DNA from: Octopus vulgaris
Lineage: Eukaryota
DNA length: 64,000 bases
Assembly: GCA_951406725.2 (NCBI GenBank)
Contig: OX597818.1
Span: forward strand, 7,440,001 to 7,504,000
Reading direction: 5' to 3'
Under the pieces are notes generated by a model. That model was not told the DNA's origin and made no database searches. It worked only from the letters and a program-made list of their open reading frames with translations. Numbering within the stretch: the first letter of the stretch is position 1; the number at the start of each line of letters is the position of its first letter. Of the stretch, positions 1 to 64,000 are shown one piece after another. A program made the translations under genes and the position numbers.

Positions 1-315
1 CAACTCTTCAAACGTGGGAACATTTTGAATAGAATTGTTAATGGTGATGCATGTTAAATTTCAAGAGGAAGAGGGGGGAATTTTACATTTGTAGATGTTC
101 AGTTGACTGTGTTGCTACTCCGGTATTAATACTGATATCAATGAGCATAATGATCATCATCGTAATAGATGCTATTATAAGGGTATTGTAGATGATGGTA
201 GCAACGGCGATGGTGACGGCAAGAACGACAACATCAATGATACCAATGATGGTGATGAAGACAACAACAATATGTCTGACACACAATTATTACACATACC
301 CTTGGGATCAAGTGA

Positions 316-624
316 AGGTGCGTAGCTTAGTGGCTAGAGTGTTCGACTCACGATTGTAAGGTCCTGAATTCGAATCTCGGTGGTGCTTTGTGTCCCTTGA
401 GCAAGACACATTATTTCACGTTACTCCAGTTCACTCAGCTGGCAAAAATGGGTAGTACCTGCATTTCATAGGGTCATCTTTGTCATATATTGTGCTACGC
501 TGAGTCATTCTAAGAATAACGTTAAGGGTATGCGCGCTGTGGTGGTGGTGTAAGGGTCTTAGCCGCTTGCATGTTAATTTCACAACCAACTAGTATCCTT
601 GTCGTCGTAACCGACTGAGTGCCA
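316..624 (+). mobile_element. tRNA-derived SINE (family C), degenerate
   Basis: A-box-like TAGCTTAGTGG and B-box-like AATTCGAATCT, central TGTGTCCCTTGAGCAAGACAC block, and a 3' tail (AACGTTAAGGGTA...GTTAATTTCAC...GTCGTCGTAACCGAC) shared with 58738-59118. Confidence 0.75.
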
Positions 625-3600
625 GTTACTGGGATCAAAATCAGCATCTAAATTTGAATCAATCATAAAATCTCACACGCATTTGTTTCTCTCTAAAATA
701 TTAGATTAAAGATGCTACTTGCATTCATCAAACAAGATATTATCCCAGCAATTACCATAGTTAACATTACCGTGTCAGCAGTAAATATTAAATACTGTAG
801 AAAACGAAATAAAAAGAAACATATAAGGTGGCTATCGAAAGCGATCTTAGGAGTACTTTAAAAAGTGGCAGGAAGCAATGTCTAACAAAGACAGATCTTT
901 GGAGGTATTTGCTGTGTTATAGTTAGCATAAACGCACAATGTAACAAATCACAAATGCACAGATTATATTTTCGGAACATTTATACAAGGGAGTCATTAA
1001 CACAATCACAATCTACATGGAAATACAAGCTGATAAATTTACTGCTAGATCTTAATGATATCTGATTTCACATCTTTAATTACATATACAATGCAGATAG
1101 TACATCTCAAAATGAAACTTCACGAATAGTATATTTCCAAATCGTTAAGGAGGATGTCTCCAGTTGTTGAAGGAGTGACGACCTTCTAGAAATAGTACCT
1201 AAAGTGAAACTCTATAACTTCGAGAATTAATACCTAAAGTAAAACTCTATATTCGTTATTTACAAACATAGTATGAAGCTACTACGCCACCAATCATCCT
1301 TCTAGAAATAATAGACAAGTTTTTCTCCAACGTAATCCGACTGTTTTATAAAACGTATCAAAATAAACAGAGAATGGTGAATGTTAGATAATTTGAACAT
1401 TGTTTAGTGCATCACGACTGACCTGCATCTAAACAACATAAACAATATACTGTTTCATCAATTACACAATGCTACACAATAACGAAGAAATCTAAACAAT
1501 GCTCCATTGTTTGTAAAATAGCTTTCAAGAAGCAGCTTCCCGTTCACGAATCCCAGGCAATCATACACAGGCACCACATTTGAGTATGTGTAGTAACATA
1601 ATTAGATTAGTGTATTTGTATTTGTATACACATTTACTTATTAATTAAGCTGCTACAAAGTTTGTTGTTTTTAATAATATTCTTTTTACTCTTATACTTC
1701 ACTTTAAATTTTGATTGATAGTACTGGCGCGAAAATATAACAGGAACTTGGATATTTACAAATTTGGAATATGGAATTTTCGACTTTTTTTGTCGAATAT
1801 ATTTTTTAAACTGGAACATATGATACAATATATGCTATACAAATTTTCGAAGAAAATTTTCACTTGGAATATCTGAAATAATTACGACACTAGAATTTTA
1901 AAAGTTACAATTTGAAAATCCTCATTATTTCACGTCAAAACAGAAAATAAACGATTTGCAATTTAAAAATCACTGTTACCATCGATTTCAAATGCCTCGT
2001 GATACAAAATAATATTGCAGTTATATGAGATGCTAATATTATTTGCTAGGTTAGTCTGCAATCGCAGTAATGAAGGCTGACGTTAAGAAATACAGCTATA
2101 TCTATGGTTATGTGTTTTTCTTATGCATCTATCAATGTTTTTAATCTTTAAGCAGTTGAATATGATTTTTGTAGATTGGATTGGCCTTTGTGATACATAC
2201 AGAATCATGTAAGTGTCCCTTCGCAGCCTGGCTAATTAATTTTGATATTTCTTACGTACGTTGACGCTCCAATGTCTATTTGGTGGGTATTTAAAATATT
2301 GCCCTTTATTTGAAATATTATTGAGTTGATAGTTTGAGGATCTGATCTGAGAAAGTATCTTATTTTCCATTTTTGTAATACTAGTTTTTCCCAATGACGG
2401 CTTTTCGTATAAAATTGTTTGAGATATCTCTTAAGTGGCAATAACTGGAAAATGCAATTCTTTACTACAGTTGATCGGTAGAACAAAAAAAAAAGACATT
2501 ATGAATGATTAGGTTTTCTAATTAGAATCGTTTAAATGAAATAAAAGCCACTAATATTAACGTTTAACGAACATAAGGCGCCGGTCTGATTGTTTGTTAT
2601 ATGTATTGTATCCTTTTGGTAATAATATCTTCCTATAACTGATTCAATTGTTGAAAATTAAGGAACTTAGTCGACATGCTTGAAATACTCGCAAGATCTG
2701 GTTCAACCACATTTTGTCTAAGAAAAAAATGAGACTTTGAGTAATGTAGACTTAGATAATAAAGAGTTAATATAATCTTGGATAGAAGACTTATAATTAC
2801 TGAATTGCTGGATCAGTGTTGATGTTTAAACTAAACTCAATAACATAACATTTCGTAAAGTTATGGACGTGCAAAGTAATATGAGTGACGAAAGGACATA
2901 TAGTAGGTGATCGATAGTACTTAAATCTTCATTAGTTAATGAAATATGATTTACTTTATTTTAGGCATACATACTAATATCCATAATAAGAACAGAATAT
3001 TGAATTCATGTCTAAAATTTAAAACATGGACAAGGTAATTAGCAGGTACTTTCATTGAAACATAAAGGGTGTCATTGTGTTTCTTGTTAATTTCCATTTT
3101 TATTAGACATTTTCCTTTAGAGTAGTGATGTGGCAATGCTTTGGGTTCTGCATACAAAAAAAAATTATCATTTATATTGTTAACTTTTAGAGATCATGTT
3201 TCTTTGCTTTTGGATAGCTTTCATATGTGTCACTTCTTTACCATGTTAGTAACTTTTGAAGTGGGAGATGGATTTTTCCCATTTGATATTGCTGTAGATT
3301 TCATTCCGAATCTAGTGATATTGTTCGTAGTTTTTGAGTGCTGTTGTTGGTAGTGTAGTTCATTTTATTGATGGTTATTTGCAATCTTTTCAATGTTTTC
3401 TTTATAAATCTTTTATTTATTAGCGAATTATTCCAAGACTTTTAGTTTATTGTAAATTTATTTTTTATTAGCAAAATCATTATTTATTTAATTTTTATCT
3501 CTCTATGCATACTTTTAAGTGGCAGTGTGTATAAGTGACTATGTATTGTTTGGGCGTCTATGAAAATGTGTGCGTTTGTCCGTGTGTAGAACAGTAAAAA

Positions 3601-3920
3601 TGATTGAGCGTGTGTGTGAGCAAAAATGTGTAGATTTTAAGAAGCGGTAATACGTTTAATTTCTTTCATTGTTTTTGATATTTAGAAAATTTTCTCACTC
3701 GTTTCTGATTTAAAATGTTATAATCAATAATGTAAAATGCCTCGTCTTATAAATGTCATTAGCTGTAAGAAAATAAAAGGAAACTTCGAAAGAAATGAAG
3801 GAAATTATAGTGATGTTGATGATGATATTATAAAGATAGCAATGCCAATGATAATAAAGATAGTAATTATTCTTCCTTATGTGACTACTACTGTATTTGA
3901 TGATAACAATAACACAGCAA

Positions 3921-3924
3921 TGAC

Positions 3925-3958
<34 letters not shown>

Positions 3959-4080
3959 GTGTTGGTGATGATGGTGACGACATCGATGATTATGATGATG
4001 ATGATAATAATAACAAGAACAAGAACATGAACGACAGGAACAACAACAACAACAACAACAACAATAATAATAATAATGAT
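3921..4080. repeat. compound trinucleotide microsatellite (GAT)n/(ACA)n/(AAT)n
   Basis: Directly visible; source of the poly-M/N/I pseudo-ORFs. Confidence 0.95.
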
Positions 4081-4624
4081 ACTAAAACGGAACCTAATAA
4101 AGTGAAAAGAAAAAAAGCTATCATGACATTGATATTTTTGTATTTCGTTTTCTTTGTATTGTCGTTCTTGTTGGTACATTTTAACATTGTTCTTTATGTC
4201 GCTATATGTGCTGTTGCAGATTAAATTTTGTGTAAATGTGGAGTAAATTTAGAATAAAAACAATTGCAGAAAATCAATAACGATAAAAATTTTATATGTT
4301 ATACGGGTGTGATATATCATTTGAAATTTGTTATGGTAAATATGATAAATATAATTATGAAAATCCTTGAATAGAATGCATAAACGGAAAATTCAATTAT
4401 CCATATGTATTCGAGGTAGGATTTTTCCACAACTTATTTGCTTACAAATTTAAAGGAAATTTAACGAAAATATGCTGAAAGAGTATAAATTTGAAGGAAT
4501 GTTAAATTACAACGCTGGAAATATTCTTTAGGTAGATATGACACTTCTGAATACACACTTTTCCCTGAGAAGCCTTCACGCAAGGTAAGTAGTGAGAGGG
4601 GAAGGAGAGAAAAAAGAGAGAGAT

Positions 4625-4645
4625 TGTGTGTGTGTGTGTGTGTGC

Positions 4646-4687
<42 letters not shown>
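4625..4687. repeat. (GT)n(GA)n microsatellite
   Basis: Directly visible. Confidence 0.95.
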
Positions 4688-4688
<1 letters not shown>

Positions 4689-5152
4689 CATTGCTGTGCA
4701 GCAGATCCCTTTATTTGTTGGTCAAGAGAAACGGCCCGTTCAGAAACTGTTAGACTGATAAATTTATTAGAGTTAGACATATCTGCCATATTTCCCTTGA
4801 ATCGGAACTGGGAAAATGTAGTTTTTAATTTATGGAACAAGTATAAATGAAAGAAGTGATGTATAAAATACATCTGTGACAGAAGAGCAGCTCCGTCTAC
4901 ACGTAGTGATTCAAAGCAGATTAATATCTGCTTTCGTAAAGATTTCTCATCCATATTCTTATAGAGATTACAATTCAAACACCCAGGCAATTGAAGCACC
5001 CATTAAATATTAAAGATTCTTCTCGCATTGGACACTTATGGAAATCTACATGAACTCTGCTGTGTGTGAACTCTGCTGTAAAAAAGGGAATATATGCAAT
5101 GATATTTTGAGGCAAAGTATTGCTACTTTTTTTTTTACCAATAACACTAGTT

Positions 5153-6705
5153 TACTGAGAAATTGCAGCAAACATAAAAAGTGTTGTTCTAACGGTTAGA
5201 ACAACACTTTTGGGGTGCTGATTTCAGATACAAAACCAGTTTTCACTCATCGCCTCTAGTTTTTGAGATATATATTATTATGATTTTGTGACAATTCACG
5301 TAACCATATATGATCAGTTCTTATTTTGTTTTCCGAATCTTTGTGATACATATACGTATCTCTACAATGGTTTCAGGCACTTCAAAATACCGAAGATGCA
5401 TCAACAAGGCAAATTCATTCTGCTACGTGTAGGGAGATTTCACGACAGTTGCACAATGTCGAACAATTACTTCCCTCCTGAGAACTGCTTACTTTCATTA
5501 TTTCCACTGTAAAATTGGAGATCAGAACAAATCCTGGGCCCCAGACATCTTTTGTAAATCCTGCTACAGTGGACTAAATTCATGGTTTAACAGCAAGAAA
5601 GCAGCCTTTAACTTTGATGTCCCGATGGTCTGGAAAGAGCAAAGAGGTCATGCAGATGATTGTTATTTTTGTCTAACAAATATATCAGGTTTCAATGCTT
5701 CTTCCAGAAAAAAAAGTTCAAATATCCCAAATTTACCTCAGCTATGTGACCTGTTCCCTACTCAGATGATCTCCCTGTCCCTACAACCCCAGCAAATAAG
5801 GATCTTATTCCTTCATCAGAAGGAGAAATGCCTACAGGGGAAGATTCTGCCAATCGGTATCTTCTGAAGACAATGTCTCTGTTTATTCAGGAACAAGTGG
5901 CGATGAGCCCCACTGGATCATGCAGGAAAACCTGAATGACCTGAATGACCAGAATTGACCTGAATAACCAGGAATACCTGAATGACCTTGTCCATGATTT
6001 GTATCTATTTAAGAAACAGTCAGAGCTCCTGGTATTCCGGCTGAAGCAGTGGAACCTGGTCAAGGTAGATGTAAGGACACGGAACCAGGAGTTTGCTTCA
6101 TTCTTCGACATGGAAAACAAATAGGTTGTGCTACTACACAAATGTCACTGGTTGTTTACCTTTCCCACAGAATCTCTCAGAATGGCGTCTTTTCATAGAA
6201 TCTTCCAAGCTAAGTCTGCAGGCTGTGCTCCTACAGAATGGGAATAAATACCCTAGCATTCCCATTGACTACTCAATCAATCTGAAGGCGCCGTATGACA
6301 ATATGGAGCTCCTTTTGGAAACTGTCAAGTACAACCAGCACTAGTGGAATCTCTGAGGGGACCTGAAGGTCACTGGGCTCCTTATAAGTACTGTTGCTTC
6401 TTCTGTCTCTGGGACAGCCGGACTATGCCCAAGCACTACAAGCAGAAGGACTAGAGATCTAGGAGCACTTTCGTGCCTAGTGAACACAGTGTCCAAGGAA
6501 AGCGTCTGGTGGACATGAACAAGGTGCTTCTTACTCCACTTTATATCAAGCTTGATTTAAGGAAGTATTTCGTGAAGGACATGGACAAAAATGGCGTTGC
6601 CTTCGAACACTTGCGCACTCTATTCCAAGCTCTGAGTCCTGCTAACCTTAAGGAGGGAATCTTCGGACCTCAGATCCGAGTGGTGCTGAAGAATACGGAC
6701 TTTGT
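5153..6705 (+). mobile_element. Chapaev3-like (CMC superfamily) DNA transposon, 3'-truncated
   Basis: Transposase relic from ATG 5367: ...NSFCYV*G...YFHCKIGDQNKSWAP..CKSC...VPMVWKEQRGHADDCYFC, later EWRLFIESSKLSLQAVLLQNGN, CFFCLWDSR and PLYIKL...LKEGIFGPQIR. These match Chapaev3-type transposase motifs as I recall them. Multiple stops and frameshifts. Confidence 0.75.
5367..6705 (+). pseudogene. disrupted Chapaev-type transposase
   Basis: ORFs 5625-5867, 6093-6344 and 6473-6784 are pieces of one frameshifted reading frame with an N-terminal Cys-rich Zn motif. Confidence 0.7.
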
Positions 6706-7418
6706 GGGTCCCGCTGCTAGAAAATCCATCATCATTAATCCGCGCTGGTCCCAAGATACTATGAGCATCATCTTGCCTGCTTAGGGTTTGACATGAGACT
6801 TCTTTGGGGGTGCTGAGTTATCATGTTTCCATTGATTCGACTGGACTTTAGTTTCAGGATCAAAGTGATGGACACATGTTTTATCCTGTGTCTTCTTCGT
6901 TTTCTTGCTACATTGTCAAAAGAGCCTAGAAGCAATTGACTCGTTCCTGCTTTTGAAAACGTGTTAACATCTGAGGAATCTATCGTGCAGACAACGCCCA
7001 CATGGGCACTTCATTTCTTGTACTAGTTGCTGAACAGTTATGCGCCGAGCTTCCAAAATGGTGGCTTCCATTAATGTCGGAATGTGGTCGTGCAGAAATA
7101 GAAGCAGTTTCTACTGCTCTCCGACCATATTTGAACTGGTGACGATAGTGCATGACTACATCATATGATGGTGCATCGTTACCATAAATTTCTTTCATCT
7201 CGTTGAAAAGTCTCTTTTGGTGTACGACCTTTCAAGTATAAGGACCTGGTCTATACATTAGTCCACTTCAGTAGCCCTAAAAGATAGGTGAATACTAGTG
7301 GAAAGCTGCAATTTACAATTTGACATATAGCGACATGTATTATTATATCAGTACAATTTCCGTTTCTTCCAATAAACTGAGGTGGGTCAGGGGGAAACTT
7401 CAATGAACGCCTCTCGTA
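6706..7418 (-). mobile_element. mariner transposon, 5' half
   Basis: Minus strand begins TACGAGAGGCGTTCATTGAAG (mariner-type TIR). N-terminal HTH MKEIYGNDAPSYDVV...FKYGR (ORF 6980-7198), then ...AGKMMLIVSWDQRGLMMMDFL (cf. mariner GKVMxxVFWD). Confidence 0.8.
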
Positions 7419-7516
7419 TGATTGATATTCTTTCGTTTATTGGAATAAATACAGTAGCCAGGTCCCTCTGAGAAGTGGTGATGGGGTGACCACCCGCATT
7501 ATGACTATCTCATCAA

Positions 7517-7770
<254 letters not shown>

Positions 7771-7904
7771 TTATAAAATCATAACTGATAGACCTTGTAT
7801 TTTCTTTTATTCAACGTCAGGAACTTTTCAGCACCCCATCATATATACATACATATATACCAACATACACATACACACACATATATATATATATATATAT
7901 TATT

Positions 7905-8195
7905 TTATTCTTTTACCTGTTTCAGTCATTTAACTGCGGCCATGTTGGAGCATTACCTGGGGTCGAAAAAAAAGACCCCAGGACTTATTCTTTGTAAGCC
8001 TAGTACTTATTATATCGGTTCTCTTTTGCTGAACCGTTAAATTACGGGCACGTAAGCACACCAACATCGGTTATCAATCGATGATGGAGGACAAACACAG
8101 ACACACAAATATATGTATGCACTCTCTCAATGGGACTGTACCCGAAAACATGTGGTTGGGAAACAAGCTTATTACCACACAGCCACAACTACGCT
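7905..8195 (-). mobile_element. tRNA-derived SINE family A, internally deleted; head not interrupted
   Basis: Tail TTTCAGTCATTTAACTGCGGCCATG and head ...CATGTGGTTGGGAAACAAGCTTATTACCACACAGCCAC match the other family A copies. Confidence 0.85.
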
Positions 8196-8199
8196 CATG

Positions 8200-8303
<104 letters not shown>

Positions 8304-8776
8304 TGTGTATGCATGTATGTGTGTGCATGTAAATATGATTATATGCGTATGCATTCATTTATACGTATGTAATTATGTAAATATATTTTATGTGAATGTA
8401 TAAATATTTATACATTTACATACAAAATATATACACCTACGCAGACGCAACATAAATCAGATTAAACACTGCTACATCCAAAACAGACACATACACCGGA
8501 ATATAAACATATATTTACGAAACTTTTATGAATTAAAAATCGTATTAAAAGATAAAAACAAAATGTTTTCTAACTTTCTGTTTAGTATATTACTGCTATA
8601 TTTATGTTTATTCAATGTGCGTGTGCACGAGGATGTCTATATATGTTTGTTTGTATGTATGGATGGACGGATAGATGAATGTATGTATGTACATACACAT
8701 ACACCCACACACATACACACACACACACACATATATATGTATATGTTTATATACATATAAATTATATTGATATGTG

Positions 8777-8840
<64 letters not shown>

Positions 8841-10046
8841 TGTATGTATATGTATATCTATGTACAAATTTTTTTCAAAAATAGAATGGATGACGTTTTA
8901 TATTATCTGATTATTTGTAGAATACCATTAAGATTTCGGATGTATTAATGAAAATAAAATAAAATTTTTGTAACGAAAGCAAACGCATAATCTCAAATAA
9001 CAAAAAGTAACATGAGTAATAAAATATTATATGGAGAGTGGTTGAAATATTAGGATTGGCTGTTAAAATATCGTGATTGCATAAGATTTCTAATACACAG
9101 AATTGTCATACTTGCTTCATTCAATGAGTGGGGCGCTTAAAGAGATTGGCCTAGCATAAATATTGTAAATTCGTTTCAGAAGGCATCATTTAATAGTAGC
9201 ATGATAAAAGATTAACGTTTTTGACGTATTCTTTTTTTAATATTAGGATTTCTAGTTGTTGCATTAATTAATGATTCTTTTGATTTGCTGATGTCTTAAG
9301 TAATAATTGGATTTAATTGTCGAAATACTTAAAAGATAATTACCAAAACACATTGAGAATATATTTGACATCATACATGGAGAAGCTCCTGAAATATTGG
9401 TTTATTTGCTTCTAAGCATAATCTACGATCATGGAGATAAAATAGAAGTAAGCAGCACAGTCGTTGCACAGCATCCGAAAGAAAATGTACACTCCTCACC
9501 CCCACACACCCACACATAACTCATGTATGTACACATACATCTTTCAACTTCTTTCTGTCAACACCTCAAACGTAAGATCACTTCCCTAAAAACGGAGGCT
9601 CGTCTCATCAGACAATAGAATGAAAATACAAACGTTATCCTTGACCACTGATACCCCCAAAACAGCTGTTGTACATTTAATAATTTTCTTCCACCTCTTT
9701 AATTCTAGATATCATTTCCATTCTGTGAAGGTTGGACCTTTCGGTATGTAAATATATGTACAATTTTGTATTTCATTTATTTAATATGCTTTGTATATTG
9801 ACCTGCCTAACTCTCTTATCCTTACAGCTACTTCTCATAAATACATTCACAGATACATACACACACACGCACAGATGCATACATACAAGGACACACACAT
9901 GCAGAAAATACATAGATTGATAGAAAGATGCAGTTATGTGCGTGCATTCACGTGTGTCAGTGTGTGTACGCTTTTCCATCTCTACAAATACTCATACATA
10001 TATATGCATATATGTGTGTGTGTATACAAAGATATATTTATATATA

Positions 10047-10145
<99 letters not shown>

Positions 10146-10149
10146 CTTT

Positions 10150-10440
10150 TATTCCCTGTCGCAAACATGAATATCAGGTCTGCTATGTTTGCACCAAATT
10201 CCTGTATTTATTAGTATTCCACTAGTATTCCTTGTTTATAAAGGCTTCATTATATACAGGTACCGACATTCCTTTGATGAATACATCAGGGCATCCATTT
10301 TTACAATAATTGCATCAGTTTCTTAAAACACTTCTGTATCCACGGTGGTTAATTTGATTTCCAATTCCTGATGTATTTTGTTTTATATTTGTTATTGAAT
10401 CATAAAAGTTCCTCTTTTTCTTGTCTATCAAAATGCTGTG
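10150..10440 (-). mobile_element. possible fragment of an RLE-type (R4/Dong/NeSL-like) LINE
   Basis: Minus strand gives ...[18 protein letters not shown], resembling the RPDI motif of restriction-like endonucleases; otherwise very decayed. Confidence 0.35.
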
Positions 10441-11703
10441 GAATTCATAGTGATCATGGTGTTGTATCCGCCACACACACACACACGCACACACATAATA
10501 CTATTAAAAACTACACATTATTGTTAGTACTGCCTTGGCAAATATTATTCTTCAACATATACCTATACATTATATATCGGAATCTAGCGTGTTGAATGAA
10601 ACAGCTGAGTATTAGAGGCAAGATGAGTACAACAGAATGAAGCACAATAGAAAGATCATGCGTGTTTAGTTCACTGGACTAAAGGTAACAAAATATTTCG
10701 ATAGATAATCTTTCCAGCTTGACACTACCATGAATATAACCACTGGAAAAATTTAGGATAAACCTACTCGACATAACTTATATCAGTAACCATTATGCAT
10801 CTATATATAAAGGCCAAGTTATGTATATTTAGAACTACAGTGGGACAAAGAAATGTAATCGTTCCTATAAGTGCCTGTGAACAATCATCAGAAATGGCCA
10901 GTATCATCTTACTAGCCTGCCTATCTCTTTACTTAAAATGATTCTATAACACTGACTTAATGTATTTACACTTGAATATAGCATTATTGCAAACACAGTT
11001 AAAATACCCTAGGTAGATCTTTTTTCCTTACAAAGTCATTCAATTATGAAACAGTATATCAAATTATTAACAAGAACACACACAATTGTTTCATCGTTAC
11101 AAAGGAAGGAATACCGCCTAAAAGAGCATAACGGACTATCTATAGAGAAACAATCTGAAGTAAGAAATGGAACGGATTTTCATTTCATATTTAAACATTA
11201 CTTCAATTGATAATATTATATGGTCAATTTCAATGAAATAATTGCTTGACTTTTCACCAAATATATCACTATACAATGATATAATAAATATGACAACTTC
11301 TCCATTTAAAGTATTTCTATATTTAAGAATCAACATAGATAAAATGGTACTCATAATAAATTCCCACTTCAAAATCTAATTTTCACATTAGTAAGTAATA
11401 ATATAACGATGTCATCCGTATAGAATTCTCATCACTTTCCCCAAAATGAATTTATACACTTAATTAAAACTTTATCAGATTTAAACCATTCGAATAAATA
11501 TATTTTGTGTTAATTAAATTGTACGTTCACTGCAGTGAGACGCTTTGAAATGTATAAAATCACATTGGCATAGTTACAGCAAAATACATAGACATGCGCA
11601 TAGACAAGACAACCACTCATGAAATTCTGAAACATGCATAAAACAAACTACAGTTGAAACTGGTTTAAATATCCGGTAAAACACAACAATGCACAATATA
11701 TAT

Positions 11704-11784
<81 letters not shown>

Positions 11785-11914
11785 AACACACGCACACAAA
11801 TATATATATAGCATTTTTGCGATGGCCGGATAACTGAAGAGATGGCGGCGTGGATTTCCACCTCGGCATCCGAGTTTTATCATGGCTATCGAATAATTGT
11901 CACATATTACATTT

Positions 11915-11954
<40 letters not shown>

Positions 11955-11974
11955 GGATACGTACTTATATTGTT

Positions 11975-12328
11975 TTTCTTTTACTTGTTGCAGTTATTTG
12001 CTGCAGCCATGCAGAAGCACCGATTTTAGTCGAACAAATCGACCCCACCAATTATTTTTTGTAACCCAAGTACTTATTCTTTTGGTCTCATTTGCCCAAC
12101 CGCTAGTTACGAAGACATGAACACACCAACATCAGTTGTCAACGATGGAACGGGAACATGACGGGCTTCTTTCAGTTTCTCTCTACCAATTCTACTCAGA
12201 AGTCTGTCGTCGGCCTGAGGCTATACTAAAAGAAACTCGTACAAGATGCCACGCAAGTGAGATTGAACCCGGAATCCCGGAACCATGTGATTGGGATGTC
12301 ATCTTCTTACCACTCAGCTACTCCTGTA
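11975..12328 (-). mobile_element. SINE family A, degenerate
   Basis: Collinear similarity to 12365-12728 and 30576-30976. Confidence 0.8.
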
Positions 12329-12364
12329 GATATATATATATATTAATATCTACATAACTCGTAT

Positions 12365-12728
12365 TTTTTTTACTTGTTTCAGTCATTTGACTGCGGCCAT
12401 GCTGGAGCACTGCCTTTAATCGAACAACTCGACCCCGGGACTTAATCTATCGGTCTCTTTTGCTGAACCGCTAAGTGACGGAGACATAAACACACCAGCA
12501 TGGGTTGTCAATCAATGCTAGGGGGACAAACACAGACACACAAACACACACACATACACATACATATATATATACACATATACGACGGGGTTCTTTCAGT
12601 TTCCTGTCTACCAAATCCACTCACCAGGCTTTGGTCGGCCCGAGGCTATAGTAGAAGACACTTGCCCAAGGTGCCACACAGTGGGACTGAACCCGGAACC
12701 ATGTGGTTGGTAAACAAGCTTACCACAT
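12365..12728 (-). mobile_element. SINE family A, near full length
   Basis: B box (GGTTCAGTCCC on minus), CORE-like GCACCTTGGGCAAGTGTCTTC, internal (CA)/(TA) tract and family tail. Confidence 0.9.
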
Positions 12729-12736
12729 ATATATAT

Positions 12737-12846
12737 AGGCGCAGGAGTGGCTGTATATTAAGTAGCATGCTTACCAACCACATGGTTCTGGCCACCAATG
12801 CCTTGTGGGTGGATTTGTTAGGCGGAAAGTGAAAGAATCCCGTCGA

Positions 12847-12928
<82 letters not shown>

Positions 12929-13147
12929 GTGTGTGTGTTTGTATGTTTGTGTGTCTGTGTTTGTACCCCCCGACATCGCTTGATAACCGATGCTACTTTG
13001 TTTACTTCTCAGTAAGTTCGCGATTCGTTAAAAGAGACCCATAGAAGAAGTACTGGTCTTACAAAGAATAAGTTCTGGGGTTTATTTGCTCAACTAATGA
13101 TGGTGCTCCAGCATGGCCGCAGTCATGTAACCAAGACAATTAAAGAG
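12737..13147 (+). mobile_element. SINE family A, head-to-head with previous copy
   Basis: Starts AGGCGCAGGAGTGGCTGT...AAGTAGCATGCTTACCAACCACATGG (empty target site) and ends GCTCCAGCATGGCCGCAGTCA. Confidence 0.9.
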
Positions 13148-13709
13148 CTACAATACCAATAAATAATCAAATGGAGCTCTATAAACTCAAACTATACTTT
13201 TAGATATAGTTTTGTTTCGTTACTTAAAACAGGTCGAGTCTAGAATACTCTTCACATCTTTTATTATGTAACTGTATGACCTGTACTTGTTTTGGCATGT
13301 AAATTGCACCGGGTATTTTGTCGACACTTCATCAGTAAACACGTATTTGGGTGATGTATATGCCACTTATTAAATTCCAGCTTCAGCTAGCATATATCCT
13401 GTCTTAGAAACACAGCAAGAAATACAGAAGCAAAATCATAATTTGCCCTTCAATCATCAAGCGAAACATTCACGATATATTTAAAGTCTGAGACCGTGTC
13501 ATACCTTGTGTCGAAATAGACACTGCCACCTTGTAACTAAGAAAATTTGGCCATATGGTTAATTTCTTATCTAAAATTTTGTTTTAAATATTGTTGTGCA
13601 ATTTCTTTCTACACCATGGTAATTCACATATTTTGTAGGCTTTATGTTTCACGTGTCAGTTTATTTTCTGTACCATATCGTGCATTGGTGCCTAATAAGA
13701 AAAACTGTA

Positions 13710-13769
<60 letters not shown>

Positions 13770-14317
13770 GAGGGAGAGAGCAGTGCATGCCCTCAAAGCG
13801 ATACTGGGGTAAAATATACGAAGCCCGGATTACCCATCATGACTACCCGTCTGATAAGGGTACACCAGGCACATGCACCACAATCAAATGTGCGCGACAT
13901 GGTGATCTCATATCAAGATAAACAGCCCATGACCTTGCAGGTGGGGCCCAGTTAGAATTTTCTTCTGGTCGAGTAGCCCTTTCCGCTCAAAAGGTCCCTG
14001 AATAAGGATTGTTTAAGGATGTTGAACGAACCCCCTATATTTCCAAAGGTGAATTATCCAAACCTCAAAAAATTCCTTTCAACAAAGGCTATGACGCTAC
14101 CCCACTACTTCTGCACTTTGTCAGAGATGCACATATCGTCAGCCACTAAAGGTCACCTGGTTAAGGGCAAACAACTGAAAAGAAAATCTGTGGTATTGAG
14201 CAGAATATTTGCTGTAGCCCATCTTTTATACCAAGACAAAACAATGTACATGATAACACTTCCAAACAGTTAAAATCAGAATCCATGAGAACCACTGTCT
14301 GGTACTGCATCAGGGCA
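13770..14317 (-). mobile_element. ~550 bp non-coding interspersed element embedded in (AAT)n, probably a non-autonomous R4/Dong-type retroelement
   Basis: Complex sequence bounded by (ATT)20 at 13710-13769 and TTG/TTA/TAC repeats from 14322. Minus strand ends ...CACTGCTCTCTCCCTC(AAT)n. Family assignment is inference from the known TAA-repeat targeting of Dong elements. Confidence 0.5.
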
Positions 14318-14337
14318 GTATCATTGTTATTGTTGTT

Positions 14338-14339
14338 AT

Positions 14340-14425
<86 letters not shown>
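14338..14425. repeat. (TAC)n microsatellite
   Basis: Directly visible. Confidence 0.95.
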
Positions 14426-15124
14426 TTTCTAATAGCTATTCATATATACATATACACACACACCCAAACATATACGCATACTTATAAGCAAAATCTGAAA
14501 TCTGAAAAATAGTATTCTATTCTATTTTATTCTAGAGTTTGGGAAAATAACAGAAATGGAACTATTTTACAGTGTGCTAACGTTGTGCGAAAGAAAGAGG
14601 AGGGAGAGAGAGAAGAGTGAGGGAGATAGAGGCAGAGAGAGAGAGTGATGAAGAAAGAGACTACGTTTTGTTTCTAAGTATTTTCCACCCCAGCTATCCT
14701 TACTTCGTAGTAGTCCTCTGTGTCAGTCCATGACATCATAAGCGGGATAGATATATTCTCTCTGAATCTGCTTTGCGTAGGAGTCTACAGTGTGCTGTTG
14801 TGCCTATGTCGAGTGCAATGTTTCTATTCTGATAAATTTCCTTCTTCTCAACGTTTCTTTGATATATTTGTCCAGTCCCATGCTCATCCTGATATTGTAT
14901 GGAACAGTTTCAGAATGTTTTTTTCTGTTCAGTAGTATTTTCGGTGAAAATTTATAAGACATCAATTCATAGGCGTTGAGTTATAATTTGTCCATAGCAT
15001 CTGTAACCTATGCTGGTTTGTTTAACAAGTTTATTTGTGGCGTTTGTTAGCAATGCAGAAGAGCAATTGTGGACAAGTCGTTTTGAAAAATACCTCTCTG
15101 TTTGAGTATAAACAATATTTTCAA

Positions 15125-15292
<168 letters not shown>

Positions 15293-16901
15293 TCTGTGCG
15301 CTGGGTGTACGTAGTATCGCCTCCCGAGGGTTTGTTAGACTTTGTTGAAAATAATTGTTTTGTTATTTCAAATTTTTAAGAAACTTTCTATAGGCACTTC
15401 TGATTCACTAGATGAACTGTGGTGACATTCAAATTGTATTTTCTTGAATTACGGCGGGGATAACGACCATTATTAGATTGAATAAAAGGGCAGCAGAACA
15501 TTTTCACGTAACAATTTCAGCTTCATGAGAGAACAGTTGCACGAGAAGAAGATGAGTAGCATCAATAACAACGAAGGCACCAAAAATATTAAGTTTTTAA
15601 CAATATAAGCATCAACAACTCCAGCAGCAAGAAAGAAGTATCCGAGTGAAAGAAAACAACAACATTTACAGCAACAGCAATAATAGCGATTGTGACAAAT
15701 AACAGTATCAGCCGCGGTAGCCGCAATAGCAACAACAGCAAGAACGACGACGACGAAATAAGAAGACATGGTAACTCCACGAATATGTAATAAATTACTG
15801 GGTTGTCGGTGAAATCAATATATTACTCCTTGTTATCTCTAAACAAAAATGACTCATGTCTGACACAGGTGAAGTAGCCTGTGAAGATGAATGGGAGTAC
15901 AGCAGAATTTGCTATCTCACTTGATATAGTGAGATAACAACTGCACGGAAGATAACAACTGCACGGAAGACGTTGTTATATTTCTGGCTGTTGGTAAAAT
16001 CCAGATACCTAGGAGTAGAAAAACACCTCTCGGCTGAAAGAATATTTGAAGAAAGATGAGTAGATGCATATATATATATATATCGTGTGAGCCAGAAGCG
16101 TGGAAAATATCTTCAAATGTGAAGCTCTGACACTAAAGCATTACATAAGGTTGACTATTTGTGGTTGTTGGCTCGAGTTGTTTTTGAGCACAGGGACAAC
16201 CTCTTTGAAGTGAAACGAACGGAGTGGTAGATTTTGTTTGCGCCAACAGTGGAAATCCTCATACGCATCTAAACGGAGGATATAGAAAAGATCCCAGACC
16301 TTATACACTTGGTTAATGAAATATGGCTACGGGTAGAATGTTAAAATGCTCGTTGGATGGAATGGAATACCACTTCAGAGATTTCTATCCTAGGACTCTA
16401 TGCTGTCGATATGACAGCCCAGGCGCAAACAGGACACTTACCCAATAGAACGAAACCTGCCACCCAGGAAAATAGTCAATAAATTCATTCATTTACTCTC
16501 CTTCTTTCAATCAAAAACACACATAAACAAACACAAAAATAAGACCCGACCCACATTTCGGATCCCATCTTTCCAAAGGGGATCTTATGAAGACAAAGAT
16601 GAAAATTTAAAAAAATAACAAATTGTTAAAAATAAAAGAATAAAACAAGAAAAAACAATAAAAATACAGAAGCATCATGGAAACTACATCAACAAAAGTC
16701 ACAGGAAAATTCACAACTTCCTACCTAACCTCAGCAACACTTACTTCAACAAAAGGAAAACATTCAAATTAGCTTCGCGTACAGATATCCACATAAACAC
16801 ATCACCAAAACATATCCAGACTAAAACTTGCGTCGATAAGAAAGACAAATATTAACAATTTTAGAATTTAAAAAAATGGACGAAAGCCCTATACCAACAC
16901 T

Positions 16902-17092
16902 GCTGGCGGAATAATTAGCACACTAAGGCGAAATGTTTAGTAGTACTTCGTCCATCTTTACGTTCTCGGTTCAAATTCGGGCTCGCGCGTCTTTTCTTTT
17001 TCGTCGAAAAAAATAAGTACTAGTTGAGTACTGAGATCAATCTAATCGACTATTATCCCCACTGAAATTTCAGGCCTTGCCCTATAGTCTAC
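16902..17092 (+). mobile_element. SINE family B (Meta-domain-like), degenerate
   Basis: GGCGAAATG...TTTACGTTCTCGGTTCAAATTC...AATAAGTACTAGTTGAGTACTG...ATCTAATCGACT...GGCCTTG; matches the reverse complement of 35284-35494. Confidence 0.75.
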
Positions 17093-17951
17093 TATATAAT
17101 AATAATCATCGTTATTAATAACTCGTCCGCCGTTGTCAGCGATAATCAAGGACATTACATGTATGTAGTATAGATTTTTATATGTGCGTGTATGAACCGA
17201 AATAAACTATTTTGGTCCTTTTGTTTAAAAAGATATTTCATCTAAAGCAACAGGCAGTGAGAAAATTTAGTGACTGACTAGTATAGAAAACTTGTTCAGA
17301 AAAAAATGTTTTATCGTTTGTGGGTGCATTTGTGAGATAATCTGTAAATTAACGACTGTATATAGAATTTTGTTTACAAGTCTTTTGAATACGTGATATG
17401 AAGCTAATGGCGAATATATTTCTCGAAAAATTTTGGTCAAAGAATTGCAGTTTAATTTTTGATCAATATACGGACCTTCACAATTGCAAACATGTGAAGC
17501 GGCTGACTGCTATTCCCACTGTTCATATATATATAAGGGGTCCGACAGCAATTCCTTCCCTCTTCATTTTTACTCTCAATATTTTCTGCCCCAATGATTA
17601 ACATGGCATGTTTTTTTATCATTTAATTTTACTTTTAGTTATATTCAGAAGGAAAATTTCTATTTCGCATAAAGTAAAAATCGATTTGATGATTTTTGCG
17701 CTTCATACAATTTCATTGGTCGTCCTCATGCGTTATAAATACCTTTTTCCTAAAACTAAGTGCTAACAGCTAAAGTGCACACTAATTAAATTTTCTATGA
17801 TAAGCAAAAAAATCAGATCTAAAGAATAGTCTCTGTCTAATCTGCATATATATTTCGTCATGAAAAAATTAGATATCATAACCATCCTAGCGTAATCTTT
17901 AAATTAAAATCCATTGATGAAACTACTCACAATAATTCTTCAAGACCACGG

Positions 17952-18016
<65 letters not shown>

Positions 18017-18080
18017 CACGCACACACACACACATATATACATATATATATATGTGTGTTTGTGTATGTGCATGTGTGTG

Positions 18081-18111
<31 letters not shown>

Positions 18112-18113
<2 letters not shown>

Positions 18114-20330
18114 GTTAGAAGGTTTATAACTCGAGTTCAACTGATTCGATTGAAATTTCAGACATGCATTTAGTATGTTCCGAGGCATGTTTTAGTGATA
18201 CTAACTGTTTTGATCCATGTTCGGTTTTCGCAAAAACTCGATCGATAATTATGGATTTTTTCAAAAAGTCGTCCGATTTTGATCAAACTTGACATACTGA
18301 TGCATTCTTACCAAAGGGTTTTCGTTCCGTTATTATTATTATTATTTTTTTAATTCCGTTTCGTTTGAGCACAACACGGGAAAAACCGACTCAAAAAATA
18401 CCTTTAAGGCAGGCCATAGCGCTGGAACCATTGAGCTGATTTAAACCAAATTCGGTAAACAAATGCATTTTCACACAGCAAGTCTTATGCCATGGTTCAT
18501 TTCATTAAATTGCGCTTCGTTTGAGCACAATTCCACAAACTCACATTCGAACAAAATGCCTTTGTTGAGGTAGCACCTGATTTGTTTTTTTCAGAACACT
18601 GACCCTATTCCTTCTCCGATGCATACACAATTAATCTCCACCGTGGTGTGCACACACCTTGTAGCCCCCGAGCTGCCAATGCTTCTTCAATGGCAGCTGC
18701 TCGAGCTTCAGAAACAGAGGACCAGCGAAGAAGCCGCCGTTCCGCTAACGCCGCATCTACAACTGCTGCAAGAGTTTCTGAAACAAGTCCCAGCGGAAAC
18801 GTCGCCGAGCCGCTAATGCCGCGTGCACTTCAGACGCAGGTGCCGAGGAGAATGAGGAACAGCGCCATAAACACCGTTGCTGCTCGATCTTCCCAAACGT
18901 TACAAGACCGTGTAATCACCTTCAGAGTGATGCCAGACACCGAGCCCTTAGGAAAGGTATTTCTAAACCGTTGGCCTCGCAACGGGCCTTAAAAGCATTC
19001 TAGTACAATTCCGCCTTTGATTATGGCGGCCACATTCCAAACATCCTAGATCAATCATAAATCAAATAGACAAAAGTGTATCTATGAGAGTTTCTAAGTT
19101 ATCCGCCACTGATATGCAAATTAGGTGCTACAGTGAGACTCTCAACAGAAGTCGATACTCTGAAAAGTTCACTTATGTACCTACCCCAACACCCCCAAAC
19201 TGTTTTAGAATATCACAGTAAGATCGTGGACATAATCCACGTAGAGAATCGTCTTCACTCAGCCCAACAAAACACTCTGACACTGAAAATATTACACCTG
19301 ACATAGAAAATGATGTAGAAATCGCTTTCCTGTTACATCCTGCAATGCATTTGGAGTTTCAGTGATTAAATAAAGATTTGGAATACTTGCCTGGTTCGCA
19401 GTGAAAATCTACGTCACGGGCATGAAAACCTGCAAGATGATTTAATCGATTAGAAACTACCACAGGAACATTGAGATATCAACTGGTTCTATTTAAGAAG
19501 AGCTGACAGAGATATAGATCTGAGATCATTGCATGTAGCCTTTTAGTATTGTCTAGATTCTCTCAGACAATAACTCATAAATAACTGACATATTAATTAG
19601 CCTAGTTCTGGAAAGCGATAGGTACCACTTCGTACATGTTAGTAGTGAGCTCGTCAGGGAGCCCTGTTCTTCTGGCGACTTCCCATACATCCTCCAAATA
19701 GCCTGATTAACACTAATCGAAAAAGATGTAGATGTGTAAGTTTCCCAAAGACTTGAAAATGACGTTAATATCGAGACGAAATACAAAGTCCCATGACAGT
19801 TCAAAGACAATACGTGGCCAATCTTAGAGCTGGAAATTGCTACAAAGTATCTCATGAACCAATGAGACAGTGAATCTCTTGAATCCAGATGTAACCAAAA
19901 AAAAAAAAAAAGAAAAAGTAGATTATGTCAAATTTCTGTGGAAGACATCAATCTTGTTATCAGCAACTACTCCAAATTTTAAAATGCCACGAAGATATTA
20001 CATTCCAATACAAAGTGATGTGATTAAATGATGGACAATTTAACCCACACCGAAAAGAAGCGGAAGATAAAAATATATAGTAAAAACTGTGATAAATATC
20101 ATTGTTATCGAATACATACACAAACGTCGACAAAGAATATTGGTGGAACATTCCCTTCGAATCTTCTCAAAATTGCACATATAACGTGCCGGATATCGTT
20201 ACTTGAAGCAGACAAGAAAATGTGTGGGCCGTCATACAGGTCATCTGCAACACGGATGTGAATATCTCTTTGAAAATCAAAAAGAAAAGGGATAGCTATG
20301 GACAACTACTTCAAAACATTCAGCTTCTGT
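18112..20330 (+). mobile_element. probable decayed Helitron (RepHel relic)
   Basis: 23-codon repeats RASETEDQRRSRRSANAASTTAA / RVSET.QRKRRRAANAACTSDA (STPR-like, 69 nt period), YNSAF at 19004, a C.C.KFPK-like stretch near 19730 and ...IKRKGIAMDN near 20275. Boundaries are approximate. Confidence 0.5.
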
Positions 20331-20547
20331 AACCAGATTCTTAATTACAGTTTTATACCGATTGGTAAACTTGGTTTTGTTAATAAATGTTTAACTGAAA
20401 AAGCTGGAAAAGCTAGGGTTTTGAAGAAATCAAATAAACCAGGTGGCACCCACATTAAAACTAAAACACCTAAGCCAATATCAATAGTGGTTCCAGAAGT
20501 TCCGAGCCGGAAAATACAGCCAAGAAGAGTACACTCGAAAACTACGG

Positions 20548-20958
20548 CCTAGAAGACGACGACGTCCTGCCAAACCTGGAACAAAATCCTATCGTAACTG
20601 TTGAAGAACTAAAAGAGAGGCATGGATTTGGTCATTCAAACATTCATCGACATCTGCGCTTGAAGAACAACCCAAACCAAACGACAACAAAAATCTACTG
20701 CGAGCAGCATGAGCTGCTTAAATCTAAGTCAGCAGTCTTTGGACAGAAAAAATATGTATTTTATAGACGAGGCCAGAACAGTACTAGAGGATTATTTTTC
20801 GTCAAGGACAAGTGAATTTTGGAAGAGGAACCTTGCAAGTTTACGAAGTAGATGGGAGAGCATTATAGAAAATGAAAGAGAGCATATTTTAGATTAAAAC
20901 GTACTTTGTTTATCTTAATTCTGAAAAAAACTCGCATTATTTATGGGATGACCCAATA
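20548..20958 (+). mobile_element. mariner internal-deletion fragment with right TIR
   Basis: EQNPIVTVEEL...HSNIHRHL joined to C-terminal LEDYFSSRTSEFWKR.LASL.SRWESIIENE.EHILD*; ends CGCATTATTTATGGGATGACCCAA-TA. Confidence 0.8.
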
Positions 20959-20970
20959 TCTGTATAATGT

Positions 20971-21165
20971 AAGACGGTGAACTGACAGAATCTGTGGCAC
21001 GCCGGAAAAAAGTCTTAGCGGCATTTCGTACGTCCTTACGTTCTGGGTTCATATTCATAATTTAGGGACCGATGAAATGAGTACCAGTTGAATACTAGGG
21101 TCGATGTAATCGACTTAACCATTACCAGAACTTAGTGGACTTTTTCCAAAATTTGAAACCAATAT
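20971..21165 (+). mobile_element. SINE family B, degenerate
   Basis: GGTGAACTGACAGAA...CTTAGCGGCATTTCG...TTACGTTCTGGGTTCA...GAGTACCAGTTGAATACTAGGGTCGATGTAATCGACT. Confidence 0.75.
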
Positions 21166-23521
21166 AAATACATTATGTGATATAAGTAAGCTAAGACTAT
21201 GTACACATATCCAATCACGAATCGCTATCTTACTGGAAAGACAGGTGCAAGAACCTCACCTATGTTCTGCTGCATTTCTGGCATGTAGAATGTTATTGAA
21301 CAAAGGAAATCTAATTTTGATATTCTGAAGAGGACACTTTTATTTTCAAGCATAGCTTAGAGGCTATAAACAATCGCAGACTCTCCAATTTACACAGCAT
21401 CTTACTGCAACAGAAAGGTGGAATGGGGAAGTATCTAAATTTAGACATCCTAATGTATAAAATAAAAATAAAAATGAAATTGGTATATTTTGTTATTAAA
21501 TTCACCAAGTGTGCGATTTGCATTCATTTCTTTCATTGCAGCATCTGTCGTTATCCACAAAACACAGATGTCATGAATCAAAAGGAGGTCAGCTAACTTA
21601 GTGGAGCTGAAAGTCTCAAAGTATTCAGAATTACTAGCTTCCGAGTTCTATGTAAATATTTTAGAAATTGTTGAAAGAACATCATGCTTCATCTACATAA
21701 AGAAAAATACAGCTTGCATTTCTGTAAGAAGAAGAAATTAGTAGCTTGCAATAATATCATTCCTTCCGTGCAACACAGACCTATGAAAACACTTGTTTAA
21801 AATGAACGGTACTTGTCATTCAAACTCCCAAATAGAGTTTAATATAAGTTCTTTCACAAAATTGCAAGAAATTGCAATGATTTCAAGGTAACACAAGAAA
21901 ACGACCCATCTCTGCAGACTTGGAGAAGATGGTTTATGAACATCACAAATATGTGGTTTCCATAGATGTTCATACGTTGCACCTTCTTCAATAAGATATT
22001 GTTTACTCGAATAGTCCTGCAGCTTACGTGTACGGGCAGAAAATATACTAAAGGCAATTAGGGAATTATCCAGTAAAGAATAACCATTTGCAGTTCCTCA
22101 AATAACAGAACCTAATTATAAATAATCTCCATTGTACTCCAGTTTACATAAAACTTGGCTATAATATAAACATCAGATATCATTACTCCCAGATCCTCTA
22201 TCCTATGTAGAGGAGGATGTTAGACTTCATCTGGATAGGAAACAATAGAAGCAGGTATTAGAGAAGTAGGGATACACGCATCATGTAGGATTGAAACATT
22301 AGCAGGATTATCCAGGAACATTACACATTAGGAAGTTGCGTAAAGTTGTTTATTCGTTGTAAATTACTTATCATTTTTGTTATGTTAACTTAGCTCTAGA
22401 AATGGTATAGATTTCTAATCAGACGCTCTAAAGTTTTGCGCAAGAGTAGACATATTTAGAAAAATATCATGTATATTGATGTTGTTTATGTAGCGAAATA
22501 TACATTTATTAATTAATTAGTTGTGATAGAACAAATGTGATCTATTTTTTAAAACATCGCTCAGAATAGAATCAAGAATATTTCGAACAATAAGTTTCAC
22601 AAATATCACAAAGAAATGTATCTATTAGTGCTATAAATTTAATGTTGAGACTGTGTGAGAATGATGGAAATGATGTTGAAATTTAATTCCAACCGAAACA
22701 TTTCCGATCAGATCAATGAACAAATGTATCTAATACATGATTGTCGTGTTAAATTAATTTTTCTGCGGACATACCGCAACTAACTAATATCTCCTTTGGA
22801 TTGTTATGACTGTCCGTCGTGATTTCATGCGGATTTGATTGATGTTTGTAGTTAACAGAATGACAAATTTTAAACTCCATTATCGGCACAAGAAATATCA
22901 ATAGCAGCGGTTTACCATCATATCAATTCTTCATATTCATACTTACTTGCACAAATTTGATTTTAAAGAACATTTATTTTCGTTTCAAGAAATAATAATT
23001 TGCGTTAGTTTTATTGGTGTTTGTCTTTCAACCCATGTTATTACAAGTTGAGCATACATAGAAAAGTGTATAATACATTTATGCATGTTATTGTCTTCAT
23101 AATCATTACGTGTGTAAAATAGCTTCCTTAGTTGGAAATCCTATGAATTTTTGATTGCGATAAAAGAGACGTTGAATTTTTGATAGGGATAAAAGAGACA
23201 TCTAATTCGAAATGCACTGGATCTTTTGTTTGTTCACCAATGGTAAATAACTTTCATTGTTGTTCATATATTTATACACAAATATGCAAATAAAACTACA
23301 CATTTGTTACATGTTACGCCGTCAGGCCACCATTTAATTCTTAAAGTACAAAATTTTATCCCATACTTCTACGGGCAAAACCAAATTAACGTCGACATGA
23401 AGTAAAATAATGCGGTTGGGATGAAAAATTACAAGAAACAAAGGAAAATTGATTTGTGCCGCCTCTTTGAGTGACAATTTTTTAATAGGAGACAATGTGA
23501 CAGCAGAAATAGAAATAGTTA

Positions 23522-24443
23522 TAGTGATCCCTCGTTTATCACGGTAGATTGGTTCCGAGACCGCCCGCGGTAACTGAATTTCCGCGAAGTAGGGACACCA
23601 ACTTTACAGTACTTATTTATCGTGTATTTGAACTTTTGAAGCCATCCCTGTACTGTTAACGACCCAATCATTACAGTAGTCTATTAATAACAAGAACAAA
23701 TGTTAAGCAGTGACGCTTCAGATTTAAAAAAAAAAAAGGTTGTTACTCTACTCAACACGAAAGAAGTTGAAATAAAATTTGAATGATGATGGTGAATTTG
23801 CTGCGCAGTAGAAATGATGATGAAGCTGACGGCGGTGCCCTTTCCTGGGACACCCCTTCCACTTCTTGATGTAGCGAACGGGGGATTCGTTCTCGCTAAA
23901 ATGACGAGCTACGGCAGCGAAAGTTCTTCATTCCTTCAGCATATCCAGGTTTCGCTTTCTCAGCGATCATCATCATTCTTCGTTTGAGTTTAGGCTTAGT
24001 ACCAACCTTGGAAGAAGAAGCATGCTTGGGAGCCATTGCGGGGGATGAAAACGCAAAGTTCAACGCAAAGAAGCAAACAAAAAATCACACACAACACAGC
24101 GTAAAGTAGTACAGTAAAACACTCGGCGAGAAAGCTTGAAGCGAAATGGCCGCGAGAGAGAGAGACAAGGGAAGATGCTGCGGATCTGAACATCGGTCAA
24201 AGCACCAATCACAGGCCAGATTACAAAATAGAAAGCTGTGATTCGTCGTCTCTCTCCATTGCACCAATCACAGCCCGTCTTAAGTTCAAATACCCCTCGT
24301 TGTTCTTAGGCTAGGAAATAATGTTTATTATTAATATTTTAATGGATTTAATGAAAAATATTAGGTGTTCATATAGATATTTAAAAAATTCGCGAAGTCG
24401 TGAATCCGCGATAGTTGAACCGCGAAGTAGCGAGGGATCACTG
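23522..24443 (-). mobile_element. Tigger/pogo-like non-autonomous DNA transposon
   Basis: TIRs (T/C)AGTGATCCCTCG ... CGAGGGATCACTG with TA on both sides. From minus-strand ATG 24036: MAPKHASSSKVGTKPKLKRRMMMIAEKAK..LDMLKE.RTFAAVARHFSENESPVRYIKK (CENP-B/psq-type HTH), then a large deletion. Confidence 0.85.
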
Positions 24444-24690
24444 TATAGTAGAGTCAAGGTGACACTCGCTTACACACAAGGTGCTATCAGATACGGAAAA
24501 CAATTTAAATTAGTAAAAAACTTTCCTCTAATTAGTTCCCGCGGAAATGGGCTTGTGTATTACAGCGAGAAAATATCGTGGTCGGTCAAATAGTCAATCA
24601 TTACTATCGATCATATATGGGTTGTGTATTCCCACTATAGTGGTGTATACAACTTACTTTCCTTTGTAATAACACTTCACTTCCATCCAT

Positions 24691-24804
<114 letters not shown>

Positions 24805-24998
24805 ATACCACATTTGTTTCGTTGGCAATTTTCTTTCGCCCTCCACTCTTCTTCAGATTTTTCCATATTTATGATGAATGAAGAGCTCCGCTCCAAACGT
24901 GAAACTCTCTATTCTTTCCTTTCCTGAGCGTTCAATAACACTGTACTTATTCCACATCCTCGAGTTGTTGTTTTTTCTTGCTTGTCCAAATTTGGATT

Positions 24999-25036
<38 letters not shown>

Positions 25037-25155
25037 CAGAAGTAAATAGACACAACATAAAATGTTTTATGCTTATTCAACTTTGTAGAGGTTTGCATTT
25101 TTTATAAATTGATATTTTTTTGTTTCAGTTTCTAAATGTGACTGCTTAATCATGC

Positions 25156-26144
25156 CATGTACAATAGAAGCCTTGGAAATGTCTGAAATCCAATGAGGCC
25201 GTATTGTGGGTCATTCTGAAGATGGACATATTCAGCGAAGAATCGTAGAAAACCTTGGCATCTCGCTTTCTACTGTTAATAAAGTGATTGTGTAATTCAC
25301 TAGAGAGAAGAAGGGGTACACATCACCTCACCCAGAACAACCAGAGCCCTCTGACAGGACCTTTGTGTTTGTTAAGAGAAGTGTGGAGGATAGTGCTCAT
25401 TGTAAGGTCTCTGGCATAGCGGAACCAGTTGATATCAGTCTCATAACAGTTGTAAGGTTTCTCTACAAATTTGATTACTATGGATGAACGGCAAGAAGGA
25501 AACCAACTCTTCGACCAGCCAACAACAAACAGAGCAAAGATTGGGTCACTGAGATGGTGGAGAGGCTACTAGCATTTTGGGACACTGTTATATTCTCTGA
25601 TGAGTCCAGATTTGCTGTATTTCCTGACAGTGGTCCAGTGTGGGTCTGGATACTCTGTGATTAAGAATTTGATGTAACATGATTGCAGCCAACAATGAAA
25701 CACAGCAGCTATCCTGCGATGGCCAATTTGGAGCAAATGTCGCAGTGTGAAGGAAGCATAAACTCAGATAAATATGTGTCCATATTGCAGAAAGGACTCC
25801 ATCCAATATTCTCCATTGGTGAAATGATCAAAGAAGATTCCCTATGGAAGATGAAGCTCCTTACCACACAGATAAAATGACCTAAGATTTGTTGCATGAG
25901 AAAGGCATTCAAAACATTTCATGACCAAGCCAATCACCAGAAAAGAACCCTACTGATCACATCTGGAACATAATGGACAGAACGTGCCCAAAAAGTTAAA
26001 GAAGGTATCATCAAAGACAGATCAGCTGAGATTACTGCATGAAACATGGTAAGAAATCTCGTAAGAGAATATTCGTCATTTGATCAGTAACATGCCTCAT
26101 AGGGTTCTTCCATTGAAAGATGCAAAGAACGCACTAACTATTAA
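25156..26144 (+). pseudogene. Tc1-like transposase, disrupted
   Basis: GRIVGH...QRRIVENLGISLSTVNKV, ARRKP, FWDTVIFSDESRF, QSP..NP..HIW and MPHRV motifs, with many stops. Confidence 0.85.
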
Positions 26145-26228
26145 ATATTCAAATCATAACAACAATAAATAATTTGGTGTCTATGTACGTCTGTCATGTT
26201 GGTGTGTATGTGTCTATATATATATATA

Positions 26229-26290
26229 CTGGGACTGAACTTGGAACCACGTGGTTGGTAAGCAAGATACTTACCACACAGCCACTCAGC
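26229..26290 (-). mobile_element. SINE family A head only (empty target site)
   Basis: GGGACTGAACTTGGAACCACGTGGTTGGTAAGCAAGATACTTACCACACAGCCACTC. Confidence 0.8.
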
Positions 26291-26327
26291 ACACATATAT
26301 GCATTATACACATACACACACATACAC

Positions 26328-26717
26328 TTCCAATACGGAGCAAATAAATCAGGAGAAAAAATGATTCGCGTGAAAATAATTTGTGACGATATCATTGACT
26401 CTATTATTATCTAGTGTAATAATTTAAACATAATAATAACAGACTCAATAATATAGGCACTTGCAAGTCCAAAACAATGCATTAAATAGCTGAAGGATTG
26501 AAATTAATCAAATGTCATACTAAGCATGTTTACCTGCTGGAAATAATAGTCAATTTAAATCGCCAACGTGTTTTTGGACCTGCATTTGCCTATATTATTG
26601 ATTCTTTTATTATCATTTTTAAATTGTTACACTAGATGATAATAGAGTCAATGATAGCTTCGCAAATTATTTTCCCTCAAATTATTTTTTCTCGTGAAAC
26701 ATTTGCTCCGTTTTGAA
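26328..26717. mobile_element. MITE/foldback-like element with ~150 bp imperfect inverted repeats
   Basis: ACGGAGCAAAT...ATCATTGACTCTATTATTATCTAGTGTAA...CAATAATATAGGCA...GTCCAAAA is mirrored by TTTTGGAC...TGCCTATATTATTG...TTACACTAGATGATAATAGAGTCAATGAT...ATTTGCTCCGT. Confidence 0.7.
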
Positions 26718-26977
26718 ATTATTTTCACATTGGTGTTTGCAATACAGTGAAAAAAGAATCAGTCGTATCACAGATCTCAACATGACGGGTTGGGGATCTC
26801 TATCATGGTAACGTGTGCTGAGGATGGTGAAGCTATTTTGCCAGTCCAGAAACAAGTCCATGTGAGTCCAAATACGTGAATGTATGTTGAGTTTGTCTTA
26901 TCTCGTTTGTCTTTGAACGGTCAAATATGAGATTTGACAATTACTTCCAGTAAAAATATACTCATCTCTTTCTCTCT

Positions 26978-27049
<72 letters not shown>

Positions 27050-27050
<1 letters not shown>

Positions 27051-27840
27051 GAAAAATACAACATGGACAAGAACGTATAACTCTGGGAAGACGATACAAT
27101 AAACACGGACAGGACATTCGAAACACTCAGTCTTCAGTCAAGAACCGGATCATCGTAGTAATTTCGGCTGATTAATCTTGAGATTACTAGATCACGGCCA
27201 GCCCTCCAAGAAAAACTAAGCAACGAGCATTAGAAAAACTAAGCTGGAAGCGTAGATTTCCTGGAAGAAGGATCGAATGCATACGAACACCAGGACAGCA
27301 AAAGGGACAGATATAAAAAAAACAAAAAACAATAATGGAATACAGAAACATGAAATACAGAAGCATTAACGGTGAAAACAACAAGTGTCTTACGACTGAT
27401 AACAAGCAAACAAATTTTTTCTCTGGCGCATTGGAAGGAGCCTTTATAGCGGCGGACGAAAAACAACGATGTTAACGTGACGATGGTCAGAAGCTGAAAG
27501 GCAGATTTCAGCCAGCAGTCACGTGACAGAGAAGAGAGAAAAGAAAAGAAAGAGAAGCAAAGGAAGAGAGAGAGAGAGGAGAGAGAGAGAGGAGGGACAA
27601 ACGCAACAAAGAGAGAAGAGAGAGAAAGAAGGAATCAGAGAGGAGAAGGGATGGGTGTCGAAGATTGACCTGTGAGTGCAGAGCGAGACAAAGAAATAGG
27701 AGGGTAGTGGAAGATTAGACCAAAGAATCAGAGGAAAGAGAAGAGAAAAAGAGGATGAGTAGAGAGAAAAGAGAGGAGAGAGAAGAGAGAGAGAAGGGGA
27801 CAGATCAAGTAAAAATGAGAGAGAGAGAGAGACAAACAGA
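27050..27840 (-). mobile_element. non-coding interspersed repeat with CT-rich leader, possibly Penelope-derived
   Basis: Purine-rich tract 27528-27840 next to a complex non-coding block; architecture resembles 59894-60591. Confidence 0.35.
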
Positions 27841-28188
27841 GAGTCGTACCAATTATTAAGAATATGTGCTCACATTAATCATTGTTATGTAAGAGACATG
27901 ATTTCGGAAAAGAGTGTATTTTGAGTGTATGTGTCTGTGTGTGTGCTTGTTTATATGTGTGCGTATACGTGTGTATGCGAGTTATTTCTGTCTGTAATAT
28001 GCGTGTTTGAAAAAGAAAAAATATTGGAGAGAAGCATAAAATGAAAGGGAAACTTTATGAATAGGATTTCAAGAATAACTGATGAAAAGTAAAAGGTAAA
28101 TTTTCTATAACTGATACAAACATATTTTTTACTATTACTTGATTGCATCCTTTTTCCTGATTCCTCACTTATTTGCTATAGGGCTTCC

Positions 28189-28233
<45 letters not shown>

Positions 28234-28250
28234 TATATATATATATATAT

Positions 28251-28409
28251 ATTGATGTTACTCAAAGGAGTACGGAACGAGCATGAGACGGCTGAGGTAA
28301 ACCAGCTTATGCTGTCGGGCCCCGTTGCTGATATTGGAGGTTGTATTCTATGCCTTGACCCGAGCATTGAACGACACTCGTCCATTTGAGCTGGGAAATG
28401 AATGGAATA
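28251..28409. repeat. ~160 bp direct repeat, copy 1 (copy 2 at 29760-29918)
   Basis: TTGATGTTACTCAAAGGAGTACGG...GGGAAATGAATGGAATATA, nearly identical at both places. Confidence 0.95.
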
Positions 28410-28441
28410 TATATATATATATATAAATACCTTTAAAGGTT

Positions 28442-28741
28442 AAATACCTTTAAAGGTTAAATTTATAAACAACTTATAAATAAGGGCAAACGAAAAAATT
28501 TATAATGCCAAATATGCCGAAACTAGACACATTGTCCATAACCATATAATTTAGAAATTTCTGTCGAGTAGCGTGCTTATTGTGATAAATTATATGGTTA
28601 TGGACAATGTGTCTAGTTTCGGCATATTTGGCATTAGAAATTTTTTCGCTAGCCCTTATTTATAAGTTATATTGGCATTATAAATTTTTTCGTTTGCCCT
28701 TATTTATAAGTTGTTTATAAATTTAACCTTTAAAGGTATTT
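28442..28741. repeat. long palindrome (arms ~110 bp, ~32 bp spacer)
   Basis: 28442-28553 is the reverse complement of 28586-28741, apart from a ~45 bp duplication in the right arm. Confidence 0.92.
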
Positions 28742-28805
28742 TTTAATATGCTGGCCATTGATAAAACTTTCTTTTTCGAAATAATTTTATCCTACATTAG
28801 ACGTA

Positions 28806-28881
<76 letters not shown>

Positions 28882-28949
28882 TATATACATATACATATAT
28901 GTATGCATGCATATGTATATGCCTATGTTGATGCACACACACACACAGG

Positions 28950-29752
28950 GAATTGTTAGCGAACTGAACTACAGTGTGACCGGAAGAGAGGAGGTGAGGG
29001 AATCCTAGCGGAAGATGGCAAACTGGGAGGCTCCAGGTATACGTGGGTGTAGAGTGGAGGAAACTGAAAGTGCATGAAGCTAAGTTTAAGGTGTCGAGAG
29101 ATGCAATGGCTGGTAGGATGGCAGGATGAATGGGAATATATATGCTACGATGTTAGAGGAGGTGAATGTTTTTAAGTATCTGGGTTCAAATGTGCCGTTA
29201 GATGTGGGGTTGGCTGAGAAAGTGGGATACAGAGGGAGGGAGGGGAGTAAGATACTCGCAGTTGTGAAAGGTATGCTGAGAGATATAAGGTTGATTATGA
29301 AAGTGAAAAGAGGCGTGTATGAGGGCGTGATTGTACGGACAATGTTATGTAGTGCTGAGACATGGAAGTGCAGATACGTGGCTGAAAGAGGCAGAAAGGC
29401 GCGTCTAAATGTGTTTGAGATGAGATATCTGAGGGCTATAGTTGGGTTGGCATGGCTGGACTGGATGAAGAATGAGGAGGTGCACAGTCTGGCAGGACTG
29501 AGAGAACAACTGGCAACCAAATTGGATAGACGAATGTCGAAGTGACTTGGTAACTTGGATAGGATGGGTGAGGGGCGGATGGTAAGGAGTGTGATGAAGG
29601 TGGAACTGGTAGGCAGTAGAACAAGAGGCATACCTCAGTTTGTGTGGATGGATGAGGTGAAGAAAGCTTTGGTGGTTAGAGTTGTTGGCGTGAGAGAGGC
29701 AAGAGCGTTTATAAATGATAGGAAGGCTTGGAAAGTGTTTGTGGACGGATGA
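28950..29752 (+). mobile_element. RTE-clade LINE, 3' fragment
   Basis: LEEVNVFKYLGS, VYEGVIVRTMLCSAETW, LNVFEMRYLRAIVG...NEEV, and RM...RMVRSVM...GSRTRGIPQFVWMDEVK (ORFs 29126-29545 and 29555-29752) are typical RTE post-RT motifs. Confidence 0.88.
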
Positions 29753-29759
29753 GTCAAAT

Positions 29760-29918
29760 TTGATGTTACTCAAAGGAGTACGGAACGAGCATGAGACGGC
29801 TGAGGTAAACCAGCTTATACTGTCGGGCCCCGTTGCTGATATTGGAGGTTGTATTCTATGCCTTGACCCGAGTATTGAACGACGCTCGTCCATTTGAGTT
29901 GGGAAATGAATGGAATAT
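29760..29918. repeat. ~160 bp direct repeat, copy 2
   Basis: See 28251-28409. Confidence 0.95.
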
Positions 29919-30099
29919 ATCTTGTTGTGGCTATCCCACCTAAAAATGGGGAATATACCTAGGTATATATATATGTACAAATATAGGTTACAAACCTCAT
30001 TCAAGGATAGCAAAATCCTATGAAAGTACTGGGCTTAGATACCTATACAAAGAATATTGAACACTACAGTTAACACTCAACTGCAAGGTAACTATATAA

Positions 30100-30540
30100 A
30101 CCGTGGTTCATAAATATCTATTTACTAGAATAAGATGAGAAAATGGAGAGGTAATTAATAAATTATTATTTATTAATTAAAAAATTGACATCTCTTACAG
30201 CTATTTCAATTCCAGAGCTTCAGAAAATTAATTAATTAAATTAAAAATTATTTGGAAGTGGAATCTCTTCAGAGGTAGTTTAAGTTATACAAAATATGTG
30301 TTTATTTCCTGCATGTTGAGTAAACAGCTGCAAACCATTACCTGAGTATCTTAACATATTTACATCCGGTATCTCACCAAGCGAACACTGCATATCTGAA
30401 ATCTTTAAATTAAACCTTTGTCTAATAGTTCTTTATCTTTATTAGTCTACCTCTGTAATAAGGCTTAAATATACAAGGGATTTGGTAAACTAGTCTATAA
30501 ATTTAAAAAATGATCCCATAAAAAAACAAAAAAAATCAGT
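30100..30540 (-). mobile_element. Penelope-like element 3' remnant
   Basis: Minus strand shows a decayed GIY-YIG-type tail (ELLDKG...C...STCR...KHIF) followed by a hammerhead-like motif. Confidence 0.45.
30189..30278 (-). ncRNA. putative (degenerate) type I hammerhead ribozyme
   Basis: Minus strand: CTGAAGA-GATTCCA...TGGAATT-GAAA-TAGCTGTA-AGAG. This gives the core boxes, stem II and a near-palindromic minimal stem III as in Penelope hammerheads; stem I is imperfect. Confidence 0.5.
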
Positions 30541-30575
30541 GACAGGCAGTGTCTTGTAGATTTTACTTACGGCTA

Positions 30576-30976
30576 TACTCTCTTTACTCTTTACTCTTTT
30601 ACTTGTTTAAGTCATTTGAGTGCGGCCATGCTGGAGCACCGCCTTTAGTCGAGCAAATCGACCCCGGGACTTATTCTTTGTAAGCCCAGTACTTATACTA
30701 TCGGTCTCTTTTGCCGAACCGCTAAGTGACGGGGACGTAAACACACCAGCATCGGTTGTCAAGCAATGCTAGGGGGACAAACACAGACACACAAACATAT
30801 ACACACACACTTATATATATATATATATATATATACGACAGGCTTTTTTCAGTTTCCGTCTACCAAATCCACTCACAAGGCATTGGTCGGCCCGGGGCTA
30901 TACGAGAAGACACTTGCCCAAGATGCCACGCAGTGGGACTGAACCCGGAACCATGAGGTTGGTTAGCAAGCTACTT
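30576..30976 (-). mobile_element. SINE family A, 3' part (split by insertion)
   Basis: Well-preserved tail, CORE-like block and B box; stops at GGTTAGCAAGCTACTT and resumes at 33232. Confidence 0.93.
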
Positions 30977-33231
30977 TATTTCAAAACATTTGCCATAAAG
31001 GCAGTACACAGATTAAGTTAGCTTTGCGGGCTGGACGAAGACATTAATGAAGTGAATGATAATGAAAGACAGATGATAAGGATGGGAGAAGACAAAAAGT
31101 GCCCGCCGACTTTCGCTTCTCTAAAACATTGTTCTTTTTAAAGATAAACACAAAACGAGGTATTAAACCTCTTACAATTTTTCCAATTTTTGGACTTAGC
31201 AGTCCATTATTAATAAAAATACAAAACGAGGTATTAAACCTCTTACAATTTTTCAATTTTTGGACTTAGCAGTCCATTATTAATACTAACAGTTCAATAA
31301 TTACATATCGTCCTCGAAATAGCTTGTGCCCGCGCCCTCCACCATCAACCACACCTCCCTCAGAACGTAATCAAGTTCCGAGTTCGCGTCGCCCGGGACC
31401 AAGCTATAATCTTCATTGAGCTCCTTTAGCCCAAGCGTTACGTCGAACGCCACGGCCTCCACAGCTATCTGCGGAGGCCATTCGGGGTCCTGTGTGAAGG
31501 CTAAAGGTGCTCCCTTGTGGTGCTCCTCCATCATTTTTTTTTCAATTTCTCCTCCTCTATAGAAGAGGACCAATACGTTCAGTTCTTTCGTTGGCGGCAC
31601 AGTTCCCGCCAACGGTATTCCTTCTCTTGTCGGTGGCACAACCCCAACCGACGTAGTTCCGGGACATTCCGGTGCTACACTGACAACCGGTAATGTCCCG
31701 TTTTTCTTCCTCTTTTCTTTTTTTTTCCCTTTTCAACTGAGGGAGGGTGCGTCTCCTCCGTGGCTGGAAGATTCGCCTTCCTCTCCTCATCCCTATTATC
31801 CTTTGGTGAGCACCCATTGTTGCTCACCTTCCTCTTTCGGCCTCTGTTTGAGGAGTCCGCTGCTTTCTCGGCCGTTATCGTTCCCTCTTCTAGAGGGGTT
31901 TTACTTAACTGTTCCGGGATCCTATTTTGTTCCCGAGGACAGTTCTTCTTTATGTGGCAGGATTCCAAGCACCGATGACACTTAGGGGGGTGACCCTCAA
32001 GCATCACCGGGTACCTGCACCCGGCCATTTTCAAAAAATCTGGAAGAACCAGATTGGCTGATTGGGTCCACAGGGTCAAAATTGCTTTTGACCCAACCCA
32101 AGCAGCCGCAGGAAGAACTTTTACATTAAGGAGCTTAGTTTCGCTGCCACCCAGACCCCGGCGGATAGTCTCCTCTATCCACTCGGGTTCTATGTCGGGT
32201 GGCAGTCCGCAAATCCAAGCTTTCATCAATTTCTTTTTTTGTACGTGGGCAGGAATAAGATTTCCTTACCCTCCAGGGGTTTGCTAGCAAATTTGCAAGC
32301 CTCTTCAGGGGTGTCAAATAGCAACCACACCGTTGCATATTTGACACCCCTGGAAATGAATTTAATTGTTGGCAAATACTCTTCCAACTCCTTTTCAATT
32401 GCCGTCTTTTCGAATAGGGCGATGGTGTCGAGTGCCTTGGAGTAGGTTCTCAACACCACCGTCCTATCTTCACGGTCTTTTAACCACTTTTTAGGTGGTA
32501 TGATTTCCCATTCCAAGATTTTGTTATTTTTCATTGCCATGTTTTTTTTAAAATATATTCAAATTAAACTCAAAAGGCAAGAAGAAAAAAGTTCAAAAGT
32601 CCAAATAAAATTTGATAGATTTTTGAAAAAACTAAAAGGAGAAAGCACAACAGAAGGGAAGAAATCAACGGAAAGTCGCAATAAAGAAAAAAACAAAAGG
32701 GGGGGTTAAATGAAGTTCAAAAGAAAGTTAATAAACAGAAAAAACACAGCAAAAATATTCTGGCCTTGCGGTACTCCCGGCCTGGGTTGAACCTGGAACG
32801 CCGCAACTGCAACACAACCTCCACAAAAATGGGTCCGAAAGGTAATCCAATAGTGGCTTATTTTTATAATTTTCTTGCGAAGTACTCTGACAAGGGAATA
32901 AATTCAACACACCCAAACACAGCACTGGCTACCGCCAACGGTAATTTTAACAGTAACTGTATTGAATTCCAAGGATACGCCCCTCCACTGTTTTTTCTTT
33001 TTTTTTCAATGAACACAAAAACGGCAGCCGCCGAGAGCAGGCGAAATTGTCTCAGAGTTGGACACAACTTACTGAAATAATAATTGGCACGCAATAAATT
33101 ATGCCCAACTCACAATAAACAAAATCACTTACCTCGACAACTTTCCGTTTTTGGTCTTTTTTCTTTAATTGGACGGAGCTGGTTGACTCGCGTCCACTCT
33201 GGCTGAACAGGAAGCAACTGTCTAACTGCGT
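30977..33231 (-). mobile_element. ORF1-only Tx1/L1-like non-LTR retroelement, copy 1, inserted in a SINE head
   Basis: Perfect 15 bp TSD GTTAGCAAGCTACTT (30962-30976 and 33232-33246), ~690 nt 5' UTR, a single gag-like ORF, ~320 nt 3' UTR and no RT or endonuclease; homologous to 52190-54160. Confidence 0.88.
31301..32540 (-). CDS. ORF1/gag-like nucleic-acid-binding protein (RRM-like + CCHC knuckle), two frameshifts in A-runs
   Basis: ORFs 32226-32540, 31675-32229 and 31301-31639 join into ~413 aa if one base is added to each of the T7 (32234-32240) and T9 (31718-31726) runs. Motifs: TVWLLFDTPEEA, KAWICGLPPDIEPEWI, CHRCLESCHIKKNC. Confidence 0.75.
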
Positions 33232-33270
33232 GTTAGCAAGCTACTTACCACACAGCCACTCCTTCGCCTA
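33232..33270 (-). mobile_element. SINE family A, 5' head (split by insertion)
   Basis: Reverse complement TAGGCGAAGGAGTGGCTGTGTGGTAAGTAGCTTGCTAAC, containing the A box. Confidence 0.93.
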
Positions 33271-33499
33271 TACTGTTGTAGGTTCTTTGTCTATCTCCTT
33301 AACTTCTTGGATATTTTAGGTATAATTATACTAATGTGTCCATCTGTTCTAATTTAATTAAATTCTATGCCTTTCTGCAGCTAAAAATTGCTCTAAATTT
33401 TAAATTGATGTAATGATTGCTTTGTTCAATTAATTGGAATTGCATGAAACGATCGTACTGCATTACGTCTGGGTATTCTTGTTGCTTATTTTGATTATG

Positions 33500-33551
<52 letters not shown>

Positions 33552-33553
<2 letters not shown>

Positions 33554-34095
33554 GTCAGGTCATTTTCGAGTGCTACTGGTAACATGTAACCCAGTACAAC
33601 CTGTTGCATGGTCTCGGGTCATCGGCAACTAAACCGGCAACCCTACCAAGCTTGCTTGGTGAGGAGGGTGTTTATTGGACACCCTGCAGGATGAAAAACA
33701 AAACCCATCAAAAGGCGGAGGAACTCTTGAGAGTGAACGGCCATCCAATAAATGTCTTAAGGCTGTATCATGCGCGGGGACATAGAAATAATTGGACTGA
33801 AAACCCGATCGCGCGGTTAAATAATTGGGAGTGAAGGACTCCTAGCCTTTGTTAGGGCATCCTTCTAGGAGAATGTAACTCAGGTGACTGGGATAACTCC
33901 GATATAAAATCTGCGGCTTAGTGGTTACCGATGATGTTGACTTGTTCTTCTTTTCGGATTATGGCTGCTGTTGCTTAGTGAGTGGGTTTGACTCAGTGCA
34001 CAGCCTTTCGTGATTTTAAAAAATCTTCTTGCACAGGCACTGCACGATAACAACGTTGATTAATCTTCGTGCAATGGATAACGAGGGGGCAGCCA

Positions 34096-34097
<2 letters not shown>
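33552..34097 (+). mobile_element. non-coding element probably derived from an RTE 5' UTR
   Basis: Motif AGGGCATCCTTCTAGGAGAATGTAACTC at 33854-33881 resembles the recurrent RTE 5'-UTR motif; flanked by (TA)n on both sides. Confidence 0.5.
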
Positions 34098-34160
<63 letters not shown>

Positions 34161-34874
34161 TACATACATACATACATACATACATACATACATACATACA
34201 CACACACACATACATACATACATAAATATGTATATATATCTATATATATATTTATATGAAAGTGACTTTCTGTCTGTCTGTCCCAGAAACGTAATTTAGA
34301 CATCATCTCATTTATACGCCTGGGTGTTTTGTCTACTTTCACCAGCAGAGCAGAACTCTAAAGAAATAGCGGCGTTATATTTTTCTGCCCGTTTCCCTCT
34401 TTTTCCCTCTTTAAAAGAAGACAAACACATACACCCACGAACACAAACACGCACACAACCACGCACACTGACACACACAAACACACATACACACACAAAC
34501 ACACACACACACACTCATACACACACACACGTATATTCATTCATGTTACAGATACACTTATGTTTCTAACATCTCCGATCAGATATAAATATAAAAATTG
34601 CTTTCACATAAGCAGAGACAATCTGACAGTGAAGCTATAATCACACAAACACAAATTCACAGCGAAACGAAATTCATCATCGACACACCAACAAAAAGAC
34701 AACCACACAAGGCTTTGCCCGGCATTCTTGTTATACAGCCTTGGAATTTCAGCAAAAGCGTTGACACCATTCAGCATTTGTAAATTCATTTCCCTATTAC
34801 TTACTGATATTCACATATCATTAGTACGTTCATTTCACAACAACTTACTGCTTTTCCTTATCAAAAGCATTTCT

Positions 34875-35188
34875 CATTGTAAAATATTCAACTCAAAAGT
34901 TCAAAAATTCAAATTAAATTCAATAATAAACACAAAAAAACGAATTTTCAGGAGAGATACACCTCCCAAAACAAACTGAGACTTTAAGCACGACCACTAG
35001 CAGATAAATGCATGGAACCAAGTGGAGACCTCTCGTTTGACAAAAAATAAATAATACGAACAACAGACACCCACTAGGTCCCCCCAGAACAGATGTCTTA
35101 CCTAGTAGTCGTGTTTCACTATTTCACGACGCTGACACACACCGACGTGATTTCCACCGCGAAAAAAACGCGTCCGCTCTGTACTGAA
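34875..35188 (-). mobile_element. 5' UTR remnant of the same ORF1-only element family, copy 3
   Basis: Starts TTCAGTACAGAGCGGACGCG (copy 1: TTCAGCCAGAGTGGACGCG) directly after SINE head ...GGTAAGTAGCTTGCTTAC. Collinear with the copy 2 5' UTR; ends ...TTTTTGAACTTTTGAGTTGAATATTTTACAATG like the pre-ATG region of copy 1. Confidence 0.7.
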
Positions 35189-35227
35189 GTAAGCAAGCTA
35201 CTTACCACACAGCCACTCCTACGGCTA
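35189..35227 (-). mobile_element. SINE family A 5' head, broken at the common target site
   Basis: GTAAGCAAGCTACTTACCACACAGCCACTCCTACGGCTA. Confidence 0.88.
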
Positions 35228-35283
35228 TTAAAGGAAATGAACGGCTGTTTTGTCCGTTTGCGCATGTGTAGATTTTTAGTCCA

Positions 35284-35494
35284 CTCTACTCTAGGCACAA
35301 GGCCCGGAAATTTGGGGGGAGGGGGTCAGTCGATTAGATCGATTCAGTACGCAACTGGTACTTAATTTATCAACCCTGAAAAGATGAAAGGCAAAATTGA
35401 CTTCGGCGGAATTTGAACTCAGAACGTAAAGACAGACGAAATGCCGCTAAGCATTTCGCCCGGCGTACTAACGTTTCTGCAAGCTCGCCACCTT
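35284..35494 (-). mobile_element. SINE family B (Meta-domain-like), full length
   Basis: Minus strand: GGTGGCGAGCTTGCAGAAACGTTAG...GAGTTCAAATTCCGCCGAAGTCAATTTTGCCTTTCATCTTTTCAGGGTTGATAAATTAAGTACCAG...GGGCCTTGTGCCTAGAGTAGA. Confidence 0.88.
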
Positions 35495-37071
35495 ATTACA
35501 TAATTCCGCCCCACTCAAAAAAAAAAGAAAGAAAAAGAAAGAGAGATTTATAACGTTGCTAGAAGTCCTTACTAAAATATATTTTTGTCAAGCTACCCCA
35601 ATCACTCCAGCTTGTCTAGTACATGATTATGTTACTTAGAGACAGACGTAAAATTATTAGTATATATCGAGAAAACATCGAAGGCTAATTAAAATAGCAT
35701 GCCGAAAACTTAAATGAAAAGAGGATGCGTTCTCTTAATAGGATATACTTAGAGAATCACAAGCACAGAAAAGTCTAATATTTACATCTTCGAAGACAAC
35801 TTTAGTTTATGATTGCATAAACCTGAACTATTTTCGTGAAAAAAAAAAAAAATAATAATTACCGCTTTAACCACACAATTTAAAGACGATTGTATAAAAC
35901 GTTTCGATATTCAATGCGCATTTAACTAAATAGCACAGGCTATATAAATAAAGCGAAGTAGTGTCAGAAAGAACCATACACCAAAGGAATATATAGTTTA
36001 GACATTAATCGGAAATACTATCAAATATTTCCTGCTAATTTGCCAGATCGAAATAGAGCATGATTGTTCTAATGAACCCAGATAATTCGACCGGAAGATT
36101 ACAATATACGCCTCGACGTATAGAGTAACCACAATTCTATTATCAAAAAACGATAGTGGTAGTTATGGCATTTGATGAACGTCTCTTTAGTAAGATATTT
36201 GAAGTAATGGAAAATAGGCATCACCTTCATTATGCATATTGTTCGTGTGAATGTCTGTGTGCCTGGGAGCATCTGTATTTTTGTTGCTGAAAATATTAAC
36301 TGACTATGATTTACAGCGGTTATATATCATAAAAGAAAGAAGAACGATGTTAGAAAATATCTGCGCCTCTACTGAAAAGAAATTCTATTTTAAGAATGTT
36401 CACATCGAAAGAATATTGGGCTATTAACCTGCAGTTCTTCAACAGTCCATAAACCGTTCAATTGTTCTATACAAATGTGAAAAAATAAAGCATAAATAAT
36501 GGCGACAAACGGTTGTAATTTGAGATTGGGTGAATGAGGAAGATGTTTGCTATTTTCTCGAATAAAGGCTATAAACATGGAGCAGAAATGTTTTAATTTA
36601 GGTTTGTTGAAGAGGAAGAAATTTGTAATTTTACAAACATTGATTGAAAAGAAAGGAAGAAGGGAGGGAACAAAGGAGAAAGTATAAGTGTTTAGGAAAT
36701 TTTATCAGCTTTTTATTATTTTGCATTATCATCACAATATTTTTTTTATATTTTACCAAACCATTAATGATAAGGAAAATTAAAGTGAAGTCAACTGTGT
36801 ATTCACAAATGCAATAGATATTTCTAAGACGCATCTGTTCACTGGAGGAATGTTCACCACGCCTGTATATATGAACGTAATCATACATATGAATCACTTC
36901 ATATATTTAATATTTCAAATCTTCTCTGTCTCTGCCTTAGAGTATGCCATCTAAAATGTGTACACATACAAATATACAGTATGTTTCATATAATTATGAA
37001 GATGTGACCACATATATTAGAGTGGTGCTATGTTCGTATATGTATATTACATATGAGTATAAATATGCATG

Positions 37072-37146
<75 letters not shown>

Positions 37147-39259
37147 TGTGTCTGTGTGTGTTTGCATGTGTTTGCATTTGTGTGTAAGAGAGGGAAGAGA
37201 GAGAGAGAAAAAGAGAGAGAAAGACAATACATATGTATCAGCTACATGAAATAGAAGTAATATTAAAATTTATTAGTGGTCTATAGTGTAGTTAGAACAC
37301 TGAAATGCAAATCTATTCTACTTCGGTATTCGCCTGGAGATAACAACGCTTATGGATGGACTATAATTAAAGACATCATATATAATAGAAAATCCACAGC
37401 AAGCATCCCAAAGGTAACTTGCGAAATCACCAAATGTATCTCTACCAATATGGGCTCTGTCAATGTCGTGTACGCACAGTTAACTATATGCTTAGACGAG
37501 ATTTGTCAACACTTGTATAGAAGTAGACAGTGAATGACCGTTTGTTGGTATTACGAAAAGGCACCCGGCGAAATAAATCTCAGTTATATGCAAAGGAAGC
37601 ACTATTGAAATAAAATAGCCATCCACGTTTCATTAAGGTAAATGCGTCACTGAAAGGCAAGTGCAATACAGTGCTAATCTGCAGATAGCATCTCTTCCAG
37701 ACGTTTAAAAACACAATATACATCGAAGGGAGACGGAAATCGTCCACGGAGTATGTCGGTACAGTGATGTTTGAAATGCTTTTTTTGCTAAATGTTTGCT
37801 TTATCAGTAAGGAAATGCTGTTAAACAATAATATCAATCTCGAGACATCAATGTCTGAAATTATAGATGGTCGCTTAACAGAAATAGTAGCCATATTTCT
37901 ATAAAATCACATCAAACAATCTACAACATACACAGGATAATGTAAATTTAGATTCACCGCACTTTAAGCAACGATTGGATAATCATTACCGAAAAACAGT
38001 TGATATAAGGTATACTCCCGCAGGTCCTGCAAAGGACAAAAAATTATCATTATCAGTAAAAAGAACCCTGAATTAAGTAAAATATGTACCTAGACTAAGT
38101 GGGTATTATTATAAAGAATGTGACACAAACTAGATTATCCTTAATTCTGATGTATCACTAACGAATCTTTGGATTCGCTTATTCCTACAATTGATGTCAA
38201 TAACTTTCTCTGGTCATTATTTTCTTGTGTTTAGATATTATATCATTGTTTTTTCTTTTTGCAATTGAAGGATGTTCATTGCCTGATGTATGTCGAAATT
38301 TCTATCTAGTTGACCGCTGGTTTAATTTTAAGATCATTTTCATTAAGTCATTCTTGGTGGCAACTTTTGGAAAATCTAAAAAAAATCCGTTACATATTCG
38401 ATCAAAGACCACTTTAGGCAGACCTGATGTTCTTGGATAGGTTCCTATGAAGGTGAAGATGGATATTGTTGAAGTTACTCTGTGTTACGTTACTGCAGTT
38501 CCACATGATTAGGGTATAAAGAAGTGTGATACGAGATTTGTCGATGATAGTTTTGAGGTAAAAAATGAATAAGCATTTGATGGTTTTAAGAATAACTACT
38601 AGGGTAAATAAAACTCAGTTATAAGCAGTGAAAGAAAAAACCCAAACAAATATGTGTAAAAGGATTCCTTGATATCTCACTAGGCTACAAAGTTGGATAT
38701 ATAAACTGAGTATGCTGATGAATTATCTTCCTGTAGGTGAACATCTCATGTTTATTTACAGCATGAGCAGCGACATTAAGTTGCTTCTTGATGGAAATCT
38801 TGGTGGGAAGTCAATGCTTCAGTTTGACTTCCATTTTTAAGCTGATTAATCCAGTTATTTGTCCATCACATAGCCTGTCTTATTGGAATGCCGACAATAT
38901 ATCGTTGGAATTCCTTCTTGAATTTTGTATGAGTGTGTGTATATATATATAGATATATGTCTTTGATTATTCCAATCTGATTTGTGTAGCATCACCTCAT
39001 TCGAAGCAACCGTATCTAAAGCCGATGGATTTGCCCCTTATGCGTTCGGCTGCGGTTCCTTTAGAAAGATACACGAGTCAATAGGGGATAGTGAAGTAGA
39101 TTTTAGACATGAACGTTAGTTTCGAATATAGTTTAGTCAAATAAACAGATAAGCTGCCGCAGACCAGCAGCAGCTAGGTAACGCAGAAAAGTTAGTATGT
39201 GAAAATGCTGATTCAGGAAAACGTTGAATCTCAACGATGAGACGCTTAGAAGGCGATTT

Positions 39260-40664
39260 GGATCTTTTCGTTTTGATGGACGGAATTTCTAGTTAACTAA
39301 ACAATTTGAAACTTCGTAAACTGGTAGAATGTGTCAAAAGAAAACATTATTGTTACTGGCTTTTTTGAGAAAATTGTAATTTGTAAGTTTAACGTAGTTT
39401 AATTCTTCGAATTTTAACCAATGAATTGCCAGCATTTGAGCTGAAATCATTTGCTGCGTTATCGATATTGATAAATAAACGACGAGACGCACGCCGCATA
39501 CACACACACACACACACACATATATTCAGATACATACACACGTACACTTGCACACACACACTCTCTCTCTCTCTCAAACACATGCATATACATTTGCATA
39601 AGCACATAGTAATTAATATATAAGCGTACTCACATACAAACGGAGATATACATACACACACATATGCACACACACACACACACACGTGTTATTCATCCTT
39701 CTCTCTTCTGTCTGTCTCCGCGCTTGCTGCGTTATCGATATTGATAAACAAACAAGGATGCTAGAAATAACAACCATATCTCTTAAATCGATGAATTTCG
39801 GCGCCCAATAAAAATATTAACGATCTTTTTTGAAAATTTTCTTTATTTTTTTTACCGAAAAGGCTTCTCCCATGGTTTTCCAGGGCCACAAGCAACAAAA
39901 ACAAAACAATAATATGCCTAAATCGGTCTAGAGTGGGATATGAGGGTACGCGTGGAGTGTGGGTCATATTGTAAAAAATTGCGAAATAATTGTTCATAAA
40001 AGGATGCCCCAGCTTGTCGGAGGCTGTGATATAAATTGGGAAAAAAATCCTCGACACAGTGCGTAATTGGTACTTAATTTATCGACACCGAAACGATGAA
40101 ACATTGATCCCCCCCACCATTTCTGGTTTATTTACCTTTTGTGTAAATTTGTTCCGGCAAGGGGCAAAACACAGAGGGGACAAAGCATGAGATACAAAAG
40201 TATTAAGTCGATTCTATCGACACCATTGCAAACTCACGAACGTGTATGTATGCTTGTGTGCGTATGTGTGTGTATGTATATCTCCGTTTGTATGTGTGTG
40301 TACGCTTATATATTAATTACTATGTGCTTGTGCAAATGTATATGCATGTGTTTGGGAGAGAGTGTGTGTGTGTGCAAGTGTACGTGTGTATGTATCTGAA
40401 TATGTGTGTGTGTGTGTGTGTGTATGCGGAGTGCGTCTCCTCGTTTGTTTATCAATATCGATAACGCTGCAAATGATTTCAGCTCAAATGCTGGCAATTC
40501 ATTGGTTAAAATTCGAAGAATTAAACTACGTTAAACTTACAAATTACAATTTTCTCAAAAAAGCCAAGTGAAAATAATGTTTTCTTTTGACACATTCTAC
40601 CAGTATACGAAATTTCAAATTGTTTAGTTAACTAGAAATTCCGTCCATCAAAACGAAAAGATCC
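39260..40664. mobile_element. non-autonomous DNA transposon with ~415 bp TIRs and 8 bp TSD (MULE/Foldback- or Merlin-like)
   Basis: GGATCTTTTCGTTTTGATGGACGG... at 39260 is mirrored by ...CCGTCCATCAAAACGAAAAGATCC ending 40664; TSD GGCGATTT at 39252-39259 and 40665-40672. Confidence 0.9.
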
Positions 40665-41109
40665 GGCGATTTTACTGCCAGAAAATCTCCAAGAAACCTG
40701 GAAATAGATAGAAATAATCTAAAATTGAATGGATTCTGAGTGAAATACAACATATGTCATCATCAAATAAACCAGATTTACGAACTGTATTTAAAATTTT
40801 CGACAATCCCATGTACTTACGAAATATTGAATGAATTCCGGAAACAAATTTCAGGTTTCCATTTATGTGGTAACATTTGCATTCTTAGACAAATAAGGGA
40901 ACAAACGTATACGCATACGATTTTATTTTCATTATTGAAAGTTATCCAAAGGCAAAATTCTCAGTTAAGATTCGTTTTTTTATTTTGTTTACATCTACGG
41001 CATCAAGGTCTGTCCAAATAACAGCATATCGTTATCGTGCATCAAGTAAATATAACAAACTTAATTTGATATCTTTCGTTGTAAACAAATAGGATATATA
41101 TATATATAC

Positions 41110-41223
<114 letters not shown>

Positions 41224-41487
41224 ATGAAAGAAAGAAAGCGAGAGGGAGAGGGAGAGAGAGAGAGAATTTTCAGAAATTCTCCATATCTCCAGCCGAAATA
41301 CATATCCCTACGGAAATACTTCTGTAGAAACAAATGACTAAATACACATTTAAAATATCTTTTCTATTCTCACACTCTCTTTCTCTTTCTTTTTTTTCTC
41401 TCTCTCTTTCTCTAACTGTTTCCCTTCTCTATTTCTTATTCTCTCACGTTATCAACTCTCTTTCGCTCTCGCAGTCTCCCTATACAT

Positions 41488-41572
<85 letters not shown>

Positions 41573-41576
<4 letters not shown>

Positions 41577-42800
41577 GATTGGACAAAATATTGGAGACAC
41601 CTTAAACTTTCAAAGAAATTTATTTTAATATGGAGTAGGACTAACTTTGGCTGTAATTACAGCTTGAATTCTACGATATATGGACTCATACAAACTTTGA
41701 ATTGTTTCTAAAGGAATGTTGTCCTTTCTTCATCTAAAACAATCTCCAGTTCTTGTAGTGATGATGGTGGAGGATATCGATTCTTTTTTTTACTAAAATG
41801 CACCATAAATGTTCAATGAGATCTGAGGACTGTGGTGGCCAGATAAGATGTTTATCTTCACTAGAATGTTCCTCGTGCAATTCAGTAACAACTTTAGTTG
41901 TGTGAATTGGTGCATTATCATTCTGAAAGATTGCGTTTCCCTTCGGAAACAGTCCTGCAACCTTAGGATGAATTTGATAAGATAAAATGCTTAGTTTTGA
42001 CTATTAATTCTGCCATGAAGGTAAACCATTAGGTTGGCGAATTTCCACGATATAGTTCTCCAGATCATCACAGATCCTCCTCCATGTTTAACAGTTGGAA
42101 GAAGGCAGGCTGGGTCAAATGCTTCTTTTGGCAGTTTACACACGAATACTCAGCCGGTTGTCGGAAATAATGCAAAAGATGACTCGTCCGCGAAAATAAC
42201 ATTCTTCCACTGCTCTATAGACCAAATCTGTAGAATATTTCTTCACTCTAAACGGTTTGCAATATTTATTTTTGAAAGTAGTCGTTTTCTGATTGCGGTC
42301 CTCCTGTGAAATCTAGCTTTGTGCAGCTCCCGGCGAAACTGGGTTCTCGAGGTGGTCATTAAGCAATGCAGTAATTTTGGGAGCTGTACTTTTGTGATCC
42401 TTTCCAACAATTTGCCTAAGAATCCGACTGTTTTGGTTTTCTGCCGCAGTGTTTTTTCGACGAGGAGGTTTCTCCCTCTTTCTCAAAGTCTGTCATTACT
42501 TTCGAGACAGTTCTTCTTGATACCTCAACTATTTCAGCTCTTTTCGTTATCCTAGCGCCTGTCATTCGAGCACCAACAATTTGACCTCTTTGACGGTCCG
42601 ATAGATCTGTCCTTTAATGAATTTTAAGTACCTTTTTCTGATGACATCTGAAAAGAAAGAGCAATTTTAGCAAAACATATTAAGCAATACTAACAATAAA
42701 TAAAAAATAGAAATAAAGAAGCTTTTGACGGTTTTATAGATATTTTAGAATTATGATGCTATGATGCTAGATGTTTCCATCATTTTGTCCAACCGCTCTG
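41573..42800 (-). mobile_element. Tc1-like transposon, full length, transposase disrupted
   Basis: TIRs CAGAG..TTGGACAAAAT..TGGA.ACA.CT at both ends within TA context. Minus strand: DLSDRQRGQIVGARM, WKNVIFADES, FQNDNAPIH, WPPQSSDL.EHLW, PTPY*. Confidence 0.92.
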
Positions 42801-42837
42801 TATATACATTGTGTATATATGTTGATATATGTATATA

Positions 42838-42928
<91 letters not shown>

Positions 42929-43599
42929 GTGTGTGTGTGTGTGTGTGTGTGTTTGTTTGTGTATGTGTGTGTCCGTGTGTTTGTATGTACATATATATAT
43001 ATATATATGTATACTTACATTTTATTCTGTTGGGATTGCTCTCCATTTCGATTATTTCTCTCTTCAGCTCTCCTTATGTTTCTCTCTCTCCCAACCTACT
43101 CCGTCTCTTCCTTCACACTTTCTATACCAAACTATTTCCCTCCTCTCTATCTTTTCACGTATTCGATAAAACTCCAGTTTCTCAATTTACATTCCTCACC
43201 CTTTCGTCTCAAAACTCTAGTTGCTCTTCTCTCAATAGCTCCAGTTATTCTTCCATTTTAGCCTATTCTGTCCCTCCACCACATTCTTTTTTGCGAAATT
43301 CTCTCCCACCCACTAATTCACTTTCACCTCCATGTATCCGTTCGCTCCCCTTTCTCACCCTTCATATTCTATCTCCTCTTACCATCCCATTGTTCTCTCT
43401 TATCTAAACCCCTTCTTCTTCGTATCTCCGTCTCTGCTTACTCCCCTATCTCCTTTAATATTCCTACCATTCCTTCACTATTCTTTCTCTGCACCCCAAA
43501 CCTCTATTCTCTCTTCCCTTGTCTCAAATTCCTTGTCTCTCCCTCTCACTCTCTTCCTCGCTCGCTCACTGTCACTTGCTCTCTCTCTCTCACCCTCTG

Positions 43600-45750
43600 C
43601 ACACATGGTCATACACCATAAAGAAGAACGTAAGTATTGCAGTGAATATATCGAGAAACTGGGATTATCGTAAAAAATGGTTCACCCAACAAACTTATTT
43701 CGGCTGCCCTGATTTGCCAGAACCGTGGCACAAACAGAGCGAAAAAATGTCACATTATCCGCTCCTTTGCACTCATCGGACAACACTTCAGCAAACTGGA
43801 TGCCAATTTTTAGAGTGGTGAATACCAGATCGAAACGCCAGACACAGAAAACAGTGTCAATGTTGAATCCTCATGTAGAAATCCCCAAAAGTAAGGCAAA
43901 ACAAAGCAAACATATCACGAGGATATTCATATTCAAGGAGATAATAAACTTGGAAAGGAAAAGGAAACGAAAATTCTTAAGAAAAGCATCGCCAACGCCA
44001 CCTCCCAATGGAACGGAAAAAGAAAAAGAGCCTGCCGGAAGTCTGATGAAAGAGAGCTCGAAGCTAAAAAGAGAACGACCGAAAGAAATATAAAAAAATA
44101 AAAAGAAAGAAGTTATGTGAAGTAGCTACCGTCTCAAACTCTACGTAAAAGGTGTCTACTGGCTTGGAGAGATGAGGACGAACTGCAAAGCTCAGGAATG
44201 ACGGAACACATGCCAAAACACCACTCTCCATTTAACCAAAAGATAGATTAATATTGTACCCAAATAGACACATATATTAATGCAGACAGACAGTGAAGAA
44301 GACTTCAAAAAGGATGTACGGAAATGCAGTATGAGCTGCAACCGTAGGACAAGAAAATAGCAGAAGAATAGCACAAAAAGATTGCAGCAGCTAGCATTGT
44401 TGAAAGGAAATTAAGCCAGGCACAACCACATACAATACTCCACAAATAATAACCGCGAGTAGTCACTATTGCTACCAAGCCGATAATCACACCAATTCTA
44501 CTGATGGCTGTCACAGGTTTCACACAAACTCAACAGTAACCGCAAGATTGCCTGCCTGATGATCTTTCTTTATGTATTCAAGCAATATGCATTACATTTA
44601 CGGAGACACATCTGTTTTTAAACATAAATGATGCTGTGATACATATACCATTTTTATACTCTAATCTGTAGACAGGAAAAGGAACCCTGGTGGATTTGTG
44701 TTGTATGTCCGTTAAGATGTCATACCACTAACCTTGTTAGCACACCCAAACACAGTCTATGATCCAATGCATTTAAAACAGCTTAACCAAATCATGCCTC
44801 AAATCATATTGTTAAATTCGAAGAAGGCCTTACGATGATAAAAGAAGTACCAATAAATCTAGGTCAATGCCGTAATATACTTCTGATAGTTGACTTCAAC
44901 TTCCCCAATATCAGATGGTCAGGAGGCGACATTACTTCAGATATGATAAGCAAAATGAAACAAGCAGAATCTCTATTTGATCTTACGAAAATGATGTTCA
45001 TGGAGCAAGCCATACTATTTCCAACTAGAAACAATAACATCTTAGACCCCTGCTTCCCCAACAGCGCGGAACTGACCATGCGTAGTCCAAAATTAATTAA
45101 AGATGTATTGTACTCAGAAAGCAACCAAACTGGAAGTCAATTCCAAAACAGACACTCCAGCAAAATCGGCTTAAGAAATTGATAGGAAACTTAAAGAATA
45201 AAAAAAAAATAACTTGCTCACAAAGACAAAATATGGCTTTCGTATAGAGAGAAGCAACTTCACGCAACTACGACAGCATTATAATTGGTACCGAAACAAC
45301 AGCTCAACTACTCAAATATGGACGTGACATATCACGACTTTCCCGAGTCATTTGACGAAGTTGATCATGAGATGACATGTCTCAAATTCTGTGACATCAT
45401 TATTCCTAGAAAATTAAAGCGAGTGATTGCATTGAAAGTCAAACGTTAGACACTTTTAGCCAAAAGTGCTTTCAATGGGAAGCATCAATTCTGAAGCAAG
45501 TCCCTCAGAGAATTGGACTAGGACTAGTATTGTTTCTGGTGGCTCTCTAAGATAGCCCTCACCCAAACTGTTAACCCCTCTCACCAGATATGCTGATGAT
45601 AAAAAAATATCACTGGCAGTCAAGTAGATCCTAAAATTGCAGCATTAGAGTTTTACGAGAAGTAGAGGTGGAAGTCTTCAGAGAACGTCTAGATAAAGTT
45701 TTATCTAAGATACCAGTTGAATCTACATCGCGGCTGGAGACACAAAGCAG
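43600..45750 (+). mobile_element. CR1-group LINE, heavily deleted
   Basis: APE motifs ITFTETHL, DRKR..GG.VLYV, ILLIVDFNFPNIRW, EQAILFPTRNNNILD; RT motifs YGFR, DF..SFDEVDH, VPQ, YADD (45589); C-terminal LDKVLSKIP. The 5' boundary is uncertain. Confidence 0.8.
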
Positions 45751-47150
45751 ATCCATCCCACTTTAGTACTTCACCAGAAAAAATGAAGAAAAGGGAACCC
45801 GAATCGCAATCACATTAAAAGACAGTGACCAACTTGTCCTCAACCTCTGGATGAAGCTGATTAAACAATAAAGCAAAACTGTATCCATCCATCCATCCAT
45901 CCATCCATCTCTCCATCTATCCATCCATCCATCCATGTATACATACATACACACACACACACACGTATATATATACATGCATGAACGTATATTTATTTAT
46001 ATGAATATATATGTTGTGTGTGTATCTATATAAATAGATATATGCATATATATATATACACACACATTTATTTATTTATATATACATTCATACACATATA
46101 TATGTATATATATGCATATATATATATGTTTACATGAGCATATATATATATGTGTGTGTGTGTGTGTGTCGGGAGGGAGACAAAGAGAGAAAAAGTGCGT
46201 GTGAGAGAGAGAAACATTGAAGCATAAAGATAAACGAATTCAAGAATGCTGCATTGTTTTACAGTTCACCAGATGCAAATTTTAGTTTATTTTAAAAGAG
46301 AAAAATAGAAAAGCTTGACATTTATGTTTTTTGAATGCCATTAAGAAACTTTAGGGAATAGAAATTGCTTCAACTGATGTGTAAATCTTTTCACAAACCA
46401 ATATTACTAGCATTTTACTTCCTGTTCTCTGTCAGTCATCTTGATGCCACTAGCAAGAGAAAATATTTTATTGAGATTAAATTAAATTTACAGTGTTCAG
46501 ATCTTTGCATTAACACAAATAATTATTCTTACAAAACCAGCTCAGTCATTGTGTAATCATGCAAGAAAGTAAACCGTCAAATGCGAAGCGGGGGAAAAAT
46601 CAGAACATCGTAGAGAGATGTAAACATAAGATAAGATATGCCTCATTATGGAAGTCAACTAAGAATAGAACAAACAAAATATAATATTTAAATTATTATT
46701 AAAGTCTACCAAACATACATTTATCTCAGAAATACAGATCCATTTTGTCACTGTTTCCTTTCGGTAGGATCGACCTCTACTTTTCACTGTTAAATGAATA
46801 ACAATTATTTACCTCCATGTTGCAACTTAAATATCTGCCGTAGGTATAATATGGTGGCATACACATTTTCAATTATATTAAAAAAAATAATTAATATCAG
46901 AGCTATTTAACTTAATTTTATTTATAGCAGAGCTATGCTAGCCCAAGCGCCTTTAGTAGAGCTCCTGGCTGAAATTTGAAAACCTTAATGTGTTTGACTT
47001 CTAGCAACCGATTTTTGCTTTTCAATTGAAACCCTCATTTTTCTCTCAGACCAGAGTCAATGCATTTAACTCTCACTGGATGAATGAGAGTCAATGTTTC
47101 TGAGAGATCTATTAGAAATAGCAACGAATCAGAGTCCATCGGATAACTTA

Positions 47151-48308
47151 TTGGATTGGCAAGAAAGTAATTTCGGCTTTTTAGTGTGAATAAAAGAATG
47201 AAGTTGAATCAATTATATATTTTCCATTTGTTCGATGATCTTTTGCAATCTTTCTGACAACTTCATAATTCCGAGCTCATAGAGAGTTTGGTCCTTATCA
47301 GCCAAAACCTGAAGCAAGTGCGATTTCAGGTCATTATCATTATTTGAAGTTTTACCATTCAAACAATTTTGCCGACTTCGAAATAAGTGGTAATCTGATG
47401 ATGTAAGGCCAGGACTATATGGTGGATGTGGCATCACTTCCAAAGCAAGCACCAATAATTTTTCACGAGTTAGCAAAGACGTGTGTGTGGTCTAAAGTTG
47501 TCATGGTGGAACACGAATTCCTTACAATTTCACAATTCTGGCCGTTTTTCTTTCCTTGATTCCCCTAGATTCATTAGTTGTTGAGAGTAAACATCTGAAT
47601 TGATCTTTCAGTTTCTTGGAAGCAGCTCAAAATACACAACAGCATTGTAATCGCACCAAATTGACAGCATGACCTTTTGTTGATGCAATTCAGCTTTCGA
47701 TGCGGTTTTGTGCTGGTTCATTATGCTTAGACGATGATCGTTTTCGATTGATGTTATTGTAAACAGTCCATTTCTCATCACCAGTGATGATTCATTTCAA
47801 AAAGAGGTCGATTAATTTGCGTTGGAGATGTATATCTCAAATATTGATTCGCTGTGTTAAGTGAGTCTCTTTCAATTTATGTGGAACCTAAATATCGAGC
47901 TTCTTAACGAGTCATTTTAATTGATTTTCAATTGTGCGTGATACATTTAACCTGTCTGCAATCTCTCGCACAGTTATATGACAATCAGATTCAATTAAGT
48001 CTTTGATTCGATCATCATCAACTTCAGTAGGTCGACCAAACGTTGGTCATCTTTCAGCGAAAAATCTCCTAAAATGAATATTTTAAATCATTTCTAACAT
48101 GTGCGGAAATAAAAAAAGCAAAAAATGGCGAACATGTTCGTCTTTGTACTCCTTGTTAATATTGACAAAATTACGCGCAATTTGTTTCTTAAGTAAACTT
48201 AAAAGTAAAGATATCAAATGTCAAAAGGGAGAAATCATAACATTGACAAAAGTTATTTAAAAAAATTGTTTATTTGCGAAAAATGAAAATACTTTCTTGC
48301 CAACACAA
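47151..48308 (-). mobile_element. mariner transposon, full length, transposase disrupted
   Basis: TIRs TTGGATTGGCAAGAAAGTAATTTC / GAAATACTTTCTTGCCAACACAA flanked by TA; motifs ITGDEKW, FHHDN, HPPYSPGLTSSDYHLF. Confidence 0.93.
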
Positions 48309-50439
48309 TAGTATACGTTAAATGATATCTGAAAAGAAAAAAAATATGCTTGGTGTTCGCTTGAACAGTTAATGTGCACTGATCTAGAGCTATCAACTAA
48401 CAATACTTCTTACACAATACACTTCTTTCGGAGACATATCTCAACAAAATAAAGAAAGGTATTTATTGTAAATATAAAATGGTATTTTATTGGGCATTTC
48501 GTTAGTCATATATTCAAAAGTTATGCAAGTAGAAGGGAATTTTCTGTAATGCGCTTAAATTGATTTTTGAAACCATTATAAGCATAGCAATTAATGCTGT
48601 TGGTTCAGTAATTTAAATGAACACGGTACAACTCATATCACTACAACTATGAAACATTACTCATAATAAAAACTGCAAGCAGCATATTGTCTATGAGAAT
48701 TTATTTGATATTTGTGATAGTTGAAGTTTTGTGGAAACAATATTTTCTTTATTTTTCTTCATTTACGCTATGATAATATTCCAGTACCATTTCTTGTGAT
48801 TGTGGAAAATATAATCTCTAAATGTAAGTTAATTTTACCTCCAAATAATATTATTATATGACTGTTGTTCTTTTCTTCTTTTTTCCTGATTCACCCCAAA
48901 GTTTTCCTTGCTAGTACATGCCTAATTTCATGCTTCATAGAACAAGAGTCGCATGCATTCTCCTGGACAGATAGTGTCATCTTAAAAGCCACACGTATCT
49001 ACGGTGAATAAAGACTAGGTTATTCAAGTAACTTAGGCTCTTCAGTAAAACAAAAGCTACTATAAAAATAATATTTTGTACCTGAAAACGACAGCTGGAA
49101 GTGCAGTTTATTCATACTCATATTTTTCCAGCAATAGTCATTTACGGAGTATAAGTTATCAACAAAATGAATCCTAAGCCAAAGTGACGGATTATGCAAG
49201 CCGATATTAGAATTATATTATGGATAACAAACAGGGTTGATTACTTTTTCCTACCATTATATTAAATCATTATTAGTACAATTCATTCTATAGATATATA
49301 CATGCATTGAAACATATACATGTTCTCTTCGCTTTTTAATTATTTGAATTGCTCCTCTTAGGAACAAAGGTACGAAGCGTCATTACTGGAATGTGGATAG
49401 CAAAACACGATGTTACATCTTAAACCTAAGAAAAGTTTTGCAAATATTTCCTGTTCCACTTAAAGATCAATGCGATTTAGTTGATTGATTTCTTTTTCTG
49501 GGAACCCTAGCTTATCCCTATTGCTACTTTATGTATGTATGTATGTATGTATGTAAGTATGTATGTATGTATGTATGTATGTATGTTTTGTTTTGAGTTT
49601 ATTTAAGTTCTCTTTAAGAGAGTTTAGGTCGGTAGCTAATAAATCGACAAGACTTTTTGAGTTAAGAGATTTTACTGTATTTCTAAATATGCGGTTGGGT
49701 TAGTGTGTTCGTTGAGCTGTCGATGCACAAACCTAAATGAGAATCTTGGATGAAGAATGTTTGAAATGGCATTCAAATCTTCACTGTGCCGCTATTAGAA
49801 TGGATTATAAGAATCCGCGTCTGCTTCTTTTACTCTTTGTTCAACAAACTTAGTATTTCTAGGATTTTGTGTAAATTTGTAAGTAGATAGCTTTAAGCTT
49901 TTATGATGATAGGTACAAAGGAGAATTTGTATTTAGGGCTCAAGAACTGTAAGTTTCGCCTAATTAACCATAAACATTGTCTTCTTTTCTGGATATCGGC
50001 TAGACAGCTAACCTTTACAACATTACATGAATTTGTTGCCAATCCCATAGAACAATACCAGATCATATATATTTGTACCGAATTTCTGATTTTATTGGAG
50101 TGTTCCACCAGTATTCTTTGCTTTAAAGGTGTGAACACATGCTGGTACAATCATCTCTTTGATGTAAAACCTAATTAAAAGCTCACTGAAACCAACACAC
50201 CCAAGGGAAAGTTTTACTCAATTGACTTCAATGTATCGCAGTCTGACGGTGGCTTAACTGATCCAAAAGTCACTATTCACAATATTCTTGTTTAAAATAA
50301 ACTTGTCCTCTGCAAAAGTATAGAGTAATCCCTCAGATTCATTTAAATTTGTTTTATATAGCTAAACGTAAATCACCAACACACTTACATACATATGTGT
50401 GTGTGCGTATATGTATGTATGTATATATACATATATATT

Positions 50440-50471
<32 letters not shown>

Positions 50472-50544
50472 TATTTCCTCTATTTCCTCTATTTACATAA
50501 TATTGAGGTCTCTTTCTTTCTTTTGTTATCTTACCGTTTTATCA

Positions 50545-50605
<61 letters not shown>

Positions 50606-52151
50606 CATATATATATACAGTGTGTGTGTGTGTGAGTGTGTATACGTGCGTGCGAGCATCAGAGAGCAACACATGCAGAGAGGTAAGCGAAGCAACGTAT
50701 TTCATTACTGTGATAACAATGCTATATAAATTGCAAATTAAACATTTGCACACTTTTCTGGGAGGAATTTACGGCGACCAGACATCATTACCATATTTCT
50801 TAAGGCAATGACCGTAGTAGAATGATAAGAATAGAATCACATGTTTAAGTGATAGCTCATTGAATAGTTTTACTTCTCTTTTCTTCCCTCATTTCTTGAT
50901 ATCTTCAGGTTAATTATAGAGATACTATTTAAAAATGTATACGTTTTCGTCACAAGATGCTAGTTGGCTAAAGAAAGAAAAGCACATGGGCTATTCGAAC
51001 GTTTATTATCTTAAATATTGAACTGCCGGCTTCAGCAAAAGTAATTTTACAGTAATCTTTAATCAAACCACTTATTTAGTCACTAGCTTCCAGATATATT
51101 GTAAATAGTCAGATCTGAAATGTTTTCAGAACTCCGCACGATAAGGTCTTTCACTTTACATTCAAAATTCAAATATTTCCAGTATGAATTTTTCCTTTCA
51201 CCTGATCAGGTCAGTTAAGATATAGGTTCAGAAATCTGTTTAGTTCAAAACACAACTTAGCTATAATATGATGTTACGCGCTTACGATGAAAAAATACAA
51301 CACTTTAGCATATATTTTTCCAATTTATATAATAAAAGTGAAGTCCTTTTCAGTTCCTTCTTCTATTTTTAATAGCGGTTACGTTGCTCTCTTTCCCTGG
51401 TTCCCAAAATGTTCAACCTTTCAGTGTTAACGTTCATTATCATGTAATTTCCACTTTAAAATATTCTAAAAAGTAGCCATCTGTTCTTTAATTAAAGTTA
51501 ATTTGTGTTATGCATTATCCTCAATGATCACATGAAAGTTGTGTACATATGTATACCGTGCATTCTGGACGTTTTCTAAACCTTGTGAACAATCCAGAAC
51601 TCACTGATACTATGTTAGTTTTCTTACATAGGTTTCACTTATTCTTAATGCTTCCATAAAGGACTGCAAAAATGGACTGATAGCTATAACTTTAATAGCC
51701 TTTTAACTTTCGGAGGTGCGTTTTGGATTGCAGTCTTGTACCCATATTACAGTGTACGATTCGACAATCGTTCAAGCTCCAGTTACATGGCTACACAGTG
51801 AGGAAGTTCAAGAAAAATCGGATTCTAGCATTTCCTTGCAGAGTAGCCAGTACAGTTTCGCCTTGCACGATTGTCGGATTCGTGCAGGGTACGTTATAGA
51901 AACTTGTCAGATTATAGCACTAAACGAATTTGAACCTTGAGGGAGCAATCATATTACTTATGCACTCATTTCATGGTAAGTATCTCTCACTGTGTTGTGC
52001 ACTTTCCTACTGTCTGTACCAGCAAAGAAACACTGATCAACACTTTCTCTCTCCCTCCTCCCTCTCTCTATATATACACATATACACACATACATATATA
52101 TTGTGTATACATAATTATATAATATATATAAATATATAAATATATATATAT

Positions 52152-52189
52152 AGGCACATGAGTGGCTGTGGGTATGTAAGTTGCTTACC
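52152..52189 (+). mobile_element. SINE family A 5' head (split by insertion)
   Basis: AGGCACATGAGTGGCTGTGGGTATGTAAGTTGCTTACC. Confidence 0.85.
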
Positions 52190-54160
52190 TTACTACAGTA
52201 GAGTTCGCTTTTTTTCATGGTGCTTGGAAGTCTGTTTTGTTTTTGGGGGCTTAGTGGCGTTTGTTGCTCTGTAATTAATAATTTTTGTTGAGCAGCATTC
52301 TCCACTCTCTTCCAGACATTTGCCTTTCTGTGGTCCTGCGAAAAGATTCACTTTGCAGTGAGAATTGTGTTTTGGGGAAGCGAATTCCCCCCGGAAAATG
52401 TTTTGTTTGTAAAATTGTCTTTTTCTTGTCTGTGTCCGTGCCGAGAATTACCTTTGGATTTACTATTCTGGCAAGGAGTGCGAAGACGGCAAGAATATAA
52501 TTTTTGTGCATATACGGAAAACTGCGAATTGTGGATTACCTGAGTGGCAGAATTTTGTTGCCAGTTGAACTGTCTTCATTCTTTTCTCGTCTGTCTTTCT
52601 GTTCCTTCTTTGTGCTTTATTATTGACTTTTATTTCAACATTTTGGACATTTTGATTTTTGGAACATTTTATTTTTATTTGATTTTTAAAAAATGGCAAC
52701 AAAGAATACCACTTTGGAGTGGCGAATTGTGGCCCCCAAAGAATGTCTCAAAAATTATACTGAGAGAACGGTGGTTTTAAGGACCTAATCTAGGGCGCCT
52801 TGAAACCATCACTGTGTTCTCTCAGCCTGAGATTGAAAAAGAATTGGCAGAGTACCTGCCGAGTTTTAAATTTATCCGTAGGGGAGCAAAGTATGGAACT
52901 GTGTGTGTACTCTTTGACACCGCTACGGAGGCACAAAAATTTACGTGCCAACCGGTGGAAAGAGAGAAGATTTTGTTTCTCAACACATGCGGTGGGTAAA
53001 AATTAACGAGAGCTTGGGTGCGTGGGTTGCCACCCGGAATTGAGCCCGAGTGGATAGAGGAGACTATCCGCCGGGGTCTGGGTGGCAGTAACACCAGGCT
53101 ACTGAATGTAAGGATTATGCCTGCGATTGACTGGGTGAGGTCAAAAGCTGTTTTGATCCTATGGACCCAGTCAGCCGAAGATCTGGTAATACCGGATTTT
53201 TTGACGTTGGCGGGTTCCAGGCACCCGGGGATCCTTGAGTGACGCCCCCCCCAACTGTCACCTGTGCCTGGAAGCAGGCCACATAAAGAGGAACTGCTCC
53301 AGGAACCAAGCTAGGGAACTGGAGCAGTTAATAGAGGATGTTTTTCCTCCATCGGAGCCTCCTGATTATTTAATGGAGGGAGAGGAAAAGAAAGTCGAGG
53401 AGGTGGTAACCCCCTTGAAAGGAAAAAAAAAGAAGGTGGACAACAATGGTTGCCCACCTATGGATTCTGAGGCGGCGGAAGTGAGGGAAGACTCCCGGAC
53501 AAGTTAGAGGAACTCCACGCTCCCGTCGAGAAGAGGAAATAAAGGAAAAAGAAAGAAATTAACGGGACATCACTGGCAGTTGACGATCAACTGCCAGCAT
53601 GCCAGTCCATCCGAGAAAGAGGAAAGATGAGTTTGTCATACTTTTTCTGAAGGGAGTGGCGATAGAAAGCTTCCTAAGGAGGCGAGAAGGCTGGACGGAG
53701 GAGCACTTAGCCTGGACCGAAACCCGAATTCGCCTTCGCAGGTGACTGCGAAGGTCATATCGGATATCAACATGTCCAGGGTGTTGCGCTCCTTTACGAA
53801 GGACTTGTTTAGAGTGGATTTTTGGGACCCCGACCGGGATCCGGAGCAGTACCTATGGGCAGCTCACAGCCTGGTCTGGGACGAAGAAGAATAGGCTTAG
53901 CGCCGAAATATGTAAATATATTTTTATATTTGTAATGATTAATATTGTCGTTATTTTAGACGAATTGTAAGAGGTTCATTGCCCCATGTAATGTATTGTT
54001 AAAGAACAATGTTATAGAGAAGCAGAGGGTCGGCAGGCGCCTTCTGTCTTCTCTCATCCTTATCATCCTTGCATCATTATCATTCATTTCATTAATATCT
54101 TGTCCAGCCCGCAAAGCTAGCTAATCTGAATACAGTCTTCATGAAAAATTTAATGAAATA
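52190..54160 (+). mobile_element. ORF1-only Tx1/L1-like non-LTR retroelement, copy 2, inserted in a SINE head
   Basis: Imperfect 16 bp TSD ATGTAAGTTGCTTACC (52174-52189) / AAGTAGCTTGCTTACC (54161-54176); same architecture and same 3' end (...GAAATA) as copy 1. Confidence 0.87.
52693..53915 (+). pseudogene. disrupted ORF1/gag-like gene (RRM-like + CCHC knuckle)
   Basis: MATKNTTLEWRIVAPK..., EIEKELAEYLPSFKFIRRGAKYGTVCVLFDT, GLPPGIEPEWIEETIRRGLGGS, CHLCLEAGHIKRNC; several stops and frameshifts. Confidence 0.8.
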
Positions 54161-54548
54161 AAGTAGCTTGCTTACCAACTACATGCTTCCAGGTTCATTC
54201 CAACTGCGTGGCACCTTCGGCAACTGTCCTCTACTATAGCCTAGGGCCGGCCAAAGCCTTGTGAGTGGATTTGGTAGAGGGAAACTCAAAGAAGCCCGTC
54301 GTATATATGTATATATATATATCTATGTATGTGTGTATGTGTGTATGTTTGTATCTGTGTTTGTCCTCCTAGCATTGCTTGATAACCGATGCTGCTGCAT
54401 TTATGTCCCCGTCAGCTAGCGGTTCGGCAAAAGAGATCGATAGAATACGTACTGGGCTTACAAGGAATAAGTAACGGGGTCGGTTTGCTCAACTAAAGGC
54501 GGTTCTCCAGCATGGCCACAGTGAAATGACTGAAACAAATAAAAGAGA
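54161..54548 (+). mobile_element. SINE family A, 3' part (split by insertion)
   Basis: Resumes AAGTAGCTTGCTTACCAACTACATG...GGTTCATTCC...GGCACCTTCGGCAA through tail CTCCAGCATGGCCACAGTGAAATGACTGAAACAAATAAAAGAG. Confidence 0.92.
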
Positions 54549-54673
54549 ATATATGACAGGACACAGATAGTGTGTCTATAGCCAGCGGGAGGAGGTGTCT
54601 TCCTGGGGCTACAAACTACAGTAGCATCCACCCTTTTGGGTTAGCCATATTCAAATGGCATATATGCATCACG

Positions 54674-54720
<47 letters not shown>

Positions 54721-54809
54721 TGCACAAACACACACATATATACCTGTGTGTATGTATATGCGTAGATGTGTGTGTGGTTGTACCTGTCACACGGCGATGG
54801 AGATTAGAT

Positions 54810-54935
54810 TATTCAACTACTAGAACAACCTATAGCTGAATAAAGTGTATTTCTTCCCACGATCTGACACTTGTACATCTAACATAATTCTCAGGCAGAT
54901 TCAGTGTGACGTAGTTTGTGACAAGGCTGTAACTT
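54810..54935 (-). mobile_element. SINE family C tail fragment
   Basis: Reverse complement CAGCCTTGTCAC...CACTGAATCTGCCTGAGAATTATGTTAGATGTACAAGTGT resembles ~58955-59020. Confidence 0.55.
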
Positions 54936-56759
54936 TCGACTATCATTCAGCTACGGTAGTAGTTGAATAATATTCTTAAGGCCGCAATTTACTCACACGT
55001 AGCATTTTTCACAGCTACTCGCTAATGCAGTCCTTAATTTGTAATAAAATGTTTAGTTTTAATAAAAGCTAATATTTTCTAAATCTAAATATTTTACGTG
55101 AAATTTTATTCTTAGCTGCAATATTTTAGGTAAACATTTTTTTGGTCTGTACTTTACCAAATGTAATTAACTGTCTTGAACTTTACCAAGTGTAATAACT
55201 TTTCCTGTAATTTTCCAAGTTTATAGTCTTAAAAATAGTCTTTCTCTTGCTTGTATTTTTCCATGTAATAAATACTATTCAGCTGACAGCTGTCTAGAAA
55301 GATTCCGCCAATAAAATTTTACTCATAAATTATGGAACGATCCGAAGTTACTGAAAATCATATTTACCCCAAATGCTAATCAGTATGCAAAAGGCAAATC
55401 AGTAACATCATGTATTTGTTATGTTACAAATTCTGAACAATTCTGTCATAATGTGACTATATTTATATTATCTTATCTCAAACCAAACGAGTGGTAGTAT
55501 AGAATAAATAAGTGAAGTTGAAAATGCACCAATCTTTTCAGAGACGCCTGACAAAACGCATTTGGTTCTATCCTGAGTCATTGGTAATATGATATTTGCC
55601 TTGCACCGACATGTTTTGTGTATGATTGCACCACGTGTCTATGAAGATAACTTCTCGTTAATTAATTGTTTAATTGATTATTTTCATTTATTATATCGTT
55701 TATTTCTGAAGCTATTCATCATTCACTCTGAAGAGCATCACGTTTTCGTTAAATAATTAATGGCTATGAACATCTCTTTGAAAGTATAAAATAATTTGCT
55801 GTTAACTCCTACGAAAACCCTAGAGATATTGCATTGTCATACAGTATTTTTTGGGCTATAAAACATTGCAAAGTACGCACCACTGTTGGTCTTACTATAT
55901 CTTATCAATTCCAGAAGGAGAAATAGAAAATCCTTAGAGGGTAGTGAGATATGAATGTAGACTGATAAAGTTTGAGCGAGTAAAGAAAAAAAATTAATCG
56001 TTGCCGAAGTTAGATAAAACAATGATCACCTCCACGGAATTTGAATACACATCACTGAGATTTGGAACGAATAGGGCAAAGCATGCTGCCCGACAGCGGA
56101 ACGGTACTGCCAATTTGCTTATATTAAATGTGCAATAACACAACTGTTGTTTTAGTAATATAAAAATATGCCGAAAACATCAGAAACTGTTTTTTTTTGG
56201 CCATCATTTATTATTCTCTCAGTGTGCCTGTGAAAGTGTTTCTGCAGAAGTATATCTATTACTGTGCATATGTTTCCTGTGATAAATCTTATCGATGTCA
56301 GTGTTTAGAGCTATTGTCAATATTTGAAGTTAATGTCCCTCGAAATTTTTCCGTAAAATTATCTCTCGACAGGAAACTATTTCTGCCATGTAGAAAAATA
56401 CATGTTTTTTCTACTATAGACCTTTTTGTACAGTAGTCATGCATTCCTCAGAGTTGTTATGGGTACGCCATTAAGAATTTGAGCTACTGATGTTGATTAA
56501 TACATGATTGGTCATTTATTTTCTCTAAGATGTGTGAGGCTGGATACTTCTGTCTGCCGTTGATTATGAAATTTCTATAGTCATCGGTAGTGAATCTTCA
56601 TCTAACGAATACTTTATTTGTTAGATGACGAGTCATTGCCGCTTACCGTATCTAAGTGTCAACAGAAAGATATTATAGCAGTATGGAAGAGAACCGTATC
56701 AACCTTGAGCCAGCAGATGTAGGATAAAAGCTTCTCAGCAATGAATATTGTATATATCG

Positions 56760-57560
56760 TTGCCTTCCAGCAAGGTTACCGAAACCTGGGGGTCACCATC
56801 AATTGCAAGAAGATACAAGTCATACACGTATCATCAGCAGTCAAGAAAAACAATGGGAAACCAGCCATTGGAATTGTTGGAGTGGTATGAGAAATCATGA
56901 ATCATTTTCTGTGTCCCTGAAGTTATCTCTTTCAAAAGCGACGCCGATGACGAAAACCACCATCGTCTCAAAAGCGCCGGTGCTACTTTTCGGCGTCTCC
57001 GAACCAGAGTGTTGTAGGATCGAGATGTTCGAACTGACATTAAAATAATGACATACAAGGAAGTAGTCATTCCCACACTCTTATCCGCATCCGATAATTG
57101 GATTACGTACAGAAGGCACAAAACTTCTTGAAAAGTACAAACAACGCTGTCTTTGTAGTATCAACTGGGAAAAAGGGGGAAACACCAGTGTTGAAAGAAG
57201 CGAACATGACCTCCATTGAAATTACCATTATCTAGAAACCGCTGAGAAAGCCCGGTCATACAGCCCGGATGAAAAACTACTGTCTACTGAAGCAGGTTCT
57301 TTATTTCCAACTAAAAGAAGGAAATTGAAGAAGAGGGCAAAAGAAAAGATTCAAAGATATCCTGAAAGCCAACTTCAAGAAATCTAGTATTGACGTTGAG
57401 AACTAGGAAAGAAATGCGCAAGATCGAGAATGCAGGAGATCCATTATCAAAGAAAGATTAACAACTTTTGAAACCAGTAAAACTACCGAGCCAGAAGAAA
57501 GGAGGCACAGAAAAGACAGATAAGTATCCCCTGTCCCATATGTGGAAGGGACTTCCGAGT
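56760..57560 (+). mobile_element. RTE/BovB-like LINE fragment
   Basis: HRLKSAGATF..LRTRV..DRDVRTDIKIMTYKEVVIPTLL.ASDNW..YRRH, LLEKY.QRCL, KQVL..QLKEG, GQKKRFKDILKANFK, AQDR. Confidence 0.85.
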
Positions 57561-58209
57561 AACAACTGAACTCTTCAGTCACATCAGAATCCATAACATA
57601 AAATAAATAAAAACCAACAGTTTCGACCCCAAGTGCTATCCTTGAAAACAAATAATTGTCGAAAATCTTTAAAGTTATGAAGGTTTTAACTCATATATCT
57701 ATCGGGACGAGCATTTATTCCCCTTTTTGGTCGAAGTTATGCTAAATTATTTGTGATGTTCTTCTTTGAAGCCAAATTAGCGCTGAGTGAGCAGATATTA
57801 TCAAAGGCATCCCACGCAGTCATTATAACGGCAATTTTTTATGATACATTTATTCTCCTTTTAATATGGCGTTGAATCTTGCTGCTAGACCTAGTAGTAT
57901 GACCGGCCAGAGAATGCTATCTTCGTTGGTTCAGGAATAGTATACATGCTATAAATTTTAAACATAAACTAACCCGCGAAAGGATGTAAAATGTAAGACA
58001 GTGCTAAGCTTCTCAGGTGTGTAGAATTACGCAGAGCACTTATCGTGCATAATTTTATCTATGTTGAAGATTCAATGTCATACAGTTTTCATCAGTTAGT
58101 TGTATACTGCAACCTAAGATTTTGCTTTGTTGCACAGTTATATTTCCATACAAAATAAGAAAAAAAATATTATTAAGCCAAATACAAATGAAGGAAGAAA
58201 CGAAATATG

Positions 58210-58266
<57 letters not shown>

Positions 58267-58737
58267 GAAAAAGAAAACATTCAAGAATGGTGGAAAGCCA
58301 CTTTCATTAGGAATTGAAAGCTAAAATAATTCAGAGCATTACCATGCAAAATAATTGAATTAGGTTCATTTAAACGACACGACATGAATTGGAAATAGGA
58401 TCAAATCTACCTTTTGGCACCACCAACCACTTCAGCAATACAAATAGAGAGGAGGCTAGAACGGGTACCATATAAAAATATAAAAAAGTCAAACTTATAG
58501 TAAAAGACGAGAAGAAACCGAGTAGAAGGAATATTTAAAGGAGGGAGAAAAAACTGAAAACCTCTGGTTCAATATAAATATTCTGCCTGCTTTAAAATTT
58601 CTTTTCTTTTTACACTTAATAATATATTTCTTCACTTTTAATGATTGTTTTTGGTTGTTTTTCTACAAGAGATATAATATTTCATGCATGTATGTATGTA
58701 TTTTTATCTGTCAGTCTGTCTGTATATATCTATCTGT

Positions 58738-59118
58738 GGAGGCGCAATGGCCCAGTGGCTAGGGCAGCGGACTCGTGATCATAGAATCGCGGTTTCGATT
58801 CCCAGACCGGGCGTTGTGAGTGTTTATTGAGCGAAAACACCTAAAAGCTCCACGAGGCTCCGGCAGGGGATGGTGGTGATCCCTGCTGTACTCTTTCACC
58901 ACAACTTTCTGTCACTCTTACTTCCTGTTTCTGTTGTACCTGTATTTCAAGGGGCCGGCCTTGTCACTCTCTGTGTCACCCTGAATATCCCCGAGAATTA
59001 CGTTAAGGGTGTACGTGTCTGTGGAGTGCTCAGCCACTTACACGTTAATTTCACGAGCAGGCTGTTCCGTTGATTCGGATCAACCGGAACCCTGATCGTC
59101 GTTACCGACGGAGTGCTT
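58738..59118 (+). mobile_element. tRNA-derived SINE (family C), well preserved
   Basis: A box TGGCCCAGTGG and B box GTTTCGATTCC in a tRNA-like head, followed by a body and the tail shared with 316-624. Confidence 0.85.
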
Positions 59119-59193
59119 CCATCCATATATCTATCTATGTGTGTATGTATATATATACATACATACATACATACATACATACATACATTTATA

Positions 59194-59604
59194 TACAAAA
59201 TTAAGAGGAATGACCAGTAAATAATATGCTAAACATAGACGTCAAATCACCATTACCACAAAGAAAGTGTGCTCAAGAAAAATCTCAGCAAAATGCAAAA
59301 ATGTAAAAATGAGCAAGACAAATGAAGATATACGAAATAAAAAAAAGATTACCTACGTATCAACGGTTTCACTTGTTAATATCTACGTATGCAAACACGT
59401 AGATGCCTCCAAGATCGTCAGCGTAGTCTGTCGCTTACAAAACACTATTTCCAGAACTAGATACAGAAGGCTCAACCGAACTCGAACATGTATAAAGTTC
59501 TACATTTATATTTGGGTATCATTTTCAAATGTCTTCACTTTGGCGCGCTGAGGCTGGAAATTAATTAGGTGTCCACTTTAGTGGTCATTCCTCTTAATTT
59601 TGTA
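59194..59604. repeat. segment bounded by 23 bp perfect inverted repeats
   Basis: TACAAAATTAAGAGGAATGACCA ... TGGTCATTCCTCTTAATTTTGTA. Confidence 0.75.
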
Positions 59605-59697
59605 TGTAACACAATTTTTAATCTTCGGATTTTTTAAATATGCTAAGCCACTGGTTATTTAATTAATTAATATCAATTTCTACCCGTATGTAATTTT

Positions 59698-59767
<70 letters not shown>

Positions 59768-59773
59768 ACTGCG

Positions 59774-60708
59774 TCTATTTGTGGTGTCCTGTACTCACGT
59801 ATATATATATTTATATATGCATGTATATATACATGTAGATGTAGGTACGTACACATATGTATGTATGTATGCATATATTTTATTTATTACACTATTGTAT
59901 GACTGAACGCCTTCGCGTCGATTCGATTCGATTCGTTCCGTTTCGTTTCTCCTTTTTCTCCCAGTACAGTTTTTATATATAATTATGACGCGAAACCCTA
60001 TACCTCTTTGCTTAACCTTCCCTTCTCTCCCTTTTTCTCTCTCTCACTCCTCCTCATCTCTCTCATAGCCGTTTGTCTTCCTCTATCTCTCTCTCTCACT
60101 CCTCCTCATCTCTCTCACAGCCGGCCAAATACTTCCTTTTGCATGCGGCCTTCTAACTGTAAACACATGGTTTTCTTGCACTCCTTGAATCTCTCTTCGT
60201 CTAGGAAAAAAAAGCCCTCTTTGGTTGTTTTGTTGTGTGTTTTTATTTTTTGTATTGTATTTTTTTGTAATTGTATTTTTATTTTGTATTTTATTTTGTA
60301 TTTTATTTTGTAATTTTATTTGTATCGTTTTTACGTCCTGTTTGTGTCACATTTTGTTCTTTCCTTGTTTTTACCCCTCTGCGAAGTAATTTCCTTTAAT
60401 TTCTTCGCAGGAAGGGCTAGTTCGACGAGTCGTGTTCTGTCCTCACCTTCGAAACACGCTGGAGTTGAACTAGGGACAGCTGATGAAGGGGATTTTTCCT
60501 TGTGTAGTTTGTCTAGTACTCTGTTTTTTCTTTGTAAAGAAAGGTCCGTTCCGTGATTGTTTTTACGTTTTCGTTCTCGTTGAGTTCTGCTTCTATTTGT
60601 GGTGTCCTGTACTCACGTATATATATTTATATATGCATGTATATATACATGTAGATGTAGGTACGTACATATATGTATGTATGTATGCATATATATTATT
60701 TATTACAC

Positions 60709-60710
<2 letters not shown>
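59774..60710 (+). mobile_element. non-coding element flanked by ~120 bp direct repeats
   Basis: TCTATTTGTGGTGTCCTGTACTCACG...TTTATTACACTAT at 59774-59893 and 60592-60710, enclosing a CT-rich then T-rich core. Confidence 0.65.
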
Positions 60711-60747
<37 letters not shown>

Positions 60748-60805
60748 ACATATATAGATATATATGTATATATATATATATGTATATATACATATATATG
60801 TATAC

Positions 60806-60891
<86 letters not shown>

Positions 60892-61034
60892 TTCTACATA
60901 TAAGTATGTATATGTAAATATGGATGTAGTAAGCAGTGAATCTCTGTACATAGTTACGAGTATGCGTCTCTATCTATAAAACGTTATTTATATATCTGTA
61001 CGTTTATACGTATACATTTAGAATACACACACAG

Positions 61035-61087
<53 letters not shown>

Positions 61088-61094
61088 TATGTAC

Positions 61095-61125
<31 letters not shown>

Positions 61126-61209
61126 TGTATGTATGTATGTATGTATGTATGTATGTATGTATATATGTATGTATGTATGTATGTATGTACGCATCTGTCT
61201 GTCTATCTA

Positions 61210-62456
61210 TCAGGTCATCCTAAAAGTTCTGTCCGATTTTACCTTTTTTAAAATTGAATGGAATTTAATAGTAATGTCTGATGGAATTAAAAATTATTTT
61301 TATGTATTTGTGTACATTTAAGCCAATTAAATATTATTTTACAGCATAATAGAATTAAAATTTCTTTGATTAAAACTCTTTCTAACATGGAAGTATCCAA
61401 AGACCATTTAAGTCACATAATGCATTGTGAGTACAAATAAAGGGAAATACTGCAGCCGAAGCGATTTGAAACATACACTCAGTTTATGGGAAACAATGCT
61501 TGAATGAAAGAACTTACAGAAGACGGTTTGCAAAATTCAGAAGTGGAGATTTCAGCCAGATGAATATCGAACAGGACGTCCAGTTGAGTTTGATGATTAC
61601 TCCTTAAGGCATTACTTGAAGAAAATCCTACATTATCAGTTGAAGAATTGGCAATAAAGTTTAGTTGAAACCATACAACTGTTCATCGTCATCTTCAAAA
61701 ATTTGGAAAGGTTTGTAAACTTGGAAAATGTGTGCCTCATGAATTGTCCGAAAGCTACCGCAAATCCCGAGTTGACATCTGCTCTTCTCCTCATTCTCGC
61801 GAACTGATTTCACCCTTTTTGGATAGACTTGTGGCTTGTGAGGACAATGGTTCTTCTATCGAAATGTTAAACGTCGTAAACAGTGGCTTGGTAAAAGGGA
61901 AAAAGCTCAACCACAATCGAGAAAGGATCTTCATAGAAAAAAAAGTTTTTCATTCTATCTGGTGGAATTGCAAAGAGTAATTGACTTTGAACTGTTAGGA
62001 ACTAATGCAACAATCAATGATCAAGTCTACTGTCATCAAGTAGAGCGTTTGACAAGTGAATCGAAAAGGAGTGATGTTTCATCAGGACAATGCGCGACTC
62101 CACACTGCAAACATCACATCAAAGAAGATCGAAGAGCTTGGTGGAGAAAAAATTCCTCATCCACCTATTCTCCCGACCTTGCTCCTTCAGACTACCATTA
62201 GTTTCGTAGTTTACAGAATCATTTGGGGGACATAACTTTCGCAAGCCAGGAGGAGGTCGAAACTTACATTTCAGAGTTTTTCACTTTGAAACCAAAAGAG
62301 TTTTATATTGATGGGGTTGAAAAGCTTGTAAATAGATTGAAGGAAGTCATATATATTCAGGGAAAGTACATTGATGATTAAATTTCAATTGAATATAACA
62401 TTTGATCACTTGTTTTATTTATTCAAAATTCGGACAGAACTTATGAGATGGCCTGA
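61210..62456 (+). mobile_element. mariner transposon, full length, transposase (61387-62381) disrupted
   Basis: TIRs TCAGGTCATCCTAAAAGTTCTGTCCGA / TCGGACAGAACTTATGAGATGGCCTGA with TA TSD; motifs GKCVPHEL, IWWN, FHQDNAR, HPPYSPDLAPSDYH. Confidence 0.94.
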
Positions 62457-62880
62457 TAAATATCAAGGCATATAGATTGTGTGTGAGAGAGGGGAGAGAT
62501 AGGGAGAGAAAGATGGTGTCAAGGAAAACAATCTATTGGTGGCAGACGATATGGCTTAGAATGTTTACACATGATGCTATGCGCACGTGTGTGAGTTTCT
62601 TTCGCAATGTTCTGATACTCAATGTTATAATGGCGTGTGTTTGCAAAGGGATGAGATGTATGTTTATCCAATTATCTTTCTACAGACGTATTTGGTTGCC
62701 AATTATATTTCAAAAATCATACGCTTTTACTTGTATATGTGTGTGTTGCAGGAGTGAATTTAGCTTTCAAAGAGAGACAACAATAGTGAAACTAGGGTAA
62801 AATTATTGATGTGGATTTCCAGTACGGCTTTGTTCATGTCTTTATATGAGCACTTGTTTGTGTACAAATTTGAGTCGTAT

Positions 62881-62930
62881 ATACGGCTACGCATTTCGCC
62901 TGGCGTGCTAACGTTTCTGCCAGCTCGCCG
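62881..62930 (-). mobile_element. SINE family B head fragment
   Basis: GCATTTCGCCTGGCGTGCTAACGTTTCTGCCAGCTCGCCG matches ~35451-35490. Confidence 0.75.
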
Positions 62931-62984
62931 AAACTAATACTGCGTGAGCAATCTCATTTAGGCGAAATGTGATACCACCCTTCC

Positions 62985-63240
62985 TACACATGCGTTAAAA
63001 CTTTTGCGTCGGTAGGCCGCAACATTTACCGGCTGTTACACACAGTACAGATTCGCAGTGCACGCTCATAATGGCTTTACAGATGTGTAGTGCGCGTGAA
63101 CTGATCCGAGCTACCTGCGCAAAAATTTCGACGCATGCGCATGAAAGATGGTGTCACCTTTCAAACAAAGGGTTTCCCCCCATAGCACAGAAGCTTTGGC
63201 GGGAGCAAATAAAGCCGGATACTCTTTGAGTGCACATCGG
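62985..63240. promoter_or_regulatory. CpG-enriched segment with clustered promoter-type motifs
   Basis: CGCATGCGCAT (NRF1-like, 63132), AAGATGGTG (YY1-like), AACAAAG (Sox-like), GGGTTTCCCC (Rel-like) and TTTGGCGGGA (E2F-like) within ~75 bp. Confidence 0.3.
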
Positions 63241-64000
63241 ACATATACGAATACAATCATAATTACATCAGTGTATACTTATAGATATATAGTTATATGT
63301 TGAAGAATTACACATTCATATACAATTCCATGCATATGTATGTGTGTCTCTTAATATATTGCTATATACCTATGTTTGCGTCTCCGTATTTACAAGTATG
63401 AGAGTATGTGTTTCAGATTGTGTTCATACGCGAATACACGAATAAATGTATATTAGAGCATGCTTTCATTGCTTAAGTATCGTAAGACATTACCACGGTT
63501 GCTAAAGATAGGCACATTGGGAACCGAAGAACGCTGGGATCAGATTAAAATGTTATAAGAAAATAGCAGGGATTAATCAAGGGATCTTTTATGTATCTTT
63601 AAAAAGTAGCCAAATATACATATATCTATCATGCCTGGGAACTATTGAAATAGTTATTGTCAACTAATCTTATTAGACATGTAAGTTTCTCTCATGCGGG
63701 GAAACATGAAGGCATGCATGAAAAGAGCAATAAGTATATGCTCTTTCACTCCTCTCTCTTTCTCTTAATGTGTATACATACATACTTACACACATACATG
63801 CACACACACACCCGTATGTGTATGCTTGAGTGTGCTTGTATAGAGTAGGAGATGTGTGTAGTGTGTTATCAATAGTGATGAGCGAATGCAATAATTTGTG
63901 TGATGTTAATTCCTGTATATTTCAATAATAAATAATAATAATAATAATAATATTAAAATCACGAATTTTTCGGCGTATCAGTATGATTATTACCCTATTT

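Follow-up and report, generated by a model that had tools for sequence, protein, structure and literature searches.

The window, a 64,000-nucleotide stretch of Octopus vulgaris DNA, holds three retroelements, E1, E2 and E3, each breaking a copy of the same SINE, together with five SINE heads that are empty. Its features are as follows.

8132..8188 (-), empty SINE head with a diverged target
12160..12326 (-), empty SINE head with a diverged target
12368..12727 (-), empty SINE, its head 5'-shortened, with a small deletion in the target
12738..12790 (+), empty SINE head
26230..26287 (-), empty SINE head
30575..30961 (-), host SINE 1, 3' part: B-box-like motif, body, TA/TG tract and tail
30962..30976 (-), host target 15-mer at the 3' junction of E1, met by the tail without poly-A
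30977..33231 (-), E1, full-length 2,255-bp ORF1-only non-autonomous LINE, subfamily A
30991..31003 (-), 3' hairpin with a 4-bp stem, common to E1 and the autonomous partner, one compensatory pair
31146..31285 (-), 70-bp tandem duplication in the E1 3' UTR
31304..32540 (-), ORF1-like gene of E1, broken by frameshifts in this copy; other copies have it open, with about 414 aa
33232..33246 (-), 5' copy of the target 15-mer, equal to the family leader
33247..33268 (-), host SINE 1, 5' part, ending GTGTGGT
34900..35188 (-), E3, 5'-end remnant of a third ORF1-only family
35189..35225 (-), host SINE 3, 5' part and target 15-mer
52153..52189 (+), host SINE 2, 5' part and degenerate leader
52190..54160 (+), E2, older ORF1-only relative with a broken ORF
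54161..54549 (+), target and 3' part of host SINE 2

Elements in the window

An earlier note on this DNA described a 2,255-bp insert that splits a SINE, a diverged relative at 52190-54160 in the equivalent SINE position and a third remnant at about 34875-35188, and our analysis agrees with all three. E1 lies between identical 15-mers (30962-30976 and 33232-33246) that enclose 2,255 bp and have no further exact copies within the 64,000-nt window, and it splits host SINE 1 into a 22-bp 5' piece and a body of about 390 bp. E2 is 70% identical to E1 over 715 bp of the ORF and 80% over the final 219 bp; its 3' end adjoins the target (54161), and the 15-mer on the 5' side has degenerated, leaving no perfect target-site duplication (TSD). 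E3 begins at 35188 immediately after the target and can be aligned to its relatives as far as about 34900, some 250-290 bp; these relatives carry the same ORF downstream of the aligned part. The five empty heads listed in the earlier note are all present, but the target is diverged or deleted in three of them.

By eye, and set beside the generally known A/B-box consensus, host SINE 1 has an A-box-like motif in its 5' part and a B-box-like motif in its 3' part. The SINE head may derive from a tRNA. The head had no match in Rfam, and ARAGORN was negative at scores of 100, 90 and 80, giving a poor fold only at 70. An octopus SINE, OR1, has been named a CORE-SINE (PMC4824008), and the octopus SINEs OR1, OR2 and OK are candidates for the host SINE.

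Target use across the genome

The last 171 nt of E1, a query that held just 2 nt of target, gave 2,042 candidates in the 2.8-Gb assembly, of which 40 were scored and the best 30 fetched. All 30 loci, the query locus included (29/29 of the others), run into the SINE at one base, GGT/AAGTAG in the SINE head; they are spread over many chromosomes and have no poly-A at the junction. The tail of the autonomous partner described below gave 552 candidates, and the 30 fetched loci (29/29 without the query) all end at the target, 27 of the 3' junctions entering the SINE and three entering another unit. Across these 60 loci the young families, defined by the E1 tail and the autonomous tail, occupied no non-SINE site, and inserts always lay in the SINE sense direction. 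From the other side of the insertion, the 5' end of E3 gave 46 candidates; at all 14 fetched loci the target precedes it, with a SINE head in front of the target at 13 and the tail of another element at one, and 11 of the 13 other loci have the same ORF downstream. All fetched sets are best matches, which favours young copies and understates insert divergence.

Copies of the E2 type were less strict. The E2 tail gave 1,393 candidates, and the target 15-mer was present at 13 of the 30 fetched loci (12/29 without the query locus), followed by SINE body at ten of the 13 and by other sequence at three, one of those a tandem unit. The 17 off-SINE sites, two of which share a flank and two of which belong to another family with the same tail, keep a loose AAGTAG (the successive bases A-A-G-T-A-G at 16, 12, 13, 13, 14 and 10 of the 17). 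Two 5'-truncated off-SINE copies have true TSDs of 14 and 12 bp, with GGT just before. The chance level was low: 29 of 128,000 window positions (2.3e-4 per base) fall within four mismatches of the target 15-mer, compared with 29/29 for the relatives of E1. As a control we took the top matches among other octopus zf-RVT LINEs, 30 loci in all; three had no tail that could be found, and one of the 27 with a recognisable tail abuts the target. Sister octopus families in the same RT clade do not use the SINE site.

The proposal that the SINE is a specific landing site is supported for the E1 and autonomous tails, with 29/29 and 29/29 other copies there. The picture of a single lineage targeting the SINE needs qualification: the young families are exact, but the older E2 family (12/29) prefers the SINE site without strict specificity.

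Exact patterns counted 469 filled and 57,456 empty sites genome-wide, an occupancy of about 0.8%; in these counts each array enters once and diverged sites are missed, and the empty count is a lower bound. The occupancy of three heads in eight reported for the window is therefore a local excess and not typical of the genome. Profiles of 17 empty and 82 filled sites were too small for mapping recognition. Contigs of four sequencing runs span all 30 bins, but the joint of an empty allele would look there like those of empty SINE copies elsewhere.

Independence of the insertions

If the SINE and its insert moved as a single element, or if the copies arose by segmental duplication, the shared junction would say nothing about targeting. 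The 5' end of the insert does bear 15 nt of SINE sequence, and some array units are local duplicates. However, once three tandem rows are set aside, the 27 autonomous copies lying directly in the SINE are on average 0.8% apart in their final 1.5 kb, against 11.4% for the host heads, and the two divergences are uncorrelated (Mantel rho 0.20, p 0.11, n=27). The 30 E1-tail copies behave in the same way (inserts 2.2% and hosts 8.3% apart; Mantel rho -0.06, p 0.71). Host SINEs are 4-14 times more diverged than their inserts and fall into two diagnostic subtypes, and no flanks beyond the SINE were shared except between two units of one array and in two repeat-to-repeat matches. On these three observations, uncorrelated divergence, two host subtypes and unshared flanks, we reject composite movement and segmental duplication. 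The 5'-truncated copies, the off-SINE copies with their own TSDs and the use of the same site by several unrelated families also speak against a composite unit, which we regard as hardly credible. Targeting therefore survives the three observations that the earlier note named as fatal to it, namely unrelated flanks in most copies, flanks shared past the SINE, and matching divergence of insert and host.

An autonomous partner and its ORF1-only passengers

Searching with the passenger ORF protein gave 12,053 candidates, and matches 2 kb apart led to arrays of elements. The partner, a LINE of about 5.4 kb (a 5.45-kb unit), was found within an array alongside passengers. Its ORF1 has a CCHC knuckle (PF00098), and its ORF2 has matches to PF03372 (aa 10-226), PF00078 (aa 509-754) and, C-terminally, PF13966; the best PDB matches of ORF2 are human L1 ORF2p (E 4e-67) and the L1 endonuclease. 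Copies of the partner are about 0.8% apart, and about 75 endonuclease matches are 97-100% identical, several of them in open frames of 1,133-1,150 aa. It is a young LINE of L1/Tx1 type, in which some copies have an open ORF2. The top 30 zf-RVT matches, also considered as candidates, were other LINE families. Neither a cluster look-up nor a protein atlas gave a Tx1 name for the partner, and an alignment of its endonuclease with eight relatives revealed no telling loop.

The earlier note had predicted an autonomous element with ORF1 and APE-RT that shares the target, and this is what was found: an APE-RT-zfRVT ORF2 with 30/30 junctions at the target. It had also treated the window elements themselves as the targeting lineage. 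They do use the site, but they are ORF1-only passengers without a targeting enzyme. No match to the partner ORF2 was found in the window (tblastn, E 1e-3), where the elements are about 2 kb, and their broken ORFs had no match in Pfam.

Passengers encode one protein of 395-416 aa and no RT. This protein is homologous to the partner ORF1 over 191 aa (29% identity, E 1e-22). A gene model from Octopus sinensis, at 60%, was the single close protein relative. The passenger protein is modelled with tandem RRM-like folds, a CCHC knuckle and a disordered linker, plus an additional domain of about 85 aa at the C-terminus; the C-terminal 95 aa folded alone had a pLDDT of 46. Pfam returned a weak CCHC match only and no L1 ORF1 family. 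Among the lineage comparisons listed, dN/dS over aa 1-206 is 0.11-0.34 and dS reaches 1.2-2.0. A fresh deletion of the partner is rejected, as ORF1 is just 29% identical, and the passengers are old ORF1-only lineages under selection. A further 1.5-kb family has a different ORF1 and a similar kind of tail.

A hairpin with a 4-bp stem lies about 14 nt from the 3' end in all families, with one compensatory pair in E2-type tails. The stem is paired in 48/48 cells across 12 tail variants with a single C-G/U-A switch, although this covariation is one change among related sequences from which the structure was itself derived. The likeness between passenger and partner tails is loose and extends over about 30 nt, with the hairpin and an AAATA end in common, and for this reason another, undetected partner may serve some passenger families. 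No poly-A was seen at any displayed 3' junction, whereas HAL1 proper, which derives from the L1 clade, ends in poly-A. The shared site, tail and arrays suggest that the passengers are mobilised in trans by the partner ORF2p.

The 15-mer at 5' junctions

The 5' junctions were compared in 44 full-length copies with both ends, after removal of four duplicate loci and of tandem and headless ones; of the 20 autonomous 5' windows, 15 were used. Only 16 of the 44 have identical 15-mers at the two ends. In a hand tally of the 28 informative 5' 15-mers, 25 follow the family, two the host and one is a hybrid, and subfamily B has a one-base-shorter 15-mer in 14 of 15 copies irrespective of the host version. 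As the 15-mers follow the family rather than the host, the leader is likely to travel in the RNA. The apparent 5' TSD is thus mostly carried by the element, and a true TSD is rejected as the general rule for full-length copies. The perfect 15-bp TSD of the earlier note is real at the E1 locus, but elsewhere there is usually no duplication of the host site, and the 15-mer at 33232..33246 is probably carried by E1 too. A one-base-longer 15-mer recurs in 7/7 and 6/9 leaders of two arrays, before different families, which points to local copying rather than an element-borne leader in those arrays.

Arrays

Units are stacked within single SINE heads with one 15-mer between neighbours, in arrays of up to 19 kb in which families are mixed. 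One array has seven 2-kb units and one 5.45-kb unit over 19.4 kb, and another has nine units over 17 kb. HeT-A also forms head-to-tail arrays, a parallel to those of the octopus. Serial insertion alone does not account for the arrays, which include local duplicates: units differ by a mean of 15 substitutions within arrays and 24 between them, and one array has an ABAB pattern of near-identical units. The nearest neighbours of several units lie on other chromosomes. The most diverged family-C unit sits near the 3' end of one array, which fits weakly with growth on the 5' side.

Discussion

It is very probable that the partner LINE inserts at GTGGT/AAGTAG in the SINE head and that ORF1-only passengers share this site, carry target copies as leaders and stack in arrays. 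The site, the sense orientation, the independence of the insertions, the anatomy of the partner and the arrays are established observations. Insertion would proceed by target-primed reverse transcription. From the biology of L1 and Tx1, ORF2p would be expected to nick the bottom strand at 5'-CTACTT^AC-3', with priming on the RNA 3' end, perhaps helped by a few paired target bases, as the invariant junction suggests. ORF2p may recognise its RNAs through the short 3' hairpin, and passengers, which have an ORF1 of their own, would use the partner's ORF2p by way of the common tail. A top-strand nick some 12-16 nt downstream would follow. The full-length RNA would start with its own copy of the target 15-mer, so that the leader end of the cDNA could anneal to the top-strand overhang and the 5' 'TSD' would usually be the element's version. 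GGT/AAGTAG stays intact on the 5' side of the insert, where further elements could stack.

The same data could be read with less emphasis on the SINE. The enzyme may prefer the short GGT/AAGTAG and strike the SINE for supplying tens of thousands of perfect sites, of which at least 57,456 are exact and empty; the 17 of 30 E2-type copies at non-SINE sites that retain AAGTAG are what such a preference would leave. This is partly compatible with targeting and fits the older family, but the 9-mer is expected commonly outside SINEs and yet the 60 loci of the young families include no such site, which suggests that these families need longer recognition or RNA-DNA pairing. As a replacement for SINE targeting we find it doubtful. 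Reliance on host transcription, with read-through of the SINE followed by trimming, as for R2 in rDNA, would account for the constant sense orientation and the element-borne leader, and two loci (L047 and L221) have repeated SINE-head pieces upstream that resemble the upstream duplications of R2 (PMC3774820). However, the sequence upstream of the 15-mer varies among copies as host DNA does, the insertion puts 2-19 kb between the A-box-like and the B-box-like motif, and the 5' UTRs of 500-700 bp could house a promoter of their own. We consider such reliance quite improbable.

A different question is whether the true or ancestral target is an RNA gene, either U2 snRNA, as for Keno, a U2 snRNA-targeting Tx1 family (PMC4640811, PMC4494074), or a tRNA gene, with SINE insertions as overflow or as the outcome of a later change of target. 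A FastTree of 179 RT regions, rooted at the midpoint, places the octopus clade together with related sequences as sister to a clade holding U2-flanked Keno-type loci (local support 0.94). Six of the metagenome loci, 20 of 80 having been scanned, have U2 snRNA pieces at the element ends, and the U2 sequence at these ends matches the SINE site in 17 of 22 columns with three gaps, a short alignment given without statistics. Tx1-Mar, which targets a transposon, has also been placed with Keno (PMC4494074). Against this, one exact pattern for a Keno-type U2 3' junction had no match in this genome, which speaks against present-day U2 targeting; ARAGORN at a relaxed score of 95 found no tRNA in 235 loci; and the sister octopus families do not share the SINE site. 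Beside the metagenome loci, one tRNA was found in the 60 of 80 loci covered. A U2 or tRNA gene is unsupported as the present target but may have been the ancestral one; the RNA-gene explanation as a whole seems unlikely. Targeting of the SINE itself remains our preferred reading.

The partner is likely to belong to the Tx1 clade, a placement made from sequence with a tree that held no named Tx1 or L1 reference. The earlier assignment to this clade is supported for the partner by its APE-RT anatomy, zinc motifs and fixed target, but the window elements have no ORF2. Descent from Keno is a lead. As in Keno, the 3' junction is precise and the target sequence similar, and the U2-flanked loci are the nearest target-identified relatives in the tree. 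There are also differences from Keno: identity is about 26-31%, there is no A-rich tail, no U2 junction was found with the one exact pattern, and the target is a selfish repeat with more than 57,000 exact copies, not a low-copy gene. All sampled young copies lay in the SINE or in SINE arrays, and none in U2 genes.

Tx1-clade LINEs are known from other transposons: Tx1 in Tx1D of Xenopus, Tx1-Mar in Mariner-N4_AMi, Tx1-8_Crp and Tx1-4_AMi in LTR elements, and Tx1-9_AMi in Harbinger (PMC4494074). The octopus system resembles these in several ways: an APE-RT LINE inserts at one constant position within an interspersed repeat, non-autonomous passengers share the target (there SINEU), and a single target copy separates tandem insertions (PMC4494074). 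It differs in that the target is a SINE head, struck at a single base and in one orientation by 100% of the sampled young copies, that the passengers encode an ORF1 protein, and that the system is recent, with open ORF2s. For the description 'parasite of a parasite' there are published precedents in Tx1, where the targets are DNA transposons and LTR elements (PMC4494074).

The other ingredients also have parallels. HAL1, HeT-A and Ag-Sponge are ORF1-only non-autonomous LINEs (PMC5786205), and like them the passengers have a single ORF1-type gene, no RT and a 3' end like that of the partner. Unlike them, as far as that account describes, the passengers come from a Tx1-type lineage, are site-specific, lack poly-A, carry the extra C-terminal domain of about 85 aa and, with an ORF1 29% identical to that of the present partner, did not arise from it by simple deletion. 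In earwig R2 every 5' junction carries 22 bp copied from the 28S sequence downstream, and there too an apparent TSD is propagated in RNA with fixed substitutions and a cDNA-target heteroduplex has been proposed to explain the uniform 5' junctions (PMC3774820). The restriction-like endonuclease, rDNA co-transcription and ribozyme are R2's own, however, and the octopus partner is instead of the APE type. Dada DNA transposons, which target tRNA genes, likewise insert beside the A box in a head of Pol III type and often have the TSD swapped for an element-carried version (PMC8869645). They differ from the octopus LINEs in having a DNA transposase, a 6-7-bp TSD and real tRNA genes as targets.

The published Tx1 targets covered here are RNA genes, microsatellites, DNA transposons and LTR elements. 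The O. vulgaris repeat paper counts L1-Tx1 families, with no target analysis in the parts covered (PMC13282606), and the covered parts of that paper, PMC8967140 and PMC4758252 name no Tx1 target in molluscs. Our literature searches found no SINE-targeting LINE; Repbase and Dfam lay outside them and may already hold these families. What is new is the SINE as a landing pad, while Tx1 targeting of other repeats and ORF1-only LINEs were already known. No principle is overturned, and every ingredient has precedent. For annotation the lesson is practical: in octopus genomes, what look like TSDs and 2-kb tandem arrays are stacks of retrotransposons.

We suggest, tentatively and as a possibility that may well prove wrong, that a Tx1 lineage related to Keno left U2 genes for a similar-looking site in the commonest SINE of the genome, sharpened its specificity with time (12/29 in the older family, 58/58 in the young ones) and now supports several independent ORF1-only passenger lineages that carry target copies at the 5' end and pile up in single heads, a system that would be undescribed in print or in Repbase. 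If so, it would form a three-tier system of parasites in which the promoter boxes of the SINE are split, and would be a natural record of an APE endonuclease changing its target. The system could test the link between the U2 and SINE sites and the guidance of second-strand joining by the 5' target copy. Target-specific LINEs have been explained as seeking harmless multicopy sites. A SINE with more than 57,000 exact empty sites, of which only about 1% are used, is an extreme safe haven of this kind, and old and new families of differing stringency within it provide a testbed for the evolution of APE endonuclease specificity.

Probable second origin of, and possible exchange among, the passengers

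Subfamilies A and B of the ORF1-only passengers are 97% alike over their final ~650 bp and only ~70% alike upstream (E1-tail relatives L002-L030 compared with positions 30962-33246 of the window, which span E1 plus its flanking target 15-mers). C-terminal ORF modules have also been swapped between other passenger families. Together, the drop in identity and these swaps suggest that passengers recombine with one another.

An array on contig C10 of the assembly contains a further type of unit (L135/L136):

G000:C10, about 101,177,600-101,179,100: ORF1-only element of 1.5 kb, whose ORF is 408 aa long

This ORF comes from a different lineage, and the tail hairpin and target are the same as those of the other passengers. 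Judged from these features, the element is probably a second origin of passengers.

In the predicted full-length structure of the L113 passenger protein, residues 331-412 form a folded C-terminal domain (pLDDT about 80-90), which is missing from the ORF1 of the autonomous partner.

At L047 and L221 a piece of the SINE 5' head is tandemly repeated two to three times directly upstream of the insert; the upstream duplications of R2 resemble these repeats.

Other repeats and open frames in the window

39260-39687 and 40240-40664: inverted pair, ~430 bp, 94% identity
26328-26718 and 28442-28741: palindromes; in one of them the inverted ends are perfect over 70 bp
28252-28412 and 29760-29920: repeat, 97.5% identity
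29117-29545 (+), 44787-45182 (+) and 5433-5867 (+): open frames

We take the palindromes to be MITE-like. The frames resemble pieces of other mobile elements, putatively the C-terminal part of an RT, an APE endonuclease and a transposase.

Other LINE families

Six metagenome contigs (L236, L239, L242, L243, L245, L247) contain Keno-type LINEs whose ends bear pieces of U2 snRNA, and another such contig (L269) has a U1-like piece on the 3' side of a LINE.

The octopus assembly holds many young L1/Tx1-type families with open ORF2s of 1,130-1,140 aa (zf-RVT loci L151-L180, the best 30 of 25,804 candidates). One, L162, is an antisense insertion in the SINE head that the passengers use, close to the B-box-like motif. 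Downstream flanks are held in common by L160, L165, L167 and L179 and, separately, by L174 and L180, a hint that further families may have specific targets in other repeats, or that the 3' ends are longer.

Follow-up and report, generated by a model that had tools for sequence, protein, structure and literature searches.

Results

Two related elements interrupt the same SINE position

The window, a stretch of 64,000 nucleotides from Octopus vulgaris, contains two related inserts of about 2 kb in opposite orientation, each interrupting the same SINE after GTG(T)GGT. Copy 2 is a decayed non-LTR element of about 2–2.3 kb on the plus strand (52183/52190–54160), which encodes an ORF1 protein only and no reverse transcriptase (RT). 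It is inserted in the SINE head at GTGTGGT/AAGTAG (slashes within sequences mark junctions), and so is copy 1. The two loci comprise the following features.

52153..52173, plus strand: 5' stub of the copy-2 host SINE, with an A-box-like TGGCTGTG(T)GG motif, recognised from the sequence, adjoining the insertion point
52174..52182, plus strand: host-derived part of the target-site duplication (TSD), about 9 bp, decayed ATGTAAGTT
52183..52189, plus strand: probably subfamily-borne, target-like 5' end, GCTTACC before T(T/C)AC (TSD in the first-pass annotation)
52190..52692, plus strand: 5' UTR of subfamily D (older, copy-2 type), aligning to L152, L153, L155, L160–L165 and others
52693..53894, plus strand: decayed ORF1 with two predicted RRM-like domains, a CCHC knuckle (53256–53297) and a basic low-complexity C-half
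54134..54160, plus strand: 3' tail, a hairpin with 4-bp stem and 5-nt loop, then ...GAAATA; family form TGTC-TTCAT-GACA, decayed in copy 2
54161..54549, plus strand: rest of the host SINE from target AAGTAGCTTGCTTACC, with a B-box-like motif, microsatellite and 3' body
33246–30962, minus strand: copy 1 with its repeats
30977..33237, minus strand: copy 1, young subfamily A ORF1-only element; ORF1 at 32540–31301 with two frameshifts
33238..33268, minus strand: copy-1 host SINE stub plus AAGTAGCTT
30590..30976, minus strand: copy-1 host SINE remainder

Consistent with the first-pass annotation, the 3' junction is GAAATA/AAGTAGCTTGC in both copies, at 54160/54161 in copy 2 and at 30977/30976 on the minus strand in copy 1. 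The flanking repeats, also described correctly there, are 16 bp long with three mismatches in copy 2 (ATGTAAGTTGCTTACC at 52174–52189 and AAGTAGCTTGCTTACC at 54161–54176) and a perfect 15 bp in copy 1 (AAGTAGCTTGCTAAC); the three mismatches fit the age of copy 2. The host SINE stub of copy 2 is found upstream of nearly all full-length copies, and the target-like 5' start of the copy-2 element recurs in L153/L020, L163, L171 and L174. The sequence AATAAA at the 3' junction (window 54156–54162) is made of the last bases of the element and the first two of the target, and no poly(A) signal internal to the element lies nearby.

The two inserts belong to different subfamilies, as had been proposed. 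Specifically, their 5' UTRs (type D in copy 2, type A in copy 1), said to align barely, give no BLASTN alignment, and identity is 70% over the first half of the ORF and 79% over the last 200 nt. The inserts differ by 21–30% where alignable, and the host SINEs by 14% (148 nt) and 11% (201 nt). The ORF of copy 2 has frameshifts and stops and lies in three frames with several internal stops; that of copy 1 also lies in three frames with stop-free aligned blocks, in agreement with the view that copy 2 is the more decayed. The nearest sampled insert to copy 1 is 0.9% away and the best genome matches of copy 2 are 87–88% identical, which bears out insertion at different times. The 3' UTR of copy 1 carries a tandem duplication of about 70 nt, common to its subfamily (window 31176–31309, minus strand). 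Elsewhere in the window, two host-type SINEs, one of them 5'-truncated near the target site, lie head to head as an inverted repeat (12692–12794), and more SINE copies occur on the minus strand at 26232–26277, 12360–11974 and 8111–7909.

The ORF1-only element encodes a selected RNA-binding-type protein

The ORF1-only element, hereinafter the passenger, is 2.05–2.3 kb long between its junctions, with a single ORF of 397–415 aa in intact copies. No ORF2 match was found inside ORF1-only elements or anywhere in the 64,000-nt window. The AlphaFold2 model of ORF1 (16-row alignment, pLDDT 82) has two RRM-like domains and a knuckle. Fold searches retrieved tandem-RRM proteins with modest scores (Foldseek E ~2e-4; VIA Z ≤8.7, rmsd 2.4/75 residues), and the model supports assignment to this fold class with no specific relative. 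Pfam returned a sub-cutoff zf-CCHC only. Protein database matches comprise one 'uncharacterized protein' of Octopus sinensis and one partial sequence; the same database yielded no longer or fused form of the protein, which is weak evidence.

Passenger ORF1 is 24–34% identical to ORF1 of co-resident two-ORF elements, with invariant residues in common, and 29% identical to that of the helper element described below. Between subfamilies, dN/dS is 0.09–0.26 over the first 205 codons (dS 0.1–1.9) and 0.18–0.55 over the C-half; passenger ORF1 is under purifying selection. In two subfamily pairs the N- and C-halves have very different dS, indicating swaps. In the ORF1 tree the passenger forms a separate clade with 100/100 support, apart from nine sampled autonomous ORF1s including the helper's, with the caveats of a long branch and an incomplete sampling of autonomous families. 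On the separate clade, and within that sampling, we rejected the passenger as a deletion product of the present helper. Given the low identity of its ORF1 to that of the helper (29%) and the purifying selection on it, the passenger is best regarded as an old parasite lineage rather than a recent deletion.

One site in the SINE head is used across the genome

The genome search covered 2.8 Gb. Candidates numbered 1,446 and 1,886 with the tails as queries and 8,501 with the ORF, and of these the best 40, 40 and 150, respectively, were scored; the sampled loci (L numbers) are therefore ranked by similarity, not random. The exact tail pattern has 533 genomic matches, and in 347 the next bases are AAGTAGCT; reversed-pattern controls have no match genome-wide, which argues against chance as the source of the common site. 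AAGTAG is the endpoint in 50/50 loci selected by ORF and in 30/30 selected by the copy-1 tail. Among 30 copy-2-tail loci, 11 end in the SINE, three adjoin another element at its junction and 16 lie at other positions; most of these 16, two of which are one segmental duplication, begin with an AAGTAG-like hexamer. The subfamily of copy 2 is thus less specific. AAGTAGCT is missing next to 186 of the 533 tails. Twenty of these were examined (from the 32 such tails among the first 100 listed): 12 are SINE sites with another allele or a mismatch, four lie in another SINE family and four elsewhere.

Older copies are 5'-truncated at many points with a fixed 3' end. TSDs of 12–16 bp flank copies at non-SINE sites (L011, L027, L028, L030 and L254, three of them preceded by GGT), and truncated copies in the SINE have TSDs of 6 bp (L246), 9 bp (L154) and 16 bp (L252). 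This combination points to insertion by target-primed reverse transcription at a preferred sequence, with a fixed first nick, as the first-pass annotation had suggested.

In the tail subfamily GTAAT/CG, AAGTAGCT follows in none of 10 cases and AAGAAG in nine; decayed helper relatives likewise have AAGAAG. Chance empty sites in the sampled loci (n=24) carry AAGTAG in 19 cases and AAGAAG in four. Target allele and tail subfamily thus go together, through age or specificity. The tail stems among the first 100 listed are TGCC/GGCA (85), TGTC/GACA (9), TGTC/GGCA (5) and TGCC/GACA (1).

The insertion position is inside the SINE head, 22 nt past its start. The head has A- and B-box-like motifs by eye and no Rfam tRNA match; octopus tRNA-SINEs were reportedly described by Ohshima and Okada in 1994. 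Because insertion falls between the two box-like motifs, it should disable the SINE promoter. A second SINE family (L181–L204; L245, L247, L253, L258) has L1/Tx1-type tails, GCCC-CTTGT-GGGC AATAAAGAAAT or TGCC-CTTRT-GGCA...GAAAT, and occurs at the same site occasionally (about 20 of 24 pattern matches) and elsewhere with TSDs of 15–20 bp. Contigs from sequencing runs labelled with two other organisms span all 30 bins of copy 1; the family is thus probably shared with related species.

Inserts and host SINEs have separate histories

Inserts and 135 nt of host were aligned separately for 79 full-length copies with both junctions (82 copies were classified, and three with a tandem 3' flank were dropped). 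In the 40 closest insert pairs the inserts are 0.4% apart and their host SINEs 10.0%; for the helper, element ends are 1.1% apart and host SINEs 7.4% (17 copies). The Mantel rho between insert and host distances is 0.09 (p 0.07) for 66 young copies, rising to 0.42 (p 0.002) once 13 old copies are pooled with them. Host distance to consensus is 5.9% for young versus 11.8% for old copies, and we read the pooled correlation as an age effect, with old inserts in old hosts. The first-pass annotation had called copy 2 a second, independent insertion at the identical SINE position and had proposed aligning inserts and hosts separately; near-identical inserts in hosts 10% apart, together with the unequal divergence of the two copies and of their hosts, confirm this independence and lead us to reject co-amplification.

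The 5' junction combines host and element bases

Comparison of the two flanking repeats across the 66 young full-length copies shows matching bases at positions 1–9 in 64–66 copies and at position 10 in 42. Beyond that point, the 5' allele tracks the type of 5' UTR. Specifically, GCTAAC is present in 28 of 32 type A copies (the other four are variants) and in 7/7 of type C, and type B has a one-base-shorter CTTACC in 23 of 27, irrespective of host allele. Type A or C copies with a non-CTAAC host show the host allele on the 5' side in 0/14 cases. A private host variant at position 7 is present on both sides in L079; variants restricted to one side (five 3'-only, four 5'-only) are expected from later mutation. 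The 5' repeat therefore consists of about nine host-derived bases followed by element-borne bases (or a longer overhang was trimmed back to the cDNA). In R2 elements, target-like sequence at the RNA ends can guide junction formation (5' co-transcript behaviour).

These data do not sustain the earlier argument that each repeat matches its own host allele (CTTACC versus CTAAC). In subfamily D, host and element mostly share CTTAC (10/14), and bases 10–16 of copy 2 are probably element-borne, judging from types A–C with discordant alleles. In that case the 15- and 16-bp lengths stem from different 5' ends in the two subfamilies and are no proof of a shifted second nick. A variable second nick, also proposed, is real in the 5'-truncated copies, with their TSDs of 6–16 bp; the one-base difference between the two copies does not bear on it. 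The 5' repeat might instead be a true TSD of 15–16 bp, the second nick differing by one base: truncated copies L028, L252 and L254 do have TSDs of 15–16 bp, copy 2 itself is compatible given the allele agreement in subfamily D, and a nick at 15–16 followed by trimming of mismatched bases would leave the same products. However, agreement already falls at position 10, the type B deletion is inherited whatever the host, and the host allele never appears in discordant type A/C copies, and we regard a true TSD of this length as rather improbable.

Some 5' ends (L069, L159, L061; window 33170–33270, minus strand) are antisense to the upstream SINE stub. In type C a 23-bp hairpin forms with the stub (G-U changes only, z −3.4), and L159 has an exact inverted 12-mer. 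Pairing reaches p 0.007–0.03 for types B, C and L159 and is weak overall; against shuffles, 8/57 distinct 5' ends reach p≤0.05 and none 0.01, and the helper 5' end has no antisense stretch to the stub. Antisense ends possibly arose when the inverted repeat present in the target, GGTAAG...CTTACC, folded back on itself. At L244 a 33-nt host stub is duplicated before the element, perhaps by a template jump. An HDV-like ribozyme at the 5' end was rejected: descriptor matches occur in 4/8 ends at inconsistent places and in none of the helper.

A young two-ORF element uses the same base

Two of the 20 fetched tails without AAGTAGCT, L250 and L263, have an ORF2 upstream and an older SINE allele downstream. 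A search with the L263 ORF2 end listed 150 matches, 14 of them with open frames of 1133–1150 aa. All 19 fetched 3' ends (13 of the 14 open-frame copies and six others) lie at the SINE site with a hairpin/GAAAT tail, and 17 of them represent one young family, TGCC-TAAAT-GGCAAATTATATGAAATA/AAGTAGC. The putative helper is a young two-ORF L1/Tx1-type element with APE-RT and the same 3' hairpin-GAAATA tail type as the passenger; its tail is TGCC-TAAAT-GGCA...GAAATA, and only about 30–37 nt of tail are common to the two.

The fourteenth copy, L265, lies in an array of ORF1-only element, 5.7 kb helper, ORF1-only element and SINE, with AAGTAGCT at every joint. Its upstream ORF1 has a CCHC knuckle, and its ORF2 frame spans 1140 codons and contains APE, YADD and zinc-finger motifs; the atlas families of helper ORF2 are RVT_1, Exo_endo_phos and zf-RVT. 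A sister family, L150 (59% identical), matches Exo_endo_phos, RVT_1 and zf-RVT, and its best PDB match is L1 ORF2p. Helper ORF1 groups among autonomous ORF1s. The label 'L1/Tx1-type' derives from ORF1, the APE/RT/zinc-finger ORF2 and target specificity, in a comparison containing no named Tx1. The helper contemporary with copy 2 is known as decayed relatives only (L250, L263, L279, L281, L005).

As a control, 50 loci of other L1/Tx1-like families were examined, of which a single one, the chimeric locus L121/L224, had its end at this site. Candidates from an initial zf-RVT search (30 + 20 loci of 150 listed, from 25,803 candidates) were discarded for their other flanks. The pattern for a helper ending in AATAAAGAAAT has no match genome-wide, and looser patterns of this type gave 24 and 103 matches, mostly the second SINE family. 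Related hairpins also terminate further autonomous families, which insert elsewhere; given this and the short common tail, the hairpin alone may not select the helper. With L121/L224, of another family, in an array at the site, other ORF2s may contribute there.

Arrays, chimeras and other families

Helper and ORF1-only elements form mixed tandem arrays, and ORF1-only arrays of four or five units occur at L143 and L146. Inside the latter (L224 + L146, C7:13470000–13486500), an autonomous element of another family carries an ORF1-only-type 5' UTR, which suggests template switching. Another member of the L146 array has a third ORF1 type with the same element ends. At L150 (6261–7905 and from 7933), an autonomous element is fused, with no TSD, to a downstream member of another ORF1-only family that has a distinct tail and target (AATGTAGAG...). 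Other two-ORF families (L206–L208, L147–L149; L212, L216, L219; L215, L218) appear to have their own fixed targets, such as GGAAGCGACACCTAC, where 5.4 kb units form a near-perfect tandem array, and GAAATTCGGCAAAG.

Discussion

We consider it highly probable that the helper endonuclease opens the SINE-head site and that the passenger is carried in trans to the same base. Specifically, the apurinic-type endonuclease would nick the bottom strand at GGT/AAG(T/A)AG in the abundant SINE head, and reverse transcription would be primed at that nick. ORF2 would recognise the hairpin-GAAATA tail in cis or in trans, so that passenger RNA with the same tail could be captured by helper ORF2 and integrated at the base where the helper itself inserts. 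For enzyme specificity and RNA recognition, we extrapolate from known Tx1/L1 biology. The passenger would produce its own ORF1 RNA-binding protein, maintained by selection. The top strand would be joined past about nine host-derived bases to the target-like 5' end. Because that end resembles the target, both junctions would recreate the site and permit the further insertions seen as mixed tandem arrays, within which 5' UTRs and ORF halves would be exchanged.

Alternatively, the target could be chosen mainly by the RNP, through binding of passenger ORF1 to Pol III factors on the SINE (a mechanism put forward for TRE5-A) or through base-pairing between its 5' RNA and the SINE head, with cleavage by a loosely specific endonuclease. 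The loose AAGTAG-like motif at off-site insertions, the conservation of an ORF1 far from the helper's, the antisense 5' ends, above all the type C hairpin, and the foreign autonomous element with a passenger 5' UTR would all fit. However, the helper uses the same base despite an unrelated ORF1 and no antisense stretch, few 5' ends beat shuffles, a third ORF1 type and another SINE family occur at the same site, and array junctions distant from an intact A/B-box pair are reused. We therefore think RNP targeting unlikely. That one ancient SINE insertion was later co-amplified as a composite unit is extremely improbable: the SINE flanks every young copy on both sides and the pooled Mantel rho is 0.42, but near-identical inserts and helper ends lie in divergent hosts, 5'-truncated inserts outside SINEs carry their own TSDs, single SINEs are split around tandem arrays, and host stubs are truncated to various extents.

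Beyond delivery by the helper to a common base, we tentatively entertain a three-tier system, with considerable doubt. The SINE head would be the dedicated target of an intact LINE, exploited by an ancient ORF1-only lineage with its own selected RNA-binding protein and with target-mimicking 5' ends (in some subfamilies antisense to the head) that rebuild the site, and which tracked the SINE allele from AAGAAG to AAGTAG. Passenger ORF1 or 5' RNA might then actively aid capture of ORF2 or of the site, and SINE copies would be disabled by insertions separating the A box from the B box.

Every ingredient has a counterpart in the accessible parts of the literature on sequence-specific Tx1 families, SINEU passengers, HAL1 and TRE5-A.2 (PMC4494074, PMC4640811, PMC5753468, PMC3159450, PMC10499050). 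Target-specific Tx1-clade elements include Tx1 (into Tx1D), Keno (into U2) and Tx1-Mar (into Mariner-N4_AMi); like the helper, they have two ORFs, an APE-RT-zinc finger ORF2 and a fixed site in a multicopy sequence, and, like the octopus system, tandem insertions with a common TSD and non-autonomous passengers on the same target (SINEU). Unlike the octopus target, none of the Tx1 targets described in the portion available is a SINE, and the octopus passenger is protein-coding (PMC4494074). HAL1 (half-L1) resembles the passenger in being non-autonomous, encoding ORF1p only and relying on an L1-type ORF2, but is a mammalian L1 derivative for which the accessible text describes no sequence-specific target (PMC5753468); the passenger is site-specific, has an RRM-RRM-CCHC ORF1 far from the helper's, and ends in a hairpin tail, not poly(A).

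Dictyostelium TRE5-A.2 is likewise ORF1-only and mobilised in trans by a full-length ORF2, needs a structured 3' module and targets Pol III-type loci. According to the sections available, however, TRE5-A inserts about 50 bp upstream of tRNA genes via TFIIIB/TFIIIC, and TRE5-A.2 arose from its helper by deletion (PMC3159450). The octopus element, in contrast, occupies a sequence motif within the head, and its ORF1 lineage is separate. TFIIIB-guided insertion of the TRE5 type, at a fixed upstream distance, was rejected on the position inside the head. R2 and other rDNA-specific elements share the fixed first nick but, in the text available, R2 has a restriction-like endonuclease and one ORF (PMC10499050); the octopus elements have no consistent HDV-like ribozyme.

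Thirteen recently active L1-Tx1 families have been counted in an octopus, in a paper whose accessible part mentions neither target, nesting nor an ORF1-only element (PMC13282606). No description of a SINE-head-specific LINE with an ORF1-only partner was found in the literature searched, a scope to which Repbase Reports and most subscription journals did not belong; a Repbase/Dfam entry, or an unnamed listing in the repeat library of PMC13282606, may exist. The ingredients are thus known (target-specific Tx1, HAL1, TRE5-A.2), and their combination was not found in print.

In this genome, one very common short repeat family serves as a fixed landing pad for two other families. The helper is a natural, young and intact APE-type LINE that is sequence-specific with a short defined target, and the passenger indicates what signals at the 3' and 5' ends are sufficient for delivery in trans; together they would form a compact system for studying specificity and trans-mobilisation, and could be considered for targeted integration. 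A rare in-genome readout of 5' junction formation comes from the hundreds of dated insertions into marked host alleles. The passengers are 2-kb elements with almost no database match, which annotators would file as unknown repeats or genes. An ORF1 selected apart from that of its helper bears on why half-LINEs retain ORF1.
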